Notes: generated by a model not told the origin, from the letters alone. Positions 1 through 64,000 are shown, counted from the stretch's first letter. The stretch is DNA of 64,000 nucleotides from Hydrolagus affinis (GCA_012026655.1 JAAILG010000268.1:1-64000); one strand, 5' to 3'. Numbers and translations are program-made.

Positions 1-137
1 ACCTCCCCTTCGTGTTTCACCCCCGCCCAAACATTCCCCTCCCAGCTCGGGTCACACTCCCCCTGTGCAGCGCCTTGGGACGTCCTCCCGACGTGAAAGG
101 CGCTCTATAAATGTAATTTGTTGTTGTTGTTGTTGTT
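1..137 (+). mobile_element. 3' end of an L2 LINE (3' UTR, terminal stem-loop and (GTT)n tail); CpG-rich, so probably a young copy
   Basis: agcgccttgggacgtcctcccgacgtgaaaggcgctctataaatgtaatttg(ttg)n. The same tail ends the RT-bearing L2 copies at 14935 and 39505 and the nested copy ending at 38907. Confidence 0.85.
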
Positions 138-549
138 TGACCAACAATAAATTGGAGCAGGGGTTCCTCAAGTAGATTGCTTGCTGGGACAACTGGCCAC
201 AGATTAAGATTGTGCTCTTACATTCCACCGCACCTATCAGGGTCTATCTAACATTTCCCTGCGCCGATCTGAAATTGCTCCTGATGATTCCAGGCTGGAA
301 ACGCTCATTTCAAATCATTTTCATAACATCGGCTGGTGGTTTGATACTGAAAGTTTGTAATATTGTTTGTGTTGGTGCCTTGCCACGTAACAATAATATT
401 AATAAAAATAATAATGATTCTTGTAGCAGACCTAGTGCCGTTCAAAGTCAGGAGGATGTGTCAAATCACTTCATTCATTTATTGTACCCATGTAGTGACT
501 GTGTACCCTTGTGCTCGAAGGGCAATTTTTTTTACCCATTTTACATACG

Positions 550-648
550 CGAGAGCGAGAGAGAGAAAACGAGAGAGAGAGAGCGAGAGAGAGAAAACGA
601 GAGAGGGAGAGCGAGAGAGAGAGAGCGAGAGAGGGAGCGAGAGAGAGA
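550..648. repeat. Interrupted (GA)n microsatellite
   Basis: GAGA runs with GAGC and GAAAAC interruptions. It is the source of the RE-repeat ORFs at 212-756. Confidence 0.95.
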
Positions 649-2430
649 TGTGTTGGATTAGGTGACAGGGCGTGCAGTGTTGCCAATTACAATGTATTTT
701 TTTTCGCTTTCACTGTACAGCACCAGGAGATTCATTACCAGTCACATATTCTATAAAGATGCGCGTATAGCAATAACTAGCAACAGAGCTGAGAACAATC
801 AACATTTATTTTTCCACAAGGTTTCATAGCATGTTGACAATGAACTGTTTTACATTTTACCCGTACTAGATTTATTTTTATTTATTAACAAAAAATGTCA
901 AGCTCTTTGTCCCAGTAAATGGTTCCTTGCTGTGCAAGGAAAGCACAGTTCTGTTGCTGCTCATTTTTTTTTATTTTAACTGTTTCGTGTGCTCGGTATC
1001 ATGGCCTTTTAATTGCAAATTAATAGCTATTATTAATACATTAAATGGTGTTAGGAGAACATTTGGAGCACTCTCAGCTTCCACCCGGGTTGACAGTTAA
1101 ATGCCGCAGCAATTTCAGCAATTCATTTATTTAATAGTGACCTATGCAAATGTGGATGCATGTCATTTGAAAAACTGACTGCCATAATTAACTAAAAACT
1201 GCAGAATTGAATGATATGAGGTACAATTAGAAAAAAAAAGGAAGCCTGCTGATGCCGGCTAATCTTAATTTGGAATAATAAAAAGGAGTTCACTTTATTA
1301 CAGCCTGGGTTACATTTCTAATTTGTGGAATATAAAATCGAACCGGCTGCTGTATTTCATTTAATAAACATTTACATTATTGTGCAAGGCGACTGAGGCT
1401 ATTATATTTTCCTATTTGTTCTTCGTGCCATTCTGTGCGTGTGTGGCTCGGCAATGTCCCCAGTAATTATAGATTTCCTTCACTCCTTTCAATAATTATG
1501 CTGCTCTGTTGAGTGTTTCCTCACATTAATATCCTACTCCTACATTGTCCACATTGTCTACAAAAAAAACGCTCATGAACAGGTTCAAATAAAACTCGTG
1601 CTGACAGCATTTGATGGAGGGTTTCTGAATCTGTTTTTTAAAAAATCTTAATTTTGCATTATTTTGGTCCAGATGCTTAAATATATTTTAACAATTATGG
1701 AGATTATTCCACACACACTGCTATTACCAGGCACTGTTTAAAATACCGAAACTGTCAGATGACATAATCCCTTCTCACCGGAGGATTTAATTTATTCTCC
1801 TTTTATATATAATATATGCATTGTAGGATTCTAATATACAGTGACAACCTAATCATATGTTTGCTACTTTATCTGTTTTTAATATACAAGGGAAGATAGC
1901 CGTGATTTAGCTTTAAACTTTTATACACTATATTGCAGAACATTTTTCTTGCTGATTGATTGCTTTTATTAACATTGATTTTATTTGCGCTATTAATTTC
2001 CCTTTTTAGCATATGTATAAATGGGCACCTTTGGTGTAGCTGCGCTTGCTACATTGTGAGTCGTCAGCACACCTGCCCAAATAAGATGCTTAACAGCACT
2101 GAAGAAAGAAAATGACATTTTATTTTACCCTTAGCATGAAGCCAGGGGCAAAGTTTGATCTGAAAACTTGCAAATTAACCAAAACTGTCACTCAGGAGTT
2201 ATGGGCTTCAATGCTGCAAAATACATTCTTTGAAGTCCTCATTTCAGCAAAATTATTAAAAACTTTATATCTAATTAGAATTATTACTGCATTCACATTT
2301 TTCAAAACCTCTATATCCTCAGGGCCAATTGGGATGAGTGAATACACACCCTCCTCTCTTCAGCACTCTGAACTGTTCCTACAGCAATATCAGATCATTA
2401 CCATCTCCCCAGCTGAGAAGGAGCAGCCAT

Positions 2431-2586
2431 NNNNNNNNNNNNNNNNNNNNNNNNNNNNNNNNNNNNNNNNNNNNNNNNNNNNNNNNNNNNNNNNNNNNNN
2501 NNNNNNNNNNNNNNNNNNNNNNNNNNNNNNNNNNNNNNNNNNNNNNNNNNNNNNNNNNNNNNNNNNNNNNNNNNNNNNNNNNNNNN
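2431..2586. other. Assembly gap
   Basis: Run of N. Confidence 1.
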
Positions 2587-3197
2587 TAGCCTGCCCTGTA
2601 GTCCCCCCCAAGCTCGTCTGAAAGTCCATGATGTTCTCTCAAAAAGGCCTCTTTATTTTTAAAAAGGAGGAGACAGGAAAGAGGATAAATTTCATTAATG
2701 GATAAGAATTAACATCCCACTGCCAAGAGCTGACCCCAGCTCCTGACATGTATGTCTAAGTCATTCTTGTCACTTTTTTCCCCTCTCCATTAGCATTCTG
2801 AAAGAGATGGTAAAATAAATTTACAGAGACAGTGAAATGAATTTAACTTGAAAGACATTAAGGTATTTCCCTTTAAAAGCTACAGTTGATTTTTTGAGTT
2901 TTTTAAAAAAAATACTTAAATTTACTTTCTAAAATGATGTGGGGAGGGAGGAATAATTTGGATGTTAAATAAAATTATTCTTGATGTATGGCTGTGTCAG
3001 TTTTGACCATGTGTCTATATTTTATGACTTCTGTATTTGTTGTTGTTCTAGCTGTTTGTTCTGGTGCAAATAATGAAGTCTGATGGGATCATTGCATCGA
3101 GATGGGTAAATGGATAAAGTTAATGTATTAATTGACAGGTCAGGAAGATGCCTTGCGTTTATTGGACAATGTTTCTCTCTCTGTTTTAATTCACGGA

Positions 3198-3786
3198 TCA
3201 AGAATGACAACCAATGATGATAAACTCATCAACATCCAGGAATTGCATGCAATACACAAGTATCCCCTTCCCCCCACAAACACACACACTTGCTGGAAAA
3301 CCTCTGCCTTGAATACAATGCTGAAGCTATGTGCATGGGTGTCACCAGCTATCTAGTTTCTCACCCACCCAAGTAACCATCCTTCATGTGTGTGCCCGGA
3401 CAGCAGCAATGATAGAGTCAGGAGACTCTTTAACCCTAGGGGGTTTTGCAGGTGAACTCTCACCTGACCTCACTTGGCATACACGCACAGTTTCCTGTAG
3501 GAGGCAGATAACACTGATCAGTGGTGGGAAATCTTGGCTGACTTTCTCCTGACCTCAGTCCACGGCCACCGAGCCCCCACTTTCTTCCCATTACCTCTCT
3601 CCCTCTGACTAGTTGAGACTAACCAGCTCGGAAGAAATATTTTTTTCCTAGGCGGTGCAGCACAGTACCACAATGCATGATGGAGTGGTTACATAAATAA
3701 ATATCATTGGTCTTTTGTTAAGTGCTTCTAAATGTATCAGAAATCTTTTTGGGACAAAATAATAATAATTCTTACATTTGAGATAG
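3198..3786 (+). repeat. Left arm of a ~590-bp inverted duplication
   Basis: Matches the reverse complement of 5831-6423 along its length. ORFs 3331-3552(+) and 5964-6287(-) give near-identical peptides (MHGCH..SSFSPTQVTILHVCARTAAMIESGD..). Confidence 0.95.
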
Positions 3787-4361
3787 CACCTTTCATGTCA
3801 GGAGCATGTTTCAAAGCTCTTCACGTGATTCACCATGAAATATTTTTTGTAGTCAAATGCTAAAGACAAAATGCTATTGAAAACAAAGTATCTATTCTCA
3901 GTTGTTTTTGCTCATTGCTGTTGTTTGCCTCATTAATTTAATCTGGTGGTTTTGTTCCCAATAACATTCACTTCACTTTATGGCTTTGCAGATGTCACTG
4001 TGAGCATTGGCTGCCATGTTTGCCCACATAGAAAAACAATCACAGTCACAGTATATCCTGTGAAGCGCTTTAAGACATCCACCCGATGTGAAAGATGTAT
4101 TATTATGTATTATTATAAATATGTATAATAAATGTATTATTATAAATAATAAGGATAAAATGCTCTGCACAATCTTCATATGACATGAAAGTTTTACTGT
4201 GGATCTGGACAGATTTTTTCATGGATAAGCAACCAGTTGAAGCCCTGCTGAAAGTGAACACAATGGAGCTAGATTTAAAGGAGATGTGCGTTTGTGCTTT
4301 TATTTGAATCATTTCGATACAGTATATGCCATTGTTACAAAGTGAATCGTCCCTCCAGCCT

Positions 4362-4379
4362 AACCACTAGATGGCAACA
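4362..4379 (+). promoter_or_regulatory. Candidate CTCF binding site
   Basis: CCACTAGATGGCA at 4364-4376 matches the CTCF core consensus CCACYAGRKGGCR. Motif match only. Confidence 0.5.
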
Positions 4380-5830
4380 TTTAAATGACAAAGCACCAGC
4401 ACATGACAGCAACCTAAAAATTAGCACTGTGCCCATAATATGGTTTTTGATTATAATCCACTTGATTTTTTTTCCAAAAACAGTTTCATACGTATAAACA
4501 ATTTGCATACACATTTAAAAAAACACGAAATTGTTGGAATCTAGAGTCCTAACAGGGGTGCGCTACTTTTTTTTGTATTTAAATTATGTATCTAAGTATA
4601 AAAGAGCTGTATATATTTTCAATATCCCCTACAGGCAGAATATTAAAAAAAAATCACCTCAGCCAAGATAAAATCACACAGAAGGCTAACAATATATTTT
4701 TAAACTCTTCTGTTTAAAGCAACTGGATTTGATTATTGCAAACGCCTGAGAATAAAGAAAGGATTTTCAAGAAAGGAAGGTGGGGGGTGGGTGGGGATGA
4801 AAAAGCAAGAGGGAAAATGCACAGCTCACTTGCTGTCTGTCTGTTTCTTTCTCGTTACTCAATCCGGTACAGAATTTTATACACCAAACCAACTACAGAT
4901 ATTATATGTTTAGCTGAAGTTACTGCACAACATGTACATTTAGTTTGACGCACATTCTCATATGGATTTTAAAAATTCATTTCTGGAGAAAAATAATTGC
5001 GGTTATATAAAATTCATTCCCCCAAGTAAAGCTTTGATACATCTCCAACATTTACAGTAGTAATACGCAGGGTATTAGAGTATAACTTTATAACTTTGCA
5101 TATGATAATATTTTAATGGGCACATGTCACTGGAATAAAAATTAAAATCATAAAGAAGGGTATTAAGCTTTATGTGTGCTTCAGATTGATATTTTTTCTT
5201 TGAAATCAAATCTGTGAGCATTAAGCACAGTAATCAATTTGTAGTGCTTATTAGAATCAACTCTATGACTTCTCAAGAGCTCTTCTGAATCAACAAAGCA
5301 CGGATAACTGCAGAAATGAATTGTTTCTAGGTTAGAAATTATATTTATGAGGAGCAAATGGAGCTATTCCATAGTCGAGCTCATGTGAAACAGACTCTAA
5401 GTCATAAATGTAAGACTCGCCTTTGAGGACAAATTCCTTATGAACTTAATGGAAGTGAAGAGAGCTTTATCAGTTCTTATCAGCAAGGCAAGAATTCAGA
5501 ATTAAAGCAGCACCAACAACAGCAACGTTTTACATTTATATAGTGCCCTTCACCCATGATAGCAACTCGGAGCAGATTTCGTGCTTAGGGTTAGCGTCCT
5601 GAAACAGCAATGCCATTCAGAGAATACCGATTTTCACTTACATTGGAAAGCACCTACCTCTGCACCTCTTTTTTATGACATGGTTTAGTCATGAAATAAA
5701 GACCAGGTAAATATAATAATATAATATAATTTGAGATAATGGTTTTCACACCAGGAGGACACCTCACAGCTTTATACAGTATAAGGGATGTATAGTCATT
5801 TATAATGACAAATGTGACAGTCAATTTTGA

Positions 5831-6423
5831 CTTTCTCAAATGTAAGAATTATTATTATTTTGTCCAGCAAAGATTTCTGTTATATATAGAAGCATATAAC
5901 AAAAAACCAATGATATTTAATTATGTGATTACTCCATCGTGCATTGCAGGGCTGCTGTACGGTCTAGGAGGAAAGCAAACTTTTGTTCTGTGCTGGTTGG
6001 TCGCAACTAGTCAGAGGGAGAGAGGTAATGGGAAGAAAGTGGGGATTAGTGGCCGCAGACTGTGGACAGGAGAAAGTCAGCCAAGATTTCCCACCACTGA
6101 TCAGTGTTGTCTGTCTCCTACAAGAAACTGTTTGTGTATGCCAAGTGAGGTCAGGTGAGAGTTCATCTGCAAAGCCCCCTAGGGTTAAACAGTCTCCTGA
6201 CTCTATCATTGCTGCTGTCCGGGCACACACATGAAGGATGGTTACTTGGGTGGGTGAGAAACTAGATGGCCGGTGACACCCATGCACATAGTTTCAGTAT
6301 TGTATTCAAGACAGAGTTTTTCTAGCAAGTGTGTGTGTTTGTGAGGAGGGGATATTTGTGTATTGCATGCTGTATTGTATTGCAGGATGTTGTGTTGAGT
6401 TTATCATTGGTTGTCATTCTTGA
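5831..6423 (-). repeat. Right arm of the inverted duplication
   Basis: Reverse complement of 3198-3786 with scattered substitutions and small indels. Confidence 0.95.
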
Positions 6424-8239
6424 CTAGAAATTCTTCCTAAATTGTTTATCAGATCTACTACTATCTAGTTTATACTTATATCCTCTAGTTTTGGATTTAC
6501 CAACAAGCAGAAATTGTCTGTCTTTTCAGCAGTTTGTGTGTGAATGGTAGTCAAATTCCTTGGATAAGTCAAAGATATGAAAACTGGAATAGACAACCTG
6601 ACTTCAGTTTCCCTCAACGCAAAAATGTTACCGTAACATTGCATCATTCATCACAAACTAACCTGCAATTTCTATAAAGCTGTAATATCACAATGTCTCA
6701 CAGTGCTTCACAATAATAATAATACTGTAATTATAAAAACTCTTGGATTCGATAATCACAAAATTTACTATGCAACAAATAATGTATAAAGTGTATTACA
6801 GTATTACTGTGTGTTATGTAGACAAACAATAACTACTGTTACAAAATATACGGTCAATCCATTTAACAGTATATTCTGTGAAGCATTATCATTATTACTA
6901 TTATGTTCTACACACAAAAATGGCTGGATGAAATTTGGCAGGACAGTCTGCTAGCATAGTCTGCATTATGCCTCCTTTCCACAGATGCCACAATCAAACA
7001 CTGTAAAATCACACCTGGAATTTCAGCTCAACTGTTTGGAAACCCAACTCCTCCAATGCTGCAACTGGGTTGGTAATTAAACTGTATTTTCAAGTTAATG
7101 CTGCAAAAATATAAAACAGTGAATTCCGTTAACACTTGCTTTAGTAAGCATTCATTTTATAAGTAAAAGTATTGTTGCATAAAAACAAAACAAGATTGCT
7201 TTTGATCTTCAAAATCCCAAAGCAATATTTTACAGAAATTTGTAAAGCCTTATCGGAGCATGTGTGTCTACAAATGACAGAGCGAGAGAGTGAGAGTGTG
7301 ATCAGGAATTTCTGTAAATGCCTCAGGGCAAAATTCCTCTTACTGCTAAATGCAACGAAGCTGACAACATACGCCGTTCTGTGAAATTCTCATCATAAGT
7401 GCACACCGTTAAAGTCGTAACACAGAGCAGCCGGGAGAACTGCCCCTGAAGCTTACTTAATACTGAGAGCCTCTTGGGCTGTGGTTCAGGATGTCTGCTG
7501 TGACGAGAATTAGAGAGCGCACCCTCACTTATGGGAGAACAAACCATAAATGGCTTTCTCATCAAGCTGTGGGAGGGGAGTGGGCTTGGGCTGAAATGCC
7601 TTTCTCAAGTTTGCTTTTTAAAAAAAAAATCTAAATAACACTATAAAAGGTGACACAAACTCATTCAAATTCCTGGTCTAAATTCCGAATAGGTCTATTT
7701 CCTGACTGGGATTAGACTGCCAGAACTCACTTTCAACTGAGACACACATCAGTGGCAGTAAACAGTAACCTTCGCTCTGGGGTAGCTTCATATCTAGATC
7801 TCTAGAGTTCAAGGTGTAGAAAACTTGCACACTCTCAAACACTTCGCTTCACATCATGTTTCTTTTGCCGTACGCTCAATGAAAGTAGCAATACATCATG
7901 ATAAACTGCGGAGACATAAGCTGTTTTGCAGTTAGTAACAAGTTGCAATACAATTCAAGTTCTCCTACACATGATTATAGATATGAATTGCTAACCATTC
8001 ACATTCATAGTGATTGTTATCACAGGAAGTTGACAAGTTGACTTTTCAATAGATTTATTGTATATCACTTCAGCTCATCAATAATATTACATACCTCTCA
8101 AGCCAATACATATGTTAAGTTTTCCACTCTTGTAAGACCTAAAGTTTGTTACGTTTTTGAAGAGTGGAGCAGCGCAGCAATTTGCCCAACTCCACAACTT
8201 CGACTGTTTTGGAGCAGAATAACATCAAATACTATTAAT

Positions 8240-8400
8240 CAGATAACACGGATGCATTTGAAAGGATGGTTGATGCACACATGAGGGAGAAGGGAATAGA
8301 AGGTTATGGGAGGGAGTGAAGAGTGGGAGTATAAACTCCAGTGTAGACTAGTTGAGCCAAATAGCCTGTTTCCATGGTGTATAGTCTGTAAATCTATGTA
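8240..8400 (+). mobile_element. CR1 LINE 3' end fragment
   Basis: gcatttgaaaggatggttgatgcacacatgagggagaagggaatagaaggttatg...gagccaaatagcctgtttcc, a typical CR1 3' terminus. Similar pieces lie at 34540-34670, 52060-52240 and 60040-60200. Confidence 0.65.
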
Positions 8401-8854
8401 AACTGTAACTCCAATTATTTTTTTAACACAAAATGCAAGATAGAGGGAGAAAATGTTTCCATAGGGCTATGAAATGATCTGCGTGTCACTTTGGCAATAA
8501 CAACATGGTTCCTATTGTTTTTGATAAACGTTGCAAGCCTTGCCAACCACAACTCCCTCTGTGATGTTAAGTGTTTGGTGCTATTGTGTGCCTCCATGGC
8601 TAACTGTTAAAAATGTGTAATCGGTGAGTGTCAGGCAACGATCCAAACTTGTGGAAGATGCAAATCTTGAGTAGAAAAAAAACGCGGGAGCAAGCCACTT
8701 AAAGCTATTTGCTGTTGGAAATTTCAGCAATATAACAACCCAAAGCAGACTCTAACTCTGCAAATGATGACGGTCTGGTAGCTAAGTAACACTTGATCAG
8801 TTTATGTTGTGAAACTGGATCTCTGCTGAAGTCACTTTTTGGCAGTTTATGATA

Positions 8855-9400
8855 CAATAATACAAAGAATCCTTGCATTTGATAAAGCACTCTATCACAC
8901 TATCAAGAAGTCTCAAACTCTTCACAGGAATGACTATAAAATGAAGTGACTATGTATTTGTGGGACTACTGCTGTGCACAACTGGCTGCCATGTTTCGCC
9001 CACAAAATATACAGTCAATTCACTTTATTCAATATTCTGTATATTTGGGACATCTCAAAGACATGATAAGGCGCTATATTAAATGCAAGGATTTTTATTA
9101 TTATTTTGTAGGTGAATTTGGTAGCTAATTTGCACACTGCAATGCCCCCCCAAAAATATTATCTGTGGGGGATTATTGGCTAGGACACCGGGAGAAACTC
9201 CCTTTTTGAATTGCGCCACAGGATGGTTAACATACATGCGAACAGGCAGATGGTACCCGAGTTAATGCCTCACCGAGAAATACAACACCTCCAGCAACGC
9301 ATCGCTCCCCAGCACCATGCTGGAGTGTCAGTCTAGACAGTGATCTCCAAGTCTTTTGATTGCTCTTAATGATGTCAGGTACTCTCACAGGAACACACTG
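8855..9400 (-). mobile_element. Deu-domain SINE (minus strand) interrupted by a plus-strand SINE 3' fragment (about 8961-9105)
   Basis: Minus-strand tail at 8855-8960 and Deu-like body at 9110-9400 (ggacaccgggagaaactccc...ggagtgtcagtctagac), separated by a plus-strand SINE body and tail. Confidence 0.7.
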
Positions 9401-10154
9401 AGCAACATTTGCTGGTTACGCTTGCAGACTGGGTGTAGGGTGAATGTCTTGCGGAGAACAGATCTGGTTTATGTTCTAACCTTGTCAAGCAACGAAACGG
9501 TGAAAGTTTCAATGTTTCATTCAATAAATATGCTAATCAGGTCGAAGGAAAAAAAACCACAATGGATTAAGCATCAGTTGCTGTTGACTTCCTGGGGTGT
9601 TGTTCGGGACATAGTCTCTGTATGGGAAAAGAAGAATGTTCAATATCAATTGAAATTATGAAATATTGACTGAGATCCTTTTCTTTAGCAGCACCGATAG
9701 GTTTCATGCTCAAATGCATCAAGTTTTAAATATCATTTCCAACCACATATAAAGCTCAGAATTTTTTAAACGAACAAAAAACTCTTTCCCTGAAATCTAT
9801 TTGTTATCATCTTAAATCTGCAGGTGCGTTTGTGATCTGGGATCTTTCCATCCTTCAGCAGATGCATAAATTAAAAGTGCTTCAGCAATTTAGTCTCTCT
9901 AAGCATATATAACCTGCAAACACTGCAGCTGATGTCAAAACCTGCTGATATCTAACAGACTCAGCTCCGAGTCTGTATGTGTATTCGTACACTCTACCTT
10001 TCCATCAGGCATTACATGTGGAAATAGAAAAGTAGCTCCCTAATTAATCAAAGTCAGATCTGCCTGAATGCCTAGAGTTGCTGCTGTTCCTTCTCCCAGC
10101 TTTTCTCATATTCTCTCTCTGTTTTACCTTGAAAACTTCTGCTCAGAACTGAGA

Positions 10155-10286
10155 NNNNNNNNNNNNNNNNNNNNNNNNNNNNNNNNNNNNNNNNNNNNNN
10201 NNNNNNNNNNNNNNNNNNNNNNNNNNNNNNNNNNNNNNNNNNNNNNNNNNNNNNNNNNNNNNNNNNNNNNNNNNNNNNNNNNNNNN
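10155..10286. other. Assembly gap
   Basis: Run of N. Confidence 1.
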
Positions 10287-12699
10287 ACGTTTCGCTTAGA
10301 AATATTCAAAGAAAGCTATTTTTATTAAAACTCTCCAGAGAATATTTTCCTTTGATATAAGTTTATTTCTCTGACGGTGACAACTTTCACCTCAATCAAA
10401 TTAGTGAAATTCTTTCCGCAGGTGCATTAGTGTTTTATACCAACTCTCGTCAAGGATAGCGCCAAATTGATTCTTGAACAAAATTCTGTAGGCCAATTAA
10501 ATGATACTTCATGTCATTTGTTAAATTTAAAAAACCGCTAGATTTAGAGACAATCACTTGAACTTTTATAGCACACGACCATTTAACTAGAGTTGATGTG
10601 CTGGGCAAGAAAGGGATAGCAGATTACTATAAATGCTTATGTTAAAACATATCCTGTATTTGATTTGGAATGTGGTCAGCTTTTGATAAAAAAAATTAAA
10701 TGCACACAGTAAATCATAGTCAAAAATGAGACACTAAATCATTCTAAGGTTCATGAAAAAGAACTAAATGCAGCTGTTTATTTCTAGTGCTGCATTGCAC
10801 TCGGTTAAAGCAACAGTATTTGATTTTTCTGTTGTGTCATAGCTGAAGAGTAAAGCCAATGATATCTTTTTAAATGTTGCGATCCTCCGAATTTATGTAT
10901 TTACTGTCTGTGCAAGGGTGAATTGGTGACTTATTATTATCACAGAACTGTAAATAATTGACTTATAATATTTGATCCAGATAAAGTTGACCGAAAATCC
11001 TTTCTTTTTACAGTTTTAGGTTATTAAACTCTATATAAATCAACAAGAGGAACACTGTCACTTCAGTTTTGAGCATTTCAAATCAACCTGGTTTTATGGA
11101 CTTTTCTTGTAATAATCAGGAGCCTTTTTCCTTTCAGTTTCTGAATGTTAGCAGGTAGCTAAACCTCTTTGAGTCATCTCATTGTAACATCTCTGGTCTG
11201 ACAGCTACACAGAGAGCCATCATCCACCCAGTGTACATAATGTCAAAGCCTGATGATATCTAATAGACCCAGCTGGGACAGCCCATTCGTAGCCTTAGAT
11301 TTTTTTTTCCCCCCACAAAGGCTGAAAAGAGACGCACGCCACAGCACAGGAGACAGATCAAAGTTGCTGAATTGTTCTAGTCTCAACTTATTTCGCAATC
11401 TGTTTCTGAAGAATTCTGGGGCATCAAAAAAAAGCTATTAACTCTTCGCTTGTCTGAGGCAGGCTAATCTGCTGAACATTGTGATCAATTTGAAGAGAAA
11501 ATTCAGAGTTTGGACTGAAAAAATAAGGCTGTATCTTTTGTTATAAGACCTGCACAATAAAAAAAATTCTAAGCAGCTCAGACAATAGAGCCCATGACAC
11601 AAGAATCGTGGTCGGGTTTGCTCAGCCATTCACTCTTTTGCGTTTGATAAAATGAGTATTGTGTCTTTAAAACGTCAAAACTTTAATGGAATTGAAAATT
11701 TTAATAAATGAGAAAAGAAGCTCTTGGTTTCACAGTGCATGCCTGGTAGACATTTTGAACAATATGTTTTTCAAACAATGAAACAAGGTGTATACCACTC
11801 ATTCCTCAACCAGGTTCTGAACTCTATTGCAAGATGTCCTGTGTACATCATCAGATTCATTGCTTGGTTGGTCTGAATACTGAATACTGAATACTGTAAT
11901 TAGAAAATACATTTGTAAAAGCTACTAAGTGTATAAAATACACAATCATTACACTTTACATTGTATCTTGTGAAGGGTTTTGAGATGTCCTCCTGATGTG
12001 AAAGCGGCTGTATCTAATGTAAGGATTATTCATATTACAATTAATAGCATTATCATCAATATTATTAATAATAATAAAATATAGATCATGGAGCAAAATT
12101 CAATGGCCTACAACATGAATTGTCCAGACTCCCTCCAATTACATTGCGCCTCTGTTAAAACTGAACTATAAAATATACATTCTTGCAGAACTTAGCTTAA
12201 AAATTATCCTCCAAAATGATTTGGCTCAGGGGACATTTTTGCACAGTCGTCAAAATATATAAAGTTGGCTCTAATATGTGCATGGGAGTTCTGCTTCTGT
12301 TGACTAAATTAACGATGACGTGCATCGAGATTTTGGATGTGTTTTGATGCACAGAGGAGAAGGCATCAACTTCAAAAAGAAGGTGGTGGATCCTGCACAC
12401 GGAATTGCACTCTTTGAAGTTCCAGGGAGGTTTCAACATGGTCAACGTTTTGTGCGAAAGTTACTTCGATTTCATTGCAGCAAGATTTTTCACTGATCAT
12501 CTTGGCTCTAATTTGTGCTCCAGTGTCAACTTTTCATCACATCTTAATCCCTTTGAATAAGCTCTTTAGTGCAATGATTTCAAATGTGAGGAGTTAAAAT
12601 TGATGGAGTGGAGTTTTTAATGCGAATAAGTTGCCATTGTTGATAGGAGTCAACAGGACATTGTATTTTTATTTTAATAATTGGATTTTTTAGGCGGGG

Positions 12700-13070
12700 A
12701 TTGCAATCAAGAATAGCAGTGGAATATTTTTGCACTTTCTTCATCTGTGTCAGCGTCATACATTCCCACTCAGAGTAAAACTCATTGTCAGTGTATGTTA
12801 ACCCTAACCTCAGAAGAGCACACCCTTTTTCCACGTAAGTCACCCTCGTAGGCTCTGAGTGAGATTGTCAAATTAGTGTCAATTATTTCCCGCGTTACAG
12901 CCACCATTGTACTCATGCCAATTAGGACTGGGTTGAAACTGCCCAAAGTCATCTCACTTAGGACCTTTATAGCTGTCAGAGTGTGGAAACTCTCATCCCA
13001 TCACTCCAGGCTGGAATCAAAACCAGAAAGTGAAGGGGAGACAGTGTTAACCACTGAACATTCCTCAGCA
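12700..13070 (-). mobile_element. Old SINE-like element of a third family (possibly LF-SINE-related)
   Basis: Shares ctcagaagagcac and a tgacrctgacac block with 62880-63045(+), and has weaker similarity to 60200-60350(-). A degenerate tRNA-like head lies at 13005-13060. Confidence 0.45.
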
Positions 13071-13880
13071 TTTTGAATCCATTCTTTCAGGTTTATTTGG
13101 ACTAGGTTGATGTGTGCCGGAATTCAAATATGTCCAGTAGCGGGTGTTCTCAGCTCAGGGACAGTAGCCCCAAAGTGGCAGTGATGTTGTACAATAGAAA
13201 GTTTCCAACGGTGAAAGGATCCACACTGAAATCTGAAATGTGGAACTCAGAGAGGAACTTTAAATCTACTGGATCACATTTCCCAATGTGCAATTCACAC
13301 TCCTCATTGTTCAATTCACATTCCCCATTGCACTTCAGAATGGAGTAGAGGCATGCCTGCTCAAGATATTCCTCACTGTGAGCTCCGAGCCTCAGCTACA
13401 CCATGAAATAAGAAGAGTGACTATTGTCATATTGGGTGACTCTTGCAGGACTGCTCTCATTCACCCCCCCAAGGAGGCATTTAAAGGGCAGCTTGAGTGG
13501 AGATTTGGAAGCCTGATTAATCCATCCATGCAAGAATAGTGCGTAGTTAAGGGCTAAGGAAAAGTGCAATGACAACCACTGTATAATAATAATCCTGACA
13601 TTTGATACAGCACATTATCACGTCTTTGAGATGTCTCAAGTGCTTCATAGAATATATTGCAAAGTGAATTGACTGAATATTTTGTGGGCGAAACATGGCA
13701 GCCAATTGCTCACAGCAGTGTGGATTGAGAAACCAAATTCTTATAATATTATTTTGGGGGAGGGATTAGTAAAGCAATTCCCCCAGTAAAGCAATTCCCC
13801 AATTGATTAACAACTGACTTACTACTTGCTGCTAGGTAAACCGAGACGTGTGGAAACTTGCGCAACATTTTGTCCTGCCC

Positions 13881-14935
13881 TATCATTGCTGTCCTGACAG
13901 ACTGCTTGTCAGACATCAAGTCCTGGATGAGAGCTAACTTTCTACAGTTGAATGTCAACAACACCAAGGCCCTCCTGATCAGCTCACGTCAGTGCCTCTG
14001 CACCTCAGGCACATCAACCTCCACAGATGCACTCTCCACCTCACCAAGCCAGTCAGGAATCTTGGCATCTTGTTCAATCCTCAACTGTCTTTTCTCCCCC
14101 CCATCCATGCCATGACCCACTGCAACATTCCCCGACTCTGCCGCTACCTACCCCTCAGACTGCTGAAATTCTCATTCACGCCTTTATTACATCCAGGCTT
14201 GACTATGCCAACACCTTGCTTGTTGTCCTCCCAATTCACCCTCCATCAGCTGCAGATCACCCAGTACTCTGCAGTCCATGTCCTCTCCCACGCCAAGCTC
14301 CGAGAATCTATCACCCCCATTCTCGCCTGACTCCACTGGCTTCCCATCACACAGGGGATTCAGTTCAAGATCCTAGTACTCACCTTTAAAGCCCTCTGTG
14401 GCATAGCCCCACCCTACCTCTGCAACCTCCTAACCCACTACCAAACTGTCCACTCCCTCCACTCAGCAGGCTCTGGCCTGCTCCATGTCGTCCGACACAC
14501 TCACTCCACCATCAGCGGGTGAGCCTTCAGCCACTCTGCCCCTGACCTTCTGGATTCTATGCCACAATCCCTCTGCCTTGACCCCTCACTAGCTTCCTTC
14601 AAGTCCTATCTCAAGATCTGTGCCATCGGTCAATAATAAAATTGGTCATTTGAATTCACAACTGCTTGTGGGACATTGCTGTGTGCATTTGGCTGTTTTT
14701 CGTTCCCTCCACAAATATACAGTCAATTCACTTTAGAGTATATTCTGTGAAGCGCTTTGAGACATCCAGAAAAAGTGAAAATGCAAGGATTATTATTTTT
14801 ATTATTGGTCACCCCCCTTCCCTCCACCTTCCCCGATCCTGACCCCAGCTCGGGTCCGAAAAACTGATTGTTCAGCATCTTGGGACATCCTCCCAACATG
14901 AAAGATGCTATACAAATGTAATTCTGTTGTTGTTA
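13881..14935 (+). mobile_element. 5'-truncated, frameshifted L2 LINE (ORF2 C-terminus, 3' UTR and tail)
   Basis: Peptides LTDCLSDIKSWMRANFLQLN, VRNLGILF and AEILIHAFITSRLDYANTLL; ends in atgtaattctgttgttgtt. Confidence 0.92.
14633..14803 (+). mobile_element. 5'-truncated SINE inserted in the L2 3' region
   Basis: SINE body and (ATT)n tail flanked by atcggtca (14625-14632) and attggtca (14804-14811), a probable target-site duplication (TSD). Confidence 0.8.
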
Positions 14936-15523
14936 CCCAGGAATCAAAACCAAATCCTTTCGCTTGCGAGGCGAGTGCTCTAACCACTAAACTGCAGGAT
15001 ACTGTTCTGTCCTGGTATTACAGCCCTAGTTGGGATTAATTTGCTAAAGCACCCACACTTGATTATCATATGTATTTTAGAAAAAAGCTATGATATGGAT
15101 TATATGACACTTGCTGCTATTTTTGTTTATTCCCAAAGCGAAAGCCTTGTTTATAAGCGGAATCAGTATTCTGTGTACAGTACATGTTTGAAAATTGATA
15201 CACAGCACAAACTATAGCAGAGCAGCAAAAAGTCATAAAATATTTATTGTTATTGAGAGATGATAGATACATTATGGACTTTCACTGTGAAATGTAGTCC
15301 TGACATGTCATGAACTGCCACTTGAAACATAACTATTGTGTATTATTTTCCCGTTTTTGTTAGTTTTCTTTGGGAGTGATTTTCCAAACTATTTCTAATC
15401 AACCATTGCAAGGTCATGTTGAGCCCAGCTTTCATGCAGAATGGTGCTCCCTTTATGTGCCTTGTACGTTATTCATAATACCTTAAAAGACCCCCCCCAC
15501 CTCCCATGATCATAACAGTGCCT

Positions 15524-15768
15524 AGGAGCTCCTGTAGCTCAGTAGTTAGAGCACTCTCCTTACAAGCCTGATACCTGTGTTCAAATCCAGGCAGATCAGG
15601 GTGAAACCTTAGGCAAATGTCCTTACTCCACACGCCTAATAATAATCCGTCCAAAAAAACCCACAATAATAAAAATTGGTCATTTTCAATCCACGACTGT
15701 CTGCAATTGGCTGCTGCGTTTCGCTATATCAAAAGCGCTATATCAAATGCAAGAATTATTATATTATT
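15524..15768 (+). mobile_element. tRNA-derived SINE with an internal deletion
   Basis: A-box tagctcagtagttagagc, B-box gttcaaatcc, shared body and tcaaatgcaagaattattatt tail. Confidence 0.88.
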
Positions 15769-15914
15769 CAAGATCTTAAGTGACTGACTCTCGTGTGGAT
15801 ATGACAGAATATAAAGATGCCCATGTTTCCAATGTTAAAACAAAAGTCTCATTTTGATATCTGCTCTGCATTACTTTCAATGGGGCTGAGAAAAAGTGAA
15901 TCCCTGATTTTGAC

Positions 15915-16290
15915 ACACTGATTGGTTAGAGGAGCACTCACCTCGCAAGTGAGAGACCTTGGTTTGATTCCCAGGAGGGGGAAATGTTGGGCAAATTTCC
16001 TTACTTTGTTTACCTACCAGTAAGTTGGAACCCGATTGTTTGTCGATTGGCGGGTTGCTTTTCCTGGGTAATAATTCCTTCAAAACAAATTAATAATAAT
16101 AATAAATTGATTACTTCAATCCACGACTGTTTGTGGGATGCAGCCGTGCACAATTGGCTGCTGCATTTTGCCCATAAAATATACTGTGCAGCCAATTCAC
16201 ATTGCAGCTTATTCTGTGAAGTGCTTGGAGATATCTTGAAGACGTGACAAGGTAATATATCTAATGCAAGTTTTATTGTTATTATTAATA
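15915..16290 (+). mobile_element. tRNA-derived SINE, long-body subfamily
   Basis: tRNA-like head plus an extra body segment (tgtttacctaccagtaag..gattggcgggttgcttttc) that is also in the copies at 13583-13880, 39510-39840 and 47615-47935. Confidence 0.85.
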
Positions 16291-18890
16291 TTATCATGTC
16301 ATTTGATGTTCCATTCAAAGTTATTGTCTTGACAGTCAAGTGGATGAAGGGCTTTGAAAGGATGGCAGCCAATTCATTCACAGCAAAGCTTCGCAAACAG
16401 TTGTGAAGTGAATGATCAATTTTATTTGGGGACTGTTGCCCAGCACACTTTCGATCATTTCACAATGGGCAGACTTTGGAAAGTGCTTCACAGGATTTAG
16501 TGCAAGGTTTAGTGACTGTGTATTTTTTGTAGGTGACTTTTAAATATCCTCGGATTAGACAATAGCTACATATAATGGGATCATTCACACACATATACAC
16601 ACACATCTAAAGTTACAGTTAGTATTGGAATGCTACTTCCTATAGCTCACCAATTGCTCAGCACAATGTAATGCAGATAACCTGATTCAAACATCTTCAG
16701 AAAACCTACTCTGTTTGAGCAGCGTTTTGGTATTTAAAGTCTTTAAGAATAGCGAGCTGATTAATTATTTCTTCAGTGTTATGAAAACTTTAAACATGCT
16801 CATTCCAGCCAACTATATAAATTACTTCCTTTCTGATTTTAGAGTGGTTCGGATTCCAGGATGATACAATATACCTTTTCTTCTCTGAAAAATAAAGAAC
16901 CCACTCATGTCTTCACTATTTTCCATACAGAGTTACAGCTGTAACGCTCCAATTTTTAAATGCAGTTTTTTTTTAGCTGAATAAGTGTCTTTTCTAGTCT
17001 AAATATTTTCCATTTTTCATTTTGCAGGTATATTTGGGCTTCTGGCAGAAATTCAATATGCCTAGGCATCGTGAGCTGGGCTGAAATTGGCAAAGGCAGC
17101 AAGAGGGAAGTCTGTTGCGCCTATTTTTATTGGCAGGAGCAGTGAGTTATATGGAACAAAAACAAACAGAAAGCCTCCTTGTTTCTTCAGTGAACCCAGT
17201 CCTGCTCCTTTTTGTCTGTGAAAGACAACATTCCATGAACCAATGTAAATCTCTGTTGCTGTCACCACACTCCAAATTGCAATATTCACCAAAGGAAACA
17301 AATGGGGGTCTGAGTTGCAGTAATACACTTTCTCTCTTTCTTTCTACTTGTCTGCTTCTCCAAATCAATTGCCATTAAAAAAAATACGTTGTATAAATAA
17401 TCTTCAATAATTATTGCAGATTGGATTACAGTCTGTAAAATCAGATGTCCTATTACATGACAAAATGATTACATTTGTGTTATCTGCTTATTTGTGCTTC
17501 ATATGCTGCACTTTTGGTGGATCTCTCGCCGTCCGCCTCCATCCACAATGTTGTTTTTGTTGATGATAATAAAAGGGAGAAATCCGAACTGAGCACACAT
17601 GTTCATGTCATTCATGTTGAATAACAGGCTGATGACACATGTGTTACAGTTGAAAATTGAACCATTTCCTGCTTTCAAATATCTGCGATTTTACCTTTTA
17701 ATACAGTTTCTTTTCCGGCTGTATAAATAATCTATTATTTCTAATAATTCTATTAGCTTTGCAAAATGTTATTGTTTTGTCCAAGTACTGTAATTAGAGT
17801 TCCTTCTGCAGACAAATGAAGTCTTCAATTGCTCAGAGCTGTGAGATATTTCTCACCCTCCCCATGCCTCCTCACCACCACCCATTGTAACTCGTGCTGT
17901 TCGCCTCGGTGTGGATATATGTTTAATTTACACAGGGTACAGGAGAGCTCCAAGTATTTGGCCAATTGAGGCATTCGCATGTGCTCTGGCACCTTGTGAC
18001 ATCCTCCCAATGTGAAAGGTGCTATACAAATGTAATTTATTGTTGTTTTATTGTTATGGGGTGGGAGGTGGGGGGTGCTTGTAAGGGTGGGCACTTAGTT
18101 GTGGGAGGAGAGGTTACTCGTCGACACACAGATGATGAGTACTAACCTTTAGAATACAATAATACCACATTGATTCTTAACCCGGAACACAGTGTGTTCT
18201 CTGAGTACAGAACTAAGTAGAGGCTGATGTGTGGGGTTTTGCTTTAACTTCATCAGGGATAATGGTTGCCTATTTAACCCTTTAAACACTGTATAGCTTT
18301 TAAGAAGCTTACCTTTCAACCAGCTGCCATATCCAAAATATATACCATTCAAATAGTCTGAAGAATACGTCTAAAATCACAGAACATGCAATGTATGGCA
18401 TCCTCCAAATACAATAGAGAATTGCAACTATAACTACTTTCATTTTTGAATCCAATGTGAACAAAGTCTTTATATTGCTCATATGCTTGTGTGACAATAG
18501 TTTATTAGACTGGATGTGTGATGTGTATTCCTCTGGCAAATCAGTTCATAGGTTGCTAAGTAGCTGGGTTGCAAACTATAGCACCCAGTGGAAACCTACA
18601 TATAGGTTAATGGCATCCTGAAGGCATTTTGTTAAACATCCTATTTAGGTGAAAGGGTTAAACACTTCAAGCCAGAGGATATATTAACAAACAACCGTTA
18701 ATGGGAGGTGGGTTCCATATTCCAACAGAATCAGTTCTTGACATTTTACAGGCAAGCCATCAGTTTTGTCATATTTCAATCTTATGCATGTCATTAGGGC
18801 AGCTTTTCTATTTTTAAAAAGTATAGAAAATGTTAAAAACTGTAATTTTCTGGAAAGAGTAAACTATTATTTTTCCTCCTAGAAACATGT

Positions 18891-18935
18891 ATTTGAAAAG
18901 TGCAGGTGTAGACATTTGAAAAGTGCAGGTGTAGA
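18891..18935. repeat. Perfect 22-bp tandem duplication
   Basis: atttgaaaagtgcaggtgtaga twice, separated by one C. Confidence 0.95.
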
Positions 18936-21900
18936 ACAGTATAGGGGGTGGGAGTGGAGGGGGTGGTGGGGGTGGTGGGGGAGTGGGGCAAGTGGGTAGA
19001 GGCTGGTGAGTTGGTGAAGTACATATAACTTCCAGAATATGTGAGAATAGAATTTGTTTCCTCAACAAAAAATAATATACATCTCTTTCACGGTTAAGAA
19101 CAACTAAAAACTAAAAAAGAATTATATCGAGCAGATGTACAGTACAGTACTACCGAATAACTTATACAGTATATATAAATAGTTGTTCATACAATTGTTT
19201 TAAGCCACTGTAAAACATCCAATATATTTTAATCTGAAGTCTAAAATACAATAGGCACATGTCAAATTTTACACAACAATTTCGTATTCAATTTCAAAGT
19301 ATTTGACTTGCATGTGGTGACAATAATGTGACTCTTTTTTTTTCCGTGACACAAAACTATGTGAAGATTTTCTCATTTCTAAAGAAAGGCTGGTCTGCGG
19401 TCTCAAATGCCATGTGACAGGTGGAACAATTGAAAGTATCAGTTGGATCAGTCTTTTAAGGAGATTATGCGCAGGTATAATTACTTAAAGGAATTTGAAT
19501 GTAAAGCTGCAGCCGCAGTTATATACTGCAAATGATACTTTATTATTCCGGTTTGTTAAAAAAATCATATCAATGTAAATAAATTGTCAGGAGTTTGGAC
19601 CAGTTGAATAGAAATATTATGATGAATCGATCCGTTATGACTGCGTGGCTGGCCGTGCTGTTGAAATTTTTCTTTCAAAAGCTGGGATAATTTCACTAAA
19701 GGGGTTATTTAATCATTCAAGTCTCTAGTTCTGTCTGTCACCCTTGCAAAGTGCTGAATGAAAAATAGACGTGGGGTACATTTTAGTAAACACAACCGCA
19801 CTGCTCAAGAGAACATCGTAGTGCAAGTGCACGTTGGCAATTGCTAAAGGCTAGTTTGGAGACACAAATCAAAAAAATCTTATGTTTTACTGAGTCTGCA
19901 CAGTCGATTATAACCAGCTGCTCTCTGACATTATCTGTACTATTTCATGAAGGATTTTGCTGAGAGGAGTCAAAAACTATTTATGGGCTTGTGCATGTTT
20001 GGTCGTGAATAAATTCATGTTTTGCGTCTCCCACTCAACAGCTTTACAAAGTTTCCTTTACATATATTTCCCAACATGAAAGGCACTATATAAATGTAAA
20101 TTGTATTGTATTTTAATTGTATTGTAAATTTGGATTTATGCTGTTGGTACATTTCATCATTGACTATATGGGTTTTTCACTAAAAGCCTAGTACGATGGT
20201 AGTTTAACCTATGCGTATTGCACTCAGTTTGCTTTGCAACTCTCTAAATAATGAACTCTTTTTTTTGTCATTTAACCTTTGCTGAGAACATTTTGCGCCA
20301 ATGTTCAGAGAGATTTTGCGAGAACAGTTATAAAAGCAGACCTTTTAAAAACATGCAGTTCAACGGTGCATTTTTAAAAATAAATCTGTATTTTTGTATT
20401 ATTTTGTTGGATGCAAAATTGCTGTTTAGTTTTTTTCAATTGATATTGCATTAGCAGAAAATCTATAATAATTTAATCTTTACGATGCGCATTATGCAGG
20501 GATGTATTTTCAAAGCAGTTTCACAATGCAATCTTAAGCATCAGAGAGTAAAATGAAAATAAAGCATGGGAGGGCTAAACCATATTAACAGTAATCTCTG
20601 CCTGAGATACAAATCATTTTCCATCTCATATGTGAAGCGTCGCTCAGAGCATTTAAGAGTTTCCATCCAGTCTCCCCTTTATTCTCTTTTCAGCGCTTTA
20701 AATGTGAAACTTTTAATTATGGAAACTACAAAACATTTATTTCCTTTTTTTTATATAACTACTGAGGTGCATTTACTACATTGTATTGCTGCAATATCTA
20801 TAATTTATTCTATCCATAAAGGTATTCTGCCAAGTGCGTCTCTTTTTAACGTGTGAAACATTCCCTTTTTTTTCATGTGTCGGGATGCAGTAATTACCAT
20901 GCCAGCATTTTTGCCATGAGATGATTCTGCTGCATTCATTAACTGCACACCGACCTCAGGATTATCAAGGGCAAACAAAAGATAATTAATACCAGGAACA
21001 GCAAGTCTTCAAACTGTGGGGCTACGAACAGAAGGTTCAGTTACTGAAAGAAATCCTCTTAGAATTCAACGCACAAAACAATTTCAAAGATCACTTGATA
21101 TGGCAAAGGTTGTACACACCCGTACGTACCTAGAAAACACAGACAAATAAATGTAGCAGCAATTTGGATGTTTTTCTTTTTAAAAAGAAAAGGTATTTGG
21201 AGCAATAAGCGCTTAGGTTCACTGCAAGTTAATGCTGCACTGTATATTTAATAACTATCCTTTGTATCAATAATATATAGTAACACTGGCCTTTTATGAT
21301 TATGCTTCAAACGCTTATGTTTTAATGAAAAGTCAATATACACAAATCATGAGACAATAGAAATGTCTCAAAAAACATGCTTGGCAGTATATGTGACTAT
21401 ATTATTTTGGCTGCATACATGCTGGTGCAGTGACAAGGATGTATTTTTGCTTTTAACCATGGCTCTATTTAATTGCGAATATTTTATGCAATCTAGGACT
21501 CTTATGTATTTGAACAAGAAAGAAACCTGCATATATATATATAAAATATATTATTATATATTGTATATGTAAAACAAAGCTCTGGAAATTTTATAACTGG
21601 TGCAATGTCCACTTCAAACAGTCACATATAAACATATGAATAGCCACTGTGCAATGGTGATAACTATGCATTCAACTTCAAAAGAACTAATGTATAAACA
21701 AACAGGGTCACACCACATTGCCTTTTCCTTAGGTGGAAAGCATTGCAGTGGAATGACAGTAGAGGCAAATCAAAATTAATGCTGCAAAAAAAAGTACAAC
21801 ATTTAGAATACACAATAACATGCAAAACACGCTCAGAGCACCCTTACAAATTAACGACATTAACATGTGCTCACACTCGTTATCCTGTAGCAGTGCAGTA

Positions 21901-23457
21901 GATAATGCTTTCAGATTTTAAAAATTCTCATTCAAATTTTCTAATATAAAGTAAACGTTCAGAATTGTAAGAATAAATATTTTTAAACATGACTGAGCAT
22001 AGCGTGGGTTGCACCTCCTTGAGTAGTTGCTGTCAGCACGCTTGATTCAATGAGAGTGTATCTCCTACCACTGGGTCTTGTGACCAGGGAGCATTGTGTA
22101 GTATACAGCTCCACAGGCAGAATGTGATGATATTAATGAGAGGTCAAGTAACTGTCAATACGGCACCCTGTGTTGAATATATTTATTCTAAACTCATGAT
22201 CATTAACTCTGAAATCCAATGGACACACTCGCAAGTAATTGTGCGAATATTGAATAAATGTATCATGCAGTTTCATTGCTGGGAGATTCGGCCCATTACA
22301 AGGTCAGAGTCGATAAACAGGACAATATGATGATATATTTGGGACACTGATGTATATGGATATAATTTTTATACAAATGCTGCTTTATTTTCCTCTTGGT
22401 GGAAATAAATAACAGGCCTTGACCTTTACTCTACGGCTATTGAGATGCATTATTTCAGACCCTTGTCACTTCAGGTGACTATATTTAACACTTGTTAGAG
22501 TTGTGAGCAGTGTTTTTTGCTCAGTGAATTGCTGGTCATTTGCTGCCAATGCTAGAATTGCTATTATACCAACCCTGCATCCTGCCAACTCAACAACACT
22601 GGCTCCCTCTCCTCTTGGACATTTCATCGCTCTCCTGGTTTTTCCCTCTCTTCCATTAACCTGCCTTTAGACTCTCCCTCTCAGTATCCTTTTCCCACAA
22701 ACTTACAAAATCCACACCACTTTACAGTTCATCCTGTGAATCAATTTGAGACATCTTAATGATGTTATAAGGCAAAAAATCAAATACAAGTATTATTATT
22801 ATGTGACTGAATCCAGTTATATCCTGACAGATCACAGCTCTGGCAGGGTTAAATGTGCAAACCACCTTCCCTCCACGTGACTACACAATGCCCTCAAAAC
22901 ATGGTGTCGAAAGGCAAATGACACTCACTAAAAAAAATCACCAATACACACAGCGCACACAACAATATAAAATAGTGGGGAACTATAGCAAATGAACTAT
23001 AACATAACGTACACCCCACTGATGCTGGATGGTTTATTCTTCACCAATCAACACTACCCAATATGGATCTACCATTTAAATGACAAATAACCAACAACTG
23101 AAGAAGACAAGCCTGCCCAAGCAGTCACCTCACCTTTTTGAAGGAACTTCTCAACTTTAGCACTGAAATGTTAGCACAGGGTTCTTAACATCCCGATTCA
23201 CAAACCCCACTAAAAACAATGCCAAATACTTTAAAAAAAAACCCTAATGGGAAATGTTCCTATTTAATATCCCTGGCACACCCACAGTATTTGTTTTTGT
23301 CCCTCTGAGCAGATTAGTTTAAAGCCACATTGTCACATCTCCAAGAAAATGCTCCCCGACCTTCTCCACTTGTGACCTTGAACCAGTGATAAACCAGGGA
23401 GACGGCACAAATTTACAGTCTACATCATATGAGGGACTTTGATGCAGGGAAGTAAAG

Positions 23458-23725
23458 NNNNNNNNNNNNNNNNNNNNNNNNNNNNNNNNNNNNNNNNNNN
23501 NNNNNNNNNNNNNNNNNNNNNNNNNNNNNNNNNNNNNNNNNNNNNNNNNNNNNNNNNNNNNNNNNNNNNNNNNNNNNNNNNNNNNNNNNNNNNNNNNNNN
23601 NNNNNNNNNNNNNNNNNNNNNNNNNNNNNNNNNNNNNNNNNNNNNNNNNNNNNNNNNNNNNNNNNNNNNNNNNNNNNNNNNNNNNNNNNNNNNNNNNNNN
23701 NNNNNNNNNNNNNNNNNNNNNNNNN
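23458..23725. other. Assembly gap
   Basis: Run of N. Confidence 1.
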
Positions 23726-25766
23726 TCCCACTTTTCTGCTGGGAAATTAGCAAGTGAAAATTAGTCCAAAAATTGTGACCCAGGGAGGATGTGTGATATA
23801 GGATAACAGCAAGGTGACGGGGAAACAGAGACAGCGAAGGTTTTTTAAAAAAAAATAGTGAACCTGTAGCAAAAGGGCTTCATATCCTTTTCCCACACCT
23901 TGCCTGAGACATCAAAGAGCCAATTAACTCCCTCACAAATTGGGTGGCGTGCTTACACTGGGAAGCTGTTGAGGGCAGCAAAACCACACTTTCGAGCCGT
24001 TTGATTCTGCCATCTACAAGCCTGTTTGAACTGTAGTTCTTGAATGTGTGTCAATCCTTGGACTTTCAATCTGTTAAAGGATTTTAATTAGGCCTTGACT
24101 CCACATCACTGTGAGTGTCTTTGTAGCTTGTGAATGGTACAAGGGTTCTGAATCCAGTCAAAACAGTCCTAAGCAGCACCGTGAAAAATACTCTTTCATT
24201 TGATGTGTGCCACTTCAGTACATTCAGCCTTTTCTTTGTCCCATTCTTTTGTAGCTTTTGAAATTATTAAAATGTTAACACGTATGCTGTCCCTTTGATA
24301 TTTCAGACAAAAGGGTAGGAAATGCAGGGTGCGGAGATATTCAAACGTGAAGATGGGAAATTCAAATCTGTCTTTATTTCATGCTTCACCAAGGATTTCT
24401 ATTTGTGCTCAGTATTCAAAATACTGCCTTTTGCAACGCATTACAATTAAGTGTATGTTTGCATATCCAGTTATATATATATATATAAAGGAACTATTTC
24501 TGACAGTCGGGGAAAAAAAGGGACGTTTTGCACTATTTTATAGCTACGTTTGACAGGATGTTCTGTGGTCCCGCATTTGGTTCATCCAACTGCCAAGAGA
24601 AATTAATACCCCTAGTGACTGTATTTTAATTAAGCAATTTCATGCAAATTACAAATTTATGATTGCCAAATAATATAGTGCAAAGAAGTCGTAGCAGGGC
24701 TGATCTGATATGCATGGCAAAGGCAGGCTTTCCATTCTGAAGCGACGGCCACAGAAAGAAAAATGAACTCAGATGATCATTTCCAATTTGCGACACACAC
24801 AAAAAAGCCGCAGACGTAGTCAATCCCATGAATTTTTTTTGAGAGGATGGGGGGGCTTAAAAATGATTCAGCTGACTATTTTTCCCTTTTACATTACAGG
24901 TCCTGGGAGCTGATTCCTCCCTCCCCTGTGACTCCCCTCTCCCTCTATCACTTCCCTCCCCATTCTCCTCCCACCCAACTTTAAATTTGTAGGTTTTTGT
25001 TCTTTCTTTTTAACCTGATAATTAAGAGTCTGTAAAATCCGAATTAATAAAAGATGAAATGGTTGGAAAGGCGCCCTTTGCATGCTGCAGACGGGAGCAG
25101 TTTGCTTTTGTTTCTTTGGTGGTGGGAAGACGTCGCTTGATTTTGCCAAACTGGTCATTTCTTTCAGACAACAGGGCAGGACAGGTCACCAGCGGTAAAA
25201 ACAAATGCCACAGCCCACCATCAGATAGTCAACCTCATAACATTTACCTTTGTGAGCAGTTCACTGAAGCCCATTGCAGAACCGGGGCAAACATGAGAAA
25301 TGTTTGATTTCATTTTTTCCTTACTTCAGTGTATTTTGAAACAGAGAATTTTGTTCTCTGTTTCAGAGAATTTCAGTAAATTCCAAGCTTTTTGTAACAT
25401 TGATCATAGCCCGAGAGCAGATTTATTCTTAACACAGAAAATTCATCTAGGAGTTAAAGGCAGATTAAGGGGTGAGTCCGAGTCCCGAAGACTCCTCTAT
25501 ATTTCTTTATTCAGTTTTGAACAAAGGATTAAAATGATCTCTCATATTCACTGACATGGCATAATGTTGCTTCCTAAGCTGCCGTACATCTGAGAGCTGA
25601 TCACTATGTTGCTCTGAGCAGGGCACCCTGTGGGGTTGTGCATCTAATGTCTGATTTGCCAAAGCACATCTGACAGGAGTCCAAATCTGAAACAACTTGT
25701 GAAACAAAAACAGAAATCACTGGGAACACTCAGCAGGTCAGGCAGCATCTATGGAGAAAGCAAAGT

Positions 25767-25805
25767 GAGTCAGCATTTCGGGTCCACGACCCTTCGTCAG
25801 AACTC
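25767..25805 (-). ncRNA. Minimal type-I hammerhead ribozyme motif (degenerate cleavage site)
   Basis: Minus strand reads GAGUU-CUGACGA-A-GGGUC-GUG-GACCC-GAAA-UGCU-GACUC. Stems I and II are intact; helix III and the cleavage triplet are mutated. Confidence 0.7.
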
Positions 25806-25823
25806 AGAGTTCTGACCAAGTTC

Positions 25824-25862
25824 AATTTCTGATGAAGGGTTGTAGACCCGAAACGTTGACTC
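25824..25862 (+). ncRNA. Minimal type-I hammerhead ribozyme motif (intact core)
   Basis: AAUUU-CUGAUGA-A-GGGU-UGUAG-ACCC-GAAA-C-GUU-GACUC. It has the CUGAnGA and GAAA boxes, stem II, a palindromic AACGUU helix III and a GUU triplet; stem I is weakened. Confidence 0.78.
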
Positions 25863-27524
25863 ACTTTCCTTTCTCCATAGATGCTGCTTGAGCTGCTGAG
25901 TGTTCCCAGCAATTTCTGTTTTGGTTTCAGATTTCCAGCATCTGCAATATTTTGTGTTTCTTTTTCTGGAACAACTTCTACCTTCTACCTAAAGAAAAAC
26001 CTCACGCTGCTCACTAGTTTCTTATACAGTATCAGTGTTCTTACATCTTCTGTCCAAATTCCAGAAGTGCAACAGTGCAAATGCAAACCTGCTTTTTTAA
26101 AAGACAATCTTTATATATAAGCATGCTTTCGGGTTGCCTGGCAACCCTGACATTAGCAAGATGAGATTGGTCATCTTCATCGGCACACTAGTATCAATAA
26201 GCAGCGCTTCCTGTAATGTATATATAATGTGTGTCTTAAAAAAGACATGAAATTCCACTGAGTCTGAGACTGTAACATCGATTTGTCGTTTTAATCTTCT
26301 TTGATCCTGGAGGCCAGTTATTCTTAAGGCCTTGGGAAAATGGTTTCTTCAGAATTTTCCACAATTTTGCACAATCTTAAATTTTAAGGCAAAATAGACA
26401 AAGTGGATTTCCCGTCTTAGATTCATTTCTGTGCTTGGGCAAGTGAACTGGAAAAATAATGGGCTAGAGAATTTCCTTTCACCTCTGAGCTTCGAATCTT
26501 TTTTGGGGGGACTGAAAGAACAAACATTTTCTCAGTTTCTGGTGGTTTTGAGAATGGAAGAATAAATGGGAAAAGGTCACTCACCCATCAAGCCCCATCC
26601 TCTCATCCTGCACTTAACTCATAATACTCCTTTGCTCTATCTACTCCTTGACAACGAGGAAACATCAGAATTACCAGAACCAACCCACAACTTACAGCTC
26701 AAAACTGTCCAGATTTTGGTATCATAATAATCATCGCCTTTCATATCAGGAGCACGTGTCAAAGTACTTCACAGGAAATACTTTTATATATATAAAATGT
26801 TACAGTTTACATTATTATAGGTGATATTCATTATATCCGGTAAATATCCTGTTAAAAGCAGACAATACTGAAGCTATCACTGCCAAGCAACTGGAGGGAG
26901 GAGAAAGTTCATCCCCATCCTCAGAGTGATAGCCATTGACTGCTTTTGATCAAATTCTTGGGTTAATCTGATAATTATCACTGGTGTTATATATGTGTAG
27001 CATTGTACCTGACACGCCATTCATAATCCTATATCCACTTTACCCCTATCTTACCCCCCACACTAACACCACCCTATTCCCTCCCTACTTGCGATACTGT
27101 CATTTCACTATCTTATTCCATTCATCATATCAGTATATACCCAAATTGAGCAGATATAAGTGCAATTTAGCACTTAGAATTCAGCAACCTCTCAAAAATG
27201 GATGTTGTTTCAAATAACGAATATGTGCCCAGCTATTAACAAATACAATTTCTCAGGTTCTTCTACAGAGGATCAGTATTCTGTTTACGGTCTGCCGCTG
27301 TAATCATCCAGCATGTCAGCTTCAAACCACATCAAATTCTAAATATCTACAATAATCCATATGCACACAATAATAATGTTAAACTCTCTGTGGAATAAAC
27401 TACCAAGACATGGAGAGATCGACCGGAGCTTATTTGACCCTGGTTCTTCTTTGTGATTTGACCAATTTTTTCCTCCCTTATGCTTGAGATCAAAGCTAAT
27501 GCTATAATAGCATCAAGAGGTTGA

Positions 27525-27810
27525 ACCGCCCGACTCAGTTGGCAGCATACTCACTCGCCTGCCTCTGAGTCAGAAGGCTGCGATTTCCAAGGCCCACGGT
27601 TGAGATTTAAGAGTTTATCCAGAGTGTAGTGGGGGGAGAAGGACATTGTATTGGTGGAGGACCTGCCTGCCTGTTCAGGTGGACATTAAAGATCCCAACA
27701 CACTATTTGAAAAGAGAGGGAAGTTTCTCCCAGATAACAATCCCCCAGATAAAATTAATCATTCACTTCATGGCTTTTGTGAGGCATTGCTGTGCACAAA
27801 TTGGCACCTC
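27525..27810 (+). mobile_element. Deu-domain SINE (SacSINE1/AmnSINE1-like)
   Basis: Head gactcagttggcagca..ctctgagtcagaagg and Deu core gcctgttcaggtggacattaaagatccc..cactatttgaaaagagagggaagtttctccc. Confidence 0.75.
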
Positions 27811-28519
27811 TCCCAGCACTGTATTGGAGCATCAGCCTAGACTCAAGCTTGAAGTCACATGGTAGAGCCTCTATCAAACAAGGGAAGGAACATTCATCCT
27901 GAAAATGCTTTGCGCATAGTTTGCTTGTTCAGTAAGGCAGAAAAGTCCTTTCAGTTTAACCAAATAATTATTTACATGCGTATGCCTCTGATTTCGGTGG
28001 CTATTTGAGACTGAGCATTACATTAACACTGTACATATTGGCACCAGTGCTGTTTCCTCACAGTCAACAGCTAATTATTTCTTTCTAATTTGTAGTGATT
28101 ATGTTGATCCTTCGGGGTAAAATTCTAACATAGCAGCAAGATGGAAAAAAGAGAAGGGAGTTTCTCCCAATCTATACCTGTCAGCAAAAAGACACGAACA
28201 CTTAATATAATAATCCATACATTTGATAGAGCCTTTCAGATCGGGAGGACATCTTAAAGCTCTTCATGTGGGTGGACAAGAATTGAGAAGTTAACAGCAC
28301 ATGCTGGATTAAAACAAAAACACCCAAAAGCTGTGTTTATTTTAAGTCACCCTCATAACTAACAGCTCTAAACTTTATATTTTTATGATGATAGTGAATA
28401 GATTGTCATCAGATTACTATCAGATAATCACTCCACAGTATCCCTGCTCTTGCTTTTTGGGCATTGTGGAGTCTTGCAACTCAACAACAAAATTACATTT
28501 GTAGAGCACCTTTCACATT

Positions 28520-28800
28520 CGGGGCACAAGCAAGAGACTTGGGTTCGATTCCAGGAAGCGCAAAACTTTGGGCAAGTCCCTTACTCCAACAAGCCTAATA
28601 ATAATCCCTAAAAAAAAAAAAAAAAAAAAAATTGGTCATTTCAATCCACGACTGTTTGTGGACACCGCTGTGTCCAATTGGCTGCTGCATTTTAATCCAG
28701 AAAAATACAGTCAATTCACTTTACAGTATATTATATGAAGCGCTTGGAGACGTCTAGAAAACATGAAAAGTGCTATATCAATTGCAAGGATTATTATTAA
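28520..28800 (+). mobile_element. tRNA-derived SINE, 5' clipped
   Basis: B-box gggttcgattcc, shared body and tgcaaggattattatt tail. Confidence 0.88.
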
Positions 28801-28909
28801 TGTGACTGATACACTTTACCAACCACAGGATAATTATTTTATACATTATATACCCCAGAACAATAGCTTTCATGCACATGTAACACAGCATTAGCGATCA
28901 GCAATAAGA

Positions 28910-29310
28910 CAAACTTTTACAGTGCCTTACATGTCAAAATATCTCAAAGCATTTCATGGTAATTACTGTCCAGTACAGTGATGTTTTCTATAAGCGAATA
29001 GGGCATTCATTGGCACTAGCAATATCCCATAAATAGCCATGAATGAAGCAAATGAGCAATTTATCTGAAGGATTATTGGCCAGAGCACCACCGGGAGAAA
29101 CTCATTCCTCTTTTCGAGTGGTGTTATGGGATCTTTGACATCTGCCTGGAAACAGACAGATGAGACCCCTGTTTAATCTCACATCTGAAAGATGGCACAT
29201 CTAACAATGAAATGCTCTCTTGCAATTGTGGGTCAGTCTAGGCTGTGAGTTCAAATTCTGACAACCTTCTTACCCAGAAGCAAGAATGCTTTAAACTGAA
29301 CTAAACTTAT
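28910..29310 (-). mobile_element. Deu-domain SINE
   Basis: ccgggagaaactc..atgggatctttgacatctgcctg..acagacagatgagacccctgtttaatctcacatctgaaagatggcacatc is the reverse complement of the Deu core. Confidence 0.72.
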
Positions 29311-29469
29311 TTCACCTTACTTCTGGATTTAATTGCCATTCCACTTCAGGTTCTCAAGATCTGCATACCCATTGTGGTAAGATGAATAGTTTACATCAGA
29401 CTGTGAACTCCTAGCACCCTCTTATTCATCTAATAACTCACTCACACCTGAAACGCATGTATATTCTGC

Positions 29470-30170
29470 TAATTCACACGGATATAAAAGGCCCTTTGGT
29501 CCATCCAGTTTCAAACTTCCAGAACATCCACCCTACCGTCATCCCAATACAGCATCAAATTGCTTTTTAAATGAGGAGGAGGGGCAAGTAGGAGGCCAGA
29601 GTCAGCCAAGTGGAGATGGCCAGTGCTGGAGTGGGCAGTAAGCAGGAAATAGGGAAGTGCCAGGGTGTGAACAGATTTGTAGATGAGTGTGAGAATCTTG
29701 AAGATGATAGGGAATCAGTGGAGCCTGGCCATGACTGGTGTGATGAGACTATGGAGTTTAGAGCAGGTGAGTATATAAAGACAGTTGTGATTTTGTTGGA
29801 GTTTGTGGATAGTGGAGATGGGGAGACCGTTGAGGAAGGCATTGGATTAGTATCATCAAGATGACAGCATCTTCACATTAACTGGAAACCCTCAGTGAAC
29901 AATTTATAATTTTCTTTTGCAACTTCTGCTAATGAATAAGCCTTCAATCTGTGCACCTGTTTACTGTTCTCTGTTCCAGTAAGCATTACCTTGCATTTGT
30001 CAACATTAAAATCCATCTGCTACTCCTTGGCCCATCTGCTTAAATTGGTCCAGATCGTCTTGAATCCTATTTATCCTCCTTGGATTATTCGCCCTACTCA
30101 CATAGCTTGGTATCACTAGCAAATGCCACAATATTATGAGAAATTATCTCTTCCAAGTCATTTATACGTA
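29470..30170 (-). mobile_element. Degraded CR1 RT fragment with an embedded second LINE-derived piece (about 29575-29850)
   Basis: The minus strand encodes FASDTKL (FADDTKL-like), QDDLD and FNVDKCKV. The middle segment is compositionally distinct and L2-like. Confidence 0.65.
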
Positions 30171-32894
30171 TATATTCTGAAAAAAAGTATCAAAGTACTG
30201 TATCTAGGTATTTTATAACTTTTATTCTGTTTGCTCCTCTTGGCAATTAAGCCCTGCTCCACTATATCAAATATTTTTGGATCCCGATTTCTTCCTCTCC
30301 GTTTTCAAGACATGTCTCAAAACACATTTCCTTGACAGCAGTTTCAGTCATCTTTCTCTTCCTGCCCCCTCTCGACTTCCAACCCCAGCTCAGGTCCTCA
30401 TGCAGCATTGCAAACTACTGTATTAGGAAAACTACTGTATTTTTGAGAACGATACATGATATTTATACATTTTTAAATATTTATACATTATATTTATATA
30501 TTTGTATATATGTATAATATTTGCACAAGTGTGTTTACAGCCAACTTGGTTTGGAAAAAATCCATAAACTGCTAGAATAAGTCAAACATGAGAAGTTTTC
30601 CTGCTGAATAGACTGGCAAGTCAAAATCACAAAATATCAACAAAGTTAACCTGAGAAATAATTGTTAATTGAAATTGTATTTATTTGCCTTAAATTATCA
30701 AATCATTGTGATAATGGATTTATCTTTGTTTTAAATAATTGTGATTATATGTGAATCCAAATTGTACGCACTTCTTTCCTGCTCAGTAAACAAGTAACTG
30801 TATTTGACCATGTAGCTGACTAAATTTTTCCATTGACATTCTTGTCAACAGTTAAGAAAACAGAGCAGACTAAGCCACAACTATAAATTAAACCAGCTGT
30901 CATGGGCAGCAACCAATTCTTACTGGACCATAGCAATGAGTGAGAATATTTACCAAACCTGGAGGTGGAAATGAAGGAAGCAGATTCTTATTTAAGAGCA
31001 AACAGGTCCTTACTGCTCCCACTGCAACGGTTTTACAGCATTGGATTACACTAGGTCCTGAGCTGATATAGAAAGTGACATTAGTGGTTTTAAGTAAGAA
31101 ACAATACTCATAGTGTGGCTTTAGTGCATTTACTGCACAGTGATGCCACTGAGGGCAAAAGTCCTGATTAATTTCAGTCCACAAAATATGTCAGCCCTGT
31201 AGAAAGCATACAAATCCTAAGAATTTTTTGTGGTCCCTGGTTAAGCCAAAATTCCACCAGAAGGCACGTTTGAAGAGGAAATTCATGGCCTGAGCAACGT
31301 ATTTCTGAACACATGTGGCAATCTATGAATATCCGATTTCTGACATTAATTTGTTACTTTTTTTAAAAAAATCTTAGATTCCTCATCAGGTTTGAGAGCA
31401 ATTTATAATAATATAACAATAATAATAATTCTTCCATTTCATATAACACCTCATTGTGTCATCGAGACATTTCAAAGCGGTTCACGGGGATTTACTATGA
31501 AGTTTTAGGTGAATGCAGCAGTCAATTTGCACAACAGCTATGAAGTGAGTACCTAATTTTTGTATTTAGGGGGATTGATAGCCTCGACTGCTTGCTGCTT
31601 TGGGTAGATGAACAACAATGTTCAATCCAGTGATGAGCTCACACTGTACGCCACTGCTGGCTAAAATGCTTGTGGAAACTAAGACTCTAAATGGAACATC
31701 TGCACATATTGGAATGAACCTTGTTGTATGTGACGAGCTGGTTTGTCAGATAATCGCTCTTGTATCATGTAATGTAATTTTGATAAAATTATGCTTTTTT
31801 TCCAAGACTCACTGTTAAGTTTACACACAATGCACAAAGACACCAACCACAACACCTGGAAGCCTTTTAAGGCAGGTGTGTGCAATTTGTGGGGCCCACC
31901 AGATGCCTGAGAGTATTTATCTAGGGTTTACAAATGGTAAAAAAAAGTAATTGGGGAGGACCCTGTACCGAGCACTGCACTCATAGACTGAAATAGACAT
32001 ATTCCATGTCCGAAACATCCAAAGACTGCAGGAATTACAGCATGAAGACAACTGGGTAGGATTACAAAAAAGATATGTTTTCAAATTTCTCTTCGAGTCC
32101 CAACAGTTTTCAATTTACATTCATTTATTTGCTTGAACACCTGGAATGTTAGTGCTGTTCACATTATTATTGCTCTGACAGGGCTCCTGGCAGATAGCCT
32201 TGCCCTGCAGTTCAGTTACTTGGATTCTCCCCCACCTTTCTTTTCAATAAGTGAGCTGTGATCCACACCCACAGTGTGATAACCTCTTACGGCCGAAAGA
32301 ACTCTCACGAGAGTTTCTATGCTCGGGTTGTTGTGGTAACGATTCTTTTATTCCTATCGTGAAAGAGAGATTTCGTATGGTTTCGATGTGCTCATTCTTT
32401 ACTGTGGTACAACAGCTGCATCTTTAACAAAGTGAAGGTAGCATCATCCCCTGGTTCTGTAAAGGCAAAGCACCTTTGAATTCAGGGCATTTCAGGAATG
32501 CTCTGCACCAAACAAACGTGAAGCTACTCTGCGAACATTTGTAACCGTCAAACAACAATAGTTTCATCACTTAAAGTTTAAGAATAAAGACCTTGCATGT
32601 CGCCACAGTTACATAATAAGAAAGAGAGGGAGAAAAATTACCTTCTAAAGTCTCGATGTGTTAGATCAAATATTTTCAAAGTCTTCCTGCAACGTGAAAC
32701 TTGCAGAGTTCACTTCACACCGAATGGAGCCTGACATTTCCTTTGGAAGTGTGCATACCACTGCCGACAGACATACACACACAATCCGTGATGTAGCCTT
32801 GAATCTCCACTGTACCTACTGTACAATGGTAATTAGCAATGTGGCCATGGATACAGTCATGAAATGAAAATCTAGATCATATACTTGATATTTA

Positions 32895-33260
32895 TTTTAA
32901 GCATTACATTTATTATTGACAGTGCTGGTCAGGGTCGAAGTAGAGGCCAGGTGGTGCAGACCATGAGCTTCTCCCAGCAGATTGAGTTCAAGATATGTCT
33001 TGCCACACTCCGCCTTAATGACCTCCTTCAACCTTATCTCTTCGCTCAGTGAGCACCGGCCTGCTTCGTGCTGCCCGCCCTCCACCACTCCAACCGTCAG
33101 CAAGCAGGCTTTTCCCATTTTCTAGAATTCCAATTCCTGAGTCCCTACAACTCATTTGCTCTCCCACTGACCTTTTCAGGTCTGTTTCAAAATATACCTC
33201 TTTGACTGCACTTTTGGTCATTTTATCCCATCTCCTTTGTCTCTCATTCCCAGCACAGGT
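32895..33260 (+). mobile_element. Degraded L2 3' fragment
   Basis: Similar to the L2 ORF2 end and 3' UTR at 39100-39420 (gacctccttcaacc..accggcctgcttcgtg..cttttggtca). Confidence 0.6.
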
Positions 33261-33422
33261 GCCTACCCTGGAGTGTCAAGCATTTTAAGAATTCTTCATT
33301 CTTCCTATGAAATACATTGCATAAACATGAATTGTTTCATGTAGTAACTCTGTTCCTTGTCTTCAATATGGTGAATCCCTAGATGTAAACAAAGTGAAAG
33401 TCTGTGTTGTTTGGTAAAGCTA

Positions 33423-33522
33423 NNNNNNNNNNNNNNNNNNNNNNNNNNNNNNNNNNNNNNNNNNNNNNNNNNNNNNNNNNNNNNNNNNNNNNNNNNNNNN
33501 NNNNNNNNNNNNNNNNNNNNNN
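33423..33522. other. Assembly gap
   Basis: Run of N. Confidence 1.
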
Positions 33523-33695
33523 TCGTGGATTGAAATGACCAATTTTATTATTGTGATTTTTTTGGAGGGATTATTATTAGGCGTGTGGAGTAAGGAAACT
33601 TGCCCAAGGTTTCGCCCTGACCTGCCTGGATTCGAACACAGGTCTCCCCAGCTTGCAAGACAAGTGCTCTAACCACTGAGCCACAGGAGCTCCTC
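33523..33695 (-). mobile_element. tRNA-derived SINE 5' half, running into the gap
   Basis: The reverse complement has tggctcagtggttagagc (A box) and gttcgaatcc (B box). Confidence 0.88.
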
Positions 33696-35799
33696 TATAT
33701 AAATTGTACCTGTGCCCTTAAAAATATGATGCATTGCAATTTTAAATGAGAAATAATCATATAATACAAGCATGACAGTAATTTCTGAAGTAAAACAGCA
33801 TTGTAGGAACTTTCACAGGGACAAATTTGCTAAGCATCTCACAACTAGAAAATTGCACTTACCTTTGGCACCTCCTTTCCTCCATTAAGTACCCAGAGCA
33901 GAATTACCCCACTCCTCCCGCACTCCCTCCCCCCCCCACCCCCCCACACACACACACACACACACATATACATCCTCCCCAGAGAGGTGCTGGGGGCCTT
34001 ATACATCAACATTTCCACTCTGATTCCAGGCCTGAGTCCAGGCTTCTAATTAAAAGCAGCCAAGAATCGCACATAGAAAATCATTCAGTCTGTCATTCCC
34101 GCCCACGCTGCATGCGAGTCTATGAACCTCACATCAGAGAGCAATGTTGATTAAGGAATCGGAGAGTGGAAATGCTGAAGAATTCAGTAAATGAGTGCTT
34201 TTTAACAGGTTGTGGCTAAAGCTCTAATACCAAATAATGCCAAGGATACCTCAACATCATTCTGGCCAATATCACTGGAAAGCAATCAATGTTAGGAAAA
34301 TTTCCTACATCTAAATTGTTGTTTCTCCCAGTGGCCTGGCCAACAATTCCCCAGATAAAAATGATTATTCACTTTGTGGCTGTTCGTGGGCTACCGCTCT
34401 GTGCAAATTGGCTGCTGTATTCACCTTCAATGTAGACAATTACCGCACTTTATAGTAATTCTTGTAAAGCGGTTTTGAATGTTTCAAATACCTGACGAGG
34501 TGCTACTTTAATTGTAAGGGGTATTATTAATTTTTATTGTTATAAGAGTGGTGAGGAGATTGATGGGGTGTATAAGAACAGGAAGGGAGTAAGAGGAGCA
34601 TAAGAGTGGGGAACAATAGGGTTGGGGGCTTGCGTGAAGAATAAACAGTAGCGCATACTGGTTAGGCCAAATAATTATATAGTAATCCTTTCATTTGATA
34701 TAGCGCTTTATCCCATCTTCAAGATGTCTCAAGGCACTTCACAGAATATACTGTAAAGTGAATTGACCGTATATTTTGTGGGTGAAACGCGGCAGCCAAT
34801 TGCGCACAGCATGTATGTATCTGTGCTGGAGCACCAAACACCTCTGTGTGATTCAGCTAGTCAAGCAACATTGCAGCTTCACTGCTCAGAATCTGCAGCT
34901 GTAAGGCAGCGCAAGACCAATGACGACAATACCAACCATGTCAAAGAAATGATCAGCTTTTCCATAGTAGTAGATGATGGTTTTTGACATCCACACACAT
35001 GGGATAGTGAACCGAGGTTAACATTTTTATGCATCTCAATCAATTTTTCATCGCTAAATCTTTGTCATGGGAATTTCAGTTCCCCTTCTTCTAAACTCTC
35101 ATCTTCCTTGGTGCCAATGTATTCCATTCACAAGCACAAGCATCAGTAGCTAATAATGAACTCAAAGCTACATGGTTATCTAGAACTTAGTGCAACACAG
35201 GGTATTTTACATCCTTGCCATCAGCTGATATCAAAGTAGCCCCAGTATGCTACAAACCCCCTGATAAACACACATCTTATTCAATGCTCCCAAAATAGAG
35301 ATGCTTTTTGTGAAGTTGCTTGAGGAAGCAATACATTAAAAAGGGTTTGAAAAAAGGTGAAGCATAATATAAATATTTAATTTTTTTTTATGAGTGTTGC
35401 AATCATGAACATGTGCAGCACATCAGTGGTCAGAATATTCCAGAGAGGGCTGATGCCGAGAGGGCCTTGTGCACTGCTCTATACAAACTACAGTGATAAA
35501 CTGCAACATGTAGGTAAATAAAATTGGTCATTCACTTCATTCCTGTTTGTCAGAACATTGTTGAATGACCAAATTATTATTGCCATTTTGTTTTGGATGG
35601 GATCTTTATCCCCGGAAAAGCGATCCACCAATCAACCACCATCCAGGTTCCCACCTATACACTTTACAGCAAATCATATGAAGTGCTTTACAGCAAATCA
35701 TATGAAGTGCTTTGCAACCTGATATGAAACGTACTATATCAAATGCAAGAATTATTAATGCTAACATTATCAACCGTATCTGCAACACATTGGGATTCA

Positions 35800-36125
35800 T
35801 AGCTCATAGTCTAGGCTGATATGTCAACAGAATGCTTGAGGAACACTGCATCGCCAGTAATGTGCCATCCTTCAGATGAAACATTAAGGTCCCCTCTGCC
35901 TGTTCAGGTGGACTGTAAAAGATCCCATAATTTCTCCCGGCATCCTCGCCAACAATCTTCTTGATAAATTGGTCAGTCACTCATGGCTGTTTGTGGGACA
36001 TTGTTGTGTAGAAATTGGCTAATGGATTCGCCCATAAAATGTAGTCACTAAATTTGCAGTTATTCCTCCGAAGTACTTTAAAACATCTTGGCATGATAAA
36101 GAATATCGAATGAAAGGATTATTTT
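35800..36125 (+). mobile_element. Deu-domain SINE
   Basis: gtctaggctga..gccatccttcagatgaaacattaaggtcccctctgcctgttcaggtggac..aaagatccca..tcctcgccaacaatc. Confidence 0.75.
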
Positions 36126-36375
36126 CATTAGTAACACATTTCATTATTAACACAAATGCAACTTTGTGTTTGAATTTGGTAATTTGGCTCAAACTGTAGA
36201 TTAAATAACCCCAGTCTTTATTTCACTTTCAGTTTTAAAATTATATGGCAATTGTTTAAATGTAACATTACTGTGAGGAGCTGGCGTTTGGAGGGTGAGA
36301 AGAGCATAAGAGCAAACAACAGTTTGCTTTTGTAAAATATTGACAAAGCAATATTAAATAACTTCCTTCCTGTAG

Positions 36376-36675
36376 TCCTGTAGCTCAATGATTAGAGCAC
36401 TTGCCTCACAAGTGAAAGACCTGGGTTTGATTCCCAGCAAGGCGAAACCTTGGGCAAGTTTCCTTACTCCATATTCCTAATAATAATCCCTCACAAAAAA
36501 CAATAATAATTTGGTCACTCAATCCACGATGTTTGTGGAACACCACTGTGCACAATTGGCTGCCGTGTTTCACCCACAATTATAGTCAATTCACTTTATA
36601 AGATATCCTGTGAAGCGCTTTGAGACATCTAGAAGGCGCTACTGTATATCAAATGCAAGAATTATTATTATTATT
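36376..36675 (+). mobile_element. Full-length tRNA-derived SINE
   Basis: tRNA-like head, shared body and L2-type tail ending in (ATT)n. Confidence 0.92.
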
Positions 36676-37834
36676 CCTTACGTGCGACACATATATTCCT
36701 GCATCACTTTCCTGACTCTAGCTTACAAGACAATGCTCGAACTACTTGTGGTTGTTCTTTAGCATCTAGGAGGTAATGCACTAACTCTGTACAGAGAAAA
36801 AGAGTACTGCATCAAGGGAGCACTAAAATCTTTAATTCTTTGAAAGTTTACCAAGAACAGTTTTGCTCCAGACCTAGCATTCCATGCATCACACATCAAT
36901 CCACCCGTTCACTTATTGTGTCCAGACAGATACTTCAAACCACTGATCCACCAACATATACACACATCCACACACCAAAAATGCTAAGTATCTGATGAGG
37001 CAAAAGTGTTTTGAAAATGATTCCAGATGTTTTAATTTTAAACTCAGTATTTTTACAATATGTCAGTCAGTTTAATTTGTCATTCCTTTTAGGGAATCTG
37101 ACACATTTGAAGAAACTCACCAATCTCTTTGATCTAGGCAGGTCCAAGGTGATTTCATTTTCTGAAAACAGTTCTATTTTACTACTAGTAATTATGTTGG
37201 ATTTGATTTAATAAATGCGTAATCTTGCCTTTGTAGTACAATAAGCCTTTTGTCCTTCAATATGCTTTTGGTTACTTGTCAGTGCAATAATGTAAAATCT
37301 GCACTGAAAGGCAAGACTCAGTACAGAGCTGTATTATGAACTACAGAAATTTAAAATGTATTTCAACCATTCAAATTTACATCACATATTGTTTCAGTAG
37401 TGGGTTGCTTTTAACACGGTGAAATGTTAATAGAACAATCATTGTGAAATAAAATGAAAGGTTGAGAGGAAAAAAACATATTTAAGTGCGCATTGCAATT
37501 TTACAAATATCTGTGTTTTAAAATGCAACAGACAAATTGTAACTAATGGTAAAGCATGATATCACACAGTCAACATGTCTCAAAGTGCTTCACAGGAATG
37601 ATTGTAAAGTGCTCCAAGACACTATCTAGATGAAAGGTGATATATAAATGCAAGCTGTGGTTGCAAAGTGTATTTTTATATATTTACTGCATGTTTGGTC
37701 AAATGCGGCAGCTAATTTGCACACACCAATATATTACTAGAACGCGTTGTTGCCAACGAATGCGCACACCGCTCCCTCCATTCCCTTTTCGAACCCATCC
37801 AGTTCAGTTTCTGCCCTGCCCACAATACAGAGAC

Positions 37835-39505
37835 TGCACTTGTGAAAGTCACAAACGTTACCCTCTCTATCTGTGACCAGGGCTCACTCTGCCTCCTTGT
37901 CCTCCTGGGCCTTTCTGCCGCTTTCGACACAGTCGATCACACCATCCTCCTCTATCGCCTGTCCTCCGTCATCCACCTCAGTGGGACCCCACTCGCCTGG
38001 TTTGAGTTCCTACCTCACAAACCACCAAAAATGTATCTCCACAAATGGTTTTTCCTCCCACTTTCTCCCAGTTACCTGCGGGGTACTCCAAGGATCCATC
38101 CTTGGCCCCCTTCTCTTCCTTATCTACATGCTCCCTCTTGGGGATGTCATCCGTAAACATGGGGTACACTTCCACATGTATGTGGATGACATCCAATTCC
38201 ATTTTTCCACCTCACTTTGCAATCCCCCAGTCCCCTGATGTTCTGTCAGCCTGCCTGTCAGACATCAAGAGTTGGATGAGTGCGAATTTCCTTCAGCTCA
38301 ATGTTGACAAGACGGAAGCTATACTCTTTGGCTCTCATTGACGTCTTCAATCCCATGACTCTTACCTCCTCCACCTACCCGACCTTCCCCTAAAACTCTC
38401 CGAACCCGTAAGCAACTTAGGAGTCAGGTTCAACCCCCAATTATCCTTCCTCCCCCACATCTGGTCCCTCACCAGCATCGCTTTCTTCCATCTCCGACGC
38501 ATCGCCCGTCTTTGCCAATATCTCACCCCAAAAGCCGCTGAAACCCCCCCTCCTGCCACCACCACCACCTCTCCGAACTGCTGTCCCACTATGAACCTCC
38601 CTGGCCCCTCCATTCAGTGGGCTCCGGCCGGCTCCGTGTTCTACCATCAGCGGACGGGTTTTCAGGCTCTCTGCTCTGACACTGTGAAACTCTATCCCAC
38701 AGTCACTTTGCCTCGCTCTCTCCCCCTCCTCTTCGACTGTGCCTTCTGCTGCCCTCCCAACTCTCTCCCTCCCCTCGTAACTCTCTCCCGCCTCTCCCCC
38801 CTGCCCTACCCCTCTCCCTTGCTCGGGTCCCGTCCTGACTGTTTAGTGCCTTGGGACAACCTCCCAAGGTGAAAGGCGCTCTATAAATGTAATTTTGTTG
38901 TTGTTGTTGAAACATTTGTCATCGTTCGGCTGGACTATTCAAATACCCTCCTCGCCAGGCCCCCTCCCCACACCCCTCCCCGCCACCGTTCACAAAATCC
39001 AGGTTATCCAAAATTCTGCCGCCTGCATTCTCACTCGTATCAAACTTCACTCCCCAATTACCCCAGTCTTTGCCAGACTTCACTGGCTCCCTGTCTCGGA
39101 GCAGATCGATTTCAACATGCTCACTCTTGTTTTCAAATCCTTCCACTCCTCTGCAACCCCCTACCTCTCTGACCCCCTCTCTCCTCACAATAGCACCCCA
39201 TTGCCTTCGCTCTACTGGGTCTGGCCTCCTCCTTGTCCCCCGAATCCTCTGTTCCACATTGGCGGCCATGCCTTCAGCCACCATGCCCCGAGGCTCTGGA
39301 ACTCCAATCCTCACTCCCTTCACCTTGCCCCCACTTTTCCCATTTTTAGGTCATGGCTAAAGACCTGGCTAAAGATCTTTTTGACCACACTTTTGGTCAC
39401 CTTTCACCCCTTCCTCCTGGCTCTGCCCCAGGATCTGTTATTATGAAGCGCTTTGAGGCGCCATCCGGTATGGAGGGCACTATATAAATCCAAGTTGTTG
39501 TTGTT
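37835..39505 (+). mobile_element. L2 LINE RT domain to 3' tail, frameshifted and interrupted at 38545-38907
   Basis: LLVLLGLSAAFDTVDHTILL, GVLQGSILGPLLFLIYM, FHMYVDD, LSDIKSWMSANFLQLNVDKTE and LHWLPVSEQIDF; (GTT)n tail. Confidence 0.95.
38545..38907 (+). mobile_element. Younger L2 3' fragment nested in the older L2
   Basis: Has its own 3' UTR and (GTT)n tail, and is flanked by tgaaac (38539-38544 and 38908-38913). Confidence 0.8.
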
Positions 39506-39509
39506 ATTG

Positions 39510-39840
39510 TAATTAATAATAATCCTTGCATTTGATATAGTCTTCGAAATGTCTCAAAGTGCTTCACTGAATTTACTGTGAAGTAAATTGGTTGTATATT
39601 TTTGTGGGCAAAAAGTGGCAGCTGTGCACAGCACTGTCCTATGAGCAGTTGTTTTTTGAAGGAATTATTATTCCCCCGAAAAAGCAATCTGCCAATTGAC
39701 TAATAACAGGATTCCTACTTATTGCTAGGTAAACAGAGCCAAGTGGAGTCAGGACACTCGCCCAACATTTCGTCCTGCCAGGAATCAAACCCATGTCTCT
39801 CATGTGCAAGTGCTCTAACGACTGAGCGAGGGGACTCCAC
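39510..39840 (-). mobile_element. tRNA-derived SINE, long-body subfamily
   Basis: Tail aataataatccttgcatttgatatag; head (reverse) cgctcagtcgttagagc and ggtttgattcc. Confidence 0.85.
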
Positions 39841-39879
39841 AATGCCCCACTTACAGCCGTGAAGTGAATTTTACATGGA

Positions 39880-40050
39880 GAATTTGGGGCCAGGATACCA
39901 GGAGAAACTCCTTTCTCTTTTCAAAAAGTGCCATGAGCAATTTAGGGTTTACCTCAGTTTAATGTCTCATCTGAAGAATGGAATCTCTAGCAATACAGCA
40001 GACCCCCAGTTCTGTGCTGAAGCATCAGCTTAGACAGTGGGCTCAAAGCC
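39880..40050 (-). mobile_element. Deu-domain SINE fragment
   Basis: ggccaggataccaggagaaactcc..ctcagtttaatgtctcatctgaag. Confidence 0.65.
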
Positions 40051-41239
40051 CCAATGTAGTTCTAAAAATCACTCAAACAAAAACATTGTTCTGAAGCATA
40101 AAAGTCTACTTCCCACATCATCTTTTATAATATTTTAGATCAATATGATAAAGTGGACAGAAGGAACTTCTTCAGCCAAATTAATCTTATGATTGTGCAA
40201 TCTTACCTCACCGTGGAAGGTATATTTAGTTCAATCTAATGGATACAAATATTTATTAATAATAATAATCCTTTTATTTGGGATAGTGCATTCCCATCAG
40301 CAGGATGTCCCAATGCACGTTATAGGATTATACTGAAAGGTGGAATGACTGAATCGTGGCAAAACATAAACCTTTCATTTTGGATTCTTGGGCTCAAACT
40401 TCCTTCTCTTCAGTTGTAAGTTCCTATTAACTGTAAAATGATTTATTAGAAACACTACAAGATCAGTGGATAACTGCTTTCATTGAAACAGAAAAGGTGA
40501 AGAGGATGCAAGGTAAAGTTTTGCACCTTGTTTGAGGAGGGGATGAGAGAATACCAAGATATATTTCTTTGATGACAAACCTGGTATTCACCAACCAGCA
40601 ATCAAATACATTGCCGTGATTCTGGCTACTGGTTATGTGTTCACAGTAAATCCAGACATAAAAATCAATAGAAACTCTTAACCTCTGACCTTGCAGAGAT
40701 ATCCTGTGCAGAAAGTATCAAATGATTAAATATGAAACACTCACCAGTGTTTTAGTTGTCTAAGTGGATCTCCCCTGGGAATTTTATGTTGATTTGTATT
40801 GATATGCCCTATTCAAATGGCATACTTAACTTGATTTGGACAAATCTAATCACAATTAACTGTGACCAATTCCAATACTTATACACTATATATACATGGT
40901 GATTGGTTAATACTGATGTAGAGGTGAATTAAATCTGAGATGCATTTCAAGGCATTGGTCTTTTCTGGAGGAGTTGAATTTTAACATTGCCAATGACACA
41001 ATGTTCCTTACATTAAGCAGTGACAGATGAAGCATGTGGAGGGTTTCAGGGTGGAGGAGAAGAGGTTGGCTAACTGATTGACAAGATCATAGATAGCATT
41101 CTTCAACTGACCAAACTGTCTTCCATTCCCTGCTGCTAAAGTGCGTCAAGTGTTCAATTATACCTGGAAAATACAAGATGAAAATGGCTTTTGTTAGAGC
41201 TTCAAAAAGGTGGCCCAGAGCCAGGGGTTAAAAAAAAGT

Positions 41240-41550
41240 AGTCTGTCATTTGATGTAGTGCCTTTCACCTCTCAAAGCGCTTAATAGGATTTACTGTAGT
41301 GCGTAGGTACTATGTATTTTGTTGACAAATTCGTAGGCAATTTCCACACAACAACAATTTCTGCCTTGCACACGAGAGTAACCAATAATACTTGGAGTAT
41401 TGTTGGCCAGGGAGGAAGCCTCTTCTCTTTTTTGAGTAATGCTATGGGATCTGTAAAGTCTGTCTGAATATACTGACATGAACTTAGTTTAACACCTCAT
41501 CCAAAGGATGACACCTCCGACAGTGCAGCGCACCCCAGCACTACAATGGA
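41240..41550 (-). mobile_element. Deu-domain SINE
   Basis: gtttaacacctcatccaaaggatgacacctccgacagtgcagc is the reverse complement of the Deu core. Confidence 0.72.
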
Positions 41551-44500
41551 TTAGTAGAGGAACTCTGGGATGAAAATGGGTCGAGGATACTCAACGCACC
41601 TAATCAAGAGTGTTGTGGATGTTGCACCTATTACAGAGAAGATTTAAATTCATAACACGTTTTTTATTTCTTTTAGGGTAATAATGTCTGTCTTACACAA
41701 TCTGTGCCTTTCAGAGAGTAATAGATACCTACGTTATATGGCACACTAAATCCCTCTAAGTCACTGTCTTTAAAACAGCCTTAGTCACACTTTGATACAG
41801 TGCAGATTTTCCATTGTACATTCCTCCAGTAATATTCAATGTAAAAAGATACATTCGTACAGTATAACAACACAGTTTCACTATCTGTCATGAAGAATCC
41901 TTGTGGTATCTTCTCTTGTTTCACTTTGCTGAACAGTGAATGGCCCATATACTTGTGTTATTTCAAATAAACAACATGTTTTATTCTTATCCAGTTACAT
42001 AAAGAGAGCTTTCCGTATTTTGAATAGAAAATAATACTCTAAGTACTTTAAAGATCGGAAAGAAAAACACTGTAGTTATAGACTACAAGAATTTGAGCAT
42101 CTTAAATATGTGCGATTCATTTGCAAAAACTGTGCATGGTAGTTCAACCACTATATTAAGCATGACAATTTCCCTGATTTATGTGAGTATATACAGTATA
42201 TCAAAATAATAAAAGCTGATTTGGACTGTGTTTACAATATTGTACTATTATTCAAGACATTATGAGCTGCAATGATGAAAATCAAGTAGTTTTACAAAAC
42301 TTTGTGAATACCATAATTGGATTACAATTTTGTAACAACTTGTCCAATTTGCCTATTATTTATAATATATCTTTCATAATTATAATAATGATCATTGAAT
42401 TTGATATAGCTTCTTTCACATTGGCTGGATGTCTCAAAATGCTTCACAGGGTTTATCGTGATTGTGTATTTTGTAGGTGAAACTCTGTTCTATTAGGACC
42501 AAATAGTTTTTGTTATTCTGGTTCGGATATTCAATACTTACAGCTATTATTGGAAATAAACCCTCACTGAGGTGCTCCTACAGCCCTAGGGCAAGACCAC
42601 AAATACATACATTTTCAGCCTGTTCTGGGGATAATCAATGCTTTATAGTATTTTTACAGTTGTGATATATGACCAACTAGTGTTCTGTAATAGTGACAGA
42701 AAGGTTCATTGCTGAAAGGGTACAGAATTGATGAGTTGTTCCTCTGTTGCTAGCAGTTTCCTCTTTACATCGCAAGTGCACCATACAGCAAGCCGGTGTT
42801 AAGTTTTTCAGTTACACAGTAATATGATAGAACACTTCACCCAATACAGTATTTGTACCTTTGGTTCTCTCTCCAAATAAATGTCCGGCAAGCCAGTGGT
42901 TGTTCATTTGATTGGCTACTCCTTCAAGAGTAAAATTGACAATTAACAAATGGACTAATAAAAAGCAGGGCAGTAAGTACAGAATGATACTGCGAGTGGG
43001 TTTCAGGGTGGTGGAGATTCGAGTGTTTCGATTGACAAATAATGAAGCGTACCAACACACCCTTGATTTGAATCCAGTGATATTACATAGTTGAGCTACT
43101 TTTCTGCCTCCTCTTCCTACTCTAGAAGACGTGAAAAGCGCTCTATCAAATGCAAGGATTATTATTACTCTCAACATTGTAATGAATATGCTGATTTGAG
43201 GGGATACATGGCTCCCTGTAACTCATGTGTAAACAGAGTGTTTTACGGAGGACTGACCAGAGCTGACTGCAGCTGGTACTGCATTAGCTTCCTCTTGTTT
43301 TTCCTGGAGAAAGAAGGCGAGAAGGTGCACCGACTGAGATGCAGAGAAAAAACTCTAGCAAGATCACCTGAAGCACGGTGTTGGCTTGGTTATGTTGGCC
43401 TAACGAAGTTCACACCCAATTGCACATCTTCATCGCTGTATAACTATGGAACAGACTACATACATTCAGTTGGAACTCCTTGATTAAAGAAAAAGAATTG
43501 ATGAATTGATGCTTCATAAAGTAGCAGAAAAATATAGTTCGATACCAGCACGTTCTTTATTTTCAACTTATTTACTTTAGTTGGAAACAAAAAAATCTTA
43601 ATATTTGCCCTCAACTAAAACATATCATTTTTTATTAATTATTTATCTACTTTGTAACACAATTTTAATAATTGTAGCTTTTATTCAGTTCTGCCCAACT
43701 GAACAAGACCAATGTATTTCATGTGTCTGCTATGACACTGTGAGATAGTGGACAGCCTTTTCCAAAAGTAGGTCAAGTTGATAATGGCCCATGCATTTGC
43801 ACATTTACTCAGCCTCGTGGTTTTCATCAGATGAAAGAGAACATTCTTCAGTGTTGAGGCAACTGTTCAGAGCACTTAGCGCCGAACATGTTGGTGTCTA
43901 TTCCAGCCAAATCAGAAATGAGTCTTCATGCCAAAGGCTCTCAGAGTCAAACAAACAAACTATCTTTTTATCTTGAAAAGATAAGTCCATTCACATAGGT
44001 AAGCAGAAAATCCTCAATCTTACAATTGATATTTTTACGTCAGGGAACATTAACCCCTTGTGCCACATTGCTCTACTGCTCATTACACAGCAGGCTGTTT
44101 CTTTTTCTTTTTGAGTGCCTGTAGTGTGGATACAAAAAAAAGGATAGACTTTGAATTATTTGAGTGCAGCTGACTCTGAACTGACTTAGAGCTGAACTTA
44201 CTTAGCAAAAATATCTGATGTCTATAGAAGATGGCCTGTGGTGCTTGTTAGTTTATCGAAATATAACCCATTGCACGACTGGTTAGTGGTTTCTTTGCAT
44301 CAAAACACCAGCTCTCTTCGCATATTTTCACACAGATTTGTCTTAGTTCTTTATTTGCAATAAAAAGAAATGGAATAAGTGATTGAGAGTTCAGCACAAA
44401 TACTTTTCAAAGGCACTCTATTTTATCTCCCTTTGTAGAAACCACACTATTTTAACATTCAGACTCCTGTGAAAAAAAATTCCAATTGAAAAATGTCTTG

Positions 44501-44699
44501 AAATTATGAACATTTGGATGTTCCAACCTTTTAATCATTTAACAGTGACACATGCAATACATCCAAGAAACAGATTCAAATGCCGTTTTTATATTTACTA
44601 CAGCACTTGGAATTGTTGCTCTCAGTCATTGCTAAGGGTCTTGCATAGACGATCATGATATTTCAAATGGATGCTCAGCTATTCAAATGAAGGCATAAA

Positions 44700-46060
44700 A
44701 GCAAAGAACATTTTGGTACAGAAGGAGGCCATTTAGGCCATTGTGCCTGTGCTGGTTCTTTGAAAGCATAATCCATTCAGTCCCATTTACGTGCTTTTTC
44801 CCCAAATCTCTTCAAACTCCTCCTTTTTAAACATCTATCTAGTTTCCTCTTTGTGTCCAGATAAAAAACAACAACTTGTATTTATAATGCACCCTCCACA
44901 CCGGATGGCAGCTCAGAGCACTTCACAATGGTGGAGCCTGAGACCAAGCCAGGGGAAGGGGGAAGGTGTCCGTAGGTACGATCGAAGAGGATAATCTGAA
45001 GCTGCAGAAGGAGGGGTTGAGGCAAAATGGTTGAGGTAGGGAGTTCCAAAGTTTTGGGGCATAGTGGCTGAAAGCACGGTAGTGGAGCAGAGAATTTTGC
45101 TGACAGGTAGGAGGCTGGATCCAGTGGAGTTTGGGGGGTGCCAAAGAATGGAAAGAATCAGACACTAGTGTAAGGATGTTGAAGTTGATCTGCTCTGTGA
45201 CAGGGAGCCAGTGGAGATTGGCAAGGACTAGGGTAATCAGGGTACGAAATTTGGTGACTGTGAGAATGCGGGAGACAGAGTTTTGAATAAGCTGAATTTT
45301 GTGAATAGTGGAGGAGGGGAGATCGGTGAGGAGAGTGTTAGAGTACTCAAGCCAAGAGGTGAGAAAGGCATAGACAAGGGTTTCAACAGCTCTTGGGGTA
45401 TTTTCAGAGATGGGCAATTTGGCAAAGGTGGAAGAAAACATTGCTGTGAGTGAGGAAGGATAACTGGAGATCGAACCTGACCCCTAAGTTCCACATTGGT
45501 TTGGAGAGTTTTAAGGACAGTTCGGATAGGTTAAGGAGGTCGGAATCATTGGACAGAAGACTTTGATGAGAGCCAAAGAGTATAGCTTTTATCTTGTTGA
45601 TGTTTAACTGCAGGAAATTTGCCCTCATCCAGCTCTTGATGTCCGACAGACAAGCTGACAGAACATCAGGGACTAGCGGTCGCAGCTGGAGGTGGAAAGG
45701 TAGAGTACAGTGTCACCTGCATACATGTGGAAGTTAACCCCATGTCTGCGGATGACACAAGGGAGCATATAGGTGAAGAAGAGAAGGGGGCGAAGGTTGG
45801 ATCCTTGGGGTACCCCACAGATGACCGGGCAGAAGCTGATCTCAACTACCCTCCTGGTAACCTGTTCCAGTCAGTTGATTACTCTCTGTGTAAAGAAAAC
45901 CTTCCTGATATCTGACGTAAAAATGCCCTTTCCAACTCCAAATCTATGTCCCTTGTTTCTTGTCTTGTAATTGTTCTGGGTTTTCTATTCCAATCCCATT
46001 TAAAGTTTTGTAAGCCTCTCTGAGGTCCCTACTGAGTCATCTCTGAAGGCTGAAGAGCCC
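44700..46060 (-). mobile_element. CR1 3' fragment (44700-44855 and 45840-46060) split by an L2 insertion
   Basis: The CR1 terminus acagaaggaggccatttaggcc continues after the L2 as ctgttccagtcagttgattactctctgtgtaaagaaaaccttcctga. Confidence 0.65.
44865..45830 (-). mobile_element. L2 LINE RT to 3' tail, frameshifted
   Basis: Minus-strand [49 protein letters not shown] and LHWLPVTEQINF; tail reads caacaacttgtatttata on the plus strand. Confidence 0.93.
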
Positions 46061-46507
46061 TGGCTACGAGTAAACTGATAGGGAGAATGATTCCCCCACC
46101 TCCAAGAGCAGATGAAGATAATACCAACAAACAACAAAATTACATATATAGAACACTTTTCACATCTGGAGAACGTCTCCAGATCAATCAGTGTTCCAGC
46201 AACAATGGACGCATCACTCAGCCCTAGTTCATCACCAGGGACTTGTGGATATCCCCACCAAGGTTAGAACAACTCCCTGTTAAGCATAATGGGCAAGTGT
46301 AGCTTTGCCTCCAGCCACAGATCAAAGTTACTCACCATGACCATGTGAAATGCACTTCAGGCTGGAAAAACTACAAAGTGTATGTACAAAGGGATGTTTT
46401 CATTATTAATGATGATAATAATCCTTGCATTTGACATTGCGCCTTACTTATCACATCATCGAACTCCATCAAAGCATTTTACAGGAATTTACTGTTAATA
46501 CTATATA

Positions 46508-47206
46508 TAGTAGAAGCCCGTTTATCCGGCACCCGCGGGACCTGGCCAATGCCTATTAAAGTGCCTGCCGGATATTTGGGCAGCCCGCGACCGAAAACCC
46601 ACTACAAAAAAATTAAAGTTCTTTTAACACACACCATACACCCCAGACTAAGTAATGGCAGATGGTAACAGAATGTTGTGTTGGTGCTTATTGTTGGGGC
46701 TGCTTTCTTGCACTTCTCACCTTTGCTGATTGGGGTTTGCAGTCCAGCTATTCTTTTTTGGATGGGGGAAGCCAGGCAGGTGAGGGAGGCGACTTTACTA
46801 GCTGGAAGCCGAAGCCCTAGACTCTACTAGCGGCAAACCGAAATATTGCACCTGCATGGCAATGTGGGTTATCGGCTTGCCACTAGTATGACTTTGAAGT
46901 CATACGCACTCCGTTTTTTTCGCCTACTTGGCGTGCTCCATTTTGGGGGGAGTCACTGGACTATAAACCTCAACTGCAGCCTCATGGCTTCAAGCGCAGC
47001 ATCTATCAGCGGGAGTGAGGGGCGCAAGAGAGTGGTTTTGATGGTGGGTGCCAATACAATGTTCTGTTATTATTTATGCATTTACAAATGCTCCACTGCT
47101 ATTGTTCCGGATAAGTTCCGGTTTATCAAATGGGGACTGTTTGTTTTGGGTGTGGGTTATACGGAAATGCCGGTGCATCGAGTCATGGATAAACGGGCTT
47201 CTACTG
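46508..47206. mobile_element. Non-autonomous Tc1/mariner-superfamily (pogo/Tigger-like) DNA transposon, about 700 bp
   Basis: 20-bp TIRs tagtagaagcccgtttatcc (46508-46527) and ggataaacgggcttctactg (47187-47206), TA on both sides, and a CpG-rich interior. Confidence 0.88.
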
Positions 47207-47614
47207 TATTTGTAAGTTAACCCAGCAGGCAATTTGCATGCAGCAATGTTCCACAAACAAATGACCAATTTTTCCTGAAGAATTGTTGGCCAGGATGGTT
47301 CTGGTCCATAATTCTGCCTAATAACTGTCGCTTGTTGCCAGCATTGTTTTGAAAGGTACGACCGAGCCCAAATAACTTGAAATACACACAAATTTGATCT
47401 TTGTCCAAAATGTCATGCTGTTTGAAACAACAAATGCATAACTGGCCCTGGTTACGGAAAAGTAAAGCATTTCTAACACAAGCTGAATCACATCTTTATG
47501 CTACACAAGAAGAAAAGGTTACTTCAAATAATTATAGTAAACATAATTAAAAATCTTTTCTTTATCTTTCCAAAGGTGAGCATGTGCCACAAACACTTGT
47601 AAAAATATTTTTTA

Positions 47615-47935
47615 AATCCCTGCGTTTGATAAAGCAGCTAATCAAGTCTTTGAGAATTCTCAAAGTGCTTCACAGAATATACTGTAAAATAAATTGACTT
47701 TATTTTGTGGGTGAAACACGGCATTGTCCCAGAAACAGTCATGGAGTGAAAATTATTTTAATATTTTTGAAGGGATCATCACCCCAGAAAAGTGATCCAC
47801 CAATCAACTAACAGCCAGGTTCCTACTGATTGCTAAGTAAACAGAGGAAAACTCTCCCAACATTTCATCCTGCCCAGGAATCGAACCCAGGTCCTCTTGT
47901 TTGTGGGACGAGTGCTCTAACCACTAAACTACAGA
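47615..47935 (-). mobile_element. tRNA-derived SINE, long-body subfamily
   Basis: Reverse head tagtttagtggttagagc / gggttcgattcc, with the shared body and tail. Confidence 0.85.
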
Positions 47936-48204
47936 TGAATAATATTTGGCAGATTAAAATTATAATCTTCTAAGTAAGTGAATCCACACCTGTACACTAT
48001 TGCGTACTTTATGCCAGAATACTGAAACAATTCCAAGCAAATCGAAGGCATTTAAGTCTATTACAAACAATGCTTCATCATCACTGTTACAATTCCAAAT
48101 CAATTTGTTGTTTAGCTAAATGCATCAATTTACTACTTTGAATGTAATTCGATCATTTAATAAATCTTGATAGTTTAAATGTCCTTGACCTTTCCACTGG
48201 CCAG

Positions 48205-48428
48205 TTGTTGCTATGTAAATGCAAGGTGATTGGGTTAGATCTGAGCAAGGGAGAAAGGGGAGGTGACCACAGGTGCAATTGAAAGGGTAAGTCTTAAAGT
48301 GGGATATAAAGAGGACCTGAAGCAGATGGATTGAGGTGGGTAATTCCAGGAGTTAGGGGCTTCGCGGTTGATGGAATGGTCACCAATGGTGGCATGGAGA
48401 GGTCCAGTGGGCCACACAGTAGGCCTGT
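48205..48428 (-). mobile_element. Degraded L2 3' fragment
   Basis: The reverse complement resembles the end of L2 ORF2 (TIGDHS..APNSWN) and its tail. Confidence 0.6.
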
Positions 48429-48430
48429 GT

Positions 48431-48518
48431 CCCAGGTAGCAAGCCCATGTGGGGCCCATATGGGCATGGATCAACCCAAATTGTCCCATATGGGGCCCAT
48501 ATGGGCTTACTACCTGGG
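48431..48518. mobile_element. 88-bp palindromic MITE with CCC...GGG ends and a 2-bp TSD
   Basis: cccaggtagcaagcccat / atgggcttactacctggg, internal cccatatggg repeats, and GT on both flanks. Confidence 0.75.
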
Positions 48519-49599
48519 GTTAGCTGAGCAAAAGAGTGACGTTGCTTCTCCAGCCTTTCTCTATGTTGGAGAAAGCACCACTGTAAATATGGAATGGCCA
48601 TTGTAACCTTTACCAGGCATTTCTTCCCATGCAGAAATAGGTCAAAAGGTGAACGGAAGAGGTTTTGCATGAACTCTTAACAGTTGACTCGACTAGAATC
48701 GACACCATCCTGTTCTACACTGAGTGCTCTAATCACACTTACAGCTGCACCAAAGAATATTGCCTTTGGGTTGATGACAAAATATGGGGTTGAATATATG
48801 CAGAAATGTGGAGCATTAACAAATTGACCTACTTTTACAAAAAGTTTCTCTACAAAACTATAGTATCACAGTGTGCGAGTGAAATGCATATGGCAACCTG
48901 AATGGAAGAATGGAAAGATTGCAGGAGCTTTCGATTGGAAGGAAACTTAAGCAACAATGTGGGTGTCTGAAGGAGTGAGCAAATTGTCTGTTACATGTGC
49001 CTACAAAATACAGTCACACGCTTTACAAATGATTCTGAGAAGTGCTTTGAGATATTTTACAATGTTTTAAGGCACTTTAGCAAATGCAAGGATTATTATT
49101 ATTATTATTATTGTTATTATTATTATGATATAAAAAAAGATTGAATTGGACATGTATTTCCAGATTATTAGAATTTTGAATGCTCTGCGATGTGAAGTTG
49201 TTGACTGAGTCTTGTGCTCAAATTGGCTGCCTCATTGGTTTTCAAAAAAAAGTCACTACATTTTACATCGTCCAGTCACTGACTGCTTTACCAGTAGAAA
49301 TAGCCTCATCCTATTTAACCAGTCAAAACCCCATCATAGTTTTGTATATCACAAAACCTCATGAGTCTTAGAATGTTGTGACTTTATTAATTTAATCGAA
49401 ACAGAACAAGTAGAATTTAAGAAGATTCAGAGTATAACTACATGTACCGAGCTAAATACAAGCTTTGGCAAAAGGTAAAATGAAATGAAAGAAAGCAGCC
49501 CCAAAGTAGAGCCTGAGAATCCCAGGGTTTCTGAGGTATCTCTAAGATGGAGTAAATCAGCATGACTTGGGACAGTCCTTTGAGACATTTACACATATA

Positions 49600-49778
49600 T
49601 ATTAAAAAAAACCTGTGGTCACTCAATCCATGACTGTGTGTGGGACACCATCGTGTGCAATTGGCTGCCAGGTTTGCCCACAAAATACAGTCAATCTACT
49701 TATATATTCTGTGAGGTGTTTTGAGGTGGCTCAATGATGTGATAAGGTGCTATATCAAATGCAACAATTATTATTACA
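49600..49778 (+). mobile_element. 5'-truncated tRNA-derived SINE
   Basis: Shared body ggtcactcaatccatgactg.. and tail. Confidence 0.8.
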
Positions 49779-52369
49779 TGTAGTCCTTTTATTCAAATTG
49801 TCCAAATTCCTTCTAACCCATCCAGACTAGTTGAAGATATTTTTCAACAAAGATAATTTAATTACTGCAACTATTAGAAGAAGGGGTTGACGATTGTAAG
49901 TACTTCCAAATTGCCAGTAATATGTAGAAAGTTACATACCTATCCACTACGCCTCATCCCCTAACTCACCTTTAAAGCCTAGCTGTTACCCTTCCAGCTA
50001 CACTATTGGACCTTTCACAAACCCTCCTCAGCTTCCCCCCTCTCAGCTTGGACTCCCTATAAGATGTGCAAGAAAGCACTTTGTGACATCCATCTGATGT
50101 GAAGGGTACTACATAAATGTAAATTCTTGTTGTTTAAAGCACCCGTTGGCCTGTGTTTATTCTGAAGTTAGAGTTTGATGTAAGAAAAATGGAAAATCAT
50201 GTCTTGCTTGTTTCTGTATTTATGGCACTTTGAGAAACTATAGCTTTTGTCTTAGGTCTTTTGGAGGTTCACTCTAAATTACAGGGGATCATTTCAAAAT
50301 CCATACAATATGTAATCTCAAGAAAGACACTCAGTACAGTTTAACTCAGATGGAATGTTTCAGTTTTGTCTAAATATTGTAAATTATGTACTGTGTACAT
50401 ATATTTGATAATATTTATATGCATTATACTTGATTATAATGCATATATGTATAATGATGTATACTGATTAAATAATAATATACAATAGGTATTTATATTA
50501 CATATACTGTATTCTGAAGGCACAATTGAACCAATGAGCAATTAAAGGGTTAACATACCACATCAACAAAACTGCATTGTGTCATCATGCAGCAGTAACA
50601 CACCACATGTATTTTGCTAATGTAATTATCAACATTAAAGCAGATATTTAGTTTACATGTTAATGTTTTTTTAAACCACTATTAGGAACTGCCATTAGTG
50701 CAATTATTTTTCTTATTAAGGTTGCAGCGCGCATCTGCATTTCACGCTGAGCTACCGGATGTGCACTGCTTGCTTCTGTTAGATATGCTAAATTAGACAA
50801 TTTCATACCTGCCACCTACTCATTATCCATAAAATAAATAGGAAGAATGAGAGAATAATAAAGACATAACTAGCAGTGCGAATATTGCAGAGGGACTATA
50901 CAGAGAGAAAATACAAGGTGAAGGGAAGCTAATAACAATGTTCAGTAGGACGGTATTTAACCCTGAAAAGTCTATTCTTTACCTCCATGTTCTTTTAAAT
51001 ATCGTCGTCTCAAATCCGTTACAAAAGAGAGAGAGACAGCGAACGAAAAACAACATTTAATGAATGGGAAACGACAGCCTGTAATTTCAATGGAAGAATA
51101 GTAATTAAGACATAATGCATTACTGGATGAAGGGTGAATAGCGAGAGAACCAAAAATCCAGGCTTAGTAAGATATGTGACTCATTCATTAGTTGACTTTT
51201 TAGATAGTATATCATTTAAAGTGTTGCATGAAATGGCAAGCATAAAAGGGGAAGGTATGGTCCAGCGGCACACTAATTAAATCAGAAATCACGAAGAGGA
51301 TACATCAGGAGATTAAATGATGGGATTGAGGGCTAGGAAGATAATAAAAGCAAAACTCGGACAATAAATAACATGTATAAAATTACAGGAATAACCATCC
51401 TTATTATCGGTGTTATAGTCGACTGTATGGTGACAGGTCATTTCAGTAAATTCTTTCCATTATTTAATACTGCTGGAATGACGGATTGCACTTGTTTTAA
51501 AGCATTTCCATAGATTTATAACTATAGTCTTAGATGTGAATTACTGCCATAATTAGAATGAACAAAGCAGTGTTTAACATATTTTGCCCCTTATGCCATC
51601 GGATGTATGCTTGATAACCCTTTCGGGGATATGACCAGCTATTTTTGTGTAGCCTCTAATTTGACTGGCACCCTCTGTCAGCGATTGTACAGTGATTCAA
51701 GTGATTCTGACTGCGTTCGCCTACAAATGCACAGTCACTACAGTTCACCTTTGAGCAAAAAATCCTGTAAAACACTTTAAAATGTCTTCACAACGTGTCG
51801 AAGAGCCATTAACATTTATCTTATTATAATAATCCTTACATTTGATAGTGTCTTTGATGTGGTCGCAATGTCTTAAAGCTCTTCACAAGACTTTTACTGT
51901 TAAGTGCTGTGACTAATTTTGTAGGCGTACGTGACAACAAGAATTGCACACTGATTCTGCTAAGAGGCATGAAGTATTTAAACATATGAGCAGCAAAGCA
52001 AGAAATATGAAATATAATGTGCATGGCAGCTCACCAATTCTTTATATTTGCTTCATAATGAACCTATGTATCATTGAGGCTAGGTTCATTTATTTTAGGA
52101 AGAAATTAGATGGATGCTTTAGTAAAAGGCATATTGAAAGGTGTGGAGAACAAGTAGATGAGTGGGAATGAACTGGATAGATCATGTGGAGAAAAACACC
52201 AGCACCAAATGGAGTGAATTGGCGTTTCCATGATCTATGTCAGACTGCTAACCTTTGATGATGCATTTGTTGATTGTAAAAGATATAAAATATGTCATTG
52301 CATGACAGGGTCAGTCCCTTTGCAGGTCAGCCAGCATTATTGCTGATTACCTTGTGTCAAAATGCAGGG

Positions 52370-52650
52370 ATTATTCAGCAGGGCTCTCACTTTTCAGTCA
52401 GAACTTTGAATTCTCTTATTCTTGGCTGATATTCCAGTGGAGTACTGCATTGCTGGAGGGTACTGGCCGTCGTATGAATTATCAAATCAAGGTCCTGTTT
52501 GACTCTTCAGCTGGGTGTTAAAGATCCCAAAGCACTATTTCAAAAAGAGAAGGGAATTTCTCCTAATGTCCTGGCCAACAATCCCCTAGAATAAAATTGG
52601 TCAAACATGACTGTATGTAGGAACATCACTGAGCATAAACTGGCTGCCTA
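52370..52650 (+). mobile_element. Deu-domain SINE
   Basis: ggctgatattccagtggagtactg..aaagatcccaaagcactattt..gggaatttctcctaatgtcctggccaac. Confidence 0.72.
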
Positions 52651-54284
52651 TGTAATGCATGGGCAAACTGGTGTAAACAGATACCTCAAGTCCATGGGGA
52701 AATAGACACAACAACTCAGGGACTACAATCCAGCAAAAAAGGAACAAATTGTACTCTCCACCCACCTCCACCCTGTGCATGATAGCAATGTTAACGTATC
52801 ACCTGTGATTGTGTGATACAAATTGGCACAGGTAGATTGACATACAGTATATTGATGTGTCAGAAACTAGTTTTACAGGATTTTAAATGCATTGATTTAC
52901 ATCTTCAAAGGCATTTGGAGCACAATGCACATAGTGTAAAAAAGTAAGCTATTTTTAATATCAATATTTACTGCATCCAGAATCACTTAAAAATGAACAA
53001 GTCATGTAGCAGGATTAGCTGTAGGGCTGTTGAAAATCAGATGAGTACAGATAGCAGTAACAGTGGGGAGTGGAGACTTATCATGCTGGGTTCTTCTGCA
53101 TTAATGGGACTGAGTCAGTTTAACTGGAACCAAAGCAAGCCTCTGAAATACATCTTGTTCGCTCATCTTTAACCAACTGTGTCAGGTGAGATCAGTGGTT
53201 TACAATCTTCAGGTGCTAAATATTAATACTGTATTGCTATTGACATCCATTTCTAGTTTTGATACCTGCTGTCACTTCTGCAGCTATAACAATATTAATT
53301 TTGCAAAGAAGTCAAACCATTTTTAATGTATACTATTTTCCTACAGAATTCTAAATGTGCAAGCAAAATACTAAGCAATTTTATGTTTCATAACATTACT
53401 CAGACCCTTTTGACCGATGCTAACATGACCATGTGTGTAAAATAGCCCATTGAATTGATATCTGGTAACAGATGTTTTCTTTCTGGTACCTAAGAGGCGG
53501 TGTAATCTCAGCTTGCTCGTAGCTCAGAGCCCATTTATTTTTATTGGAAATTCCCTCCCTCTCTCTGATATTTGCTCACAGCAACCTATTTGAGCTTTGA
53601 GTCCTTCCCCTCAGCTTGGAACAGGATCATTTGGGTTGATAACTCCATCATAACACTAATAAAGCTCTGTGCTCAGCTAATGTAAGCAACGCTGTGAGAC
53701 AAATTAGCAAGGTCAATCTTTTCCCTCTAACCCTCTCTCTGAGAGCTTGAGCTACAATATGCTCCTGAAGTTCGAAGTCTGCAGTGAGAGTTGGTGAAAT
53801 GTGTTTGCATCAGTGGTTAAAGAAGAGTCTCGGACCTACGATTATCTGCTGAGAAGCCAGATATTCCACTGCTTATGTTCCTGGTTCACCTAATAACCTC
53901 AGCAATAGAAACACAGCTGAGATCCAAATTTACATTTGTTCATTTCTCATGTAAGATTAAACTACCATTAAACTGTACTACCACCCAATCTGTTGTCATA
54001 GTACCCTTTGCACAAATTGCTATCAGCAACCCACTATTGTACTACACTCCTACATGTTATCAACAGAGAGTGGCCTACATGAAAGAGACTATGTGATATA
54101 TTTTATTATTTTACCTGCGCCTCGTTATTCTCTGCATTGGTTGAGTAGAACTTGCATCAATCAGGTATTCCCTCTGGGAAGCTTTATAAAGCCAGGGAAC
54201 AATATTTCAATTCTTAATAATATCTCAATTGAGATATCAAAGACTGCACAGCAACCCTATCAACAGAAATTCTCGCATTGCTAT

Positions 54285-54990
54285 AGTGCCTTCCTGCAGC
54301 TGAACGTGGACAAGACGAATCCCAAACTCCCTGACTCCAGTCAACATCTTCACTCCTGTGGATCTAAACTCCTCAACCACTCTGGGCTCTTCCTCAGACT
54401 CATCAAACCAATGCATAACTAACCCCCAGTTGTCCTTCCTCTCCCACATGTGGTCCTTGATCAGGTCCACCTCCTTCCACCTCTGTCACATAGCTTGCCT
54501 CTGACCGTACCCTACCTGAAATGCAGCCGAAACCCTTGTGCATGTGCTTGTCACCTCCTGCTTGGATTACTCCAACACACTCCTCGCTGGTCTCCCATGC
54601 TCCACCTCTCAAAAGATCCAGTTCATTCAGACTTCTGAATGACACAGTGACACGACCAAACATTGTTACCCAGTTCTCATCAGTTCTGGCCAGGTTCCAC
54701 TGGCTCATCATCACAGAATAGATTGACTTCAAGATACTCACACTCGTGTTGAAATGCACTCACTCTCTGACACCTCCCTACCTCTCCAACCTCCTAATTC
54801 CGCTCGACTGGCACAGACCTCCTACTCGGCCCTCGCACTCTCTGCCCCACCATTGGAGGTCACGCTTTCAGTCACTACACCCCAAAACTCTGGAACACTC
54901 TCACTTGCCCCCTTCTCTTTGCTCTTTCAAGTCCTGCTGAACACTATCCTCTTCAGCCATTTTTTGTGGCCACCTCCCCATCCCCCCGGC
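54285..54990 (+). mobile_element. Frameshifted L2 ORF2 C-terminal fragment
   Basis: FLQLNVDKT and LARFHWLIITE; collinear with 38280-39420. Confidence 0.88.
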
Positions 54991-57394
54991 TATGAATAGC
55001 CAAAAAGTGAATGACCAACTTTATCTGGAGGATTGTTGGCAAGAACAATGGGAGAATCTTCCGCTGAATAGTGCCTTGGGATTTTTAACGTCCACCTGAC
55101 TAAGCAGACCATACTTCAGTTTAGCGTTTTATCCGACATGACAATGCAATCCCCCCCGGCCCCCACTAGTTGTGTACATAAACATCGAAAACAAGGCTGA
55201 TTAATATATTCATATTCTAATCATCCGTGAAGCTTACTGAAGCTATTCTTTTTCACCAATCAATTTATGTTGGCTTTGTGACCTTAGAATGGGAAACCCT
55301 GAGGTTTTCCCATCTCTGCTTGGGATATTTTACCTTGGCTTGGAACGTGGGGAAGAATATTGTCTCTGTCCTAAAACAAACACTCCGCTCAGTTAATTGT
55401 ACAATAATATTGATGCTGATCTGGGAGTAATCCATGGCCTGTGTTCCTGCCCTGGTTGAAGGTCGGCCAAAAGCTCTCATTGCAAATACAGAGGTGCAAA
55501 AAAATAAATACATTAGAACCTCTCTCTCCCTCCCCCACCCCACCTCCTCCCACTTTCCTCCTACATCCTTCATACACAAAAAAAAACTTTTGGTGGGAAA
55601 GGGAAACATTTTTAATCTCATTACATTTTAATCATTTTGAAGTATAATATTTCTCTACATTGGTTTATAACCATTCTCATTTGTACTAATGGAATTATAA
55701 TAATGATGATTATAATTTGATTTGAAACATGGTAATTTGGTATCTGGCACTCGCAGTTCTTAATACAGTACTACAGGCTACAATGTAACAACCTGTATTA
55801 GTATCCTCAGTAGTATATTATATAGTACTTCTGGTTAGTTGAGATAATTAAAATTAACATCACGGTCTAAGTTTCAGGCAATTTCTACTTTAAATTTCAG
55901 AAAAGTGTTTCTTAAGGACTCCTTAATAAAATATTAACTTTGTACACACGAACATAACTTCATAAATGTCTTGAATTTCTACACACAAAAAAATCTATCA
56001 TTAAACTGGTGGAACATTAAGCTTTGATTAAGGAATTTGATGATCTTTTAAAAAAAATGCAAACTTTTTTTTCCCCCAGTTTCTGATTCAAGCTTCAATG
56101 TGCTGCACTTTCCCCTGAAGTTTGATATTTCCTGAAGCAAAGTAAAATATTCATAATATGCTCAAAATGGCACTTTGCCAATGGCTGTGATTAAAAACCA
56201 AAGTTAATCAATTAAGTGTGTTTCAATTCACATTACACTCATCAGGTCTTTAACTCGGATTAAATGGCAGAATTCAAGAGATTCAATAAAGTCAGCGCTG
56301 TTACTACAGAATTAAAGACTTTCAACTGTGCGTGGCACAGGAGGTTAAAGTCTCTTTTGTTGAAAATGACCTTTCCCATAGAGGAAGGTGGTCTAAAATA
56401 GCTCTCATTGTAATCTAAGAGAAAGAAAATTACCCTCTCCAGTTCAAATATAAAATTAGAAAGCAGAACTTTCAGCTCAAATTGGTTACAGGACAACATT
56501 ATTCTGCCCTTATTGAATTCATTGCAAGTTGATTGTAATAAAAGCAATGTCTTCCCAGCCTTTATCAGAAGTGGTCCAGTCCTGCGAACAGTGAATAGGA
56601 GAGCACTAATCCTGGACCTTCAATGACTTCATAAATCAGAACTTTCAGAGCCTGTCATGGGCTCAATAATGAGGGTCATTATTCAGCCAGAGTGTCAAAA
56701 CTACTATCAAAGGACCTTCGGAGAACTGCACTCATTCTCTTTCTTGTTAAATAAGCAAGTAGTATACAAAAATGGCAAACAAGAAGCAGGTCAATCTGAT
56801 ACAGTGCAGAGGCATGGAGACCTCTAGAGTAATTTACCCTTTGGGGATACTGATCATAGGGGAGATAAATTATGTGCTCTCTCCATAAGATTAATGGCAA
56901 TACAAATCCAAGCAGTGTTTTCTAAAATAGGCTACATAGAACTGTGAAACTAACAACATATTTTTATGCATAACAGATGGTAAACAACACAAACTGATTA
57001 ACACTAAGACATTTTTATGTCTGTTAAAGTAATAGATTGCATGCTAATAACCATTCTACATCATTTTGTTTAAGTAACTACACTGTCATCTGCTACCTTT
57101 TAGCGTAAGGAAGTAATTAAGTGTGGGACAATATTTTTAAACTAAATTTTTCCACATTCTTGCCCTTTAATATTTCCATGACTTCGTTGGAGTACACGCT
57201 TTCATCAGCCTGGCTCACTTGTGTTTCTACCGAGTCAACAATGGTGCTGGCTACATGCTTAGCCAAGAGGAGATTAACTTTTATGGGGTTTCAGTCGTCC
57301 TGACAGTTTACCTTACAATAAAACACAAGCTCTTCCAAATTCAGGTCTGGCAGAAACCATGATGAGTGATGGAGATGCTGAACATTTGTCCATA

Positions 57395-57590
57395 TTATAA
57401 TAATCGTTGCATTTTATATAGCGCCTTATCAAGTTTTTGATCATCTCAAATGGCTTCACAGAATATACTGTAAAGTAAATAATAATAATAATCCTTGCAT
57501 TTGATATAGCGCTTTTCACATCTTCTAGACATCCTAAAGCGCTTCACAGAATATACTGTAAAGTGAATTGATTGTATATTTTGTGGGCTT
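57395..57590 (-). mobile_element. Two tandem SINE 3' tails
   Basis: ataataatc(c/g)ttgcattt..gcttcacagaatatactgtaaagt occurs twice, head-to-tail (57395-57478 and 57480-57590). Confidence 0.8.
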
Positions 57591-57599
57591 CAAAGTATT

Positions 57600-57880
57600 C
57601 ATTGCAAAGGGTATTTTATTTTATGGGCAAACATGCCAGTCGATTTTTGCACAGCATTGGCTCAAAATCAGTGATGGACTGACTACATGACCAATTGTTA
57701 GTCAGCACACCACCAGAAACTCCCTTCTCTTTTTGAGTAATGCTATGGGATCTTTTAACGTCCTGTACCGTAACCTGAAGAGGCAGATGGGAGATCAGTT
57801 TCACATCTCATCCGAAAGACAGCATCTCCATTAATGGAGTGCATTCACAGCGTACCACTGGATTGTTAGTCCAGATCATT
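57600..57880 (-). mobile_element. Deu-domain SINE
   Basis: gctatgggatcttttaacgtcc..cctgaagaggcagatggg..tctcatccgaaagacagcatctcc. Confidence 0.75.
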
Positions 57881-58054
57881 GCCTGCAAAAAGCAAAATAA
57901 CACTTACACATTGCAAAATATGTCATCATGTTTCTTTTTAGGAAGATGACAGGGCCACATCTGGCAACTTACAGACCTCTTAATAACAAAAAATAATGGA
58001 GTCTCTTGTAAAAAAGAAAACTAGAATTAAAATATTCTAATAAATGACAGCCAA

Positions 58055-58375
58055 CACAACAACAATAGCAACAACAAAATTACACTTGTATAGCGCCTTT
58101 CACGTCAGGAGGACGACGAGGTGCTGTACAGTCATTGTTTCAGATCCGAGCTGGGGTTGGGGACGGGGAGGGTTGAGAGAAAGAGGGGGATTTGAAGCGA
58201 CTGATGGGACCGTCGAAGAGGAGGGTCTCGAGACGGGACTTCAAGGAGCCCAGGGAGGGATCGAGGTGGAGGGACTGCGGGATGGAGTTCCAGAGGTTGG
58301 GGGCAGAGTGGCTGAAGGCTCGCCCGCCAATGGTGGAGCGGGTGGGTCGGGGGACGTGGAGCAGGCTGGAGCCTG
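58055..58375 (-). mobile_element. CpG-rich, probably young L2 3' fragment
   Basis: (AAC)n tail on the plus strand and atagcgcctttcacgtcaggaggacg; CpG-rich; end of ORF2 on the minus strand. Confidence 0.88.
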
Positions 58376-58525
58376 CTTTTAGAAAACAGGGTCTAAAACA
58401 GTAGATCCTGTCTGACCAATTTCACAGGCTGTTTTGAAGAAGTGACAACTTAAATTGACTATGGAGAGCCACACTACAGTATATATCAAGATTTTCAAAT
58501 GGGGTTTCACAAAATATCACATTAA

Positions 58526-58662
58526 GCATAACAAAAAATACTACAGATGCTGGGAATCTGAAACAAAATCAGAGTTTTTGGGGAAACTCAGCAGGTCAGG
58601 CAGCATCCATGGAGAAAGGAAAATGAGTCAATGTTTCGGGTCTACAACCCTTCGTCAGAACT
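58526..58662 (-). mobile_element. Solo Penelope-like terminal repeat carrying a hammerhead motif (58625-58662)
   Basis: Same sequence as the arms at 25683-25960. The minus strand reads AGUU-CUGACGA-A-GGGU-UGUAG-ACCC-GAAA-CAUU-GACU. Confidence 0.8.
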
Positions 58663-58729
58663 AAATCACATTAAATATCACTTTAAGTATCACATTAAAG
58701 CTGCTTCACAAACTGAAGTTTTAATATTG

Positions 58730-59050
58730 AGGTAAATGGGCATCAAAGGCAAGACATCAATTCAGAATTGGCTAAAGGGAAAGAAGCCGAGTCTCTATTT
58801 GATTAAAATGGAGGAGATAGTAAGTAGTGTGCCCCAACGGTTTGCTTTGGAGCCCTCTTGATTCTTGTGTTTATTACAACAATAACAACTTGCTTTCATC
58901 TTAGTGAATCAAAGGAGATAGCAAAGGTCTTACAAGGAGAGCTTGATAGGGTAAGCTCACGGGCTGATCACTGGCAAATTGATACAAATAAATGCAAGGT
59001 TCTGCTACAGATTGGGAGTAAGAACACAAAACACGCAGTAGATATTGAGT
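58730..59050 (+). mobile_element. Degraded CR1 RT fragment
   Basis: IQNWLKG, SSVPQ, LQGELDRVSSRADHWQ and NKCKVL. Confidence 0.75.
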
Positions 59051-59234
59051 AAACCTAGCATTTCCTGTGCTTGTGATATCCTCCTGATGTGAAAGGTGCT
59101 CTATAAATGTAATTTTGTTGTTGTTGTTGTTGTTGCTTATACCTACTCAGTCTTTATTAATATCTTCCATTTCAGACAAATGGACTGTTTTCTTCTGCTG
59201 CTTGTGGTAAATGACAATATCTGTACGTATATCA

Positions 59235-59620
59235 GATTGGCTCAGTTGGTAGCATTTTTACTTCTGGGTGAGAAAGTTGTGAGTTGAACCATGTTGGGAC
59301 CTTGAGTTCATATGTAAAGGCTGACACCACAGTGTAGTGGTGGCGGAGCACAGCACTTCAGATGAGACGTTAACTGAGATTCCGTCTTCCTGGACTTTAA
59401 TAGCACTACTTGAAAGGAGAAGAAAGTTGCTCTGGTTTTCCAGCTAACAATCCTCCTGATAAAAAAATAGCCGGTCACTTCTTTGTGGGACTTTGATATG
59501 TGCAAATTGACTGTCATGATTACCTACAAATACAAAGACACTACACTTTACAGAAACATTGTGAGCCGCTGTGAATGCTCTCATTGTATTAGCCTGTATA
59601 TAAAATGCAAGGATTTGATT
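59235..59620 (+). mobile_element. Near full-length Deu-domain SINE
   Basis: Head tggctcagttggtagca, core ttcagatgagacgttaactgag and tail aaatgcaaggattt. Confidence 0.75.
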
Positions 59621-61140
59621 AATATTATCAAATATTAATACATTCTTTGATATATGTGAATATACATATACTGTACGCAATTGAAAAACTACGTAATTGA
59701 AACAAATCTGTTAAATTCAAGAACTGCGCCATAAACTCTATATGCAGTAATCCTTGCATTTGATACCTTCAAGATTTGGAAAAGTGTCACACTGAATTTT
59801 ACTGTGAAGAGTCGCGACTGTGTAGTTGCAGGCAAACAAACAAATTTACCAGAAGATACTAATATATATACAACTGTTCCCTGACACTTGTGAAACTTCT
59901 ATTCAATATAACAGAATAACAGATGAACCATTCGCCATCATTAATCTCATCCTCTCCAGAAAGAAACATTGCAATATATTAGTCAAAATTCTGTTGCTGT
60001 TAGCACCTTATTCTGCAGCAAATAAAATGTGTCTTTGATTATGAGAATATGGAATTGTCTGCCCCAGAAGGCAATAGATTCAGAATAGACAGGGATGCTA
60101 AAAAGGAAGTCAGATATATACAGTACAGTACTTGGAAAGAAAGGGTATTAAGGAATATGGCTACAAGGTGGGACAATGGAATTAAAAGATCACATCATAT
60201 ACTGCATAGGCCTGATACATAAGCAAAGCTCCCTCAGCTCAGCCCTAACAATACCTCTTAATTCCAACCTGAAAATATTAAGACCAATGGGTCAGTGAGA
60301 TACATACACTTCTGACAGCAGCCATCCTCATGGTGACTGAATCAGAGCAGCAACTTAATACTTGTTTTCTGGCTACGTTTAGGCAGGTTTGTGATAAGGG
60401 CATGTATCCACTATGAACAAAGTAGTGAGTGTCTAAACTCAGTGTAAATGGTACCAGAGAGAAATGAACACATATTATTTGGGTTCAAATCGTGCTTTTT
60501 TGGGCGGTGGGGAGGGGTGTTGTTGATGGGGATGGGGAGGTATCAATCCATGCTAAAATGAATTGCTGCATTACTCTATTAACCAATAGTTGTAAACACC
60601 TCAGAATATCTTTTGATATCATTTTTGTTGCTTTCTTCTTGTTAATTTCTTGTTAATTTCAGTTGAATTTTTTTGAATCTGTTTTTGTTTCATTGGTGAA
60701 CACTGTAGTGACAGACAGTGTCAGACACCCAGCTAACCAGAAAAAAACAGTGACCAGATATTTTAGAAATGATTGGCTCTACTGAAAGAGACATAAATAA
60801 AATAAGTTTGATGGGCTGAATTGGCCTCTTTCTGTGCCATAATTTTAATGAATACATGAGTGGACTTGCTGAAAGGAGATTTTGAAGCCAACAGCATTAA
60901 CGTGGTTGAAATGACAAAATCACGCAGCACCTTGGATTAATGATGAGCAAATCTATTAATGTTAATTCAGCTCCCTCACACTGTCAGACTTAATAACTCC
61001 TCTTAGCCAGTTAAGTCCATGGTGCTTGCATATTCACTGACAACATAACAATTGCATGAAACAGATAGAAGCGAACAGACAAAAAAAAGATTCCCAACTC
61101 CAAACAATTTCTTTCAATTTCTCCAAACAATAAAATTCAG

Positions 61141-61446
61141 TCCTCTAGCTCAGTGTTAGAGCACTCACCTCGCAAGCGGGAGACTTAGGTTTGATTCCCG
61201 GCAGGGAGAAACCTTGGGCAAGTTTCCTTACTCCACACACCTAATAATAATTCCTCAAAAAAGTAATAATTTAGTCACTCAATCTATGACTACTTGTGGG
61301 ACACTGCTGTGCGCAATTGGCTGCCGCGTTGTGCCCACAAATATAATCAATTCACCTTACAGTATATTCTGTGAAGCACTTTGAAACATCTAGAAGACAT
61401 GAAAAGCACTATATAAAATGCAAGGATTATTATTATTATTGTTGTT
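61141..61446 (+). mobile_element. Full-length tRNA-derived SINE (Ala-CGC-like anticodon arm)
   Basis: tagctcagtgttagagcactcacctcgcaagcgggagacttaggtttgattcc, then the shared body and (ATT)n tail. Confidence 0.92.
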
Positions 61447-61989
61447 AAGACATCTGAAAGTGCTCCCCAGAGTGTTGATGTGAAGTGCAGTGACTGTGTA
61501 TTTGTGTTTAAATGTGCTGGCACAAATGAAATGTCACCTTTAAGTAATGATTTCCATTGTCTACATGCATCTTAAGAAAAAGGGTATGTTTTATTTCACT
61601 GATACTGATAAATCCTCCTTCCCCTCAATGAACATTCATCAAAATATTTTATGTGCACTACATTATTCTTTAATATATTATTTTAATATATTCACCCACA
61701 AAGTACAGTCCAAACCACTTTATAGTATTTCCTGTGAAGCGCTCTGAGAATTTTCGAAGATGTGACAAGACGCTCTATCAAATCCAAGGCTTATTTTGTT
61801 TCGCTTTTTTAAAGAAAAAATAGCTGAAAAGGAGGAAAGAAGCATATCATTCAGTGGAGAACCAGGTTTGTAGTAGGAATAGGAAGCTGTTAATACTTAC
61901 ACTTTACAGACTACCACCTATAAACTCTTAGGAATTTGTTTCAGTCATGTCTAATATTGTGAAATAATTTTAAGAATGTAAATTGGGTT

Positions 61990-62440
61990 ATCAGCCTAGT
62001 TCAACTGATAGCACTGTTGTCACTGAGTGAGAAGGTTATGGGTTCAAGGTCCAAGTGAGGTCAGGCAAAGCCCCCGTAGCGAAAGGCACTATACAAATGT
62101 AAATTTGTTGTTGTTGTTGATCTCATAGCCTAGGCTGACACTTCCTTTCAGTTCTGGTGGAGCACTGCTTTGTCAGAGGTGCCATTCTTAATAAAATTGC
62201 CTGGTCGGGTGGATGTTAAATTCTCATGGCATTTCTCGAAAAGAGAAGGGAATTTCTCCCAATGTGCTCACCAACATTCCTTCAGATAAAACCAATCATT
62301 CGCTATGTTGCTATTTGAAGGACATTGTTGTGATTGAATAAGCCGCCTCCATTCACCTGCAAATACACTCTCTACTTTACAATAAATCTTGTGAAGTGCT
62401 TTGAAACGTTTGTTGATGCGATAAATGCAATTATTTTTAT
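61990..62440 (+). mobile_element. Deu-domain SINE with a short L2 tail inserted (about 62065-62120)
   Basis: Head ctgagtgagaaggttatgggttcaagg, then gaaaggcactatacaaatgtaaatt(tgt)n, then cctaggctgacac..gtcagaggtgcc..gggaatttctccc. Confidence 0.72.
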
Positions 62441-64000
62441 TGTCAGAAGGATCGTTAGATGTTCTTATACCTGCAAATAGAGACACCTCAGTTTTTAAAT
62501 CGTTACAAGAATGGAGTAAAGGTAAAAGAAACTATGAAGGAAAAACAAAAAAGTTTAATAAACTACAAGAATGAAGAAAACCAACGAGAAAGTAAATTAA
62601 GAATTAAATGATGCACGGTGAAGTATGAAAGAAACAGTAAAAATGAGGAACACGAAATGGAATAATCAGAGATCTTCATAAAGGACGACAAAAAATAATC
62701 AGATGTGATTAAATTCTCTTATCTCTGGAGGCTGTACAGGTCACAAGTGAAATGAGTTCTGGAAATCTCATTCCACCTCCCAAAGGATGAATTCAGAGCA
62801 TGAAACTGCTATAAATTTACCAACAACAGGGATTCATTTACAAGTCTTGGTATCAGAGACTGTGGGATGTGCAACAAGAACTGAACTGCTGCCCTGACGT
62901 TGTAGGAGGTGCTCTTCTGAGTAGGGGGCTGAGAATGCTTTGGGGGTGACAGCAATGTTACAAAGAACCACAATTGCAGTTAACTAGATCTGGAGAGTGC
63001 TTGACACTGACATGTAAAATGGAAAGGATTCATTCCTCCATACTGTAACCCTTTGCCTACGGTACAAAAAAAAGGTAAAAGGAAACCTATAGTTGACAAA
63101 AGTAGATACAAAGGTTTTGGTAATTTAAAATGGAAGGAAAGCTAATGCTAAAATGATTAAACTCAATAGGCACTATAAAAACCATTAATGATCAGACGTT
63201 TTCATATGAATTGTCTGGCCCATGAATTTTTCATAAGTCTGTGGGGCAAATCAATGTCAATTTTGTGCAAAATCAGCAGCAGCTATGGGCCACTGATAAA
63301 GAGGGAGAAGCGGAACACACAATCGCTTAGGCCTTTACAATTCACAAAGCCTTTTGCAGATCTAGAAAATATGTTTCTTCAAAAATACGTATTCAATGTT
63401 ACCACAAAAACTCCACAGATAACTATTTCTAGAGCCCACTGTGGAGAGCTGTTTTATGTGACTGATCGATCCACAAGCATTTTGCCACTAGGACTTTGTC
63501 TGAAAACATAGCTTATCTGGATCAACTTGGAAGTCAGACATATCTTTAGAGTACCCGATTCATCCTTTCTAAAGGAAGTGGCCGTTAGTCAATGGCTTTT
63601 ACGTTTGCTTCAAAACGTAGATCGATTTTCTTTCACTTTTACTTTTGAGTCAGTTAAAATGTTTTCCTTCCAAGTTAAGTTTGATTTGCTGCATTAGCAG
63701 CATTAATTCTTTATTTTAATTTTGAAAAGTCACAACTTTGGTTAATAAACCATTATGGTTTATATGGTTTATAAACCGTATTTTGTTCGGTGCTAATACA
63801 TATTTCCTGCAAAGTAATAAAAACTAAGAAATATAGGGGCAAAAAATTGTGGCAATGTGATGCACGTAATACATTTGTTTCACTCCGGTTATGTCATAAC
63901 TCTTTGCAAGTTCAATTATTTTTCCAGCATTTTCTAGTAGTCGTACAGACTCTAAAATTATATAGCAATAGATATTCCACCTGGGGTCAAGATTGACTCT

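Follow-up and report, generated by a model that had tools for sequence, protein, structure and literature searches.

What kind of element is a foldback of roughly 270 bp that carries a minimal hammerhead ribozyme motif in each of two head-to-head arms, and how does its mirror half arise? A locus of this type is found in a 64,000-nucleotide stretch of the Hydrolagus affinis genome (JAAILG010000268.1:1-64000, referred to here as the window), where a first-pass annotation made from the sequence alone had described it as an open reading frame-less, non-autonomous retroelement with a possibly new arrangement of ribozymes. On the evidence set out below, the 266-bp unit is very probably a single truncated insertion of a Neptune/Nematis-type Penelope-like element (PLE), with two hammerhead-bearing ends placed head to head within one 13-bp target-site duplication (TSD) and a mirror half that was likely built during insertion.

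Structure of the foldback unit

Inverted-repeat analysis of the 64-kb window identified two arms of 103 nt each (25700-25802 and 25827-25929) that are 89% complementary, so that the foldback itself is well founded. The unit proper extends from 25699 to 25964 and is flanked by a single TSD (Table 1), which the first-pass annotation had missed in placing the start of the unit at 25683, outside its true limits. Element positions are numbered here from window position 25827 (position 1), the first T of TTCTGA, and the predicted ribozyme cut falls between element positions 31 and 32. The tail that characterises Penelope-type insertions is present on the direct arm only, and at the junction with the target there is no microhomology but instead a 1-nt insertion.

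Table 1 Features of the foldback unit and of a related solo insertion in the window
Feature	Position	Strand	Remarks
TSD, left copy, 13 bp	25686..25698	+	12/13 match to 25965-25977
Single extra base, left junction	25699..25699	.	
Inverted pLTR-end copy without tail, subfamily A	25700..25804	-	Element positions -1 to 103
Minimal hammerhead remnant, minus copy	25767..25805	-	Helices I and II intact; predicted inactive
14-bp snap-back hairpin within/around junction filler	25792-25820		
Junction filler, short local re-copies, unique to locus	25805..25826	.	
Minimal hammerhead, plus copy	25825..25861	+	Core and helix II intact, ACGU palindrome, GUU triplet
Direct pLTR-end copy including tail, subfamily A	25827..25964	+	Element positions 1 to about 138
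Penelope-type tail, about 32-35 bp, direct arm only	25930..25964	+	
TSD, right copy	25965..25977	+	One mismatch relative to left copy
Solo insertion of same family, subfamily B2	58527..58662	-	Own short direct repeat

Splice-like sites are also apparent: a donor-like GTGAGT in the inverted arm (25765-25770) and, in the direct arm, a pyrimidine tract with a terminal CAG (25914-25930) at which the tail boundary lies. Together these make any head-to-head unit resemble an intron of ~166 nt in either direction. The window contains other inverted structures too: a short imperfect repeat at 26092-26244, 130 bases to the right of the unit, whose 26-nt arms (77%) are separated by 101 nt; two inverted copies of ~600 bases with 87% identity at 3198-3786 and 5831-6423; and a degenerate palindrome of ~250 bases at 8856-9105 that is built from common repeats.

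Two damaged hammerheads

The window contains three instances of the motif CTGANGAAGGGT-N3-8-ACCCGAAA, whereas 100 shuffled versions gave none. Two of the occurrences, at 25776-25800 (minus strand) and 25829-25853 (plus strand), provide the CUGAnGA/GAAA core previously noted on both arms, whilst the third (58634-58658) lies in the solo copy. As first annotated, the plus copy has an intact core (CUGAUGA at 25829-25835, GAAA at 25850-25853) and a GUU triplet (25855-25857), with cleavage predicted 3' of 25857. Its helix I is broken, however, by a T at 25826 where the family has G, leaving two pairs and a mismatch. In hammerhead residue numbering, A14 and the cleavage-site U are core residues, and the helix III palindrome given earlier as AACGUU is thus reduced to ACGU. 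The minus copy retains helices I and II, each of 5 bp, but has the triplet GCU instead of GUU and a broken helix III palindrome, much as the annotation had it in describing perfect stems alongside a decayed triplet. Both ribozymes of the unit are damaged and so are likely to be dead.

No Rfam hammerhead family matched at the locus or at five other loci with family copies; the Rfam models may miss this motif because it has no helix III loop. The sole Rfam match at the locus was a sub-threshold one to mir-4637. RNA folding of the whole unit gave a minimum free energy of -168.7 kcal/mol and a pairing probability of 0.0 for the sense helix II, and a very stable hairpin is predicted from either strand. 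A read-through RNA is predicted to form one long hairpin in which neither ribozyme folds, in line with the masking envisaged in the first-pass annotation.

The commonest base in each column of 213 copies yields the CUGAnGA and GAAA core together with an extra base after A9, a G-C closing pair, a palindromic 15.2/16.2, an NUH triplet and a helix I of 4-5 bp, that is, a minimal type I hammerhead, one feature of which is lost in each of the two copies here. The contrast drawn previously between a conserved stem II and a varying loop does not amount to covariation. In helix II the arms differ by one CpG C-to-T change (C-G to U-G), found in 25 of the 89 copies that have the class A base at site 53, and by one G-to-A change in the loop; the same two bases are typical of subfamily B2, where helix II is kept via the U-G pair. 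Stem changes within the family are solely one-sided (C-G to U-G), with no two-sided change seen, and the differences between the arms are mostly CpG decay. Outside the family, 15 metagenome records (L216-L230) have the same minimal hammerhead core with other loops and helix I strands in unrelated flanks; the helix I strands of some of them are complementary in other ways, whilst helix II was fixed by the search pattern.

A Penelope-like family

The arm belongs to an abundant repeat family. A first look at the genome gave 2,476 arm candidates, and the core pattern has at least 2,198 exact matches in the same genome (control, 0). Unselected contigs totalling 750 kb contain 10 arms, which belong to eight insertions, two of them with an inverted partner; extrapolation from these 750 kb suggests a rough genome total of some 10,000 insertions. 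Three subfamilies can be defined by linked sites.

At four of the first 30 loci (L003, L011, L018 and L020), the sequence on the 5' side of the arm is a UTR and ORF end that they have in common. Longer, broken copies contain a reverse transcriptase (RT) YIDD motif, a C-x4-C-x2-C linker, a GIY-YIG-like domain, a DKG motif and an ORF start, the layout having been pieced together from overlapping broken copies with no intact full-length copy seen. A 243-aa piece of the ORF has 28 homologues among 466 candidates, led by whale shark and zebra shark sequences at 50-51% identity; PF00078, PF01541 or PF26215 occurs in many of them. A 904-aa RT and GIY-YIG protein matches the endonuclease (EN) piece at its C-terminus with 44% identity. 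Pfam searches with nine of the element's own ORF fragments gave no match for any of them at E<=0.01, and a further search gave just a sub-threshold GIY-YIG match (E 0.016). The arrangement of an EN+ PLE, with RT followed by a C-terminal GIY-YIG domain in one ORF, is present in the broken longer copies and not at the locus itself. The suspected Penelope link is confirmed, longer copies of the arm running on into an ORF for RT and GIY-YIG. Neptune and Nematis elements have been defined by a CX2-5CxxC linker between RT and EN, a CCHH motif in EN and a DKG motif (definitions as given in PMC8557442); the linker, CCHH and DKG are all present here and, judged by these sequence features, the element is of Neptune or Nematis type.

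In all 30 loci selected for the junction, the ORF start comes straight after the tail, in a partial tandem that joins 3' end to ORF start. Because the tail runs directly into the ORF, the ~135-bp arm is both the 3' end of the element and its 5' leader, or pLTR. The earlier view of the unit as a distinct ORF-less element is not supported, its arm being the pLTR and 5' end of an autonomous family. The solo copy at 58527-58662 starts at position -1 and has a tail, its helix III palindrome being broken by CpG decay.

Several further observations concern the family. Many short partial tandems (L262-L290) comprise a tail, the first 60-390 bases of the ORF and a jump to a new pLTR, often landing exactly at position -1; these look like the RT template jumps that build pLTRs. 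Two groups of independent insertions (L155, L166, L200 and L263; L019, L143, L148 and L168) occupy apparently the same two sites in other abundant repeats, suggesting preferred AT-rich targets. A predicted zebra shark protein (P0002) reads through the 3' UTR, and the residues at its C-terminus would be compatible with translation through a hammerhead sequence of similar type, a hint that this layout is shared by another shark. The family may already have a name in Repbase or Dfam. Elsewhere in the window, two broken RT fragments (PF00078) at 37716-38235 (+) are probably a LINE remnant.

Head-to-head pairs and the origin of the mirror half

Head-to-head junctions are widespread in the genome, with at least 124 exact matches to a tight pattern and none to a reversed-pattern control. 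Fifty-seven pairs were collected, with three loci counted twice, and 51 were analysed after removal of duplicates, pairs without a tail-bearing arm and very short arms. The centre is distinct in 50 of the 51 pairs, that of the present locus being unique to it, which argues that the mirror half is rebuilt at every insertion: the foldback is an insertion product, not a spreading unit. A TSD of 12-19 bp (lengths that include chance extension) surrounds the whole unit in 33/51 pairs compared to 27/2,550 mismatched-flank controls (1.1%), with no detectable TSD in the other 18. Long arms end at positions 127-140, whereas short arms end at 85-112 in 41/51 pairs, so that the tail is one-sided. Both arms belong to the same subfamily in 46 of the 48 pairs that could be classified (of the 57 found), as at the present locus, where both are of class A.

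How, then, would such a unit be made? We propose that the element protein nicks both DNA strands about 13 bp apart. One nick would prime reverse transcription of the element RNA at about position 135 and the second at about position 103, the two start sites bounding the tail. Both cDNAs would traverse the uncleaved hammerhead and stop in common at about -1, where the RNA most likely has its 5' end, before being joined end to end with short re-copied filler, the finished unit decaying about neutrally thereafter. Such a scheme has a precedent in the Anolis carolinensis Poseidon element PAc, whose protein is reported to nick and extend both strands in vitro, with reverse transcription starting at two internal sites that bound the tail and on uncleaved RNA (Frangieh et al. 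2024, PMC11167929).

The mirror arm might alternatively be made by self-priming, with the first cDNA folding back at its 3' end and copying itself before it is joined to the target; family and single insertion would be the same, and only the source of the second arm would differ. The lack of junction microhomology at the locus, the 14-bp snap-back hairpin at its centre and the concordance of the arms in subfamily all favour this route, and junction palindromes were interpreted in this way by Arkhipova (2013, PMC3846280). It is harder to reconcile with the arms themselves. In 16/51 pairs, the short arm extends beyond the long arm on the 5' side by 8 nt or more, the reverse being true of 7/51 (a comparison biased by the partial selection of pairs through queries that required an intact ribozyme, L171-L215), and a short arm that extends further 5' holds sequence absent from the long arm, so that it often cannot be a copy of it. 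Tail-less solo copies with a TSD of their own (4/9) indicate that position 103 is an independent start or end site, and extension on both strands has been reported in vitro (PMC11167929). Self-priming is accordingly the strongest of the alternatives but an unlikely one. In favour of the two-nick scheme, the TSD overlaps the inverted arm by at least 2 nt at 9/16 measurable junctions, though it does not do so at the 25699-25964 locus. The idea that tail-less solo copies are really pairs with a tiny tail arm held in just 1/9.

Spread of the foldback as a separate non-autonomous retroelement, its whole 270-bp unit being transcribed and copied with both ribozymes, would account for the fact that most copies are short, ORF-less and sharp-ended and for the frequency of inverted partners (2/8 insertions in the unselected contigs); a few very short centres also recur among the 50 junction loci listed. 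Centres and arm ends that differ in 50/51 pairs are not expected of a unit copied whole, however, and the same arm terminates ORF-bearing copies, the long ones among which likewise carry inverted 5' pieces. We regard this interpretation as very improbable, and favour the single PLE insertion, probably built from two priming sites.

The 5' edge of copies and the proposed start of the transcript

If two cDNAs are copied from one RNA, where does that RNA begin? Among 57 arms not selected on the ribozyme (one deleted copy being counted twice), 21 start at positions -4 to 5, only one starts at 28-36, around the cleavage site, and six reach beyond -15. Hammerhead cleavage was therefore rejected as the source of the 5' ends. 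Since these ends gather at helix I and not at the cleavage site, the template is taken to be uncleaved RNA that likely starts at the edge. In a larger set of 93 edge-ending copies (92 with flank), partly selected on the ribozyme, the native base is found at position 0 in 70, at -1 in 51 and at -2 in 45, and is at background from -3 onward. Seven of 20 tandem loci join ORF-start sequence to the ribozyme edge, six of them at AG-TTCTG; five are joined further upstream, and in the other eight the search motif was not matched.

The first base of helix I, at position -1, is also the A of CCAGTTC, a sequence that conforms to the initiator consensus YYANWYY. We predict that the RNA likely starts at this position, that is, at the A of AGUUCUGA. 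An internal, TATA-less promoter has been described in the pLTR of the Drosophila virilis Penelope element (PMC2377424). The edge could instead mark a stop of the RT at helix I rather than the start of the RNA. The CAG immediately preceding the ribozyme is unlikely to act as a splice site, since the AG is retained in copies and no common upstream exon was seen. The full model, in which RNA starts at the initiator-like first base of helix I, the ribozyme stays uncut during copying and RT runs off the end from two tail-bounding sites, is put forward tentatively, at somewhat less than even confidence. Were it correct, one geometry would explain the thousands of ~135-bp stumps and the head-to-head pairs with one tail, as well as the jumps by which pieces of the ORF start become linked to a new pLTR at -1.

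Decay of copies and possible host functions

Copies of the family appear to decay about neutrally. Across 57 unselected copies the core differs at 11/296 sites compared to 53/899 and 67/1,817 in the flanks (the latter figure biased low by the query) and 71/238 at CpG sites, and all ribozyme features are kept in just one of 18 unselected copies that span the ribozyme; no post-insertion selection on the core was found in this unselected set. A long-copy set (7/298 against 86/1,866) gives a weak difference confounded by base composition. At the locus itself, the arms are identical at 87 of 93 non-CpG sites, equal to the mean of other pairs (93.4%). With both ribozymes damaged and copies decaying in this way, a selected ribozyme or double-stranded RNA function at the locus finds no support.

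The same figures bear on whether the locus is kept as a regulatory hairpin of the host, either as an ADAR or Dicer substrate or as a masked ribozyme switch. The stability of the predicted fold on both strands would suit such a role, but neither the arm identity of the locus nor the core-to-flank comparison across copies points to one, and a survey of the 143 window ORFs of 72 aa or more, which short exons would escape, yielded no host gene domain and nothing beyond the two RT fragments noted above. A host role is very improbable. At another locus (L062), an intact-looking 353-aa open frame with CCCH-like cysteine motifs lies at 139-1197 (+) and is probably a host gene.

An origin as a MITE, or as some other DNA transposon bounded by long terminal inverted repeats, is scarcely credible. 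The unit has an inverted-repeat shape of about 270 bp and a TSD, but its two arms are not equal and its 3' end is rich in T, and across the family the TSD ranges from 12 to 19 bp, the majority of copies consist of one arm, and an RT ORF is linked to the sequence. The fixed termini, fixed TSD length and shared internal sequence of such elements are all lacking.

Relationship to known elements

The suggestion that the arrangement might be undescribed does not survive comparison with the literature. Minimal hammerheads in PLE pLTRs, mostly scattered single motifs, were reported by Cervera and De la Peña (2014, PMC4209133), as were dual motifs on opposite strands about 100-700 bp apart with low, dimer-dependent cleavage. 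Head-to-head inverted pLTRs with tail and TSD are described by Arkhipova (2013, PMC3846280) and Craig (2021, PMC8557442), and the pattern is repeated as curation advice in PMC8969392. Our literature searches for a description from sharks found no paper on this family.

The closest structural parallel lies in the complex insertions of EN+ PLEs (PMC3846280, PMC8557442), which, as described there, have a head-to-head inverted and 5'-truncated copy, a tail of 30-40 bp at one end, one TSD round the whole unit and junction palindromes. The present family likewise has a tail at one end, an inverted 5'-truncated copy and a variable TSD round the insertion. It differs in that both halves consist only of the ~100-135-bp end with no ORF, and in its TSD of 12-19 bp rather than the 8-10 bp of the rotifer examples; stumps in the thousands are also unlike the complex insertions described in these papers.

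The hammerheads share with the metazoan PLE motifs described in PMC4209133 a G10.1-C11.1 pair, a palindrome at 15.2/16.2 and an additional base separating A9 from helix II. In both, helix I is short and loop 3 is lacking, and the motifs occur mostly singly with some opposite-strand pairs. Here, however, helix II has 5 bp where the Schistosoma families have 7-8 bp, GUU serves as the triplet and paired motifs lie only about 20-30 nt apart. We found no shark named in that account, the supplements of which may list shark motifs.

PAc, from a different clade, shares with the present family a pLTR hammerhead just ahead of the ORF, a pair of insertion ends separated by the length of a tail, and an uncleaved RNA template. 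The PAc ORF begins within the hammerhead, with the sites of RT initiation inside that ORF (PMC11167929), whereas the conserved ORF start here lies some 30 nt beyond the tail. We found no description of a sharp 5' edge at helix I in that account of PAc. Animal non-LTR retrozymes (bioRxiv 10.64898/2026.07.22.740005) are also short, non-coding, derived from PLE pLTRs and equipped with a type I hammerhead, with many monomers, but are there characterised as head-to-tail tandems with at least two intact ribozymes, unlike the head-to-head unit and its two damaged ribozymes.

Significance

The locus itself is likely to be ordinary repeat debris, a known kind of insertion with dead ribozymes. For annotation, the lesson is that such hairpins, which resemble MITEs or microRNA precursors, are best catalogued as PLE ends. 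Of wider interest is the family as a whole, a large natural sample of PLE integration products that agrees with the 2024 in vitro finding, as reported for PAc, that insertion needs no hammerhead cleavage (PMC11167929). The family also gives a testable prediction of where the transcript starts and, should the tentative model of the 5' edge hold, the genome would constitute an in vivo map of PLE transcript start and two-site twin priming.
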